DNA from: Nostoc punctiforme PCC 73102
Lineage (GTDB): Bacteria > Cyanobacteriota > Cyanobacteriia > Cyanobacteriales > Nostocaceae
NCBI RefSeq assembly: GCF_000020025.1
Contig: NC_010628.1
Coordinates: 7,890,001-7,922,000 of the forward strand
Length of the DNA stretch: 32,000 bases
Direction of reading: 5' to 3'
The notes under the pieces: model-generated
Told to the model about the DNA's origin: nothing
The model's input: only the letters and a program-made list of their open reading frames with translations
Database searches by the model: none
Shown here: piece after piece, positions 1 through 32,000 of the stretch
How positions within the stretch are numbered: position 1 is the first letter of the stretch
Layout: the number at the start of each line of letters is the position of its first letter
Made by a program: the position numbers and the translations under genes

Positions 1-874
1 CTGCTTCTAGACCTAATGCATGGGTAAGCGCTGCTGCGGCGAGCGAAAGAATCAGCACAACCGACATACTAGCAGCGATTCCACCAACATAGTCATCAAC
101 CCAGCGCAAAATCTGGTCTACGATGGTACGCCCAATTGTGAAAGCGATCGCTAGAAATAATATAGCCGCACTCACGGAATGGAAAATTGTCCCAAGGTCA
201 AACTTGCCGCTACTAGCTAGACCTGAAACCACAGAAAGTAAAATCCAGCCGATAGTATCGTCAGTCATCCCAGCGGCTAAGGTAACTTGACCAATATCAC
301 GGCGAATCAGGTTTAAGTCCATCAGCACCTTAGCAATTACTGGTACTGCCGAAATACTCATTGCTGTGGCTATGAACAGACTGAATACTAGTCGCTTTTC
401 TGGGTCGGCTAAAAAATTATCTGGCAATAGCCAACCTAATCCAAAGCCGGTGATAAACGGGATAATGATTCCGCCTAGTGAAATCAGCAGAGCTGTTTTA
501 CCCTTACGAAGAATCAGCTTGAGATCCGTCTCCAACCCAGTCACAATCAGCAAAAATAACACGCCTAGCCAAGAAATCACCGAAAGTAAATTAGATTGTT
601 CTTGACTTTTAGGAAAGATGTGCGCCTGTAAGTCTGGAAGGAGCAAACCAAATAGAGAAGGGCCAAGCAGCACACCTGCCAGTAATTCCCCAACAACAGG
701 CGGTAGGTTAATCCGGCGCATCAACTCACCTAATCCCCGCGCTACCAGAAGCAACAATGACAGTTGCACCAGCACCAACAGCAGCTCATGATGACCGAGA
801 GGTTTAATTAAACCGTCACCTGCTGCTTTCTGTGCAGCGAGTACAGGGACTAACATCAGGGACAGGTTTTGCAT
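1..874 (-). CDS. Cation:proton antiporter (CPA2, Kef/NapA-like), N-terminal ~291 aa; the C-terminus lies beyond the window start
   Basis: Absent from the ORF track because it runs off the window edge. My translation from the ATG (complement of 872-874) reads MQNLSLMLVPVLAAQKAAGDGLIKPLGHHELLLVLVQLSLLLLVARGLGELMRRINLPPVVGELLAGVLLGPSLFG... It continues as successive hydrophobic helices. GELLAGVLLGPS is typical of the Na+/H+ exchanger family. Confidence 0.75.
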   Translation of the reverse strand, partial: MQNLSLMLVPVLAAQKAAGDGLIKPLGHHELLLVLVQLSLLLLVARGLGELMRRINLPPVVGELLAGVLLGPSLFGLLLPDLQAHIFPKSQEQSNLLSVISWLGVLFLLIVTGLETDLKLILRKGKTALLISLGGIIIPFITGFGLGWLLPDNFLADPEKRLVFSLFIATAMSISAVPVIAKVLMDLNLIRRDIGQVTLAAGMTDDTIGWILLSVVSGLASSGKFDLGTIFHSVSAAILFLAIAFTIGRTIVDQILRWVDDYVGGIAASMSVVLILSLAAAALTHALGLEA

Positions 875-1038
875 ATAAAGGTTGGATTACAAATTTTTCA
901 AGGGGCTGTTCAAGTAAATCCTGAAAATGTTTACTTCCACATCGGTCTAGAAGCTTAAAATGTCATTGTCATTATTAACCGCAAGATTATTATGCGCGAT
1001 CGCTCCAAGCTGTAAGTTCAGCTGCAAAGCTCATCAAC

Positions 1039-1856
1039 TTATTTTCGAGCGCGAACAAATAACTTTGTAGTGTCTTCCCAAATACCTTGCTCGGTTGCTA
1101 GTTTCTCAATTTCTGCTTTGTACTCAACTTGCAACTGATTTAATTGTTCTTGTGATAATTTTGACAACAGGGGATTACCTTTAAAATTTATATTAATTGC
1201 TATCTCAGATAATCTGTTATCCCTAAGAGGGCGATAACGTCCTGATGGTTCAATCTTAATTTCTATATCTCTAAAACCTGCCTGATTAAGCAAATTTCGA
1301 CATTTTTCTGGAGTTCCCAGTGGTTCAAGTATATGTGGTAGCGATACGCCTAAAACTCTAGCGCAGATCCTCTGCTGAAGAGAGGCCATAAAAGCAGTTT
1401 CGGGAGGACAGGTGAATGCCACAAAGCCTCCGGGTTTCAAGAAGCGATACCACTTTTTCAAAATAGCAAGTATATCAGGAACAAGTACAATTGCCTCACA
1501 GCAAAAGACAACATCAAAACTACTCTCACTAAAGTTGAAATATTCTACATCCGCCTCAATCAACTCGATATTTTGTAATTTTGCCGCTGCAATTTTAATT
1601 CTTGCTTGATGCAACATTCCAGGGGTCATGTCAATCCCAATTACATAGCCCTCTGAACCAACTTTTTCAGCTGCGGGTATCGCAACTAAACCTGTTCCAG
1701 TTGCCACATCAAGAATTTTTGTCCCGAATGTAGTGGAACAAATTCAAGTAAAATCTTGGCTTCTAGAGGATGACGAGTACCTTCTTCATGGTCATAAGTC
1801 GTTCTATTACCATAGAATTCTTTTAGTTGCTGCTTATAGCTATCTAGATCAGTCAT
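1039..1856 (-). pseudogene. Class I SAM-dependent methyltransferase interrupted by a 1-nt frameshift (or a sequencing error) in a T5/A5 run at 1716-1720
   Basis: An N-terminal 49-codon frame starts at the ATG (complement of 1854-1856): MTDLDSYKQQLKEFYGNRTTYDHEEGTRHPLEAKILLEFVPLHSGQK. It then reads FLMWQLEQV and hits a stop at 1686-1688. The track ORF 1039-1707 continues in another frame with (K)ILDVATGTGLVAI, the SAM-binding motif I, and has no ATG of its own. One extra A would join the two frames. Confidence 0.7.
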
Positions 1857-1862
1857 AACCAA

Positions 1863-2693
1863 ATGCTAAATTTTCTCCACTTTATAGTAACTTTTGTTGT
1901 GATATTAAGTTGCTCGCTGCTGAACCCAACCCTGACAGCACAAGCCGCTACTGGTGCGATGTCTACGATAGTCACTGAGCCTGTCCTGAGCGTAGCCGTT
2001 GGCGCAGCCTCTCGTAGAGAAGGGCGCAGCCGAAGTGCGGGCTACGCCTACGCTGTTTACGAACAACGGATAATCCACAGTCCAGATGGTATCGGCAAAT
2101 ATTACATGGGGCGCGAAATCGCCAAAGTTATGGGATACACTGGCGCTGGCTGGCTAGAACGTCCAAGCCGAGAGGGAGAGGAACAGCCAAGTAAGGTAGT
2201 CAGCCTCCTCAATCTGAAACCTAATGATGTGGTGGCGGATATTGGCGCTGGTACAGGTTACTTAAGCTTTCGCATCGCGCCGTTATTAACAGCAGGTAAA
2301 GTGTTGGCTGTAGATGTTCAGCCAGAAATGTTGGAAATAATTGAGTTGTTCAAAAAAGAGAAAAATATCACCAATGTTGAGCCTGTTTTGGCAACCCTTA
2401 GTGACCCCAACTTACCATCTGAAAGTATCAATTTGGCGTTGATGGTGGATGCTTACCATGAACTTGAGTATCCCCAAGAAGTGATGCAAGGAATTGTCAA
2501 AGCACTTAAACCAGGTGGTAGGGTGGTGCTGGTTGAGTACCGGGGTGAAAATCCCTTTATTATGATTAAAGGTCTGCACAAGATGACTCAAAAGCAAGTG
2601 CGTAAAGAAATGCAAGCTGTTGGTTTGGTTTGGCGGGAAACTAAAAACTTATTACCTCAACAGCATTTAATGGTCTTTGAAAAGTCGGCTTAA
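1863..2693 (+). CDS. Class I SAM-dependent methyltransferase with an N-terminal signal peptide or membrane anchor
   Basis: 276-aa ORF. SAM motif I is VADIGAGTGYLSF and the post-I region is KVLAVDV. The N-terminus MLNFLHFIVTFVVILSCSLLNPTLTAQAATG is hydrophobic. The gene is divergent from the frameshifted methyltransferase. Confidence 0.8.
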   Translation: MLNFLHFIVTFVVILSCSLLNPTLTAQAATGAMSTIVTEPVLSVAVGAASRREGRSRSAGYAYAVYEQRIIHSPDGIGKYYMGREIAKVMGYTGAGWLERPSREGEEQPSKVVSLLNLKPNDVVADIGAGTGYLSFRIAPLLTAGKVLAVDVQPEMLEIIELFKKEKNITNVEPVLATLSDPNLPSESINLALMVDAYHELEYPQEVMQGIVKALKPGGRVVLVEYRGENPFIMIKGLHKMTQKQVRKEMQAVGLVWRETKNLLPQQHLMVFEKSA

Positions 2694-2987
2694 TTAAGCT
2701 TTTTGGGGAATGAGGCTGGCGCTTTTGGTTGTACTATCCCAAACTATCCAGCTAAAAGAATTATCTAAATCATCGGAGCTGTTTGAAACTTTAAAATATA
2801 GCTTTTCTTCGCCTTTTCTTTCAATGGCAAAGTCAGCATTTTGAGCATAAGCGACTATAAAACCTTTGTCTCGCAAACAATACATCGCCCAGGCTTTCAA
2901 TGATTGCTTATATGGTTCGTGTGGAATTGGCGGTTTTGTAATAGTATCTTCGATTACTTTAAAGATTTGCGTGAGATTTGCAGCCAT
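2694..2987 (-). CDS. Hypothetical protein (~97 aa from the internal Met MAANLTQIF...)
   Basis: The track ORF 2694-3047 would overlap the upstream VOC gene. The ATG at 2987 leaves a 28-nt gap after the VOC stop, which is consistent with a two-gene unit. I recognise no family. Confidence 0.45.
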   Translation of the reverse strand: MAANLTQIFKVIEDTITKPPIPHEPYKQSLKAWAMYCLRDKGFIVAYAQNADFAIERKGEEKLYFKVSNSSDDLDNSFSWIVWDSTTKSASLIPQKA

Positions 2988-3015
2988 AGTAGATACTTTT
3001 GTTTTTACCCCTAAA

Positions 3016-3483
3016 TTAACTAGCTTCTGGATCGCAACGAATTTCAATCATAAAGCCATCTGGATCGTAAAAATACACACCTCTACCAGTAGGACGAGTG
3101 ACTGGGCCATGTGCGATCGCTATTTTATTTTCTCCGATCACTGTCACTGCGCGATCGAATAACTGCGGATCGATGTCAAAAGCCAAATGGTAGGCTCTGG
3201 TGAATGTCTTCTCTGGATTGGGATCTGGTGGTGATAATTCTGGTTCCCCAAATAAATCCAGTATTGTCCCATCCGGGGTAATAAAGTTCGCTACTTTCCC
3301 TGATGCGACAAGTTCCGTCAGAGTTGCGGGTACTTCGTCGTCGGTGAGTTCGTGTAAACCCAAGATTGTGCCATAAAAGTAACGGGAAGCTTGCATATCC
3401 TGGACATTTAGTGCAATGTGATGCACTTTACGCAAATTTCCTGGCGCAAGGACACTGTTCACAGATTGGGTGCTAGATAGCAT
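3016..3483 (-). CDS. VOC family protein (glyoxalase / bleomycin-resistance / dioxygenase fold)
   Basis: 155-aa ORF. Motifs HHIALNVQDMQASRYFYGTILGL, YHLAFDID and GRGVYFYDPDGFMIEI are characteristic of paired beta-alpha-beta-beta-beta VOC modules. Confidence 0.8.
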   Translation of the reverse strand: MLSSTQSVNSVLAPGNLRKVHHIALNVQDMQASRYFYGTILGLHELTDDEVPATLTELVASGKVANFITPDGTILDLFGEPELSPPDPNPEKTFTRAYHLAFDIDPQLFDRAVTVIGENKIAIAHGPVTRPTGRGVYFYDPDGFMIEIRCDPEAS

Positions 3484-3560
3484 AGTAGAAGAAAGTCTCC
3501 TTACTAGGATAGAAGCTGAACTTTTTACTTAAAGTTTACTATTCCTAATAAAAATCTATC

Positions 3561-4043
3561 ATGCCATTTGATTATTCTTTAGACTTTAAAAATATCGATT
3601 TTCGCCAACATCCTGAATTATATCGCGTTGGCAAGGGTGAACAGGGCGTACTTTTGGTGGAACCATACAAATCAGAAATTCTTCCCTACTGGCGGTTCAA
3701 AACTCCTGAGATTGCTAGAGAATCAAGTGAAAAAATCTACGAAATGTTTCTTGTTTATCTAAAACAAGATGATTTTATCGGCGCGGATATGGCACGAAAG
3801 TTTATCCAAATGGGTTATACTCGCTCTCGCCGTTATGCTAATCATAAAACAGGCAGAAAATATAAACAAAATTCGGAAACTTCAGGTTCTAAAAAAGAGA
3901 TTCTTCCTTACGAAGAAGACCCTGTTAAAGCCGAGTCAGCAGCAATTTTTAAAGCCAAGTGGATACAAGCAAAGACAAATGAGAAATATCAAGAGCTTTT
4001 AGCCAGGCATAAACAGATGTATGAAAGCATCTCACCTTTGTAA
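3561..4043 (+). CDS. Conserved hypothetical protein, DUF4385-like
   Basis: 160-aa ORF with no competing ORF. The N-terminal YRVGKGEQGVLLVEPYKSEILPYWRFKTPE matches my memory of DUF4385. The family name is from recollection only. Confidence 0.55.
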   Translation: MPFDYSLDFKNIDFRQHPELYRVGKGEQGVLLVEPYKSEILPYWRFKTPEIARESSEKIYEMFLVYLKQDDFIGADMARKFIQMGYTRSRRYANHKTGRKYKQNSETSGSKKEILPYEEDPVKAESAAIFKAKWIQAKTNEKYQELLARHKQMYESISPL

Positions 4044-4705
4044 ATCAATATACCTAATGATTAGAAATCGCGCTTCATCTTGCATATAAACGAAGTCCAC
4101 CCATACGTTATTGCTTTTCCTCTAACTTTGAGAACGCTCACAAAGCTAAAGAGGGAAGGGGAACTTGACTTGGAGAATCGAGCGTGTCTTTAGACCTGAG
4201 AGTGTCAATCTGATTACTACCTTGTTCTATGAGCAGCTATACAAACGTCAACAAAGCCTTGCCGCAGGGTAGTCTCAGGAAAATGGAGGGTTTGCAACCC
4301 ACCCAGGTGGGTAAAACCTAGTGTAGCTAAGGTTTCTAACTACCCTTTTAATGCTAAAATACTTAATGTAAGGTAATATGTTACATAAGTTTTACTAGAT
4401 GTCTCTACATACTGTAAGCTTGGTATTCTGGAAAAACAGTGCTTAATTCGACTGTCAACACTATTGAGCAAAAGTTGTAATAATATTTAACATGTGTCTA
4501 GGTTGTGTAATTTAGATTAACTATTGCAGAGAAATTCTCTCAGAGTTAGTAAAATGACAAATACAACGACGCAACTCTTTTATGGATTAGTTACTCTAGA
4601 ACTGTAGACTATGTTTTCAGTCCTGAGTTATTTCCGTATTTTGCCTCTGAGGCATACCAATCAAGACCACACCAAATCCTTCATTAAGAGCTCCCACAAA
4701 TCATA

Positions 4706-5239
4706 ATGCCTGTGATTGAGAAGAAAAGAACTCGCGATCTGCCCCAAATTAACGAACGAATTCGCTTCCCGAAAATTCGGGTCATTGATACTGACGGTGC
4801 CCAATTGGGAATTATGCCCCCACAGGAAGCACTACAACTAGCAGAAGAGAAAGAGTTAGATTTGGTGCTTATAAGTGACAAAGCTGACCCGCCAGTTTGT
4901 CGGATTATGGACTACGGGAAATATAAGTTTGAGCAGGAGAAAAAGGCGCGGGAAGCCCGGAAAAAGCAGCACACGGCTGATGTCAAAGAAGTTAAGATGC
5001 GCTACAAAATAGAAGAACACGACTACAACGTGCGTGTTAAGCAAGCAGAGCGCTTTTTGAAAGATGGCGATAAAGTCAAAGCGACTGTGATGTTCCGGGG
5101 TCGAGAAATTCAACACAGCGACCTAGCAGAAGATTTGCTCAAGCGAATGGCAACGGATTTGGAGCCTTTTGGTGAGCTTCAACAAGCGCCTAAAAAAGAA
5201 GGGCGAAATATGATGATGCTTATCTCGCCCAAAAAATAA
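4706..5239 (+). CDS. infC: Translation initiation factor IF-3
   Basis: 177 aa. [23 protein letters not shown]..., [29 protein letters not shown] and [14 protein letters not shown] are hallmark IF-3 N- and C-domain sequences. Confidence 0.95.
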
Positions 5240-5268
5240 TCCTCTAACTGTTTAATAGACCAAGTTTG

Positions 5269-5300
5269 AAAAACCCCTGGTTAGAAGTCAGGGGTTTTTT
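5269..5300 (+). terminator. Rho-independent terminator of infC
   Basis: The stem AAAACCCCTG (5270-5279) pairs with CAGGGGTTTT (5289-5298) around a 9-nt loop and runs into a T tract. It lies 30 nt after the infC stop. Confidence 0.8.
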
Positions 5301-5427
5301 CGTTTGGATGCAAGATATGCCCAAAGGTTTGAAGTCGTTTAAATTTATCTCAAATCGATAGTCTTGAAGGCTGAGTGGGAAACATAATACTCAGTTGCTC
5401 AGGACTTTTGCTATTTCCAGGGGATGA

Positions 5428-5469
5428 GGGAATGGGGAATTGGGAATGGGGCATTGGGCATTGGGCATT
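5428..5469. repeat. STRR-type heptamer tract: six tandem copies of GGGAATG/GGGCATT
   Basis: Read directly: gggaatg gggaatt gggaatg gggcatt gggcatt gggcatt. A C-rich counterpart follows at 5506-5550. Confidence 0.85.
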
Positions 5470-5585
5470 GAACATGAAGAAGAGACAAGGACTTGTTCAA
5501 TAATTCCCCCTTGTCCCCCTTGTCTTCTTGCCTCCCCTGCTCCCTGCCCCTATTGGGCGGTGATACTACCAGAAAATAAAACTGC

Positions 5586-8500
5586 ATGGAACTGAAAAAT
5601 CACTGGTTTGCTGTAAATAAAGTTGTTTTACCACGACTACTACAGTGGGTGAATCTCCGGCCAGAGGAGAGTGAACGAACTCAGCTAATGTTTATTTTTT
5701 ACACAACTGTATGTGTAGGATTGCGGTGGGCAGAAGACAGTACGGTGGCGCTGTTTTTGGATGAATATGGGACTCATCTATTGCCGTGGATGTATATTGC
5801 CAGCGCTGTTATGAGCGCAGCACTGGTTTTTTTATACTCTTGGCTGCAAAGGATTTTTCCCTTACGCCGGGTGATTGTAGCGATCGCACCTTGCATGTTG
5901 ATGCCATTACTTCTATTAGTTTTATTACGTTGGGGATCTCATGTTTCTTACCTGGTAGTTATTTCGGCCTTTCTGCTGCGGCTATGGGTAGATGCCCTTT
6001 ATGTAGTTAACGATCTCAACACCTCCATCGTCGCTAACCAAATATTTAACATTCGAGAGATTAAACGGACTTACCCACTTGTGAGTAGTGGGCTTTTGGT
6101 AGCAGATGTGATTAGTGGCTTTAGTTTGCCTTGGCTAGTGCAATACACCTCACTGAATAAGATCATCTTCATTGCCTGTGTAGTGATTTTATTAGGATCG
6201 GCGATTTTATTCTATTTAACTAATCACTATCGAGCGGCTTTTCCTGAAACCCCACAAAGACTAATTCCTGAAGAACAAGCTTCACGAGAGCGCTTTATTA
6301 AAAGTCCGCTGAAGCGCTATGTTTGGCAATTATTTGCTTTTGTCGGTCTGTTGCAAGTTATTGGGTTATTAATAGATTTTCAATATCTGCGCGAACTCAA
6401 ATCCAATATGAGCGACCGAGAACTCGCCAGTTTCTTGGGTCTTTTTGGTGGCATGTTGGGACTGTGTGAATTGTTATTGCAGTGGTTTATTTCCAGCCGA
6501 CTCATTGAACGGATGGGGGTATTTTTCACAGCGACACTTTTACCAATCACCGTAGGCTTTTCACTACCAGGAGTGCTGGTATTTTTGCATTTAATTCCAG
6601 GCATACAATCGCAAAGCTTTTTCTGGGGTCTGATAATTGTCAAATTTTGCGATGAACTTCTGCGCTATACCTTTGTCATGAGTAGCGGCCCCATCCTGTA
6701 CCAACCGATTCCTGAGTCAATTCGCAGCCGGATGCAGACTTTATCTGGCGGAACAGCCGAAGCGATCGCTACAGGTTTGACAGGAGCGCTAATTTTTGCA
6801 ACTCTATTGTTTTGTAACCGCTTTGTACCCGTATCCCTGCAAAAGTGGGTGTTGGTGGCAGAAACAATGCTGATAGCTAGCACCTGTTTAAAAGTAGTTT
6901 GGGAATTGCGATCGCGTTACGTTGAACTGTTAGTCTTGAGTGTGGCACGGGGCCAGTTGAGTGCAAGCAATGTCGGCTTACGATTCTTCAAGCAAGGTGT
7001 AGTCAAAGCCTTGGGAGAAAAAGGCAGCGAGGCAGATAAACGCTCTTGTATTGAACTTTTAGCCCAAATTGACTCTCAAGGAGCTGCGGAAGTTTTAGCA
7101 CCCCTGTTAGTTAAATTAACCCCAGATTTGCAGCGCCAAAGTTTGGAAGTGATGCTGACAGCTGGTGCAAATCCCGCTTATCTATCCGCCATTCGTCCTT
7201 TGTTAGAACAACCCCAAGAAACTAACCCCGAAGTTTTCGCCCTAGCACTACGTTACGTTTGGCTAGCTGAACCAAATCCCAATTTAAGCATTCTAGAAGA
7301 ATATCTTAACCCCCGGCAAAACTCACTCATCCGCGCTACCGCCGCCGCTTTAGTCTTACGTCAGGGAACGCCCATGCAAAAGGTAGCAGCTACCCAAACT
7401 ATGCGCCGGATGTTGACTCATAAGAAAGAACGGGAACGGGTGAATGGAGTTAGAGCGCTTAGAGAAGCAGTTTATTTACAAGCGTTGCGGATTCACATCC
7501 CAAATTTATTACAAGATGAATCGTTACGGGTGCGCTGTGCTGTATTGGAAATGATTGCAGCAACCCATTTAGAGGAATACTATTCGGCGCTGATTGCAGC
7601 ACTTTATTACAAATCAACCCGCACTATAGCAATGTCATCCCTAGTGCGACTAGAAAATGAAGCGATAGAGATGCTGTTGCGGTTAGCTAACAATATTTAC
7701 AAACCAGAAGTAGTGCGGATGTACGCTTGGCGTACCATTGCTCAAATTGGCACTCAGGAAGCATTAGAGACCTTATGGGAAAACTTGGAGGCATCCTGGG
7801 GTATAACTAGGGATCATATTCTTCGGAGCTTACTAAAAATACATAAACAACCAGGAATTAGAGGTTTAGTAGATCGGTTTTATGAAAGTCGGGTAGAAAA
7901 TTTAATTGAGCAGGAATTAAAGTTTTTAGGTGAGATTTATGGTGCATATATAGACTTGAAAATATTAGATGAAAAAGAAAATCATCAATCAAGCCAGAGG
8001 ATTGTGATTGTCTCTGAGTTACTCCAACGCGCCCTTTTAGAATTGGAATTGGATGTGAAAGAGCGGCTGCTACTGTTGCTCAGACTGCTTTACTCACCAG
8101 AAAAGATGCAGGCAGCAGCATTTAATCTGCGATCGCTCTCAGTGGTAAACTTAGCACGGGGTTTAGAAATCTTAGAGCATACCGTAACTTTGCCTTGCAA
8201 GTCTCTGTTACTGAATATTTTAGATAACCGACCGCAATCAGAAAAATTGCAACATCTTGTAGAAGCCAAGATCGTAGAATATGAGAATATGCTAGTTAGC
8301 GATCGCCTCCACAGATTGCTGATGTTAGGTAACTTCCTTTCTGATTGGTGTCTAGCTTGTTGTTTCCATTTTGCTCAAGTGGCTCGGATTAAACTTACCA
8401 GTTCTGAGATTTTAGTAAGTTTGCGTCATCCAACAGGCTTTGTTAGAGAAGCTGCGATCGCATATCTAAATATGGTTTCACATCGCGTTCTCCTGCAAAT

Positions 8501-8591
8501 CTTACCCCAGTTACAAAAAGATCCACATCCTTTGGTAGCTGCTCAAGTTAAAGAGTTACTCGAAAAATACCAATTCAAAAATTACAATTGA
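5586..8591 (+). CDS. Polytopic membrane transporter-like domain (MFS or ATP:ADP-antiporter-like, ~450 aa) fused to a C-terminal HEAT/ARM-like repeat domain (~550 aa)
   Basis: 1001-aa ORF. About 11-12 hydrophobic helices span residues 30-450. They are followed by a helical repeat region rich in LxxL, such as AAEVLAPLLVKL, ALVLRQG, VRCAVLEMIA and VREAAIAYL. Confidence 0.7.
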   Translation: MELKNHWFAVNKVVLPRLLQWVNLRPEESERTQLMFIFYTTVCVGLRWAEDSTVALFLDEYGTHLLPWMYIASAVMSAALVFLYSWLQRIFPLRRVIVAIAPCMLMPLLLLVLLRWGSHVSYLVVISAFLLRLWVDALYVVNDLNTSIVANQIFNIREIKRTYPLVSSGLLVADVISGFSLPWLVQYTSLNKIIFIACVVILLGSAILFYLTNHYRAAFPETPQRLIPEEQASRERFIKSPLKRYVWQLFAFVGLLQVIGLLIDFQYLRELKSNMSDRELASFLGLFGGMLGLCELLLQWFISSRLIERMGVFFTATLLPITVGFSLPGVLVFLHLIPGIQSQSFFWGLIIVKFCDELLRYTFVMSSGPILYQPIPESIRSRMQTLSGGTAEAIATGLTGALIFATLLFCNRFVPVSLQKWVLVAETMLIASTCLKVVWELRSRYVELLVLSVARGQLSASNVGLRFFKQGVVKALGEKGSEADKRSCIELLAQIDSQGAAEVLAPLLVKLTPDLQRQSLEVMLTAGANPAYLSAIRPLLEQPQETNPEVFALALRYVWLAEPNPNLSILEEYLNPRQNSLIRATAAALVLRQGTPMQKVAATQTMRRMLTHKKERERVNGVRALREAVYLQALRIHIPNLLQDESLRVRCAVLEMIAATHLEEYYSALIAALYYKSTRTIAMSSLVRLENEAIEMLLRLANNIYKPEVVRMYAWRTIAQIGTQEALETLWENLEASWGITRDHILRSLLKIHKQPGIRGLVDRFYESRVENLIEQELKFLGEIYGAYIDLKILDEKENHQSSQRIVIVSELLQRALLELELDVKERLLLLLRLLYSPEKMQAAAFNLRSLSVVNLARGLEILEHTVTLPCKSLLLNILDNRPQSEKLQHLVEAKIVEYENMLVSDRLHRLLMLGNFLSDWCLACCFHFAQVARIKLTSSEILVSLRHPTGFVREAAIAYLNMVSHRVLLQILPQLQKDPHPLVAAQVKELLEKYQFKNYN

Positions 8592-8694
8592 TATTACTTG
8601 TACTGAAATAATACTGTTGTCTACATTGCTGGTAAGTAACTAAACCTCATCTATGTTGAAACCTAGAGTTTTTAAAAGATATAGATATATTTAT

Positions 8695-8774
8695 GTAGGT
8701 TGGGTGGAGTGAAACGCAACCCAACATTACCACCTTATTTATGTTGGGTTACGCGATCGCTGCACCCAACCTAC
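8695..8774. repeat. ~80-bp nested inverted-repeat (MITE-like) element
   Basis: The outer arms GTAGGTTGGGTG (8695-8706) and CACCCAACCTAC (8763-8774) are perfect complements. An inner pair, AACCCAACAT (8718-8727) and ATGTTGGGTT (8741-8750), is also perfect. The element carries a HIP1 site. Confidence 0.75.
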
Positions 8775-8932
8775 AAAACTTCTTTTCTATTGCCTGTTGC
8801 CTATTACCTCTTGCCTGCTGATCGCATTTGCACCAAACCAGACTGCCCTAACATTTGTTGGTCAGACTATAAACAAATCAATCATCAATAAAAGCTTTGC
8901 AGGTTCATCAATGCTTTTGGGAGGCAAACAAA

Positions 8933-9469
8933 ATGGCTTCTGGACAACTTCAACACGCTATTGGTATATTTCGCGATCGCCAAATTGCACTACAGGCGCT
9001 CGACGAACTCAGAAGTAGTGGCTTTCCGATGAATGAGATTTCTGTAATCACTAAAACACTCAAGCTCAATGAGCAACTTGACAGTTCCGACACGAGTGAA
9101 AGTACTATCACTCCTGCTGAAGGTGCTAGGGCGGGTGGATTAGCAGGTGCTAGGGTGGGAGGTTTACTTACCTTGGTTGCGGGTTTGGGTATTTTGCTTA
9201 TTCCTGGTTTTGGCCCAGCACTAGCAGCGGAGTCTGTTTTAGCCACACTTTTAGGAAGTGGAGCTAGTGCAGCAGCTGGCGGTCTTATTGGCGCGCTGCG
9301 GGGTTGGTTTCTTCCTGAAGAAGCCGCCAAACTCTATAATGACCGAGTATTCCAAGGCGATTATTTAGTGACAATAGAAAGTACAGAAGGCAATATCCAT
9401 CAAGCCGAACCAATTCTGAAGCGTTTTGGTATTCAGGAATGGCGCATTTTTGATATTCCCAGAAGTTGA
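8933..9469 (+). CDS. General-stress-like membrane protein (YflT/DUF1269-like N-domain plus Gly/Ala-rich TM segments)
   Basis: I prefer the internal ATG at 8933, preceded by GGGAGG at 8919-8924. The N-terminus reads MASGQLQHAIGIFRDRQIALQALDELRSSGFPMNEISVITK. The central region GGLAGARVGGLLTLVAGLGILLIPGFGPALAAE is hydrophobic. Confidence 0.6.
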   Translation: MASGQLQHAIGIFRDRQIALQALDELRSSGFPMNEISVITKTLKLNEQLDSSDTSESTITPAEGARAGGLAGARVGGLLTLVAGLGILLIPGFGPALAAESVLATLLGSGASAAAGGLIGALRGWFLPEEAAKLYNDRVFQGDYLVTIESTEGNIHQAEPILKRFGIQEWRIFDIPRS

Positions 9470-9557
9470 ACGTATATCTCTATACAAGCTACACTTTCAT
9501 TACTTTGGTAACTTGTAAAGTGGAATAGGAAGATCAAAGAAAGTATAAAGAGCAGCT

Positions 9558-10235
9558 ATGTACGTACTAATAGGTGGAGCCGGCTTAGTGGGCTTAAGTT
9601 TAGCCCAAAAACTAGTAGAGCTAGGACATACTGTTGCTGTAATTGACGTTGACCCTATTGCTTGTCGTTATGCCCGCGAACAAGTAGGAGCAATGGCTTT
9701 TGAAGGCAGCGCTGTAAGTACAGAAGTATTGCTAGAAGCTGGGATTCGCAAAGCAGGCTCCTTGGCGGCTGTCTTAAGAAGTGATGCTTTAAATTTGGCA
9801 ATGGTAACTCTTGCTAAACACTACGGTGTCACCCATATTTTGAGTCGGATGCGCCACCCCGACTTTGCCGAACCATTGCGGATAGCTGGAGCCAACCATA
9901 TCATCAGTACTGTTGAACTATCAGTTTCAACAATGGTGAATGCCATTGAGTATCCCCAAGTGGAATCAATGATGCATTTTGAGCAAGGACAGATTGAGGT
10001 TCTGAAACTTGCCATCCCAAACAATTGCTATGTTGCCGGTCGTAGTGTTGCCGAAATCGCTCAGGATGCCCGATTTCCTAGTGGTTCGCTAATTATTGGT
10101 TATCAATCCCATCCTCACGAAGATTTGATGATTCCTAATGGCAGTACAATACTGGAACCTCATTCAACAGTGTTGATTGTGACTAAACCAGGATCTTTAC
10201 ATCAAGTTATTGATTTTATTGAACAAAGATGTTGA
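9558..10235 (+). CDS. TrkA-family K+ transport regulatory protein (TrkA-N Rossmann domain plus TrkA-C)
   Basis: 225 aa. The N-terminus MYVLIGGAGLVGLSLAQKLVELGHTVAVIDVD is a GxGxxG NAD-binding motif. The C-terminal segment EVLKLAIPNNCYVAGRSVAEI...STVLIVTKPG resembles TrkA-C. Confidence 0.85.
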   Translation: MYVLIGGAGLVGLSLAQKLVELGHTVAVIDVDPIACRYAREQVGAMAFEGSAVSTEVLLEAGIRKAGSLAAVLRSDALNLAMVTLAKHYGVTHILSRMRHPDFAEPLRIAGANHIISTVELSVSTMVNAIEYPQVESMMHFEQGQIEVLKLAIPNNCYVAGRSVAEIAQDARFPSGSLIIGYQSHPHEDLMIPNGSTILEPHSTVLIVTKPGSLHQVIDFIEQRC

Positions 10236-10307
10236 GCGTAGTCCCGACTGAAACTATTTATTAGGTGGGATTAGCTACAAATGTATAAAAAATGGGTGTA
10301 AATAGTT

Positions 10308-10871
10308 TTGATGAAGCTTTATCCATATATTTTAGCGATCGCTGTTATTTTTCTGGCATCTTGTCAATCAACAAATATTTCACCCAAATCACAACCCGAC
10401 TCTATTCAAGCAACCCCAGTTCAAAAAATAGTAACGCTAGATAAGAATTTTAAGATAGCAAGCGGTCAAACTATTTATGTTCCTGTCTATTCACATATCT
10501 ATCATCACAATAAGCAGGAAATTTTCGAGTTAGCAGTTACACTCAGTATTCGGAATACAGATTTGACCAATCCGATCGTTATTACTTCTGTGCGCTACTA
10601 CAACTCAGAAGGGAAATTAATTAAACAGTATTTGGAACGTCCTATTCAACTTGATGCGCTAGCTTCGACAGATTTTTTTATAAATAGAAATGATACCAGT
10701 GGAGGTTTAGGCGCAAACTTTATTGTTGAGTGGGTAGCCCAAACAGAAATATCCGAACCCATAGTGGAGGCAGTCATGATTGGTACTGACTTCCAACAAG
10801 GAATTTCTTTTATTAGTCCTGGTAGAGCGATCAAAAGTCAAAATAATGATAAGCGATCGTCTTTAAAATAA
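10308..10871 (+). CDS. Lipoprotein, DUF3124-like
   Basis: 187 aa. The signal peptide has a lipobox (AVIFLASC). GQTIYVPVYSHIYH matches my recollection of DUF3124. The family name is tentative. Confidence 0.55.
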   Translation: MMKLYPYILAIAVIFLASCQSTNISPKSQPDSIQATPVQKIVTLDKNFKIASGQTIYVPVYSHIYHHNKQEIFELAVTLSIRNTDLTNPIVITSVRYYNSEGKLIKQYLERPIQLDALASTDFFINRNDTSGGLGANFIVEWVAQTEISEPIVEAVMIGTDFQQGISFISPGRAIKSQNNDKRSSLK

Positions 10872-11123
10872 TTTGTAATGATGCTCTCTACAAGACTTTA
10901 AAAGCATAGCTTGCTTTTCTGTAAGAGTACGCAAAGTCCAACATAATTCGGAAGTTTCTCGTTCCCCTACTCCGCATCAGAATGCATTCATTGAGTCTAT
11001 GACTCAATCTCTAGGTAAAGGCAATACAGTTCAGATAAGCCCAAAATCCTCATGTAGAGACGCGATTTATCGCGTCTTGAAAGACCAATCATCTACACCC
11101 ATAACCCTTAATTGAAACGTATT

Positions 11124-11186
11124 GGTTCATCAACGAAGCTCCGAGGTTCATCGACAAAGCTCAGAGGTTCGTCAACAAAGCTCAGA
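11124..11186. repeat. Three tandem copies of a 21-bp unit
   Basis: The copies are ggttcatcaacgaagctccga, ggttcatcgacaaagctcaga and ggttcgtcaacaaagctcaga. The tract is intergenic, between convergent genes. Confidence 0.9.
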
Positions 11187-11194
11187 CTATTCTC

Positions 11195-11245
11195 CATGCC
11201 CCATGCCCCATGCCCCATGCCCTATGCCCAATTCCCAATCCCCCA
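11195..11245. repeat. STRR heptamer tract: about seven copies of CCCCATG and variants
   Basis: Read directly: catgccc catgccc catgccc catgccc tatgccc aattccc aatcccc. The tract ends 4 nt before the stop codon of the minus-strand antiporter gene. Confidence 0.9.
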
Positions 11246-11248
11246 CAT

Positions 11249-12802
11249 TTAATCATCATCTAACTTCAACAATTGTTCATCAAGATTTTGTATCCGTCCG
11301 CGCACAATTTCTTCTGAGAGAATTCGCTTCCGCATCGCCTCATTAAGCGCTCCTTTTTCTGCCAGCAGTAAACGGCGGCGAATGGCATCAAGTTTGCCAC
11401 TGCTGTTACTTTTGCCATTTACATCATCAGGACGACGATTATAAAGTTCCCGCAGTGTCTTTTCTGCACCGGCAATTCGCACTTGATAAGCTGAACGCAT
11501 CTCTTCATAAACAGCTTTTGGTAGTACACCTGATTTCAACAAGCTATCTAATTCATCTTGTGCGGCCTTACCCGTCATCAACTGGGCTTGTAACTCTTCA
11601 ACCTGTTGTTGAACTTCAGAAAATTTAGATAACTGTAAACGTTTTACCACCCAAGGCAAACTTAAACCCTGTCCAACTAACGACACCAGCACACTACCAA
11701 AAACTAAAGCGATGAGAACATCTCGCCCTGGTAATGTTTCTGGTAAACTCAATGCCAGAGCCATCGAGAGCGAACCTTTGATATTACCTAAAAAGAGTAA
11801 ATGTTGCCAGCGCAACGGAATTGGACGGTCAATCAAACGAATCCCTGCTAGCAACGGATAGACTGTCAGAACTCGCCCAACTTGATAAGCCAAAACTGCA
11901 AATATAATTGCAGGTAAAGTTCTCCAGAGCGTTACCAGGTCTATTTCTACACCAATTAACAGAAAAATAAAGGTGTTGACGGTAAAACTGGCATACTCCC
12001 AAAAACTCAACAAAGTGATGCGACTAGAAGCAGAAGTATTTTGAGAAAGCCCTAAATTCCCGAAAATTAATCCAGCGACAACTACAGCCACCGCACCCGA
12101 TACACCAAGAAATTGCCCAACCTGAAAAGTTCCCAATGCAACTGCAACTGTTAGTAATAAGCTGCTAAGGGCATCATCCAAACGGGCGAATACAGGTATG
12201 CTCAAGTAGCCCAAGACTAACCCTACCAGGCAGCCTCCTAAAGAGATAAATAGCAGTTGTTGGATTCCCTCTACAAATGTGAGTGAACCTGTAGAATATA
12301 CTTGCAAAATTAGGTTGAATGAAACTAGGGCAGCTGCATCATTAAATAAAGTTTCTCCTTCAACGATGGTGGAAAGCCGGGAGGGTACTGGTATTTCCTT
12401 AAAGACGGCAATCATGGAAACTGTATCAGTATTTGCCAGAATTACTCCGACAAATAACGCAGGTATCCAACTCAGCCCCAGCCCAAATTTTAGTAAGGCG
12501 GCAATAATTCCACTGGAAAGCACAGCCCCAGGCCCAGCTAGCAGGGCAATTGGTTTAAAGGTGCTGCGTAGGCGGCTGACATCTGTATTAATGCCAGCTT
12601 CAAAGATGAGAATTGGCAAGAAAAGATTTAAAACAAGGGTTGGATTTAAACCAATCGGACGAGATAATAGCTCAGTGATTGGTAAACCTGCCAATACTAA
12701 ACCCGTGACATAAGGGATTCGCAACCGTCGGGATAGCAAAGCTACTCCTGTAGCAAGGAGCAAAAGAATAATTGAAACTTTGACTAATTCGGTAACATCC
12801 AC
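11249..12802 (-). CDS. Na+/H+ antiporter, CPA1 (NhaP-type) with a cytoplasmic helical C-terminal tail
   Basis: 517 aa with about 12 TM helices. It carries ILANTDTVSM and GETLFNDAAALVSFNL motifs. The tail is a ~110-aa coiled-coil-like segment. Confidence 0.85.
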   Translation of the reverse strand: MDVTELVKVSIILLLLATGVALLSRRLRIPYVTGLVLAGLPITELLSRPIGLNPTLVLNLFLPILIFEAGINTDVSRLRSTFKPIALLAGPGAVLSSGIIAALLKFGLGLSWIPALFVGVILANTDTVSMIAVFKEIPVPSRLSTIVEGETLFNDAAALVSFNLILQVYSTGSLTFVEGIQQLLFISLGGCLVGLVLGYLSIPVFARLDDALSSLLLTVAVALGTFQVGQFLGVSGAVAVVVAGLIFGNLGLSQNTSASSRITLLSFWEYASFTVNTFIFLLIGVEIDLVTLWRTLPAIIFAVLAYQVGRVLTVYPLLAGIRLIDRPIPLRWQHLLFLGNIKGSLSMALALSLPETLPGRDVLIALVFGSVLVSLVGQGLSLPWVVKRLQLSKFSEVQQQVEELQAQLMTGKAAQDELDSLLKSGVLPKAVYEEMRSAYQVRIAGAEKTLRELYNRRPDDVNGKSNSSGKLDAIRRRLLLAEKGALNEAMRKRILSEEIVRGRIQNLDEQLLKLDDD

Positions 12803-12966
12803 TATTACAATCTAAAGCGATTTGGACTTCACTGATAGATTCTCACGTTACTGCTGCCAAATTAGCAACTTTAGGAAACTCCAAAAAATAAATTATCCAA
12901 TTTCTGAATTTCACTACGAATTTCCCTCCCCCTGCCCCCTTCCCCCTGCCCTTAATTGGAAGTTCC

Positions 12967-14028
12967 TTAAGGTGTGGGTTCCGAACTTCTAATTTCCTCT
13001 ACTTCACTAACTTCAAAAATTAAAGTGAATGGTTGCCCCATCTCTTTTTTAATAAATTTTTCTAATAATTCTACTTGCCGAGGTGTCACAGGTTCCCTTG
13101 CCCGGACACTTAAACGGACTTCTGGGGGATTTGCCAACCAATTGGTATTACTGTTAAGTAACTGCAATCGCCCAAAGGTGACAGTTCGGTTCAATAATGC
13201 TTTTCGCAAGCTGGTTTCTAGTTGCGCTTGTCGTACAAGCCGCGCAAAGCTGACTCCCAAAGGAATTAGCAGGATAGCTGTCAAAGCCATAGTCCAAATT
13301 AGGGGTTGACGGGCCCGCGCCATTGAAGTGTAACCTGCTACCACAAATGTCACCATACAGGAGAGGGCAATACCTAGCAAGTTGGTGAGATAAAGTAGGG
13401 TTGCCCCGAAACTGAGTGACCAATTCCCTTGTGCCAAGCCTAAGCCAATCACACAGACAGGAGGCATGAGGGCAACAGCGATCGCAGTTCCCGCTAAACT
13501 ACCAGAGATTTTCGTCTCAATTTTGGCATAGCCACTAATACCACCAGCCACTACCGCAATTCCCAAATCTAGCAATGTGGGTCTAGATCGAGCCAGTACC
13601 TCGCTACCGTAACTAGGCAACCCCACGAGCCAGCCCAGAGTCGAGGCGATCGCTATTGCTAATAGTGTGCCTATTACTACAGCAACTACTCCCTTGCGAA
13701 ACAAAGTAATATCTGCTTGCAAAGCACCAAAAGCTAACCCGCGAATCGGCAACATTAGAGGGGCAATAATCATCGCACCGATAATCACAGCTGCACTGTT
13801 AGACAATAAACCTAAAGTTGCGATCGCACAGGAGCTAATAATCAAAATTATGTAAGCTGAGTCTAAGGCTGATTCTGCCAGCAAATCTGTTTGTAGTTTT
13901 TGAAGTTGTTCCGGCTGCGAACCCCGGCGGCGGAAATTTTTAAAGCGGTCTCGAATGTTATTACCCAAGACCTTCCTCCTGAATGCTCGGTTATCTCTAA
14001 TTAAAGTTTCCCATTGAATCGGTGTCAT
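12967..14028 (-). CDS. DUF389 / TIGR00341-like integral membrane protein
   Basis: 353 aa. VIIGAMIIAPLMLPIRGLAFG matches the DUF389 signature as I recall it. It has multiple TM helices and a soluble C-terminal domain. Confidence 0.65.
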   Translation of the reverse strand: MTPIQWETLIRDNRAFRRKVLGNNIRDRFKNFRRRGSQPEQLQKLQTDLLAESALDSAYIILIISSCAIATLGLLSNSAAVIIGAMIIAPLMLPIRGLAFGALQADITLFRKGVVAVVIGTLLAIAIASTLGWLVGLPSYGSEVLARSRPTLLDLGIAVVAGGISGYAKIETKISGSLAGTAIAVALMPPVCVIGLGLAQGNWSLSFGATLLYLTNLLGIALSCMVTFVVAGYTSMARARQPLIWTMALTAILLIPLGVSFARLVRQAQLETSLRKALLNRTVTFGRLQLLNSNTNWLANPPEVRLSVRAREPVTPRQVELLEKFIKKEMGQPFTLIFEVSEVEEIRSSEPTP

Positions 14029-14079
14029 CTGAAAATAGTCAGATGATGATAAATGTAAAACTATACCAGGAATTTACTT

Positions 14080-15627
14080 ATGGTGGTTGAATCAGCGATC
14101 GCAGAGGAAGTTATTACAAATAATCTCAAGCAGTTTCTTTTGGTACTTTCGGTGTCTCTGGGTGTGGCAACATTACCGCAGGTATTTAGCTGGTTTCGCA
14201 ATATCCCTTACACCTTGCTACTGGTGATTGTCGGGTTAGGTTTGGCCTTTGTTGATGTTCGTTTAGTAACCCTTTCCCCGGAATTAATTTTGTTCATTTT
14301 TTTACCACCGCTGCTATTTGAAGCTGCATGGAATTTGAAATGGTCAGAACTGAAGCGGGATTTAGTACCAATTTGCTTGTATGCAGTGTTTGGGGTGGTA
14401 ATTGCGATCGCCGGGGTAGCGATCGCTCTCAATCAATTCATTGGTATTTCTCTAACTACAGCTTTACTCATCGCCGCCAGCCTATCTGCAACCGATCCTG
14501 TTTCTGTCACCGCTTTGTTCCGTCAACTCGGCGTAGGTAGTCGTCTTACCACTTTAATGGAAGGCGAAAGCTTATTCAATGATGGTATGGCTGTAGTTGC
14601 CTTTAGTTTTGTGGTGGCCTTATCTTTGGGAACTGTCGAATTGGAATTCCAGCCCATCTTATTGCAGTTATTTACAGTTGTTGGCATCGGTGTAGGAGTG
14701 GGGGCTTTCATTGGATTTGGGATTTCCTACCTCACCCAGCGCTTCGATTTGCCCTTAGTAGAACAATCCTTAACCCTAGTTTCCGCTTACGGCACTTACC
14801 TAATTATTGAAGACTTAGGTGGTTCTGGGGTAATTGGAGTTGTCACCACAGGTTTGATTTTAGGCAACTTTGGCTCTCGTATTGGTATGAATCCCCGCAC
14901 CCGGATTATTGTCTCCGAATTTTGGGAATTTTTGGCGTTCTTTGTTAACTCAATTGTCTTTTTGCTGATTGGCGACCAAATACGCTTTGCTAGTTTGGGC
15001 GAAAACTTGCAAATCATTATAGTGACAGTGATAGCAATGATTTTGATGCGGGCAGTTGCTCTTTTGATTCTCAGCAAATTGAGTACTAGCATCACCAGAT
15101 CGGATATTTCTTTACCAGAACAAACGATCCTATGGTGGGGCGGGTTACGCGGTTCCGTTTCCATTGCCCTGGCATTAAGTGTATCGACTATACTGCCAGA
15201 GCGAGAAAAAATTATTGCAACGGTATTTGGAGTAGTTCTATTTACTCTACTTGTTCAAGGATTGAGCATCAAACCTTTGTTGGAAAAACTCAATTTACTA
15301 GGTGATGCACCCTTACGTGAGGAATATTTAGAATTAGTTGCCCGTCATATTGCCTTAGAACGCGTTTTGCAACACCTCCAAGCAGACAAACGTCCCGGCA
15401 TCGACCCAGAGTTTCGCCGTTATCAGGAGACACTAATCAAAAGTGAACTTGCAGATTTACGGACAAAAATTGACAATTTACAGGATGAATATCCTAATCT
15501 TCAGAGCTTTACAACAGAACAATTCCGAGGAGAACTGCTGGCAATTGAAGCAGATACTTATGCAGAATTTGTTAAGTCTGGTCGGTTAAATAAAGAATTA
15601 GCATCTATGCTTGAGGATGTTTTGTAG
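14080..15627 (+). CDS. Na+/H+ antiporter, CPA1 (NhaP-type), paralog of 11249-12802
   Basis: 515 aa. It carries ASLSATDPVSV and GESLFNDGMAVVAFSF motifs and has the same architecture, including the helical tail. It is divergent from the DUF389 gene across only 51 bp. Confidence 0.85.
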   Translation: MVVESAIAEEVITNNLKQFLLVLSVSLGVATLPQVFSWFRNIPYTLLLVIVGLGLAFVDVRLVTLSPELILFIFLPPLLFEAAWNLKWSELKRDLVPICLYAVFGVVIAIAGVAIALNQFIGISLTTALLIAASLSATDPVSVTALFRQLGVGSRLTTLMEGESLFNDGMAVVAFSFVVALSLGTVELEFQPILLQLFTVVGIGVGVGAFIGFGISYLTQRFDLPLVEQSLTLVSAYGTYLIIEDLGGSGVIGVVTTGLILGNFGSRIGMNPRTRIIVSEFWEFLAFFVNSIVFLLIGDQIRFASLGENLQIIIVTVIAMILMRAVALLILSKLSTSITRSDISLPEQTILWWGGLRGSVSIALALSVSTILPEREKIIATVFGVVLFTLLVQGLSIKPLLEKLNLLGDAPLREEYLELVARHIALERVLQHLQADKRPGIDPEFRRYQETLIKSELADLRTKIDNLQDEYPNLQSFTTEQFRGELLAIEADTYAEFVKSGRLNKELASMLEDVL

Positions 15628-15649
15628 ATTGAGGCTCCCTACTTTTTTA

Positions 15650-16387
15650 CTAATCCCCTTGCGGATGTTCATCCCACAAGGTTGTTATTTCCCGTAAACT
15701 CTGATGATTACCATTACCCAAAATCAGATGATCTAGTACCGGAATGCCCAAAAGCTGCGCCCCTGCTAACAACTGGCGCGTCAATTCTATATCTTCCTGG
15801 CTAGGTTCAAGGTTCCCAGAAGGGTGGTTGTGGGCAACTATTGCCCGCGTTGCGCCTTGACGGATAACTTCCCGGAAAATATCACGGGGAGAAGCTAAGG
15901 TTTCGGTTGCTGTGCCAATGGTAATCACTTGCGTACCCAGCAAGCGATTCTTGACATCTAATAACACCACTGCAAAACGTTCTTGTGTCTGCCACATCAA
16001 ATCTTGACTGAGGGTAGCGGCAGCAGCAAGGGGGCTATCAATCAATGTGCCGTCATTCGGTCGAGATTGAAAAGCGCGTTTGCCCAATTCAATTGCTGCT
16101 AATATACTTGTCGCCTTCGCCGGACCAACACCAGAAATTAGCATCAACTCTGCGGGGCTAACTTCTCGTAAAACCGCCAAAGGATCGCGTTGATGTTTGC
16201 CTAATTCGCTCAAAATAAATTGTCCCAAACCTACAGCAGATAGTTTTCCTGGCCCTTGACCAGTGCCTAAAAGAATTGCGATTAACTCTGCTGTGGCTAA
16301 AATTTTGGCACCATGCGTCATTAATCGCTCACGCGGACGCTCATTTGTAGGTAGGTCGGCAATTCTGAGGCAATAGGTCATAAACAA
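15650..16387 (-). CDS. radC: RadC-family protein (JAB/MPN domain with an N-terminal helix-hairpin-helix region)
   Basis: 245 aa. NERPRERL lies near the N-terminus, an [10 protein letters not shown] HhH motif follows, and the metalloprotease signature is [20 protein letters not shown]. Confidence 0.9.
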
Positions 16388-16598
16388 AGAAAATCGTCAC
16401 CACACATCAAACTATCCTTAGTTATCCCTCGTTTGCTGTCAAAATCACCTTTATTTGAGAAAATCTTTAATCTTGGTAAGTTTATATCGGTAATTTCATT
16501 TGCAACTTTCAAAGTGGAAACTAAAAATAATATGATTTAGGGCGATGCCTACGGCGGTAAACTACGCTATGTTCGTTAAACACCTCCATCTTCGCTGA

Positions 16599-17540
16599 TT
16601 ATTGATAAATTTGCGTTGCTTTGAGCATGTGGTAGGTAATGATTAGCTGGGTGAGAGCTAGGGGGTAACTTTGCAATGTCTCTCCAGTTGTACCAGCAAT
16701 TTTACCCAGTTCGGGATTACTTTCGCGATCGCAAATATTTCGGAGATGGGGCATATCAGAACAAATAATATGCTCTAGCTTATTCACCTGTTCTAAGGTG
16801 GCATGACCATCAACTTCTAAGACATCTACCGGCTTACACATATCCCTGTCTAGCCCCAGGCGGATGGCTGAGTCAGAATTACCATAGCTAGAATTGGTAA
16901 TTACGGTGAAATCTGGATGGGGAATTGTCGGACGCAGTACCAATCGGACATTTAGGTGTCCATTGGTTTCATCATCTTCATCAGTTGGTGGATAGAAACT
17001 GATGACTATATCAGACCATTGCCTTTGTGGACGAATAAACTGGGCTGAATCTGGTTCGCGCTTTTCTAATTCTGCTAGCACCTGTTCAGGTGTGTACCCC
17101 CGCTTTTGCGTATCTCGCTTGACTTTCCACCTAGCACGTAATTCTTCAGGAGGCGCAAGGTAGACTTTCACATCGTAAGAATCACGGGCGGCACGAGTAG
17201 AATAACCGAGTAATCCTTCAATAATGACGAATTTACTTGGCTTGATATACTTAGGTGCCTCAAATGTCCCTGTTTTATGGCTATAAACTGGCTTGAGAAT
17301 GGGCTGTCCGGTGCGTAGCAGCGACAGGTGTTGCTGCATAATATCTAGATGGTTGCAGTCTGGGTGGAGGGCAGTGATGCCAATTTCTGCACGTTGTTGG
17401 CGATCGTAACGGTGGTAATCATCTGTACAGATGATTGTGACATTTTCTGGGCCGAGTGCCTGAGCGATTCCCCGCGTTAGTGTTGTTTTCCCAGCAGCGC
17501 TGTCGCCGACAATACCAAGAATTATTGGACGGCTCATCAT
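16599..17540 (-). CDS. Phosphoribulokinase/uridine-kinase family protein (PRK-like paralog)
   Basis: 313 aa. The P-loop is GIVGDSAAGKTTL. ICTDDYHRYDR, KPVYSHKTGTF, IIEGLL and VLEVDGHATLEQV parallel cyanobacterial PRK. The P-loop Cys of the canonical redox-regulated PRK (GDSGCGKST) is absent. Confidence 0.8.
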   Translation of the reverse strand: MMSRPIILGIVGDSAAGKTTLTRGIAQALGPENVTIICTDDYHRYDRQQRAEIGITALHPDCNHLDIMQQHLSLLRTGQPILKPVYSHKTGTFEAPKYIKPSKFVIIEGLLGYSTRAARDSYDVKVYLAPPEELRARWKVKRDTQKRGYTPEQVLAELEKREPDSAQFIRPQRQWSDIVISFYPPTDEDDETNGHLNVRLVLRPTIPHPDFTVITNSSYGNSDSAIRLGLDRDMCKPVDVLEVDGHATLEQVNKLEHIICSDMPHLRNICDRESNPELGKIAGTTGETLQSYPLALTQLIITYHMLKATQIYQ

Positions 17541-17826
17541 ACCTCCCAGAATAAAAGTAAGTTTATTAATACAATTTCCCTACAATAGTTTTAATTCTAG
17601 AAGGGTTTAGGCAAGTAACTCAAGCAAAGCCTTGGTATGCAATATCTCTACATATAAAATATCTGTGCGCTGGTTTATTGCAATCTACATAGCTGATGAG
17701 TCAAAAGAGGCAAGGGGGCGGGGGGCAGGGGGAAAGGGAAAAAGGTTAAAGGGGAAAAAACCTTATATATCGTGTCTTTCACTCCTTTTTCCCTTTAACA
17801 TCATTTTTTCCTGAGCGGTATCACTA

Positions 17827-19818
17827 TTAAACTAGAGCGTACACTTTCGCTTCCCAGGGGAAGATGCCTTCTCTGCCTACCCATTCTGATGGAACTATCC
17901 GTTCTTGAGTAATTTCCTTCCACTGCTTGCCAACTGGGGTTGCAGGCCAATTTGGGACTCTGTACTCAGAAGCAGGAGGAGTGCCGTAGTCAGAGAAATT
18001 CGCCACTACAACTACTAATTGATCGGCTTTATTACCACGTTGCCAGACTAGAACTCGCTTACCCTCATTAAAGTCAACATGAATAAATTTAGTATCATTC
18101 ACAGCTAAAGCATGAGAAGTTTTACGCAAGCGAACCAACCTCGCAACATATTGGAAAATTCGTTGCCGCCAATCATCTTTCACACGGCTGTAGTTAACTG
18201 GGTCAATTTGCTTATGATCGTCTGTTGTAGCTAAATCTTGTTGATCGGCAAATTCATCTCCGGCCAGGATCATGGGAATCCCTACAGAGGTAAGCAGGGA
18301 AACAAATGCTAACTTAATACGCGGTTCAGTATCAGCAATTCCATTACTAACCAAATAGCTAAAGAAACGCTCGTTACCATAACCACCAACATCATGGGAA
18401 GTTATATAGTTTACCGCCTGAGAGCCATCTGTAAAGCCTAAGTTTCGGCAATCAATTAGTTTGCGAATACTCCACTCAAAGCTGGGTTCATCCCAGGCAT
18501 TCTTACCTAAAATTACTTGTCGGATGATTTGCTTAAACTTTTCATTCCAAAGTCCATCCAGACGATTTTGTTGGATGAGAGATAGGGGTACACTCAACTC
18601 TTCGCCAACTACGAGGAAGCGATCGCCACTTCCGCCTCTTTTGTCCCAAAGGGTGCGGGCAAAATCCTTAAATTCCTGCAAAAAGTCATAGTTGGCAATA
18701 TTGTTCACGCTATCCAACCGCAGACCATCAACCCGATAGTATTCCAACCAGTGGGCAATATGGGCTTTTAAGTATTCACGGGCTGGCACAAGCCATGACT
18801 TTTGCCCAGTAATGGGATTATAACCCTCTACCCAATAGTTGTACTTAAATAAGTCCCCACCAAAGCCATCTCTTGATCCTTGTTCTGGATCGCCACTGGC
18901 CCATTTGATGTAAAATTCCAAAAAATTAACGTTATGTTAAGGATTATTCCGCGAAAATGCCATTACCACATCCACAAAAAAGCGCAACCCTTGCTGATGG
19001 CAGGCTTTAATCAGGTTAGCTAAATCAGTTGAAGCAGTAGGTGCTGACTGGCTATCTGGACGGCCTAAGTCAAAATCTGCTGCAAAATAATTTGCTGTAC
19101 CATAGCCCCAATTGAGATTATCATCGCTGTCTTCTGGTGGCAGAAGTTCTAAGGCGTTGATTCCCAGTTCCACAAGATGAGCGCGGTTATTCAAGGCGGT
19201 GAGCATAGGAAAAGTAGGAGCGATCGCTTCTGGTATCAAGAGTGCCAGTACGTCACGAAATGTCCCGACTCCTTCTTCAATCAATCCATTTGAGTTAATC
19301 TTTGTCCATCGGGTTGGTAATTCGTAAATCACCAGTTGATTATTGGTGGGTAGCGTCTCTAAAGGAGCATCACCTTCCCAATTTACAGTTTGCCCCTGTG
19401 GATCGCAGGGAATCAACGTCCCATTCTGATAAAGCACGACGCTTGCCGGATCGAAGCTATTAACGCCTCCCGATTCTGACGGCGTTGGTGCAGGAAAGCG
19501 CCGATCTACAGTCGTCGCTGTTGGATCTGTACAGTAGAGAATTTGGTTAGCATTGGCAGCTGCGTAGGGGTCTGAGTTGCGGACTTTAAACCAGTAAAAA
19601 TAGACCTGTCCTTCAGTCAGGCCAGATTCTTTAGCCGAAACTTCCCACAATTCTGGAAATTCTGCTGATTGACGAAGCGGAATTTCTCTCAATTTAGCTA
19701 ATCTGTCTGGGCTTTCAGGACTAGTGTTGCCAATGTAGAGAGTGGGAGCTAGTTCTGAAGCACCGACACGCCACAAGACAAAATGAGTTTTTTTACGGCT
19801 TAATAGATCGATAGGCAT
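17827..19818 (-). pseudogene. GH13 (alpha-amylase family) glycoside hydrolase split by a single in-frame TAA (complement of 18937-18939)
   Basis: ORFs 18937-19818 and 17827-18921 are in the same frame. Read-through gives ...FFVDVVMAFSRNNP*HNVNFLEFYIKWASGD... GH13 regions II-IV lie in the downstream part (VDGLRLDSVNNI, LVVGEELS, NYITSHD). The track start of the second ORF is a TTG. Confidence 0.8.
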
Positions 19819-20178
19819 TAGAAAACCTCTAGGTCAGGAAAGTTCAGCTATGAAGTTCTTACACAATAGCCGAGCTTTATTCCAGATGATAGGTTGAATT
19901 TCTTTAAACTTTAAACTGTCAATAATAGGCAAGATATTAAGTATTTTGCTGGTAAATCTATAGCAATCTGATTTTATTTCTGTTCGGGCAGCGTGGCGTA
20001 GGCATAATTATTTGCGCGGAGCGCGTTCGCGTTGGCGTTCGCGGAGCGTGTCGCAGACAAGCCTCTTGTAGAGAAGCGCAAGCGCGATAGGCAGGCAATA
20101 GGCAATCTTGCTACAGTCAAGAAGGCTCTTTGAGCTATAGTGAATTTTTTCAAGAATCAAATATGAGTTTTATAGTAA

Positions 20179-20511
20179 GTTAAATGTATATGCGCTTACC
20201 CTGCAAAGGAAACCTTGGCGGTAATGTTGGATGAAGGGGGACATTTAACTGGCGCACCAGATTTAGTAGTCGAAGTTTTATCTGCTAGCAAGGAAGACCT
20301 AAGATGAGATAATGAAGCTAAACTTAAACTTTATTCTTCCAAAAGAGTAAAAGAATATTGGATTGCTGATTGGCGATCGCCAAAACTAGATGTCTATCGG
20401 CGCGAACAGAACCAACTTAAATTGGTAGAAACCTTCTTTAATAGTGATATTATAATTTCTCCTTGATTACCTGGTTTTAGCTGTACTGTAAACCAGTTTT
20501 TTCTTGTATAA
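20179..20511 (+). pseudogene. Uma2-family (DUF820) endonuclease remnant: 5'-truncated, with two in-frame TGA stops
   Basis: My translation reads ...TGAPDLVVEVLSASKEDLR*DNEAKLKLYSSKRVKEYWIADWRSPKLDVYRREQNQLKLVETFFNSDIIISP*LPGFSCTVNQFFLV*. The PDLVVEVLS, EYWI.D, VYR and SPLLPGF blocks are the C-terminal half of Uma2 proteins. The stops are at 20305-20307 and 20464-20466. Confidence 0.7.
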
Positions 20512-20521
20512 ATTTTAGGTT
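20447..20521. repeat. Left copy of a ~75-bp direct repeat bracketing the MFS gene
   Basis: gatattataatttctccttgattacctggttttagctgtactgtaaaccagttttttcttgtataaattttaggtt can be compared with 21774-21846. The shared core is gtttt(a/c)gctgtactgta(a/g)accag(t/c)ttttt...tataaaatttt. Confidence 0.7.
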
Positions 20522-20523
20522 AA

Positions 20524-21717
20524 ATGGAAAAACAAATACTAAATAACGCATTAACTAAAGTCCAGGTACTGATTATGGCGATCGCATCCGGTGTCTGTGT
20601 TGCCAACGTTTATTATAATCAGCCAATCCTCAAAGATATTGCATCATCTTTTCGAGTCAGTGAAGGTGAAGCGGGTAGTATCTCTGTGCTTACGCAAGTT
20701 GGTTACGGTTTGGGGATTTTCTTTTTAATCCCATTGGGCGATAAAATCAACAAGAAAAAATTAATTCTTTGCTTACTGATAAGTTTATTCTGTTTGTTGA
20801 TATTGATGACGTTTTCACAAAACATCATTGAAGTTTGGATATTGAGCGTAGCAATTGGGATTGCGACAGTCTCCGCTCAGATTATTCTTCCTTTAGCAGC
20901 AAGTATAGATAGAGTAACTACAGGCCAAACCGTAGGCAATATTTTTACTGGTATATTGATTGGAGTTTTAGGAGCAAGGGTTTTTAGTGGATATATTTCT
21001 GAATGGTTGAATTGGCGTTATGTATATGGATTTTCGGCAGGAATGATTTTAATTGTTATTGTTTTACTAAATACATATTTGCCTAGTATCAAAAATGAAT
21101 TTAATGGTTATTATTTGGAGTTATTAAGCTCAACAATTCACCAGTTAAAACGTTTTTCATTATTAAGAGAAGCGTCTTTAATTAGCGGGTTATTGTTTGG
21201 TGTCTTTTGCTCATTTTGGACAACGCTGACTTTCCATTTAAGCGGAGCGCCTTTTAATTTTCAATCTGACACAATTGGGATGTATGGCTTTGTAGCGATC
21301 GCAGGTGCATTGATGGCACCAGTTTTTGGTAAACTAGCCGATCGAGGTAACTCCCAACGTTCCTTGAGTATTGCTGTATCGATGGTGATTGCAAGCTTAG
21401 TAATTGCTAAAACTGCTTCTAATTCTGCACTGGCGATCGCTGTTGCTGTATTGTTACTAGATGTAGGTGTACAGGCAATCCAAGTTACTAATGTCGCAAG
21501 AATATATAGTCTTGATGCTCAATCCAATAGTCGCATCAACACAGTTTACATGACTACCTATTTTATCGGCGGTGCTGTAGGTACTAGCATTGGTTTATTA
21601 TGCTGGAATCTTGGTGGCTGGAATTTGGTGACTTGGCAAATGTTAGTTTTTACTTTGCTTGGATTTTTTATTATCGTCAGACCTAAAAATATTACAGCAA
21701 AAACAAATAAAGAATAA
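20524..21717 (+). CDS. MFS transporter
   Basis: 397 aa with 12 predicted TM helices in a 6+6 layout. The short loop motif GDKINKKKL follows TM2. Confidence 0.85.
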   Translation: MEKQILNNALTKVQVLIMAIASGVCVANVYYNQPILKDIASSFRVSEGEAGSISVLTQVGYGLGIFFLIPLGDKINKKKLILCLLISLFCLLILMTFSQNIIEVWILSVAIGIATVSAQIILPLAASIDRVTTGQTVGNIFTGILIGVLGARVFSGYISEWLNWRYVYGFSAGMILIVIVLLNTYLPSIKNEFNGYYLELLSSTIHQLKRFSLLREASLISGLLFGVFCSFWTTLTFHLSGAPFNFQSDTIGMYGFVAIAGALMAPVFGKLADRGNSQRSLSIAVSMVIASLVIAKTASNSALAIAVAVLLLDVGVQAIQVTNVARIYSLDAQSNSRINTVYMTTYFIGGAVGTSIGLLCWNLGGWNLVTWQMLVFTLLGFFIIVRPKNITAKTNKE

Positions 21718-21773
21718 AAAAATTGCCGTCACAAAGCCAAATCAAGCTGCTAAAAACTTTAGTTAGTAGTAAT

Positions 21774-21846
21774 ACTATAATTATTCTCTCTTGACACGTT
21801 TTCGCTGTACTGTAGACCAGCTTTTTATCTATAAAATTTTGATTTT
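21774..21846. repeat. Right copy of the direct repeat bracketing the MFS gene
   Basis: ctataattattctctcttgacacgttttcgctgtactgtagaccagctttttatctataaaattttgatttt aligns with the 3' end and downstream hairpin of the Uma2 remnant. Confidence 0.7.
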
Positions 21847-21974
21847 ATTTTGTAGAAACATGCACACTCATTATTTTCCGAAAAAATGTGCATAACTTCC
21901 TTTAAGATATCGCTTTGCACCAATAACTAAATTTTCTCCTCATCAAAGCGATATCTAGAGACAATCAGCTTATA

Positions 21975-22139
21975 TTACGAAAAACTGGGGATTTCAGAGT
22001 TAGAATCTTTTGATGTTGCAGTAGAGCGCGATGGTGAAGTGTTTTGGATTTTTTCAGACAGAATTACTAGCAATTTAGGCAGCGCAAGGCAAGCAACAGT
22101 ATTTAGCAGCGTTAGTAATATACCATCGATTAAACTCAT
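21975..22139 (-). CDS. Small membrane-anchored protein (54 aa), not in the ORF track; paralog of ORF 30796-31041
   Basis: My translation reads MSLIDGILLTLLNTVACLALPKLLVILSEKIQNTSPSRSTATSKDSNSEIPSFS*. AAGGA lies 9 nt upstream of the ATG. It shares 17 of the first 26 residues with the 81-aa ORF (MNLIDTILLTLLNITICVAFPKLVAI...). Confidence 0.5.
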   Translation of the reverse strand: MSLIDGILLTLLNTVACLALPKLLVILSEKIQNTSPSRSTATSKDSNSEIPSFS

Positions 22140-22353
22140 GTGCGATCGTCCTTATTTCAAAATTGGTGTTTACTATATTTTTAGTTTGAAGCAAAATTAG
22201 TACAATTGCTTCAAAGCAGCATTTTAATTTCTTTTATCGGTTATAAGCTAACTAAATATATTCTTATAATTTAAATTTGACTCGTAAAATCTCTTTTTTC
22301 TCTCAGCGTCGCGCCAGTTGCTACAAGTCGGGGAACCCGCCCAACGCACTGGC

Positions 22354-22409
22354 TTCTCTGTGCCTCTGTGGTTAAAAAGTAGTTAATTTAACCACAGAGG
22401 CGCAGAGAA
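22354..22409. repeat. Long hairpin repeat (22-bp stem, 12-nt loop) 30 nt downstream of the operon's last gene
   Basis: TTCTCTGTGCCTCTGTGGTTAA (22354-22375) pairs with TTAACCACAGAGGCGCAGAGAA (22388-22409) with one mismatch. No U tract follows on the minus strand, so it is a structured repeat and a possible but non-canonical terminator. Confidence 0.8.
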
Positions 22410-22438
22410 CACAGAGGTAAGAAGTGAAATTAGCTAAC

Positions 22439-23929
22439 TTAACTATATTTGAGAAGGCGTAAGCCCTCTAAGCGGAGAGCTTCAGGATATAGAGCTTTAT
22501 AAATATTGCAATTTGGAGATTGAATATCATAACGGCCTGTAGCCTTAAACGTAGCCAGAGAGCAACCACCCGTACACCAGTATTTCCATTCACATGTACG
22601 ACAGCCTTCTTTTTCCTCAACAGATAAATTCTGAATACCTGTTTTATCTTGTCGCACAACAGTTAAAGGATCTTGAGCATCAACAGAGGATATAGTTTTA
22701 TGTAGCTGCATCTGACATTTGGCAATTTGTCCTTGGTAATCAAATACAAGATAGCTTTGCCCAACTCCACAAGTTCGTTTATGAGGAGATGCTAAATTAG
22801 CACGATCAACTAATGAACCTAATAAGCTACGATTAGGTAATTTCAATTCAATAACTTTGAATGCTGCTAACATTCCCTGAATCATTCTATATTCTTCTAG
22901 TTGCAAATCTTCGTAAGAAGCTGACAATTCATTTTCACGATAAAAGTTTAAACTAAAGGGCAGATTATGCTCCAATATCCATTCAATCAGATCGGGTAAT
23001 CCTTCTGCATTGCGCCCGCTAATGGTAATGGAAATATCGGGTACTAGCCCATTTGCTAAAGCAATCTTAATACCCCTTTCCACATCTTGAAATGAACCCT
23101 TTCCACCTGCATAAGTTCGTTGGATATTGTGGAAATCTGATAATCCATCTAGTGAAATCATGAGACGCAGATTCAATATTTTAAGCATCTCGATAATCTC
23201 AGGCGTAATCAATATTCCATTAGTGAGAACAACTCCATCTAATATAATGCCTCTTTCCTTGCTAAGTGATTGAGCATATAAATGCAGTTCTTTAATTAAA
23301 GCAGAGCATAATAATGCTTCTCCTCCCGCATACTTTAGTTTGACGCGGCGGTAATTATTTAAGCTAGCAGAGCGAAATATAGATTCAATAGCTGCTCTGC
23401 CTATATCTATTGACATATCCCTGGCTAAATGAGGAAGATAGCAGTAGTCACATCTTAAGTTACAGCGATCGGTGATATGTAACCATGCAGATAAAGTTTC
23501 TGGTATTTCATTTAGGTTAAATGGGCTATTGTTTTTAGGAATAATTAAACGGGCTTGATATAGTTCCTGAATAGCTGTCTGTAAGTCGGTTTGGTTAATG
23601 TGATAATTCTCTTTTGTGATCTCATCTAATTTATGAGAATTTGTAAATGTATTTCGTAAATATAATGCGGATTCATTTAGAACTGCTACTTTATGATTAC
23701 CATAACAGATAGAGTAAGTATCATCTAGATTCATTATTTGCGAATTGGGAGATATGACAAACTCTGTCTCAAATATCCCCAGAGATAATGATGTATCTGA
23801 GCCTAATTCTGCTAAAGGGGATAAGTCACAGGCACAATCCCCTCCATCACAATCGCATTGTCCAGTTAGTACGCAGGTAGAATTGAGAGAAACTAAAATT
23901 CTGGGTCGATCAATTTTTTTACTAAGCAT
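22439..23929 (-). CDS. Radical SAM/SPASM-domain enzyme with an N-terminal Cys/Asp-rich segment and an RRE (PqqD-like) region
   Basis: The rSAM cluster motif is HITDRCNLRCDYCY and the SAM-binding motif is KYAGGEALL. The SPASM motif is CRTCEWKYWCTGGC (Cx2Cx5Cx3C), with upstream CGVGQSYLVFDYQGQIAKC and downstream SPNCNIY. The first ATG (23929) overlaps the upstream stop as ATGCTTAG. The track start at 23953 is a GTG. Confidence 0.85.
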   Translation of the reverse strand: MLSKKIDRPRILVSLNSTCVLTGQCDCDGGDCACDLSPLAELGSDTSLSLGIFETEFVISPNSQIMNLDDTYSICYGNHKVAVLNESALYLRNTFTNSHKLDEITKENYHINQTDLQTAIQELYQARLIIPKNNSPFNLNEIPETLSAWLHITDRCNLRCDYCYLPHLARDMSIDIGRAAIESIFRSASLNNYRRVKLKYAGGEALLCSALIKELHLYAQSLSKERGIILDGVVLTNGILITPEIIEMLKILNLRLMISLDGLSDFHNIQRTYAGGKGSFQDVERGIKIALANGLVPDISITISGRNAEGLPDLIEWILEHNLPFSLNFYRENELSASYEDLQLEEYRMIQGMLAAFKVIELKLPNRSLLGSLVDRANLASPHKRTCGVGQSYLVFDYQGQIAKCQMQLHKTISSVDAQDPLTVVRQDKTGIQNLSVEEKEGCRTCEWKYWCTGGCSLATFKATGRYDIQSPNCNIYKALYPEALRLEGLRLLKYS

Positions 23930-26714
23930 GAGAAGATGGCTGTTTTGTTGCACGGATTCTAGTCAAAAACATTTGTTGATCGCACCATTCTTTGAGAGCT
24001 TTATTGTCTTGCCAATGATGTTTGAGTTGCTGGATTAGGGTTTTAGAAAGTTCTATAGGCAACCGTTCGATTTTCTTTTGGAGCAGATTTAACTCATGTT
24101 GGATCGAATAGGGCCCAAAACCTCCATCCTGGAAGATTTGGGGTATGCCTTGAGCATATTTTGCAAAGGCAAGATCGTAGTTCGCCTGTTGAAATGCAAC
24201 ATCACCTTCTATCCGTAACATCCGACCAAAGTACAGTTGATAGGTATTTTGATATGACTGGAAGCGATCGCTAAGTTCTCGTGCATAATCTGAAATATGC
24301 TGGTATGCTTTTGCATAATAATCAAACTCTGCTTTCCCTACCAGGCTATCGATGGCATACCGCCTGTCATTGTACTCTAGACTAGTGTGGTAAGAGCGAT
24401 CGTTGAGTTTGAGAGCTTGTTCTTGCAAAGAGCGATCGCACTTTTGAAACCCAAGATGCCAGTAAACACTGGCCGTTTGATGCCAAATTCCAGGCAATTC
24501 CTCTTCCAGTCCATATTTTTCTGCCAGTTTCAGGCTTTTTTCTAAAGCATCTTGAGCCTGACTTAGCACATCTAGATCCCACTTTACCTGTGTTACATCC
24601 CAAACGGCTTCATTTAGTACCTCGGCACTAAACCACTGATTTAAGCCTAAATGAAAGTATGCCCTACACAATATTCGATTATCATCTTCCTCATTATTGC
24701 AACGACTTAATGCTCGTTCAAGTAGCTGTTTAGCTTTAACATAGTTCCCCTCATTTACCGAAATAGTCGCAGAGGCAATTTCAGCGTTGGCAATTTCGCG
24801 TTCAGTCTCTACACTCGCCCACATATCAATAGCAGCCTTAAAACACTGTTCAGACTTAATATAATTTTTTTGTAGACCGTATAAATATCCCAAGTTATTC
24901 TGAATACTAGCCATAACTTGAGTTAAGCCTTTGTTAGGAGTGTCAACTTCCATAGCAGCATCCCAACCTAGTTTGTAATATTTTTCAGCTTCGTTAAAAT
25001 TGTTCAGTTGTCGATACAGATAACCAACTTGGTTCGCTACACCTGGAATAGCAGATGCTAGCTTTTTCTCTTGAACCAGAGATAAACACTTTTGCTGATA
25101 TTTCAAAGCTTCCTCATAAAGATGTAACTTAGCATTCAGCATTCCCAAGACATTGCAAAGGTCTGGTTGATGAGAAGAATTAGAAGATTTATCAGCTAAC
25201 ATAGCTTCTAATTTTTTCACTTCATTTTCTGTTGTACCCTTGTCTTTAAGGGCGTGGACAAGCTTTGCTTCAAAAATAATCAATTTAAATCTTTGGTCGA
25301 AATTTAGTTGTTTTTCAAACTGTTTTACAACCGCCAATAATTGATTAACAAAGCTGAATTTCTTTGATTGACTGCGTATCGTATTAGTAACTTCATGCCA
25401 AGTTTCAAAGCCGATAGTTGGGTCAGCCTCTAAAGCATTCCATAGCCATCGTCTTGTATTGAATTCTCGCTGCTGTTTTAGTTCTTCAATTAGAAACTCA
25501 ATATTAGCGGCTTTATTATAATTATCAGAATAAAGTTGAACCTCCAATATCCTTTTCTGCGGCCCTAGCTGATAATCTTTTTTCTCAAAATATTTGGATG
25601 CAATCCGACTATCTCGTTTTCTCCATTCAAAATCTGGGTCAATATCTGCCCATACATATTTATTAACCAAGTCTCGCACAATATCATGCAATGCTATTTG
25701 AGAACCACTGATTACTGGTTTGATAAAAAAGTAGCTCTGAGCATCAATAAATAATTTTTGAGCATCTTCTATCGATAGTTCTAATAGATTAGCAATATCA
25801 GAACTATCTAATGGATAAATACGTGAAAGTAACAAGGTTAGCCTATCCATTGATGTCCGAAGCTGCGTAATATGTCGAACCATCTCAGCTTCAAATCCAC
25901 CCGTTTTTTCTAACCTGGCTGGAATAGTTTCTATATCTTCACTCTCTAACCAATCTGGAATAACTTCTCGATAAGCATATTCTACTCCAAATTCAATCAT
26001 AATGGGGCTACCACCAGAAAGAACTATGATCTTTTGAACTAAGTCTTTCCCAAGAGTAAAATGAAGTTGCTCCTCTTTGGAAAGAATGTATGTCTGTACA
26101 TCTTCATGAGTAAATTCATTTAACTCCAAATAAGTTAATTCTGCTTCTGTAAACGATTTTTCCAAAATTTGGCGAGCAATACTAGGGCGGCCTGCTAAAA
26201 TCAATACGGCATTATCTAGTTGCTGGCATAGATTACCAATATATTCCCAAACTTCCGCTCTTCCCTCTGCTTGTCCTAACTTCTCAACTGTATCAATTAA
26301 AAATACTAATCTCTTTTGTTTAGATTTTCGATTAATTTCATCGACTAAAAACTTTTCAAGTTGTCTGCGTTCTTCTTGGTATGCAGTTTGACTGAGGTGG
26401 TTTTCATCTTCTCGTAGTTGTCGTAATCGGAGCAGCCATTCTTGATATGTATTCTCATACAATTGCTTAGCGATTTGAGTGCATAAATCTTCTGCATCGT
26501 TAAAAACAGGAGTATCGCAATCAATAATTTCACTTGTTCCAATGTTTACTTGATTGAGGCGGTTTTGTAATTCATTAAGCAACCAAGTTTTGCCAATTCC
26601 GCCTCTACCCTCCACCAAAACAACATGAAGCTTATTAGCTTTTTGAACAAGGGTAATAATTCGATTTAGATGTTCTTCACGACCAACAAACTCTAATTTA
26701 TCTATTTCAGACAT
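23922..26714 (-). CDS. STAND-class P-loop NTPase (AAA_16/NB-ARC-like) with a C-terminal TPR repeat array
   Basis: 930 aa. FVGREEHLNRI precedes the Walker A GRGGIGKTWLL. Walker B is RLVFLIDTVE and the GxP-like motif is LSGGSPIM. From about residue 520 there are TPR-like units (NVLGMLNAKLHLYEEALKYQQKCL, NQVGYLYRQLNNFNEAEKYYK, NNLGYLYGLQKNYIKSEQCFKAAI and others). AGGAG sits upstream of the ATG. Confidence 0.8.
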   Translation of the reverse strand: MSEIDKLEFVGREEHLNRIITLVQKANKLHVVLVEGRGGIGKTWLLNELQNRLNQVNIGTSEIIDCDTPVFNDAEDLCTQIAKQLYENTYQEWLLRLRQLREDENHLSQTAYQEERRQLEKFLVDEINRKSKQKRLVFLIDTVEKLGQAEGRAEVWEYIGNLCQQLDNAVLILAGRPSIARQILEKSFTEAELTYLELNEFTHEDVQTYILSKEEQLHFTLGKDLVQKIIVLSGGSPIMIEFGVEYAYREVIPDWLESEDIETIPARLEKTGGFEAEMVRHITQLRTSMDRLTLLLSRIYPLDSSDIANLLELSIEDAQKLFIDAQSYFFIKPVISGSQIALHDIVRDLVNKYVWADIDPDFEWRKRDSRIASKYFEKKDYQLGPQKRILEVQLYSDNYNKAANIEFLIEELKQQREFNTRRWLWNALEADPTIGFETWHEVTNTIRSQSKKFSFVNQLLAVVKQFEKQLNFDQRFKLIIFEAKLVHALKDKGTTENEVKKLEAMLADKSSNSSHQPDLCNVLGMLNAKLHLYEEALKYQQKCLSLVQEKKLASAIPGVANQVGYLYRQLNNFNEAEKYYKLGWDAAMEVDTPNKGLTQVMASIQNNLGYLYGLQKNYIKSEQCFKAAIDMWASVETEREIANAEIASATISVNEGNYVKAKQLLERALSRCNNEEDDNRILCRAYFHLGLNQWFSAEVLNEAVWDVTQVKWDLDVLSQAQDALEKSLKLAEKYGLEEELPGIWHQTASVYWHLGFQKCDRSLQEQALKLNDRSYHTSLEYNDRRYAIDSLVGKAEFDYYAKAYQHISDYARELSDRFQSYQNTYQLYFGRMLRIEGDVAFQQANYDLAFAKYAQGIPQIFQDGGFGPYSIQHELNLLQKKIERLPIELSKTLIQQLKHHWQDNKALKEWCDQQMFLTRIRATKQPSSHA

Positions 26715-26728
26715 AATAGGCTCCTGAG

Positions 26729-28387
26729 TTAATTATTTTGAATAGCTTCATCAAGCTTATGAATTAAATAGTTATAGGGTGTGTCATTATATTCCTCATT
26801 GTGAAGATAGTAATTTACAAGAAACTGAAATTCCCAGTCATGCTCTACTTCAGATTTAAGCGTAGACAGAAATTCATGGGTTTGCTCTCGGTCTGTATTG
26901 CGGAATATTCCAATAGTTTCTTCAACAGTTTCGTCAAAGAAAGTTTTACGAAGTTCTTTTCGATAAGTCAAACTATCAGTACCAGAATTGATAAATCCAG
27001 CATGTTGCTGAAGACTTTGAAAAAAATACTGCATTGACCAAGTTCCCGCCACCGCAGAATCATTCTTGGATTTAAGCTCGTGAACATATTCCCAGCAAAT
27101 TTGAGCTGCTTCGCTACAAAGCTTTTGAAAGCTATCAGGTGAGCTTTCTCGGAGAAGGCCAATAACTAGCAGCCGACGGGTCATTCCATCTTTGATAATT
27201 GTTTTATCACGAGTAAAAATTGATGTCTTTGTCAGTTCGGCGTTTAATTTAAAGCTATCATCACTAAAAGGTAACTGAAATCTTCTAACGGCTTCCTTTA
27301 ATATCCAATTTCCATTTAGTATAGGAAATATACTAAGTTTTTCAATAGATTCGTATAGATTATTGTTTTCTTTTGTCAAGCTTTCTTTAATCTGATCTCT
27401 ACAATGTTTGAGGGTTTTTTCCCATAATTTGCTACCATAAGTTTTTAAAAACAAATTAACTGTGTAACCACCACTTCGATAAACTTTTAGGGCTTCAGCA
27501 ATCCCCCCTGGATGTCCGCCAGTTAGATAAAGTAAGTGTCCTGCTAGTAGTGCAAGACTTTCAGAGGTCATCTCAATCGGCTTGAGATATTTGGTCGCTG
27601 TATCTTGAATAACTTCCCAGTTAAAAGGTGAGAGAATTAGTTTAGGAAGAATCCGATCTGGAGGAAGATCGGTAAGACAGCGAGCTGCAATTACAACTCG
27701 AAGACTCTTGGAATTATCTTTAAAGAATTGTAATTCTTTCAAACAATTTTCAATTCTCCATCCTAATTCTTTAAGCTGAACAAAAATTTCACTTAAACGT
27801 TGTTTTTGTGGGGCATTTCCATCCAGATCGATTAGCAATACAATACCTTTTTGCCCCTGCGATTGCCACCTAGCCCAATTTCTATGTAATAATAAACCTA
27901 AGCGTTCTCCCCAAGGCAACTCATTCCCTTCTTCAATCTTTAGACTGAGAGAATTAGCTAATTCTTTTTCTAAGTCTTCAATATTTTGATCGCCGGACAT
28001 GGAAGCATAAGCGCAACACCATTGTAATTCTTGAAAGCGCTTCTGGATCTGTTTGAGAAATTCGGTTTTTCCGTAACCTTTAGGAGCCGTTATCAAACGA
28101 TAAGTAGGAGAATTATTTGCTGTAATATCACTAATTGCAGCATCCCGATTAGTAAATGGTATTTTATCAGGATCAACTTGCTCTAGAGTTTCTTGATTTA
28201 GCTGGCTTAACTCTGATTCAGCTTTTTCTATTTCCTTAAATTTATTCTCAAGTTGCCTTTCTAATTGATCTTTCTGTACATTATTTAGCGTCCACCCTAT
28301 TTGGTTGCTGAGACTTTCAATGTCAGTGGTTAAACGGGCTATTAACTGCTCAAGAGACTTCTTTCGTAAATCTAAGGAATTTTTCAT
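26729..28387 (-). CDS. STAND-like P-loop NTPase with an N-terminal coiled-coil adaptor head and no recognisable repeat sensor
   Basis: 552 aa. Residues 7-63 are heptad-like helix. FTNRDAAISDI precedes the Walker A APKGYGKTEF. Walker B is GIVLLIDLDG and the GxP-like motif is YLTGGHPGGIAEAL. The C-terminal ~200 aa are helical with no family I recognise. Confidence 0.7.
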   Translation of the reverse strand: MKNSLDLRKKSLEQLIARLTTDIESLSNQIGWTLNNVQKDQLERQLENKFKEIEKAESELSQLNQETLEQVDPDKIPFTNRDAAISDITANNSPTYRLITAPKGYGKTEFLKQIQKRFQELQWCCAYASMSGDQNIEDLEKELANSLSLKIEEGNELPWGERLGLLLHRNWARWQSQGQKGIVLLIDLDGNAPQKQRLSEIFVQLKELGWRIENCLKELQFFKDNSKSLRVVIAARCLTDLPPDRILPKLILSPFNWEVIQDTATKYLKPIEMTSESLALLAGHLLYLTGGHPGGIAEALKVYRSGGYTVNLFLKTYGSKLWEKTLKHCRDQIKESLTKENNNLYESIEKLSIFPILNGNWILKEAVRRFQLPFSDDSFKLNAELTKTSIFTRDKTIIKDGMTRRLLVIGLLRESSPDSFQKLCSEAAQICWEYVHELKSKNDSAVAGTWSMQYFFQSLQQHAGFINSGTDSLTYRKELRKTFFDETVEETIGIFRNTDREQTHEFLSTLKSEVEHDWEFQFLVNYYLHNEEYNDTPYNYLIHKLDEAIQNN

Positions 28388-28392
28388 TGCAT

Positions 28393-29280
28393 TTAAATGG
28401 CATTAAGTTCGCTTTCTACTCGACCGAGTTCTTGGAGTATGGTGTTGATTTGGCGCTGAATGATATTGCGATCGCTCGCAGCGAGTGTATAGTTAAGCTG
28501 GTTGTATGCTGCTTCGTAGTCACTGCTTAGAACCTCAAAGCGTTGTTGCAAAGTCTTAATTTTGAGTTGTTGTACCCGGCTGGGGCTATTCTGAGTATGT
28601 GCATTTGATGAAATCGGCAAGGTTATTTCATCCCATGCTTTGCTCAATACGTCCACCGGAATCATGAAAGCAGTCTTGATATCTTCTCGCTGTTTCTCCG
28701 CCGCTACAGCCATACCAACCACTCCTGCAAGGGTTTCATCCCATATAGGCGCACCACTAAAGCCCGGTTCTATCCTGTAGCCAGTTACCTTACTATCTTC
28801 CAATTGCACCCATCCCTTTCCTTGCCCATCTCGCAACACCCCTGTAGACCAAACGCCATCATTGTGCCCGTGAGGAAAACCAAATATGCGGAAAGGATGT
28901 CCCCAAACGTTATTAGCCCAGATGAGCTTAATAGGTTGCGCTTCATGAGGTAATTGTCCTTCTATTTGCAACCCGGCAATATCTTCAGGTTCGGAGGTTG
29001 ATACATTGTTGACAACAGGTTGCCAAAAAACAACTTTAGCTTTTAGTTTTTGCCCTGGTGCAATTAGGGGGAAATCTAAGCAAATATCATGACTAGGAGC
29101 TTCAACTATATCTTCTGGTAAAGATAGAGCCGAAGTAACAACGTGAGCGCATGTCAGGATATAATTTTGACTTCGCCCTGACACTAAAAAACCTACACCA
29201 ACTACCGCACCATTCGGATGAAAAATCCGAGCGATCGCTGATCTAAAAGCTGGAATATAATTATCTGCAATCGATGCCAT
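28393..29280 (-). CDS. Trypsin-like (S1/Trypsin_2) serine protease with a C-terminal ~57-aa helical tail
   Basis: 295 aa. The catalytic triad candidates are His46 (LTCAHVV), Asp100 (PEDIAGLQI) and Ser175 (EPGFSGAPIW). The tail, residues 239-295, reads LKIKTLQQRFEVLSSDYEAAYNQLNYTLAASDRNIIQRQINTILQELGRVESELNAI. Confidence 0.8.
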   Translation of the reverse strand: MASIADNYIPAFRSAIARIFHPNGAVVGVGFLVSGRSQNYILTCAHVVTSALSLPEDIVEAPSHDICLDFPLIAPGQKLKAKVVFWQPVVNNVSTSEPEDIAGLQIEGQLPHEAQPIKLIWANNVWGHPFRIFGFPHGHNDGVWSTGVLRDGQGKGWVQLEDSKVTGYRIEPGFSGAPIWDETLAGVVGMAVAAEKQREDIKTAFMIPVDVLSKAWDEITLPISSNAHTQNSPSRVQQLKIKTLQQRFEVLSSDYEAAYNQLNYTLAASDRNIIQRQINTILQELGRVESELNAI

Positions 29281-29286
29281 ACGTTA

Positions 29287-29628
29287 CTATGCCTTGTCTT
29301 GCTTCCATTTCAAGGTAATTTCGTAGTTAGCTTCACCACCTACAGAAGTGAAAATTGCACCTGCAACAGCATTTAATTTAATACCAAATTTCACCTCTAC
29401 CTCATCGGCAGGTGTATTAAGCTGACTCAGTTTGATGATAATTGCTGAAGCTACAGGTTGTATTTGATCCAATACTTCATCAAATTTCTTTTTAGCTTCA
29501 ACTACTATTTGCCCAGCATCTGGTCTAGCAACACGTACAAGAGAATTGCTATTTTCTGGCTCATCAACTTCAGCTAAAAACTTTGTGCCATCTTCTAGAG
29601 AAAACTCTGTTATCTGTTTCCGAATCAT
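29287..29628 (-). CDS. Trypco2-like (trypsin-co-occurring domain / CU044_2847-like) small protein
   Basis: 113 aa from the ATG at 29628; the track start at 29649 is a TTG. The pattern FSLEDGTKFLAEVDEPE...VEAKKKFDEVLDQIQPVA...PADEVEVKFGIKLNAVAGAIF...EANYEITLKW matches my recollection of this family, which sits beside trypsin-like peptidases. The stop lies 6 nt before the protease ATG. Confidence 0.6.
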   Translation of the reverse strand: MIRKQITEFSLEDGTKFLAEVDEPENSNSLVRVARPDAGQIVVEAKKKFDEVLDQIQPVASAIIIKLSQLNTPADEVEVKFGIKLNAVAGAIFTSVGGEANYEITLKWKQDKA

Positions 29629-29764
29629 AGTAAGACCTGTTATTTTCAATTAATAGTTGAATGTGTAAATAATCAAGATATCTTGTCGAAGTTTTTTGGA
29701 GATAATCTTATTTTCATCTAAGAGGTTGTTTTCAAAGTGTTTGGCTGTGCTTTTAAGTACTTCT

Positions 29765-30040
29765 AGATTCCCCCTAACCCCCCTTTTTAAGAGCTACCGT
29801 GTATACACAAGTCGTATTACCCCCCTTAATCCCCCCGATATATTGGGGGGAAATAATATTTCCGGTTCCCTCACCTTTATAAGGGGAGGGTTAGGGTGGG
29901 GTAAAACCTGTGTTCTTCAGCTATTTTCAGACTTGTGTATACACCGTAGCTTTTTAAGAGGGGGGAACCGGAATTAAAGTCCCCTTTTAAAGGGGATTTG
30001 GGGGTATTTAGAACTTTTAATACCGACAAGGGGACTTTTA
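29765..30040. repeat. Composite MITE-like block of nested G-run/C-run hairpins
   Basis: AGCTACCGTGTATACACAAGTC (29792-29813) pairs with GACTTGTGTATACACCGTAGCT (29930-29951) with one mismatch. Internal palindromes include CCCCCCGATATATTGGGGGG (29831-29850), ATTTCCGGTTC/GAACCGGAAT and AGTCCCCTT/AAGGGGACT. The track ORF 29696-29977 merely reads through this block. Confidence 0.75.
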
Positions 30041-30074
30041 AAACATCCTCTAAGTAGTAAGGTGTAAATATAAA

Positions 30075-30137
30075 GTTTGTAGTCAGGACTTTAGTCCTGA
30101 TAAGTCTTGCTATGAGCGATGAATCGCTCCTACGAAC
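30075..30137. repeat. Small structured repeat: an outer stem enclosing two hairpins
   Basis: The outer stem is GTTTGTAG (30075-30082) with CTACGAAC (30130-30137). The inner hairpins are TCAGGACT/AGTCCTGA (30083-30100) and GAGCGAT/ATCGCTC (30114-30129). Confidence 0.65.
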
Positions 30138-30499
30138 AATGCTTGCTGCAAACTTTTCTTGGTCAATTCTAGAAGTTTGTGAAGTTTCTTAATAAACTGA
30201 CCAACTTTCGGCTGTTTGGGCGTTAAAGCTGTTTGACTCTCATGTAATAGATTTAACAATTAATATATTAATGGTTATATTAGTTATATATGGACTCTAA
30301 CTTCAATTAGTAATTATACTGAGTTAAACTCTGGCAAGGAAACTAAGGTATAGTGCAAGCCTAGGAGTTTCAAGTAGTTTTTAGCCTTGCATTTCGAGTC
30401 TTAGCGGGTTTAGTAATACTCTTTAATTAAGGCAAAAGATGCGATTTATCGGGTTTTTGTGATGTTTATAGCAATCCTGAATCATTGCTGATAAACACA

Positions 30500-30530
30500 G
30501 ATCCCCGACTTCTTAAAGAAGTCGGGGATC
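30500..30530. repeat. Perfect 31-nt palindrome
   Basis: GATCCCCGACTTCTTAAAGAAGTCGGGGATC has 15-nt arms. It resembles dispersed Nostoc-type hairpin repeats. Confidence 0.85.
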
Positions 30531-30795
30531 TGGGGGTTGCAATTCTTACAAATCAAATAGGATCGCTACTGAACGGCGCGATCGCACTGTGAAATTATGT
30601 ACGTACTGTTCAATATGCTTGTGTGGAAATGATAAATACTTACAGCATAAGAGTTTCAGCAATGATAGTCGAATGAGCGTTAGCGTAGCTCATCGTAGAC
30701 ATCGCTTGAATAAGTAGACGCATAAACTATCATTTGGAATGCAAAAATATAGGTGTTGGAAAAAAATAAATTTTTCCAATTTGGCAAACAATCCA

Positions 30796-31041
30796 TCAAT
30801 TTGGAGAACACTTAGAACAAAAATCAGGACTGAATTTGCAGTATTGACTACCTGTTAATGAGTACGCTGTACAATAAGGAAAACTCGTGAGTCCAATTTT
30901 GGCTGTTTGCAATTTTGAACCGTTCCGCGACACTCCATTCGGTTTGGTTTTATCAGCCAGAAAGATTGCTACAAGCTTAGGAAACGCTACGCAAATAGTA
31001 ATATTGAGCAGCGTCAATAGTATAGTGTCTATCAAATTCAT
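30796..31041 (-). CDS. Small membrane-anchored protein (81 aa) with a Cys- and aromatic-rich C-terminal tail
   Basis: AGGAGA lies 9 nt upstream of the ATG. The N-terminus MNLIDTILLTLLNITICVAFPKLVAIFL is hydrophobic. The tail FPYCTAYSLTGSQYCKFSPDFCSKCSPN has 4 Cys and 6 Phe/Tyr in 28 residues. The N-terminus is paralogous to the 54-aa ORF at 21975-22139. Confidence 0.55.
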   Translation of the reverse strand: MNLIDTILLTLLNITICVAFPKLVAIFLADKTKPNGVSRNGSKLQTAKIGLTSFPYCTAYSLTGSQYCKFSPDFCSKCSPN

Positions 31042-31301
31042 AGGTAATCATCTCCTGTGAAAAATAGGCGATTGCTGTTTTTAGGTGCAAACATAATATT
31101 ATGTGTAGGATTCACGTTCAGTTCATCTATTGCTTGCACTCTATGTAAAATAACTTTAACATAAATTTTTGTAAATATAAACGTGGAATTTCTGGAATTA
31201 TTATACACAGAAGGGAATGTGGATAATAAGGACGGTTATTGTAGCGGGATAACAAAATAAACTGGAAAAACAATTAATTTACAATATTTAGGTAAGGTGT
31301 T

Positions 31302-32000
31302 ATGTCAAAAACCCAAACCGCGTCTTCTTTTTTATCTAACATCAGTGAGCAAGAACGTGAGGCATTAAAGCGGTTGGTAGATTATACAAAAGTGGAATCG
31401 CTACCAGAAGTTTGGCCTTTGGCATCTCAACGATTTGGTGATGTTGTTGCCCTCCGCAGTCCTCACGCCAAACCAGAAATTGTGATTACTTATACACAGT
31501 TAGCAGAGCAAATCCAATTATTTGCTGCTGGGTTACAGGCATTAGGAGTGAAGCTAGGCGATCGCATTTCCTTAATTTCTGACAACAGTCCCCGTTGGTT
31601 TATTGCCGATCAAGGCATAATGACTGCTGGTGCAGTTGATGCAGTGCGTAGTTCCCAAGCGGAAAAAGAAGAATTGCTGTTTATCATCGCTAATAGCGGT
31701 AGTACGGCAATAGTTGTTGAGGATTTAAAGACACTTAAAAAACTACAAGACCGCATCCAAGATTTACCAATTCAGTTTGCGATTTTACTTTCAGATGAAG
31801 CACCACCGACAGACGGAACCCTAAAGGTACTGAATTTTGCACAGTTGATCGAAATTGGGAAAAATCATAATTTTGTGCCGGTTAAACAAAATCGTGATGC
31901 TTTAGCGACCCTAATTTATACCTCCGGTACTACAGGAAGACCGAAGGGTGTAATGCTATCTTATAGCAATTTGATGCACCAAATAACAACCTTCGGCACA
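31302..32000 (+). CDS. aas: AMP-dependent synthetase/ligase, Aas-like long-chain acyl-ACP/CoA synthetase (N-terminal 233 aa; continues beyond the window)
   Basis: My translation reads MSKTQTASSFLSNISEQEREALKRL...DNSPRWFIADQGIMTAGAVDAVRSS...TLIYTSGTTGRPKGVMLSY. The AMP-binding motif YTSGTTGRPKG is present. The sequence is similar to the cyanobacterial Aas (slr1609-type) as I recall it. It is missing from the ORF track because it runs off the edge. Confidence 0.8.
   Translation, partial: MSKTQTASSFLSNISEQEREALKRLVDYTKVESLPEVWPLASQRFGDVVALRSPHAKPEIVITYTQLAEQIQLFAAGLQALGVKLGDRISLISDNSPRWFIADQGIMTAGAVDAVRSSQAEKEELLFIIANSGSTAIVVEDLKTLKKLQDRIQDLPIQFAILLSDEAPPTDGTLKVLNFAQLIEIGKNHNFVPVKQNRDALATLIYTSGTTGRPKGVMLSYSNLMHQITTFGT

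Follow-up and report, generated by a model that had tools for sequence, protein, structure and literature searches.

The operon described here lies in a 32,000-nt stretch of the Nostoc punctiforme PCC 73102 chromosome (NC_010628.1, positions 7,890,001 to 7,922,000), referred to as the window, to which all coordinates apply. According to the ORF translations its five genes all occupy the minus strand: g1 (29649/29628-29287), g2 (29280-28393, 295 aa), g3 (28387-26729, 552 aa), g4 (26714-23922, 930 aa) and g5 (23929-22439). They encode a trypsin-co-occurring protein, a trypsin-like protease, two STAND NTPases and a radical SAM (rSAM)/SPASM enzyme. The intergenic gaps of g1 to g4 measure 6, 5 and 14 nt, and the g4 stop and g5 ATG overlap in an 8-nt string read directly from the letters, ATGCTTAG. 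Coordinates and letters confirm this packing as it was given in a preliminary description of the locus, which had also seen no hairpin between the genes; none of the g1-g5 junctions has a terminator-like site. Weak terminator-like matches inside the operon remain at shuffle level (7 observed, 6.4 expected from shuffles). Strong hairpins flank the operon on both sides (30532-30498 and 22349-22414). The second, an unstranded inverted repeat detected by repeat search (22349-22414; 28-nt arms, 89% complementary, 10-nt loop), starts 25 nt past the g5 stop and is likely the 3' boundary of the transcription unit. The surroundings in N. punctiforme consist of housekeeping genes, with no defence island, and the position of the operon in the Nostoc chromosome is conserved in part.

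The protease cassette and the paired STAND NTPases

The first gene (29287-29628, minus strand) encodes a Trypco1 (trypsin-co-occurring domain 1) protein according to Pfam PF19493 (E 6e-26) and NCBIfam CU044_2847 (E 1e-20), and not the Trypco2 protein originally suggested. Its longest ORF opens at TTG 29649; the start is placed at ATG 29628 because the resulting 113-aa form is identical to GenBank ACC84682.1 and agrees with the homologs (109-115 aa). The protease domain of g2 (aa 28-211 of 295; 28648-29199, minus strand) matches Trypsin_2 (E 7e-13) and Trypsin (E 2e-5), and the triad proposed for it, His46, Asp100 and Ser175, is present when residues are counted in the translation. At its C-terminus g2 carries an EAD9 adaptor (aa 234-295; 28396-28581, minus strand; Pfam EAD9, E 3e-23) with a counterpart at the N-terminus of g3 (aa 4-63 of 552; 28199-28378, minus strand; Pfam EAD9, E 7e-17), to which it is 32% identical (pairwise E 2e-9). 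Judged by these profile hits, protease and NTPase are connected through a matched EAD9-EAD9 pair.

The remainder of g3 comprises a STAND NOD (nucleotide-binding oligomerisation) module, designated the 'helper' NTPase (aa 74-441; 27065-28168, minus strand) and delimited by hhalign against the g4 family and by motifs (Walker A APKGYGKTE, containing GYGKT; Walker B LLIDLDG; GGHP), followed by a 110-aa tail (to 26729) without a repeat array; AAA_22/ATPase_2 profiles match it weakly. The 'sensor' NTPase g4 opens with its NOD module (aa 5-382 of 930; 25569-26702, minus strand), which matches NACHT (E 5e-10), nSTAND1 (E 4e-9), NB-ARC (E 3e-7) and AAA_22 (E 1e-12) and contains GRGGIGKTW, FLIDTVE and GGSP; profile search found no N-terminal effector or adaptor. 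A TPR array follows at about aa 500-900 (24015-25217, minus strand; TPR_12, TPR_10, TPR_8 and TPR_2), and solved TPR proteins match the g4 profile over about positions 450-830. This array is 84-90% identical among Nostoc orthologs, like the rest of the operon, and is not hypervariable.

When the g3 and g4 families are aligned with hhalign, residues 74-441 of g3 fall on residues 5-382 of g4 (99.2% probability, E 2e-19); by this profile comparison the two NODs are paralogs, and in both families the Walker A and B motifs and the GxP motif are shared between phyla. Their domain content is complementary, adaptor plus NOD in g3 and NOD plus TPR in g4, and it fits, together with the paralogy of the NODs, the earlier proposal of the TPR-STAND as sensor and the second STAND as relay.

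The radical SAM/SPASM enzyme

The start of g5 at ATG 23929 (496 aa) is supported by GenBank ACC84678 and by homologs. The Radical_SAM profile matches it (E 9e-17), and CNLRCDYC and the SPASM motif CRTCEWKYWCTGGC are both present in the translation, as are all the P-loop, GGHP/GGSP, rSAM and SPASM motifs previously listed for g3 to g5. Profile searches on the five proteins uphold the trypsin, STAND and rSAM assignments of the preliminary description and reject that of Trypco2. The rSAM core (C156-x3-C160-x2-C163) and the SPASM domain (C387, C405, C443, C446, C452, C456 and C474) extend to the stop codon (22439-23485, minus strand), and these ten cysteines are invariant among 84 homologs. The best fold matches and nearest relatives of g5 are peptide maturases (TigE, CteB, anSME and ChlB; by HMM also PapB and QhpD). 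The enzyme was also considered as a viperin and rejected, as it scores 53 bits (cutoff 180) and possesses a SPASM domain.

Upstream of the core lies a strand-rich segment followed by helices (H86-96, H101-107, H113-125), modelled by AF2 at pLDDT 83-93, which is described as an RRE-like (RiPP recognition element) peptide-binding domain (aa 56-135; 23525-23764, minus strand). The g5 family profile (64-284) aligns with residues 11-239 of CteB (5wgg; E 1e-33), whose N-terminal part is its peptide-binding RRE. The first 55 residues (23765-23929, minus strand) form a tail delimited from column counts in homologs and AF2 (low confidence, pLDDT 44-63, with a short strand at residues 11-13). It contains two conserved islands between variable flanks, P9-x-[IVL]-[LI] and Q24-CDCDGGDCAC-D35 (nt 23860-23825), with P9 kept in 76/84 homologs, C25 in 72/84, C32 in 83/84 and C34 in 70/84. 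A strict regular expression recovers the Cys motif in 60 of 82 distinct tails, DCAC variants occur in most of the others, and in some homologs copies of the tail motifs stand both before and after the RRE. Three features were absent from the preliminary description: the pair of EAD9 domains, the Cys motif of the tail and the RRE-like domain.

The search for a substrate in loci across lineages found no conserved separate precursor gene, nor an exporter or leader peptidase conserved with the rSAM. A small Cys-rich upstream gene, s81, was examined as a precursor and discarded, being absent from three of the loci (L041-L043) and from all non-cyanobacterial ones. The only conserved candidate substrate is the disordered, acidic, Cys-rich tail of the enzyme itself, with its PxIL leader-like strand and DCAC motifs. 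Conservation of these features makes a Cys-rich peptide the probable target of cross-linking by g5, with the enzyme's own tail as the most plausible choice, and the cross-link is probably a Cys thioether; the tail cysteines could bind metal instead of being cross-linked.

Conserved core and exchangeable modules across lineages

The order g1-g5 is kept in 43/43 five-gene Nostocales loci, which is far beyond chance. Order conservation and profiles together bear out the claim that the five genes belong together as a conserved 'conflict system' unit of Trypco/EAD/STAND type. As shown by comparative genomics at the level of predicted domains, the operon consists of a fixed core (short STAND g3, its TPR-STAND paralog g4 and the rSAM/SPASM enzyme g5) and a variable effector part. 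The core occurs in Cyanobacteria, Chloroflexota, Blastocatellia and Desulfobacterales. Among non-Nostoc-type loci the long STAND gene lies immediately upstream of the rSAM gene in 32/32 for which 3.2 kb or more is available upstream, and the short paralog is also present in 26 of the 29 with at least 5.5 kb; the rSAM was present in all three contexts reached from g3 homologs. Genes g4 and g5 are tightly coupled, overlapping by 8 nt both in the window and in L087 and by 4 nt in L002, with a gap of 7-10 nt in L001, L004 and L088. No component is more constant or better conserved than the rSAM. Filamentous taxa (Nostocales, Chloroflexota) are strongly over-represented in the distribution, no relatives were found on viral contigs, and gene neighbours at other loci include integrase, toxin-antitoxin, MADS, TIR, PNP and AAA_15 genes in an anecdotal census without background control.

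As effectors, g3-like proteins are linked to trypsin through EAD9, through EAD8 or by fusion, to TIR by fusion or through EAD7, and to unnamed modules. The window operon represents the trypsin-EAD9 pair (g2-g3). Elsewhere Trypco1 and trypsin (L086) or TIR (L080 and L087) are fused to the g3-like protein, which in L087 is 63% identical to Nostoc g3, TIR-EAD7 accompanies EAD7-g3 (L072), EAD8-trypsin accompanies EAD8-g3 (L078), and L004, L054 and L085 carry unnamed adaptor pairs (38-55% identity). The Trypco1-trypsin-EAD9 cassette also occurs with EAD9-iSTAND-MoxR-vWA cores (L089 and L090). Such exchange of cassettes follows the rule for EAD coupling set out by Kaur et al. 2020 (PMC7159879).

Proposed function and comparison with known systems

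We favour, at a probability of roughly 0.55, the reading that the operon would constitute one modular NLR-like conflict system, most likely anti-phage or for regulated cell death, with a three-protein core and a plug-in effector. Its sensor/helper STAND organization, function and defence role are what we infer from gene content. The TPR array of g4 would recognise a trigger; the paralogous NODs of g4 and g3, whose paralogy and linkage suggest a heteromeric assembly, would co-oligomerise in an NTP-dependent manner; and because this would cluster the EAD9 domains, the EAD9-tagged protease could be recruited and activated by proximity. The rSAM would be a fixed core enzyme, not a weapon, installing a radical cross-link on a peptide, and the g5 tail might serve to license the STAND complex, to latch it or to report on it. 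Weighing against a defence reading are the housekeeping neighbourhood in N. punctiforme, the missing system-level match in PADLOC and the TPR array that is not hypervariable.

An unlikely alternative, raised in the preliminary description as a protease-gated RiPP-like pathway and weak in that form, is that the rSAM-matured peptide is the real product (a toxin or filament signal), with the STAND-TPR proteins acting as regulators or receptors of it. It has models in the peptide-binding TPR receptors of quorum sensing and in the AP-ATPase-TPR proteins beside Fxs peptides. For Fxs-type rSAM plus AP-ATPase-TPR loci, Kaur et al. (2020; PMC7159879) proposed that a peptide is processed to serve as a signal or toxin. 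The resemblance of g5 to RiPP maturases, its RRE-like domain, the skew to filamentous taxa and the availability of the Nostoc g2 protease, which could free the tail peptide, also favour it. Against it, neither a separate precursor nor a transporter nor a protease is conserved with the rSAM across lineages, s81 included; relatives carry TIR or other modules in place of the protease, and conflict systems are characteristically marked by EAD adaptors and TIR domains.

It is also doubtful that the rSAM is a terminal effector that, after triggering of the STAND pair, does irreversible damage to a protein of invader or host, by cross-linking or in another way, with the g3-linked module as a parallel second arm. 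Translational coupling of g5 to the sensor g4, the irreversibility of radical chemistry and the antiviral rSAM effectors known as prokaryotic viperins, a generic similarity only, speak for it. However, effectors are the variable part in such systems, the tail motifs and RRE-like domain suggest that the enzyme has a dedicated peptide substrate co-evolving with it and not a foreign target, and g5 is not viperin-like. As to the suggestion that the protease and/or the rSAM executes the response, the rSAM makes an implausible variable executioner: nothing in the system is more constant, whereas the protease can be exchanged for other effectors (TIR and other EAD-linked modules).

Improbable too is a regulated cell-death or self/non-self module (developmental or for kin recognition) that is not directed at phage. 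The over-representation of filamentous taxa, the housekeeping neighbourhood and partly conserved chromosomal position, the TPR array that is not hypervariable and the viral contigs without relatives agree with it, but the EAD, TIR and Trypco-trypsin grammar is common to systems predicted to be counter-invader, and integrases, toxin-antitoxin modules and MADS genes adjoin some loci. That the Trypco1-trypsin-EAD9 cassette with its EAD9-NTPase and the STAND-TPR plus rSAM pair are unrelated neighbours by chance, as the other cores of the cassette and the Fxs-like look of the pair might suggest, is highly improbable and already disfavoured by the adjacency of g3-like, g4-like and rSAM genes in the same order and strand in four phyla, the rSAM in every g3 homolog context examined and the paralogy and complementary domains of g3 and g4.

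As a whole, the operon represents a widespread candidate immune (conflict) system that is apparently undescribed. PADLOC gave no system-level match, a named family for the system was found neither in NCBIfam nor in PADLOC, and no paper describing it was found, in agreement with the earlier view that the exact combination is not known from an experimentally characterised system. Overall the preliminary interpretation is partly supported, with defence as its putative function. The precedent it saw in Fxs loci holds for the architecture and not for membership, since FxsB scores g5 at 54 bits (cutoff 370) and no FxSxx precursor was found at the window operon. The proposed EAD9 recruitment resembles the way in which a sensor NLR and a helper NLR bring in a caspase by CARD-CARD interaction. 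EAD9-linked peptidases have been viewed as signalling components and not as terminal effectors (Kaur et al., 2020; PMC7159879), and in the Nostoc version the g2 protease may accordingly signal rather than kill.

Gene content and boundaries of the operon

The operon of Nostoc punctiforme PCC 73102 occupies positions 29649/29628-22439 on the minus strand and encodes, in order, a Trypco1 protein (g1), a trypsin-like protease (g2), a short STAND NTPase (g3), a long STAND NTPase with TPRs (g4) and a radical SAM (rSAM)/SPASM enzyme (g5), deposited in GenBank as ACC84682 to ACC84678. The ORF coordinates reproduce the gaps of 6, 5 and 14 nt noted in the preliminary description as well as the 8-nt ATGCTTAG stop/start overlap at the g4/g5 junction; the sequence motifs listed there were all found in the g1-g5 translations, and its statement that no hairpin lies between the genes agrees with the lack of a terminator-like element at any of the gene junctions, all of which were checked. 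Matches to the terminator consensus inside the operon occur at the level of shuffled sequence. Upstream, a perfect hairpin of about 16-17 bp with a T-rich tail (30498-30532, minus strand) follows the small ORF s81 and is likely a terminator separating s81 from the operon; on the other side, 25 nt past the rSAM stop, comes an inverted repeat (22349-22414) whose arms are 28 nt long.

The neighbors of the operon in the window are housekeeping genes (MFS transporter, split alpha-amylase, PRK/uridine kinase, RadC, and Na+/H+ exchangers), and the downstream MFS gene is common to about half of the Nostoc loci. The alpha-amylase-family gene (17827-19818, minus strand) consists of two neighboring ORFs of 293 and 364 aa separated by 15 nt, only the second of which is matched by the Pfam Alpha-amylase profile (positions 167-385), and may represent a frameshift or a pseudogene. 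HIP1 sites (GCGATCGC) are common in the window. The 1.1-kb spacer between s81 and g1 contains nested, MITE-like (miniature inverted-repeat element) inverted repeats (29778-29976), rich in G/C runs, with 36-nt arms of 89% complementarity and an additional 27-nt pair.

Two small minus-strand ORFs flank the operon, s81 (81 aa, 30796-31041) upstream and its paralog s54 (54 aa, 21975-22139) downstream. Both share a TM-helix-like N-terminus (MxLIDxILLTLLN) and have no Pfam match; the C-terminus of s81 contains four Cys. The s81 gene is kept about 1 kb upstream of g1 in approximately 40 Nostoc loci, and s54 occurs downstream of the rSAM gene in approximately 11, but both are absent from loci L041-L043 and from the non-cyanobacterial loci. 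On account of this absence s81 is not regarded as part of the system, and it was rejected as a precursor of the rSAM enzyme.

Adaptor-coupled protease and paired STAND NTPases

The g1 product, initially described as Trypco2-like, is a Trypco1 protein (PF19493, E 6e-26, 91.3 bits vs. a cutoff of 24.6), this being its sole Pfam match at E <= 0.01; it also scores 73.8 bits against NCBIfam CU044_2847 (cutoff 23). Besides the profile match, the class calls for a neighboring gene for a trypsin-like peptidase, and g2 begins 6 nt downstream of g1. The AlphaFold model of g1 is too poor to use (mean pLDDT 53.5). As previously proposed, g2 is a trypsin-like peptidase, with the catalytic triad His46/Asp100/Ser175 intact. 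Profile searches detected an EAD9 adaptor at the C-terminus of g2 (E 3e-23) and another at the N-terminus of g3 (E 7e-17), where it precedes the P-loop NTPase; the two copies are 32% identical across 57 residues. Matching adaptors on a core NTPase-type protein and an adjacent enzyme constitute the EAD coupling predicted computationally by Kaur et al. (2020; PMC7159879), who class EAD9-linked peptidases as signaling components.

The assignment of g3 and g4 to the STAND class holds. The latter, which bears a TPR array, scores above cutoff for NACHT, nSTAND1, and NB-ARC, and in a profile-profile comparison g3 residues 74-441 align with g4 residues 5-382 over about 370 residues (99.2% probability, E 2e-19), an alignment that covers the nucleotide-binding oligomerisation module (NOD). 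The class is characterized by Walker A, Walker B, and a helical/winged-helix module containing GxP after the P-loop domain; the motifs are conserved in both families, and GKT and hhhhD are retained across the g3 family. Given the alignment and the conserved motifs, g3 and g4 are paralogous STAND modules, apparently active judging from their sequences, and their appendages complement each other: g3 has an N-terminal adaptor or effector and lacks repeats, while g4 carries TPRs and nothing N-terminal. The TPR array showed no excess divergence among Nostoc orthologs in a test for diversifying evolution and is not hypervariable. In the g4-like protein of Chloroploca (L001, 6127-9993; 1288 aa), the Walker A region is closely followed by an inserted periplasmic-binding-protein-like domain (Peripla_BP_4).

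Homologs of the rSAM enzyme with 52-60% identity are numerous outside cyanobacteria, and three such loci have the same layout (short NTPase, long NTPase-TPR, rSAM) preceded by different genes: an FGE-sulfatase, two TIR proteins, or an unknown 192-aa protein. In a pattern-limited scan that sampled each species by a single genome, relatives turned up in 303 species-level genomes, a number sufficient for comparative analysis, and 80 loci were retrieved. The order g1-g5 is kept in 43/43 five-gene Nostocales loci. The remaining 38 loci belong to Chloroflexota (mostly Anaerolineae), with one from Blastocatellia and one truncated Nostoc contig (L018). Among them the long STAND gene directly precedes the rSAM gene in 32 of 32 loci whose upstream sequence reaches 3.2 kb or more; of the 29 that reach 5.5 kb or more, 26 have the short paralog as well, the three exceptions being a fused protein of 1423 aa, an ORF of 818 aa, and a small AAA protein. 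When g3 was taken as the starting point, a g4-like gene and an rSAM gene were likewise present in the only contexts of distant homologs that were examined. One Nostoc locus (L020, 8045-10008) comprises g1, g2, a C-terminal fragment of g4, and the rSAM gene; with g3 and most of g4 deleted, it therefore looks like a decaying copy.

The genes coupled to g3 vary among these loci. The Nostoc window contains Trypco1 and trypsin-EAD9 with an EAD9-g3, whereas in L086 Trypco1 is accompanied by a trypsin fused straight onto the g3-like protein. TIR domains are fused in L080 and in L087, where the g3-like protein is 63% identical to Nostoc g3, and a TIR_2-EAD7 protein lies beside a g3-like protein with a matching N-terminus (41% identity) in L072. 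EAD7-g3 proteins occur in L061 and L076, and an EAD8-trypsin adjoins an EAD8-g3 in L078; in L004, L054, and L085 the C-terminus of a small upstream protein matches the g3-like N-terminus with 38-55% identity, constituting unnamed adaptor pairs. These gene arrangements show at the sequence level that g3 accepts interchangeable effectors, which act as plug-ins. The Trypco1 and trypsin-EAD9 cassette also adjoins EAD9-iSTAND, MoxR, vWA, and FGE-sulfatase cores in other cyanobacteria (L089, L090).

Additional features were observed at these loci. In L089 (9001-16299) and L090 (9001-17875) the cassette is followed by the iSTAND, MoxR-like AAA, vWA, and FGE-sulfatase genes; the EAD9 match on the iSTAND protein of L090 is weak, and a reverse transcriptase in the same locus suggests a diversity-generating retroelement (DGR). 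In L078 (3179-4318), a Candidatus Leptofilum locus, the EAD8-trypsin gene is directly preceded by one for a MATCAP-like metallocarboxypeptidase (E 3e-48).

The radical SAM enzyme and its N-terminal tail

The rSAM and SPASM assignment of g5 proved correct: none of the CX3CX2C cysteines (C156, C160, C163) or of the seven SPASM cysteines varies among 84 homologs. In the AlphaFold model (pLDDT 82.5), residues ~55-131, which precede the rSAM barrel, are predicted to form a strand-rich segment and three helices (H86-96, H101-107, H113-125). The family profile, at positions 64-284, aligns with the sactisynthase CteB over residues 11-239 of the latter (E 1e-33), beginning in the N-terminal part of that enzyme, which is its RiPP recognition element (RRE); the modeled fold and this alignment support an RRE-like domain in g5. 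Foldseek ranked TigE, CteB, anSME, and ChlB at the top. By alignment and modeled structure, g5 is therefore of the maturase type that modifies a peptide or protein, and at the superfamily level it combines the features of rSAM/SPASM peptide maturases (CX3CX2C, seven-Cys SPASM, RRE-like domain).

Named families were considered and rejected. The enzyme scored 141.4 bits as a PapB ranthipeptide maturase (NCBIfam cutoff 340) and 53 bits as a prokaryotic viperin (pVip, cutoff 180), the PADLOC match to pVip covering only the generic core (residues 158-316); scores for the DynA, nif11, QhpD, and SCIFF families were far below cutoffs.

The first 55 residues form a disordered and otherwise variable tail in which two islands are conserved among the 84 homologs. 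The first is P9-x-[IVL]-[LI], with P in 76/84, and the second is [D/Q]-C-D-C-(0-3 residues)-D-C-A-C, with C32 present in 83/84, C25 in 72/84, and C34 in 70/84; at its shortest, the motif consists of DCAC after an acidic run. Two copies of the Cys motif occur in the tails of L050, L077, L080, and L084, and a subfamily (L062, L065, L068, L074, L075, L079, and L081) has an additional DCAC...EDDC motif in an acidic linker that joins the RRE-like domain to the rSAM core. The AlphaFold model places a short strand at residues 11-13, its confidence for the tail being low. An exhaustive representative search with the tail and RRE (140 aa) returned only four matches at E <= 1e-3; the two short ones do not extend past the junction with the rSAM core and are perhaps truncated fragments instead of stand-alone proteins. 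The RefSeq model (WP_234711017.1, 431 aa) drops the first 65 codons of g5 (23735-23929, minus strand) and with them the PxIL and CDCxxxDCAC motifs; the longer GenBank product (ACC84678.1, 496 aa) is supported by the start positions of 82/84 homologs, which corrects an annotation error that removes a conserved motif.

The substrates of the CteB/SCIFF, PapB, and QhpD families contain Cys, paired with Asp or Glu in the case of PapB and QhpD. Since the order of elements in g5 is a leader-like strand, a Cys-rich core-like motif, and an RRE, and since the enzyme resembles families that use substrate Cys (CteB, PapB, QhpD), its sequence suggests a precursor fused to its own maturase. The tail cysteines may instead have a metal-binding role. 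Like the thioether-forming maturases (CteB/SCIFF, PapB, QhpD) and anSME, g5 combines CX3CX2C with a seven-Cys SPASM, and the alignment with CteB extends from the N-terminal part of the latter onward; it differs from all of them in HMM scores far below cutoffs, a conserved tail of its own, the lack of a separate precursor gene, and its location within a STAND operon.

Proposed mechanism and relation to known systems

In the proposed mechanism the TPRs of g4 would sense a trigger, upon which the NODs of g4 and g3 would co-assemble with NTP, and the clustered EAD9 domains would bring in the g2 protease, of which Trypco1 is a presumed obligate partner, and activate it. The rSAM enzyme most plausibly cross-links its own tail, an event that would license or gate the complex. 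In its complete form this reading, to which we assign a probability of about one in five, holds that the enzyme cross-links a tethered Cys/Asp-rich peptide (PxIL leader-like strand and DCAC core-like motifs) and that a heteromeric sensor/helper NLR-like receptor is armed or restrained by the tail, modified or unmodified, as its ligand or latch. If so, radical peptide chemistry, and with it SAM, Fe-S, and reducing status, would serve as a checkpoint built into a bacterial immune or cell-death complex. The natural effector swaps allow clear experiments, and the conserved tail motif a direct test by mass spectrometry.

Three alternatives compete with the proposed mechanism. The first is a peptide-signal or RiPP pathway, with which the maturase features of g5 are consistent; no small ORF conserved with the rSAM gene across lineages was found as a separate precursor, s81 included. 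In the second the rSAM enzyme is the terminal effector; the proposed mechanism assigns the enzyme to the constant core and not to the variable weapons. The third is a non-phage role in cell death or kin recognition. Near the loci of other lineages there are integrases, PIN/Phd toxin-antitoxin genes, PNP_UDP_1, AAA_15, and MADS genes, and a PADLOC census of 149 flanking ORFs gave scattered matches (TIR, MADS, generic ATPases, helicases), both being observations without a background control; a scan of IMG/VR viral contigs with the rSAM alignment found no relatives. Chance adjacency of two separate systems is the sole alternative that the synteny data largely exclude.

The preliminary description knew of no characterized system with this combination, and the searches agree: PADLOC gave no system-level match for the five proteins, all NCBIfam rSAM families scored below their cutoffs, and the literature search found no published description of a triad of two STANDs and an rSAM enzyme. 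A STAND family named 'Npun2340/2341' was reportedly defined by Leipe and colleagues in 2004; these may be the g3/g4 genes, in which case the NTPase pair was perhaps already cataloged.

The closest relatives are the iSTAND and VMAP MoxR-vWA ternary systems with EAD-coupled effectors, which were predicted computationally (Kaur, Burroughs, Iyer and Aravind, 2020; PMC7159879); the supplement of that paper contains no matching accessions. The operon and these systems have the same Trypco1 and trypsin-EAD9 cassette, the same EAD rule (the constant STAND-type core protein bears an adaptor at its N-terminus, and the adjacent enzyme a matching one), the same N-terminal alternatives on the core protein (TIR, trypsin, EADs), and a bias toward multicellular bacteria. 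However, the five proteins include neither MoxR AAA+ nor vWA, which places the operon outside these systems; its adaptor-bearing NTPase g3 keeps intact Walker A and B, whereas the STAND domain of iSTAND is catalytically inactive, and the partners of g3 are a paralogous STAND-TPR protein and an rSAM/SPASM enzyme. The operon shares vocabulary and grammar with the predicted ternary systems, and its defense function is putative.

The mainly actinobacterial Fxs loci (FxSxx-COOH, FxsB, and the AP-ATPase-TPR protein FxsC), cited earlier as a precedent, are comparable in part. They likewise couple an rSAM/SPASM maturase to a STAND-TPR protein inside predicted conflict systems, but the operon lacks the zincin metallopeptidase, no precursor ORF of the FxSxx-COOH type stood out on inspection of the small ORFs listed around it, and g5 is not an FxsB (TIGR04269; 54 bits vs. 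a cutoff of 370). The operon has in addition a second, helper STAND, and the enzyme itself carries the tethered motif (DCAC) that is its candidate substrate.

Immunity relies centrally on STAND/NLR-like proteins in every domain of life, and the bacterial examples studied so far are mostly single-chain proteins. Avs/AVAST and bacterial NACHT proteins combine a STAND module and a C-terminal repeat sensor with a protease, TIR, or other effector (including an Avs2 trypsin-like type). The operon resembles them in these components, and activation by oligomerisation would be expected in both. In contrast to Avs, in which effector, NOD, and sensor reside on one polypeptide, here they are split over two paralogs joined by an EAD pair, and an obligate rSAM partner is present; the PADLOC Avs profiles did not match g3 or g4 at E <= 0.01.

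Eukaryotic sensor/helper pairs include NAIP-NLRC4-caspase-1 and the plant paired NLRs. By analogy, the operon combines a sensor without an effector, a paralog with an adaptor and without a sensor, and a protease predicted to be recruited through homotypic adaptor contact, although it is bacterial, its adaptor fold is unrelated (EAD9, helical), and a radical SAM enzyme is present. The family would thus add a bacterial sensor/helper receptor pair with an effector recruited via a predicted death-domain-like adaptor, and an obligate radical SAM peptide-modifying enzyme within an NLR-type system, for which no characterized precedent was found in the literature.

Follow-up and report, generated by a model that had tools for sequence, protein, structure and literature searches.

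The ranthipeptide maturase PapB (NF047865) and QhpD (TIGR03906) are RS-SPASM enzymes that bond a Cys sulfur to the side-chain carbons of Asp or Glu. In PapB and Tte1186 the substrate Cys or Sec binds an auxiliary cluster (PMC10177961), and PapB tolerates n = 0-6 in Cys-Xn-Asp (PMC9413430). The CteB/SCIFF-type sactisynthases (PDB 5wgg) and TigE (8vpo) have the architecture RRE - radical SAM - SPASM and act on separately encoded leader-core peptides. Coupling of a radical SAM (rSAM) enzyme to an NTPase is described for the FxsB/FxSxx-COOH system, in which an rSAM-SPASM enzyme attached to VMAP ternary systems is the genomic partner of a TPR-bearing STAND/AP-ATPase (Kaur et al. 2020, PMC7159879), and for the KpAvs2 operon, in which an anti-phage STAND NTPase has an rSAM accessory that is not viperin-like, Avap1 (PMC11564622).

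The locus considered here lies in a window of 32,000 nucleotides from Nostoc punctiforme PCC 73102. PapB is the best NCBIfam match of its rSAM protein (residues 157-474), and the Nostoc Cys/Asp motif likewise combines Cys with Asp, as C-x3-D (C35-D39) and as adjacent C-D pairs, within the n = 0-6 of PapB (PMC9413430). However, the scores are below the cut-offs (141 against 340 bits for PapB, 99 against 453 for QhpD), PapA and QhpC genes and a qhp operon are lacking at the locus, and the Cys/Asp segment is inside the enzyme, in a STAND NTPase operon rather than the RiPP or cofactor clusters of PapB and QhpD. The architecture of CteB and TigE is the same, and the first SPASM hairpin has the Cys spacing of CteB without gaps and without an eighth ligand, although identity to CteB and TigE is 16-20%, the SCIFF-maturase model gives 86 bits against a cut-off of 425, and the substrates of these enzymes, unlike the segment in the Nostoc protein, are separate gene products. 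With the FxsB system are shared the setting, an NTP-dependent conflict system of multicellular bacteria, and the Trypco, trypsin and EAD-type adaptors (PMC7159879). The FxsB model nevertheless gives 54 bits against a cut-off of 370; FxSxx peptide, metallopeptidase, MoxR, vWA and VMAP genes are missing; and the Nostoc system, unlike that of FxsB, combines a pair of P-loop NTPases with a peptide that is part of the enzyme. The gene trio described below is absent from the main text of Kaur et al. 2020 (PMC7159879). The KpAvs2 operon can be likened by description, but Avs2 has its own nuclease effector and a partner, Avap2 (DUF6375), neither a TPR protein nor a second ATPase being reported there (PMC11564622).

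The best explanation, at a probability of about one half, is that the Nostoc protein is a peptide-maturase-type rSAM/SPASM enzyme with an N-terminal RRE and no precursor, whose own acidic CxC motif is either the target of the active site or at least a ligand of the open iron in auxiliary cluster I (Aux I). An rSAM enzyme would thereby bear its own peptide and docking domain in place of a separate substrate gene. What is new is a family-wide motif found only in the rSAM protein, the lack of a conserved separate precursor, and the conserved trio.

The operon and its gene trio

The genes of the operon and the repeat that follows them are:

22349..22414, no strand: 28-nt inverted repeat about 25 nt past the rSAM stop, 89% complementary, with a 10-nt loop
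22439..23929, minus strand: rSAM/SPASM gene, probable CDS of 496 aa from an ATG (M9); Pfam Radical_SAM, E 9e-17
23922..26714, minus strand: protein B, a STAND (NACHT/NB-ARC-like) NTPase with a TPR array; Pfam NACHT, NB-ARC, nSTAND1, TPR_12
26729..28387, minus strand: protein A, an N-terminal EAD9 adaptor with a P-loop ATPase; Pfam EAD9, E 7e-17
28393..29280, minus strand: trypsin-like peptidase with C-terminal EAD9; Pfam Trypsin_2, E 7e-13, and EAD9, E 3e-23
29287..29649, minus strand: Trypco1 protein; Pfam Trypco1 PF19493, E 6e-26; NCBIfam CU044_2847 family

The open reading frame at 22439-23953 (minus strand) exists and encodes a radical SAM/SPASM protein, but the GTG start at 23953 given in the preliminary description is not upheld, being eight codons longer than the probable start at M9. 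Because all relatives align from M9, and because its ATG (23929-23927) and the stop codon of the upstream gene overlap by 8 nt, the coding sequence is probably 22439-23929. A RefSeq-type call (P0010) begins at M74 and leaves out the Cys/Asp motif.

Adaptor-ATPase, STAND-TPR NTPase and rSAM follow one another in this order, with the rSAM gene always last, in Nostoc and in filamentous Chloroflexota. In essentially all loci having upstream sequence a large B-homologous ORF ends at the rSAM start, and the gene of protein B is translationally coupled to that of the enzyme. Protein A, which has weak sub-threshold Pfam matches to AAA_22 (E 3e-4) and ATPase_2, is kept upstream of B in related loci, the Chloroflexota showing other adaptor pairs. 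The trypsin-like peptidase is a variable effector or signalling module, replaced elsewhere by TIR, FGE-sulfatase/FGE-like or small membrane proteins. Its small upstream neighbour, earlier labelled Trypco2-like, is in fact Trypco1 (PF19493, E 6e-26), the usual partner of the trypsin-like peptidase. The inverted repeat probably marks the operon end. The whole is an undescribed two-ATPase immune-like system with the rSAM gene as its fixed third gene. The enzyme may be the constant third subunit of an NTPase conflict system of three genes, in which the ATPase of protein A would recruit variable effectors via paired adaptor domains.

Fold and class of the enzyme

Within the rSAM protein the following elements are distinguished:

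23888..23905, minus strand: N-terminal strand PRILVS, residues 17-22; a strand in both AF2 models, pLDDT about 60-72
23825..23857, minus strand: Cys/Asp motif CDCDGGDCACD, residues 33-43; two copies of (D/Q)-C-(D/A)-C
23537..23764, minus strand: RRE-like winged-helix domain, residues 64-139, from AF2 and Foldseek
22934..23485, minus strand: radical SAM core, residues 157-340; Pfam PF04055 at residues 160-326; GGE motif
23441-23464, minus strand: CxxxCxxC (C164, C168, C171), inside the radical SAM core
22508..22771, minus strand: SPASM domain, residues 395-482; seven Cys, two auxiliary clusters, no eighth Cys ligand

As CxxxCxxC lies at C164/C168/C171, about 160 residues stand in front of it, which agrees with the earlier estimate of about 150. 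The complete SPASM set of seven Cys, also claimed before, is there as C395-x12-G-x4-C413 ... C451-x2-C454-x5-C460-x3-C464 ... C482, and a regular expression finds it in 205/205 full-length relatives, in all of which the first pair is C-x17-C. The SPASM region aligns with that of CteB without gaps, whereas anSME has an extra Cys-bearing insertion, and the additional Cys ligand of anSME is missing in 205/205 full-length members. Judging from this alignment, Aux I would have an open ligand position. Seven-Cys SPASM domains can, though, finish ligation by a residue other than Cys (Asp in PqqE), and this counts against the motif as an Aux I ligand.

In Foldseek the full-length model is closest to TigE and CteB, both RS-SPASM enzymes with an RRE, over 465-471 columns (E 1e-17). 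Although no curated family cut-off is reached, the top NCBIfam matches are all peptide maturases, and the best are Cys-directed (PapB at 141 bits, QhpD at 99, CcpM, SCIFF maturase, CefB); structure and profiles alike support the peptide- or protein-modifying type proposed in the preliminary description. That the PapB match is far under its cut-off (141 vs 340 bits) counts against the enzyme being its own substrate. Viperin-like or other small-molecule radical chemistry, with an antiviral nucleotide analogue as the effector of the system, is very improbable, as had been judged earlier for the viperin-like case: the weak PADLOC pVip match (59 bits, core only) and the viperins in the Foldseek list (E about 1e-7) are limited to the shared radical SAM core, residues 158-316; the NCBIfam viperin model reaches 53 bits against a cut-off of 180, again in the core only; and the enzyme has no effector-type adaptor while effectors vary around it.

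In the AF2 model residues 64-139 form strands and then three helices, with pLDDT 81-94. The AlphaFold model of residues 9-152 superposes on RREs, its Foldseek matches being almost exclusively known RiPP recognition elements, with TigE first (E 3e-4, rmsd 1.3 A, 78 columns) and MccB, ThcOx, TbiB1 with leader, LynD/TruD, McbB, TglI, PqqD and MadB after it. A PqqD domain is not detected by sequence-profile methods, so that the RRE-like segment claimed earlier holds as a fold (AlphaFold, Foldseek) and not as a profile match. No stand-alone copy of the N-terminal module occurs among 5.8 billion proteins. The Cys/Asp cluster and the segment at residues 80-138 persist in relatives whose overall identity is as low as about 52%, with P17, C33, D39, C40, C42, N93 and F103 near-invariant. 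P17 is followed by hydrophobic residues, and residues 17-22, modelled as a strand, may resemble a leader and pack against the RRE module. The groove of the RRE may nonetheless stay available to an in-trans substrate, which weighs against the self-substrate reading.

Candidate substrates

No precursor gene lies inside the operon, as had been noted, and none is conserved in 88 related loci either, where no conserved small ORF adjoins the trio. In the 39 non-Nostoc loci no small-ORF family recurs in >5, and the recurring ones are alternative-frame shadows of neighbouring genes. A conventional precursor encoded elsewhere, with the small Cys-rich membrane ORFs at 30796-31041 and 21975-22139 as Nostoc candidates, is thus improbable. 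About 35 Nostoc loci do have an upstream small ORF with an invariant four-Cys C-terminus, but five Nostocales loci with a complete operon lack it, as do all loci of Chloroflexota and Acidobacteriota, and the inverted repeat separates the downstream small ORF from the rSAM gene. Of the substrates suggested in the preliminary description, the flanking small ORFs are Nostoc-only; the Trypco protein is ruled out family-wide since Trypco1 is restricted to Nostoc; and the enzyme's own Cys-rich N-terminus is the one favoured by the data.

A substrate in trans is less likely: the RRE would grab a strand of A, B, an effector or an invader protein, which the enzyme would crosslink, and its own CxC motif would be an autoinhibitory pseudosubstrate or an Aux I plug displaced on activation. 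In its favour, the protein has the RRE fold, a separate peptide is what an RRE normally binds, and QhpD modifies not a free peptide but a partner subunit. The translational coupling of the rSAM and TPR-STAND genes suggests a complex, and Avap1 is required for Avs2 defence against some phages (PMC11564622). Yet A, B and the effectors have no conserved Cys/acidic motif or conserved tail, the effectors vary from locus to locus, and across phyla nothing outside the enzyme fold is conserved except the enzyme's own N-terminal motif.

The Cys/Asp motif

The Cys/Asp cluster reported earlier is real. Residues 27-43 (CVLTGQCDCDGGDCACD) hold 5 Cys and 4 Asp within 17 positions, and a 17-residue window of this composition arises in 1/20,000 shuffles of the rSAM protein. 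The short motif (D/Q)-C-(D/A)-C runs throughout the family: 185 unique N-termini hold 389 CxC against 27.7+-5.6 in shuffles, with D or Q before the first Cys in 95% and D or A between the two Cys in 97%. Relatives have 1-4 copies, and the number of Cys in the region ranges from 2 to >8. Across six-frame ORFs of the 88 loci and the window the motif is confined to the rSAM N-terminus, three small-ORF matches aside, which look like chance. The motif probably lies in a disordered linker, since its pLDDT is <50 in the full-length AF2 model and about 52-55 when the N-terminus is modelled by itself; neither AF2 model places it in the active site. Disorder together with varying copy number and position is what marks a tethered linear motif rather than a fixed structural site.

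A minority possibility, on a par with a substrate in trans, is that the CxC pairs instead coordinate Zn, Cu or a further Fe-S cluster, either to sense metal, oxygen or redox state or to relay electrons for the enzyme. The Nostoc protein has four thiolates in its two CxC pairs, and acidic Cys-rich loops bind metal in many proteins; SkfB, moreover, has an additional N-terminal cluster domain (PMC6231123). However, the number of Cys ranges from 2 to >8, copy number and position differ too, disorder rather than a folded knuckle is predicted by AF2, a metal site would not require the restriction to Asp or Ala between the two Cys, and a PDB-sequence profile search gave just an insignificant ferredoxin match (E 0.48).

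If, as preferred here, the enzyme acts on its own motif, the strand at residues 17-22 would pack on the enzyme's own RRE module and bring the tethered (D/Q)-C-(D/A)-C motif to the active site. A motif Cys thiolate may then ligate Aux I, in the manner of the substrate Cys of CteB, PapB and Tte1186, while the 5'-deoxyadenosyl radical would take a hydrogen atom from a carbon of a nearby Asp or Ala, giving one or more intramolecular thioether crosslinks at the loss of 2 Da each. By analogy with PapB, QhpD or CteB, thioether formation would be the likeliest reaction. More speculatively, the tethered-peptide state would probably feed into the TPR-STAND switch of protein B.

Single-turnover self-modification is unusual for an enzyme and counts against the self-substrate reading; a literature search found no natural rSAM enzyme with a fused substrate. 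Several relatives are down to two or three Cys or show altered motifs, CDAC and CDFDCD among them, which also weighs against it. In 10/179 members an extra copy of the motif is found in the linker between RRE and core.

The operon and the start of its last gene

RRE-bearing radical SAM/SPASM enzymes (RRE, RiPP recognition element) are usually read as markers of RiPP clusters with a separate precursor gene. The family of the radical SAM/SPASM protein considered here (the rSAM enzyme) breaks this rule in two ways. First, no candidate substrate is conserved apart from a short acidic CxC motif that the enzyme itself carries as a tether. Second, the enzyme is an unvarying core subunit of a conflict system made up of three genes, two of them for NTPases. 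Five genes, all on the minus strand, form the operon, of which the rSAM ORF (22439-23953) is the terminal gene, followed 3' of its stop codon by a 28-nt inverted repeat.

Genes of the operon, first to last (window positions)
29649-29287, minus strand: Trypco1 (Pfam PF19493, E 6e-26)
29280-28393, minus strand: trypsin-like peptidase with C-terminal EAD9 (Pfam Trypsin_2; EAD9, E 3e-23)
28387-26729, minus strand: protein A, N-terminal EAD9 and P-loop ATPase (Pfam EAD9, E 7e-17; AAA_22)
26714-23922, minus strand: protein B, NACHT/NB-ARC-like STAND NTPase with a TPR array (Pfam NACHT, NB-ARC, nSTAND1, TPR_12)
23953-22439, minus strand: radical SAM enzyme (Pfam Radical_SAM)

Given that the alignment begins at M9 in all relatives (residues counted from the GTG at 23953) and that the ATG of M9 forms with the protein B stop codon an 8-nt overlap typical of translational coupling, the start of the rSAM gene is probably to be corrected to M9. 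A database protein 100% identical to the enzyme (P0010, 431 aa) begins at M74, and the reference annotation therefore leaves out (window 23734-23953, minus strand) a conserved strand together with the Cys/Asp motif and the initial strands of the RRE. As a practical point, cutting the gene at M74 hides the motif. The stretch between an upstream small ORF and the operon contains an inverted repeat of 36 nt, its copies 89% complementary and 116 nt apart, as well as a GC-rich hairpin of 16 bp (window 29778-29965 and 30498-30532), which may be repeat elements or terminators separating transcription units. Elsewhere, at 17827-19818 (minus strand), adjacent same-strand ORFs of 293 and 364 aa resemble the two parts of a single glycoside-hydrolase-type gene, which may be split or frameshifted.

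Fold and affiliation of the rSAM enzyme

The Cys/Asp cluster, the CxxxCxxC motif and the full SPASM motif reported in the preliminary description are all confirmed in the ORF. No variation is seen in C164/C168/C171 (CxxxCxxC) or in the GGE motif of the radical SAM core (Pfam PF04055, E 9e-17), and the canonical seven-Cys SPASM motif (residues 395-482) occurs in 205 of 205 full-length members, each with exactly seven Cys. The SPASM region can be aligned to both CteB and the anaerobic sulfatase maturase anSME; its first hairpin is gapless against CteB and lacks the Cys-bearing insertion of anSME, whose auxiliary clusters are fully Cys-ligated. Seven Cys with CteB-like spacing are consistent with Aux I, an auxiliary Fe-S cluster of the SPASM domain, having an open coordination site.

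The RRE-like segment proposed at the same time is borne out by predicted fold, although Pfam and profile searches miss PqqD: residues 1-157 return no PqqD domain from Pfam at E <= 10 (the sole match is a spurious Tsg_N), and a profile from 30 N-termini finds nothing significant among PDB sequences. The PqqD-like RRE fold is a three-stranded sheet plus three helices. In the full-length AlphaFold model (mean pLDDT 75.5), residues 64-139 form four strands and then three helices at pLDDT 81-94. By Foldseek the nearest structures to this model are TigE and CteB, two RS-SPASM enzymes that carry an RRE at the N-terminus (465-471 columns), whereas the RRE-less anSME aligns over 376 columns only. When residues 9-152 were modelled on their own, nearly all PDB matches were to known RiPP recognition elements: TigE first (E 3e-4, rmsd 1.3 Å over 78 columns), then MccB, ThcOx, TbiB1 with bound leader, LynD/TruD, McbB, TglI, PqqD and MadB. 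The structure-prediction check suggested for a PqqD fold came out in its favour. The RRE fold of the N-terminus may be regarded as established at the level of prediction.

That the enzyme is of a peptide-modifying type is likewise upheld, the chemistry itself being a prediction: the top NCBIfam matches are all peptide maturases, most with Cys-rich substrates, and none reaches its cut-off.

NCBIfam matches of the rSAM enzyme (score vs cut-off, in bits)
PapB (NF047865), 141.4 vs 340: Cys-Asp thioether
DynA, 104 vs 450: dynobactin maturation
nif11 maturase, 101 vs 518.7: nif11-like peptides
QhpD (TIGR03906), 98.6 vs 453: Cys-Asp/Glu thioether
CcpM, 88 vs 500: Cys-rich peptides
SCIFF maturase (TIGR03974), 86 vs 425: thioether crosslink
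CefB, 82.5 vs 600: Cys-every-fifth peptides
Anaerobic sulfatase maturase (TIGR03942), 74.5 vs 349
FxsB (TIGR04269), 54 vs 370
Prokaryotic viperin (NF038283), 53 vs 180: core residues 158-279 only

With RS-SPASM maturases bearing a fused RRE the enzyme shares the CxxxCxxC core, the seven-Cys SPASM motif and the RRE fold, but this class normally has an adjacent, separately encoded precursor, no conserved example of which is seen here across 88 loci (8 with called genes and 80 from species genomes). The substrates of PapB carry Cys-Xn-Asp/Glu and are thioether crosslinked; here the Cys/Asp motifs, as candidate crosslinking sites, lie inside the enzyme. QhpD belongs to a qhpABC context, and none of the loci examined has a gene for quinohemoprotein amine dehydrogenase; CteB-type SCIFF maturases adjoin a SCIFF peptide gene that is absent here; and the FxsB system has an FxSxx-COOH peptide with partner genes, whereas here there is no FxSxx peptide gene and protein B matches no FxsT model. 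Viperin-like chemistry, doubted from the outset, is very improbable, since the weak match to the viperin models (NCBIfam, PADLOC pVip) is confined to the core and the enzyme has both an RRE and a SPASM domain, while viperin has neither and carries a nucleotide-binding C-terminal extension. The rSAM enzyme is an RRE-bearing RS-SPASM peptide maturase by kind that fails every curated family test. What sets it apart from other such maturases is that its candidate substrate is fused to it and that it belongs to the core of a STAND system not described before.

The tethered motif as candidate substrate

Residues 27-43 read CVLTGQCDCDGGDCACD, and a 17-residue window with at least five Cys and four Asp arose in 1 of 20,000 shuffles of the protein. 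Relatives (52-95% identity, about 480-520 aa, from Nostocales, Chloroflexota and Acidobacteriota) keep the N-terminal extension, with P17, C33, D39, C40 and C42 near-invariant. Across N-termini taken from 120 database proteins and the 88 loci, the Cys/Asp cluster emerges as a short linear motif that reads (D/Q)-C-(D/A)-C, with D, A or S as the next residue. The 185 unique N-termini contain 389 CxC (27.7+-5.6 in shuffles), which account for 74% of all N-terminal Cys; the residue ahead of the first Cys is D or Q in 95% and the middle residue D or A in 97%. N-termini without CxC are truncated gene calls or variants such as CDAC and CDFDCD. Proteins carry one to four copies, and in 10 of 179 members an extra copy (e.g. 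...QPADQDCACASEEDCGCACAAGEEDC...) is found in the segment linking the RRE to the catalytic core. AlphaFold assigns the motif segments low confidence (pLDDT <50 when the whole protein is modelled, about 52-55 when the N-terminus is modelled alone).

Conserved across phyla within fast-diverging disordered sequence, and variable in copy number and position, the motif has the behaviour of a tethered ligand or substrate and not that of a fixed structural metal site. The alternative that it is an extra metal or Fe-S sensor site is rather unlikely: the same variability and disordered context speak against it, and a middle residue limited to Asp or Ala fits site-specific hydrogen-atom abstraction better than metal binding. 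About 12 residues upstream of the motif, both models predict a short conserved strand, P-x-I-L-V/L. Given that all other strands of the N-terminal-only model belong to the RRE module, it would have to pair with that module.

The preliminary description found no precursor gene in the operon, and none recurs beside the rSAM gene across the 88 loci either. In the 8 loci with called genes and the 80 species genomes (the best 80 of 258) the rSAM gene is the last gene, and its downstream neighbours vary by locus. A motif regular expression applied to six frames of the 88 loci found only the rSAM N-terminus, save three chance-like small-ORF matches elsewhere. A substrate acting in trans, with the enzyme's own motif serving as pseudosubstrate or plug, is doubtful in that proteins A and B and the effectors, searched as possible carriers, lack the motif, and the C-terminal tail of protein B, which lacks conservation, was discarded as a candidate. 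A precursor gene unlinked to the operon is a decidedly improbable alternative; a profile of the N-terminus run against 5.8 billion proteins recovered only truncated or frameshifted pieces of the same fused protein, with no stand-alone peptide or RRE. A phmmer search of 1.8 billion cluster representatives, poorly sensitive because the N-terminus diverges too fast for single-sequence searching, gave only four matches, all same-family members or fragments. Clustering of 1054 small ORFs around 39 non-Nostoc loci yielded no recurrent family, and no literature on natural enzyme-fused precursors was found.

Paralogous small ORFs, genuine and conserved in Nostoc, lie on both sides of the operon.

Flanking small ORFs (window positions)
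30796-31041, minus strand: 81 aa
21975-22139, minus strand: 54 aa

About 35 Nostoc loci keep the 81-aa ORF, which lies some 1 kb upstream of Trypco1. Its N-terminal helix is hydrophobic, its C-terminus, LTSFPYCTAYxLTGSQYCKFSPDFCxKCSPN with four Cys, is invariant, and it matches nothing in Pfam or NCBIfam. The flanking ORFs had been offered as candidate substrates and are rejected as precursors because they are Nostoc-only and dispensable, five Nostocales loci keeping the operon without the upstream one. The initial interpretation of a peptide-type, RRE-bearing enzyme stands, sharpened to the enzyme's own N-terminal motif as the candidate substrate.

In PapB and Tte1186 the crosslinking Cys/Sec is bound directly to an auxiliary cluster (PMC10177961), and PapB tolerates Cys-Xn-Asp with n = 0-6 (PMC9413430). 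Taken with the seven SPASM Cys and the CteB-like hairpin, these precedents suggest that the tethered acidic CxC motif may supply the Cys ligand for Aux I and may then be crosslinked to a neighbouring Asp or Ala carbon. More speculatively, the TPR-STAND protein B might read the modified tail, by analogy with TPR-AP-ATPases linked to rSAM-modified peptides (PMC7159879) and in keeping with the tight coupling of protein B to the rSAM enzyme. A bolder and more novel reading, to which we give roughly one chance in four, is of a self-contained RiPP-like machine, with leader-like strand, core motif, RRE and maturase in one chain, whose self-crosslinks, or their absence, would be sensed by the TPR-STAND protein. 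An invader that disturbs SAM, reducing power or Fe-S clusters would prevent installation of the crosslinks, the coupled NTPase would sense the crosslink state, and the variable effectors would be released via the adaptor ATPase. The rSAM enzyme would then not be biosynthetic but would serve an immune-like system of multicellular bacteria as a subunit for sensing or licensing. If self-modification is true, it would represent a natural leader and core fused to their maturase, possibly with a new Cys-Asp/Ala crosslink.

A STAND system with exchangeable effectors

The conserved unit in the loci is the trio of protein A, protein B and the rSAM enzyme. A 900-1300-aa STAND-TPR gene lies directly 5' of the rSAM gene, often overlapping it, and is preceded by a 480-620-aa ATPase gene; the upstream effector is variable.

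Upstream effectors by locus
Nostoc: Trypco1 and trypsin-EAD9
L001: two TIR proteins
L008: TIR fused to protein A
L003: FGE-sulfatase-domain protein
L004, L006, L007: small proteins, some with weak membrane-protein-like matches

In three of these loci, all from Chloroflexota (small protein and ATPase A at L004:5062-7175, L006:4968-7240 and L007:4837-6948), the small protein and the N-terminus of protein A have a domain of ~55-75 aa in common (blastp E 1e-4, 2e-14 and 3e-26) with no Pfam match, and in two cases the small protein seems to be anchored in the membrane. They are apparently adaptor pairs of the effector-associated kind, not described before, in the same arrangement as the EAD9-EAD9 pair of Nostoc with other adaptor families. 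Such pairing of effector and protein A points to protein A as the effector-recruiting NTPase. Protein B is a TPR-bearing STAND switch, and the rSAM enzyme, without an adaptor and not exchangeable, is a core subunit rather than an effector.

Kaur et al. 2020 introduced Trypco1, EAD9 and the adaptor principle (PMC7159879), and the operon shares with those EAD/Trypco conflict systems the paired EAD9, a trypsin-like peptidase with Trypco1, and a STAND NTPase; analogous adaptor pairs occur in the Chloroflexota loci as well. The cores differ. Those of Kaur et al. are MoxR-vWA with VMAP, iSTAND, FtsH or beta-propeller, or GAP1/DO-GTPase (PMC7159879), whereas here MoxR, vWA, VMAP and GTPase genes are absent and the core is ATPase A, STAND-TPR B and the rSAM enzyme. 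In the main text of that paper rSAM-SPASM proteins come up in two settings only, alongside FxSxx peptides of VMAP systems and with FtsH systems; an A-B-rSAM trio is not among them (PMC7159879). The KpAvs2 operon has an accessory rSAM, Avap1, so rSAM partners of STAND proteins exist (PMC11564622); PADLOC Avs models do not match proteins A and B. Neither PADLOC nor NCBIfam has a model for A, B or the rSAM family, no Pfam model covers the family or the system, and no literature on an rSAM-STAND trio was found. With swappable-effector logic as in STAND immune systems, the A-B-rSAM system would offer a testable role for radical SAM accessory proteins of STAND systems (cf. Avap1).

Members of the rSAM family were found in 258 of 185,579 species genomes and in none of the viral and plasmid collections; Nostoc and filamentous Chloroflexota account for most of the best 80 loci. 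The genes around the loci are frequently toxin-antitoxin, integrase or other STAND genes. One locus (L022:8129-11530) is a natural deletion variant of the Nostoc operon in which protein A and about 80% of protein B are gone and Trypco1, trypsin-EAD9 and an intact rSAM gene are retained. Another (L016, CAZZZY010000038.1), labelled as an uncultured Acetobacteraceae MAG, holds a complete Nostoc-type operon at 87-92% protein identity, and its contig is probably a binning contaminant.

Follow-up and report, generated by a model that had tools for sequence, protein, structure and literature searches.

The 32,000-nt window of Nostoc punctiforme PCC 73102 DNA analysed here (NC_010628.1 7,890,001-7,922,000) contains adjacent protease and NTPase genes whose products resemble each other in one short stretch, at the end of the former and the start of the latter, raising the question of what this stretch is and whether it joins the two proteins. 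Both genes belong to a single minus-strand operon of five, which is kept in about 45 Nostocales genomes and encodes, in gene order, a Trypco1/Pepco protein (29287..29649), the 295-aa protease (28393-29280), the 552-aa NTPase (26729-28387), a second STAND NTPase of 930 aa (23922..26714) and a 504-aa radical SAM/SPASM enzyme (22439..23953). The intergenic spacings are 6, 5, 14 and -32 nt, the last being the overlap of the radical SAM gene start with the preceding 930-aa STAND gene. Promoter and terminator scans at the locus remained at background level, and no tRNAs were found in the scan.

EAD9 at the protease-NTPase junction

A preliminary description of the locus had paired protease residues 239-295 (the tail, encoded at 28396-28566) with NTPase residues 7-63 (the head, 28199-28369), both on the minus strand; the peptides that it quoted are exact, and its count of 18 identities over 57 gapless positions was reproduced, with 36/57 positives and a BLOSUM62 score of 87. 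Having called for a test against shuffled sequences, it passed that test clearly: none of 20,000 shuffles under either of two schemes reached the real score, the Smith-Waterman scores of composition-preserving shuffles (20,000) averaging 24.6 (sd 4.7, maximum 53) and those of heptad-register-preserving shuffles (20,000) peaking at 63, while the most identities in any shuffle was 13 compared to 18 in the real alignment. Searches with Pfam PF19962 (EAD9; 62 profile positions, gathering cut-off of 25 bits) then matched the tail (aa 234-295) over positions 1-62 of 62 (E 3.3e-23, 81.7 bits) and the head (aa 4-63) along practically the full profile with E 6.8e-17 (61.4 bits), and no further EAD9 match appeared when the window was translated in all six frames. 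Moreover, a profile built from tail and head retrieved 99 representative matches, all 99 of which Pfam confirmed as EAD9. Both segments are helical and abound in Glu, Gln and Leu, and their identity is only 32%, as might be expected if two low-complexity, coiled-coil-like segments of no common origin had aligned by chance, yet that explanation is ruled out by the shuffles (heptad-preserving ones included), by the Pfam E values (both <=1e-16) and by the 99/99 profile matches, and we accord it practically no probability. The proposed homology and the assignment to the effector-associated domains (EADs) are thus both borne out: on sequence comparison, tail and head are paralogous copies of EAD9, a helix-loop-helix hairpin of ~60 aa that is already known, being catalogued in Pfam and present in public annotations of orthologues. 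The distance of 'about 20 nt' given for the two modules was roughly right, since the aligned blocks lie 26 nt apart (the protease stop codon at 28393-28395, the 5 nt between the genes, which with the stop codon make up 28388..28395, and six head codons), the genes themselves being separated by 5 nt.

AlphaFold2 (AF2) models both copies as small, non-enzymatic, all-alpha units of ~60 aa. The tail (aa 234-295 of 295; 28396..28581) is predicted to fold into helices 235-262 and 268-294 around a loop (block pLDDT 84-95), behind a flexible linker (aa 216-233; 28582..28635) in which pLDDT drops below 50 at residues 224-229. The head (aa 4-63 of 552; 28199..28378) likewise forms helices 4-32 and 36-66 with an intervening loop (block pLDDT 83-91) and is followed by a low-confidence linker at 67-72, so that both copies are predicted to be hairpins on flexible linkers. 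Their placement at protein ends is typical of the family: among EAD9 representatives of at least 100 aa (n=120), the domain was N-terminal in 49, C-terminal in 63 and internal in 8, and hence terminal in 112/120. It is also rare, with 213 clusters among 1.84 billion representatives in an exhaustive profile search, which superseded a word-indexed one based on the EAD9 alignment, where 7 short fragments had been the only matches.

In the hypothesis of Kaur et al. (2020), EADs are paired adaptors whose homotypic binding connects core components with effector or signalling enzymes, and EAD9 is one of the EADs said to 'primarily recruit the signaling components' (PMC7159879). The logic put forward for our locus, a common adaptor on enzyme and NTPase, is this published EAD principle (PMC7159879). 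The comparison with Death-fold/CARD signalling stands as an organising analogy and does not extend to the predicted fold: Death-like domains (CARD, DD, DED, PYD) comprise six helices in ~80-100 aa and only two helices, in a ~60-aa hairpin, are predicted for EAD9, for which reason we use the CARD comparison as an analogy only. Likewise, a profile search of PDB sequences with EAD9 returned neither a solved EAD9 structure nor a Death-fold chain at E<=1, the matches (designed antiparallel coiled coils, prefoldin) being insignificant. Our literature search found no experimental work on EAD9.

Proteins encoded around the junction

The gene 6 nt upstream of the protease, a position kept in the Nostocales loci, encodes a Trypco1 protein (Pfam PF19493, E 6.4e-26; NCBIfam CU044_2847 family, E 1.4e-20) of 120 aa when read from a TTG start, although the true start is likely the Met at residue 8. 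Pepco (Trypco1/2) proteins are beta-barrel pores activated by C-terminal cleavage by an associated trypsin-like protease (PMC12642450), and by analogy we presume the Nostoc protein to be a latent pore-forming effector that is cut by its neighbour. The characterised SsPepco sheds a C-terminal tail of ~2 kDa on cleavage (PMC12642450); because only about 9 residues follow the conserved 'YEI' motif in the Nostoc Trypco1, cleavage details may differ. [quoted passage not shown] The least conserved part of the protease is aa 216-238 (74.6% mean identity in the Nostocales). In light of the Pepco precedent (PMC12642450), the protease, which the preliminary description had taken as the effector, is probably not the terminal one, its likeliest role being activation of the upstream Trypco1/Pepco pore. 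In PADLOC, the protease had weak matches to LmuA and PDC-M35A and the radical SAM enzyme had pVip-like ones; Trypco1 and the 552-aa NTPase had none.

Behind its head, the NTPase (body aa 76-552; 26729..28162) shows a Walker A motif (PKGYGKT), a Walker B motif (LLIDLD) and TGGHPG, of which GYGKT, LLIDLD and GGHPG are invariant in an alignment with distant homologues. The top Foldseek matches of its model were Sr35, ZAR1, CED-4, Apaf-1 and NRC2/3/4 (E 8e-6 to 1e-4), along with Roq1, and the fold matches include 4m9s, 2a5y, 8jns and 5juy; Pfam gave sub-threshold matches only, to AAA_22 (21.5 bits, cut-off 27) and ATPase_2. Judged by its motifs and predicted fold, the 552-aa product is a STAND NTPase of the NB-ARC/CED-4-like type, and with Walker A and B intact it is apparently active. 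No repeat family that might serve as a sensor was matched in it by Pfam, and its C-terminal 240 aa are modelled as a compact helical domain. An identity as iSTAND or VMAP was considered and rejected, the similarity to iSTAND proteins being confined to EAD9; nor did the five operon products and 10 other window ORFs of at least 245 aa match MoxR, vWA, iSTAND or VMAP.

The 930-aa protein combines a NACHT/nSTAND1/NB-ARC nucleotide-binding domain with TPRs (NACHT 5e-10, nSTAND1 4e-9, NB-ARC 3e-7, TPR_12 4e-13 in Pfam) and is a candidate sensor; STANDs of its type also adjoin the 552-aa NTPase homologues of three other loci (L051, L052 and L053). The radical SAM/SPASM enzyme (Pfam Radical_SAM 9e-17), encoded by the last gene in the Nostocales loci as well as in L051-L053, resembles peptide maturases in sequence, its best NCBIfam match being PapB (E 3.7e-41, 141 bits, below the 340-bit cut-off).

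Tail and head in related loci

The preliminary description had made its case depend on orthologous operons keeping the paired module, and they do, in 46 Nostocales loci and 15 others. In 14 non-Nostoc loci with a readable downstream gene, that gene, lying behind an EAD9-tailed protease, encodes a product that begins with EAD9, and one apparent exception (L070), counted as the 15th locus, has a divergent N-terminus that is head-like by eye. Pairing also extends to iSTAND and VMAP systems with entirely different downstream partners, so that the head is the only constant partner of the tail. Relatives in which the domains have been rearranged are equally informative. Across the 552-aa NTPase family, the N-terminal position is occupied by EAD9 in Nostoc and by fused trypsin or fused TIR elsewhere: the homologues P0055 and P0056 carry a trypsin domain where EAD9 sits, the trypsin-NTPase fusion of L051 having Trypco1 upstream and NB-ARC, TPR and radical SAM products downstream, and P0048 (L052), 63% identical to the 552-aa NTPase, has a TIR domain in EAD9's place. 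A further protein, P0134, unites protease, EAD9 and iSTAND in a single chain, a head-type EAD9 stands in place of the protease tail in L007, and among the relatives are natural knock-outs, lacking tail or head. Finally, the tails and heads of 12 independent loci were more alike within their own pairs (45.7% identity) than across pairs (28.2%; permutation p<1e-5), 8 of the 12 tails ranking their own head first. The predicted hairpins on flexible linkers, the fusions, the pairing in related loci and the similarity within loci together give indirect support to a coupling of tail to head.

Within the Nostocales the picture is different, as tail-head similarity in 41 orthologues was 33.4% within and 33.2% between loci, with no locus-specific co-evolution detected (p=0.16). 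Among 19 heads, that of the window comes 5th in similarity to the window tail (32%), behind foreign ones such as the L049 head (43%), and the tail is the more conserved of the two (mean pairwise identity in the Nostocales 87.5%, 38 loci) compared to the head (66.4%). Rates so different and the lack of a within-locus excess depart from the pattern that simple tight co-evolution would predict. In the Nostocales, tails and heads diverged long ago into separate groups; in codon register, tail and head DNA are 41.5% identical, and the best local DNA alignment spans 19 nt. The suggestion that the module arose by local duplication across the gene junction can therefore be dismissed as a recent event at this locus: given the low DNA identity and a within-locus similarity equal to that between loci, sequence comparison indicates that the Nostoc pair is ancient and inherited, although recent homogenisation of tail and head does happen in other lineages.

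Two other readings of the pair have to be weighed against tail-head coupling. The EAD9s might self-associate only, the tail oligomerising the protease for activation by proximity and the head aiding the NTPase, with coupling left to other surfaces. Amphipathic helical hairpins often homo-oligomerise, and both the drift of the head against a highly conserved tail and the lack of within-locus covariation in the Nostocales would fit, but self-association leaves unexplained why so rare a domain is present on the two neighbouring products of each related locus examined, why similarity is higher within own pairs than across pairs, why enzymes are fused exactly at the head's position in homologous NTPases and how a head-type copy can replace a tail; we regard it as unlikely. 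Alternatively, both copies might dock on a third partner (the NACHT-TPR protein, the Trypco1 barrel or EAD9 proteins elsewhere), or the tail might mainly auto-inhibit the protease intramolecularly. Further copies of an EAD are often encoded elsewhere in the same genome (Kaur et al., PMC7159879), the NACHT-TPR and radical SAM genes are conserved alongside the pair, and a CARD-like domain on the NLR-like protein of a Lysobacter gasdermin system acts as an auto-repressor (PMC10312443). Against this, no EAD9 was found in the NACHT-TPR, radical SAM or Trypco1 products, the tail keeps the head as its constant partner in iSTAND/VMAP systems, and the low-confidence linker in the AF2 model separates the tail from the protease core, which together make docking elsewhere or auto-inhibition quite improbable.

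A putative docking mechanism and its context

Most likely, then, going by the comparative evidence, the EAD9 pair plugs a protease-activated pore module into an NLR-like immune ATPase. Tail and head hairpins would bind one another in what is probably a four-helix bundle, whatever their stoichiometry and whether as a constitutive tether or by induced recruitment, and would thereby attach the protease non-covalently where related NTPases carry fused trypsin or TIR. NTP-dependent oligomerisation of the NTPase, probably triggered via the adjacent NACHT-TPR STAND as sensor, would cluster and activate the docked proteases, which would cut Trypco1/Pepco to yield a membrane-permeabilising beta-barrel and cell death (abortive defence). 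We infer the roles of the NACHT-TPR protein and the radical SAM enzyme as well as that of Trypco1 as substrate, and consider the four-step model as a whole, from docking through oligomerisation and protease activation to the Trypco1 pore, to be probable.

The closest parallel is offered by the MoxR-vWA systems (iSTAND, VMAP; PMC7159879), in which PF19962 occupies the same two positions, at the C-terminus of a Trypco1-linked protease (50-67% identical to the window protease) and at the N-terminus of the next product, and for which the same homotypic coupling was proposed. There, the head is borne by an inactive STAND (iSTAND) or VMAP, behind which come MoxR, vWA and often an FGE-sulfatase-family protein (PF03781), whereas the window lacks MoxR and vWA and has the head on an NB-ARC-like NTPase, with a NACHT-TPR STAND and a radical SAM/SPASM enzyme encoded after it. 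The novelty of the locus thus lies in the partner, an apparently active STAND in a conserved core of STAND, STAND-TPR and radical SAM enzyme, which shows the adaptor to move between unrelated cores.

CED-4, of about 550 aa and without repeat sensors, consists of an adaptor, an NB-ARC NOD and helical domains. Akin to CED-4/CED-3 and Apaf-1/caspase-9, the Nostoc NTPase joins a small N-terminal helical adaptor to an NB-ARC NOD with helical domains, has the size of CED-4 and no repeats, and its protease bears the same type of adaptor, so that activation by proximity would be expected by analogy. The window differs in that its adaptor is a two-helix EAD9 rather than a six-helix CARD and its protease is trypsin-like rather than a caspase, with the adaptor at the C-terminus. 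[quoted passage not shown] In the SsPepco/SsAvs4 system (PMC12642450), Trypco1/Pepco lies directly upstream of a STAND-controlled trypsin-like protease, as in the window, and cleavage unleashes a beta-barrel pore. The SsAvs4 protease is part of the STAND polypeptide, whereas that of the window is a separate protein presumably joined by the EAD9 pair; L051 represents a fused version of the window's own NTPase family.

Sensor and helper NLRs are known to work in pairs, as in NAIP-NLRC4 and the plant sensor NLR-NRC network. The two adjacent STANDs of the window are reminiscent of such pairs, one (930 aa) with repeats and no output domain and the other (552 aa) with an output adaptor and no repeats, although the likeness is purely architectural and the conserved radical SAM enzyme has no counterpart there. 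We tentatively suggest, as a possibility that we hold at somewhat less than even, an undescribed immune core. In it, a CED-4-like STAND without a sensor would offer its N-terminus as a socket for exchangeable output modules (EAD9, trypsin, TIR or another) and would invariably be accompanied downstream by a NACHT/NB-ARC-TPR STAND and a maturase-like radical SAM/SPASM enzyme. Such a core would amount to a 'sensor NLR + helper NLR' pair of bacteria that cannot do without its radical SAM partner and to which the Pepco-protease module is attached non-covalently via EAD9. A literature search for such a two-STAND and radical SAM system found nothing relevant.

As first stated, the finding amounts to a rediscovery of the EAD principle from sequence alone, and its value is that of confirmation. 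Beyond this, the split pair of Nostoc, the trypsin fusion (L051), the TIR fusion (L052), the head-for-tail replacement (L007) and the knock-outs provide a natural series for the homotypic-docking hypothesis, and the conserved trio of STAND, STAND-TPR and radical SAM enzyme may represent a new defence architecture, one reminiscent of sensor/helper NLRs.

Tail and head as effector-associated domains

The trypsin-like protease (295 aa; 28393-29280, minus strand) ends in ...LKIKTLQQRFEVLSSDYEAAYNQLNYTLAASDRNIIQRQINTILQELGRVESELNAI, and the 552-aa product of the next gene (26729-28387, minus strand), which follows after 5 nt, begins with MKNSLD-LRKKSLEQLIARLTTDIESLSNQIGWTLNNVQKDQLERQLENKFKEIEKAESELSQL, according to the ORF listing and the raw sequence. 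The gapless alignment of these two termini in the preliminary description was recovered exactly as claimed, with 18/57 identities, 36/57 positives and a BLOSUM62 score of 87. Shuffling one partner 20,000 times gave best local scores with a mean of 24.6 (sd 4.7, maximum 53), shuffles that kept heptad positions reached at most 63, and the most identities in any shuffle was 13. The similarity is therefore not an artefact of coiled-coil composition, and chance is excluded. Pfam assigned both segments to PF19962 ("Effector-associated domain 9", EAD9) over the full profile length, the tail at aa 234-295 (E = 3.3e-23) and the head at aa 4-63 (E = 6.8e-17); translating the window in all six frames gave no further EAD9 match.

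The definition of EADs goes back to Kaur, Burroughs, Iyer and Aravind (eLife 2020; PMC7159879), who described terminal domains that are small, mostly helical and devoid of enzymatic activity. They come in two copies, one in a core component and the other in an effector or signalling enzyme that is usually the product of a neighbouring gene. Homotypic interaction was proposed to couple both proteins, by analogy to Death-fold adaptors, and EAD9 was listed among the EADs that chiefly recruit signalling components (PMC7159879); the 'EAD principle' was formalised in a follow-up paper (PMC8195603). EAD9 in this sense appears only in PMC7159879, and no experiments on it were found in the searchable literature. 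Public annotations of orthologues already carry the name (P0023, "Effector-associated domain-containing protein" at NCBI; P0106, "Trypsin-like peptidase domain/Effector-associated domain 9" at JGI), and thus both the domain and the docking hypothesis were known and had been rediscovered; the interpretation as effector-associated-domain pairing is essentially the published one, which our comparative data strengthen. By sequence the locus belongs to the EAD9 family, and with a copy on each of two adjacent gene products it is a probable case of the EAD principle.

AF2 models made from alignments reached a mean pLDDT of 84.6 (552-aa protein) and 82.4 (protease). They predicted each EAD9 with confidence as a helix-loop-helix hairpin (H4-32/H36-66 in the head; H235-262/H268-294 in the tail), and in both proteins a linker of low confidence connects the hairpin with the enzyme. 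We rejected a Death-fold identity of EAD9, which has two predicted helices versus six and yielded no Death-fold hits in a PDB sequence search.

The operon and its EAD9-headed STAND

Five minus-strand genes, separated by 6, 5, 14 and -32 nt, make up the operon. Trypco1, a small, presumably pore-forming protein (PF19493, E = 6e-26), is followed by the EAD9-tailed protease, whose His46, Asp100 and Ser175 are unchanged in 42 homologues, by the EAD9-headed 552-aa protein, by a 930-aa NACHT/nSTAND1/NB-ARC protein with TPRs and without any EAD, and by a 504-aa radical SAM enzyme that in NCBIfam comes closest to peptide maturases of the SPASM type (PapB, E = 3.7e-41, below the cut-off). The non-coding stretch upstream holds GC-rich perfect hairpins at 29830-29851, 29980-29996 and 30498-30532 (one example has a 16-bp stem, CAGATCCCCGACTTCT...AGAAGTCGGGGATCTG), candidates for terminators or for dispersed cyanobacterial repeats. 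Elsewhere in the window, and unrelated to the EAD9 pair, a DUF389 gene sits between divergent Na+/H+ exchanger paralogues (11249-12802, minus strand; 14080-15627, plus strand; both Pfam Na_H_Exchanger, ~1e-69).

The body of the 552-aa protein carries the motifs GYGKT (Walker A), LLIDLD (Walker B) and GGHPG, all invariant in distant relatives, and its top structural matches were plant CNLs (Sr35, ZAR1), CED-4, Apaf-1 and the helper NLRs NRC2/3/4. Together, the kept motifs and the modelled fold identify it as an NB-ARC-like STAND that is apparently active. It shares with CED-4 an N-terminal adaptor and the lack of a repeat sensor; it is colinear with the NOD of the 930-aa protein, at a weak similarity of 22% over 241 aa. 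The locus resembles bacterial CARD-gasdermin systems, in which pore activation requires the CARD of a trypsin-like protease (PMC10312443). A MoxR-vWA ternary system can be rejected here, since a scan of the five operon products and of ten further window ORFs (245 aa or longer) brought up no MoxR, vWA, iSTAND or VMAP.

Conservation and exchange of the EAD9 pair, and fusions in relatives

A genome scan recovered 46 Nostocales loci with NTPases 74-95% identical to that of the window, and all five genes are kept in order wherever the contig permits. The window is itself Nostoc DNA, and the protein P0001 is 99% identical. Across 41 loci, mean identity was 87% among tails and 66% among heads, and tail-to-head identity was 33.4% within a locus versus 33.2% between loci (permutation p = 0.16). 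These identities argue that the pair is older than the Nostocales radiation. The proposed local duplication across the gene junction found no support at the window locus: the tail and head DNA, 41.5% identical in register with a best local match of 19 nt, bears no trace of a recent event. The two modules have evolved asymmetrically in the Nostocales loci L001-L046 (window 28199-28369, head, versus 28396-28566, tail). The tail is conserved like the protease core (mean pairwise identity 87.5% and 85.8%), the head changes much faster than the rest of the NTPase (66.4% versus 83.5% for the NOD and 86.2% for the C-terminal domain), and most of the positions that do not vary among heads are ones that tails have as well. 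Four of six natural cassette lesions strike the EAD9 joint: L026 and L030 have independent in-frame stop codons within the head (near 7198-7330), and in L008 (1296-1420) and L037 (6556-6840) the tail is split by two different small MITE-like insertions with terminal inverted repeats; in L011 and L023 Trypco1 is largely deleted.

In distant homologues of the NTPase (30-34% identity over 85-95% of the length; P0048, 63%) the NTPase body is retained and the N-terminus varies: P0055 and P0056 have a trypsin domain fused directly without EAD9, P0048 has a TIR domain and others have unrelated modules. A protease 67% identical to that of the window is fused directly, again without EAD9, to a different P-loop NTPase (AAA_22/AAA_35; P0115), P0134 joins protease, EAD9 and iSTAND in a single chain, and P0163 is protease-TIR-EAD9. 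In Nostoc sp. 'Peltigera membranacea cyanobiont' 232 (L007:6275-7380), a head-type EAD9 has displaced the protease tail; this replacement matches the head of L025 (93% identity) more closely than L007's own head (77%), and is bordered by a duplicated 'SRVQ.LKI' segment, with the original tail persisting downstream as a decaying out-of-frame remnant. Together, the fusions and this swap are classic signatures of two modules functioning as one joint, and they argue that EAD9-EAD9 pairing probably stands in for a covalent link.

Protease relatives number at least 337, and among the 120 listed almost all are cyanobacterial trypsin-EAD9 proteins of ~290 aa. The usual context is Trypco1, trypsin-EAD9 and then an EAD9-headed iSTAND (5/10) or VMAP (5/10 of the metagenomic partner proteins), and in the neighbourhoods L047-L049 the EAD9-headed gene is followed by MoxR, vWA and FGE-sulfatase-family (PF03781) genes; such contexts correspond to the ternary systems that Kaur et al. 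described. The paired module expected of related operons was indeed found: the gene downstream of the EAD9-tailed protease starts with EAD9 in 14 loci with a readable downstream gene, the single seeming exception (L070, upstream of a MoxR-like gene) having a divergent N-terminus that is head-like by eye. In the Pseudanabaena contig L048 (1-9527) a cassette of BSH_RND (RND-adaptor), Trypco1, protease-EAD9, BrnT-like toxin, an unannotated 102-aa gene and EAD9-iSTAND occurs twice in inverted orientation; the toxin and 102-aa genes separate tail gene from head gene.

Over 12 independent loci, own-pair identity was 45.7% versus 28.2% for cross-pairs, and 8/12 tails ranked their own head first (p<1e-5). 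Tail and head DNA are 91% identical over 164 nt in L061 (581-1830), where the head-bearing ORF is only 93 aa, and 83% identical over 142 nt in L073 (2436-4514), a closeness that suggests a recent event across the gene junction, either duplication or gene conversion. Thus the EAD9 family does show, as Kaur et al. stated (PMC7159879), either convergent co-evolution or recurrent events of local duplication or gene conversion, with none of them recent at the window locus.

A profile built from the window pair matched just 213 clusters in 1.84 billion representative proteins. In 120 representatives of 100 aa or more the match is overwhelmingly terminal (N-terminal in 49, C-terminal in 63, internal in 8), and all 99 representatives tested by Pfam were EAD9. 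Their partner domains include TIR, EAD1, EAD7, trypsin, VMAP, kinase, CHAT and iSTAND, and active STAND was absent among the 25 commonest families. The tail/head feature itself is known, and what is new is EAD9 on a STAND that is apparently active.

Proposed mechanism and a conserved three-gene core

The sequence of events that we propose takes its downstream step from an experiment in which the trypsin-like protease of an Avs4 sensor removed the C-terminal tail of Pepco (Trypco1/2), giving a lethal pore (PMC12642450). The EAD9 hairpins of protease and NTPase would pair, probably as a four-helix bundle, and the CED-4-like NTPase would then activate and oligomerise, with the neighbouring NACHT-TPR protein, as sensor, the most plausible trigger; oligomerisation would cluster and activate the protease, which would cleave Trypco1 and kill the cell. 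By analogy, the locus would work much as CED-4/CED-3 and Apaf-1/caspase-9 do. We infer the tail-head binding, its constitutive or induced timing and any auto-inhibition, as well as the sensor/helper relation of both STANDs and the role of the radical SAM enzyme. Set beside the fusions and the L007 swap, the main rival to pairing, that each EAD9 self-associates only, seems improbable, and a common third partner for the EAD9s, or an intramolecular role, slightly more so.

Apart from the EAD9 pairing, a three-gene core (22439-28387, minus strand, in the window) is conserved across distant lineages. One gene encodes an NB-ARC-like STAND that lacks a sensor and whose N-terminus varies (EAD9, trypsin, TIR or another module), and the next a NACHT/NB-ARC-TPR STAND of ~930 aa. 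The third product is a maturase-like radical SAM/SPASM enzyme (~500 aa), whose start in the window overlaps the preceding gene by 32 nt. L051 has Trypco1 and a fused trypsin-NTPase, then NB-ARC, TPR and radical SAM genes; L052 has a TIR-NTPase, then NACHT-TPR and radical SAM; and the three genes are found again in L053, a Desulfobacterales contig, where two uncharacterised genes separate the NTPase gene from the STAND-TPR gene. We found no description of this combination in the literature searched, and we regard the conserved STAND, STAND-TPR and radical SAM core as the most interesting by-product of the analysis.
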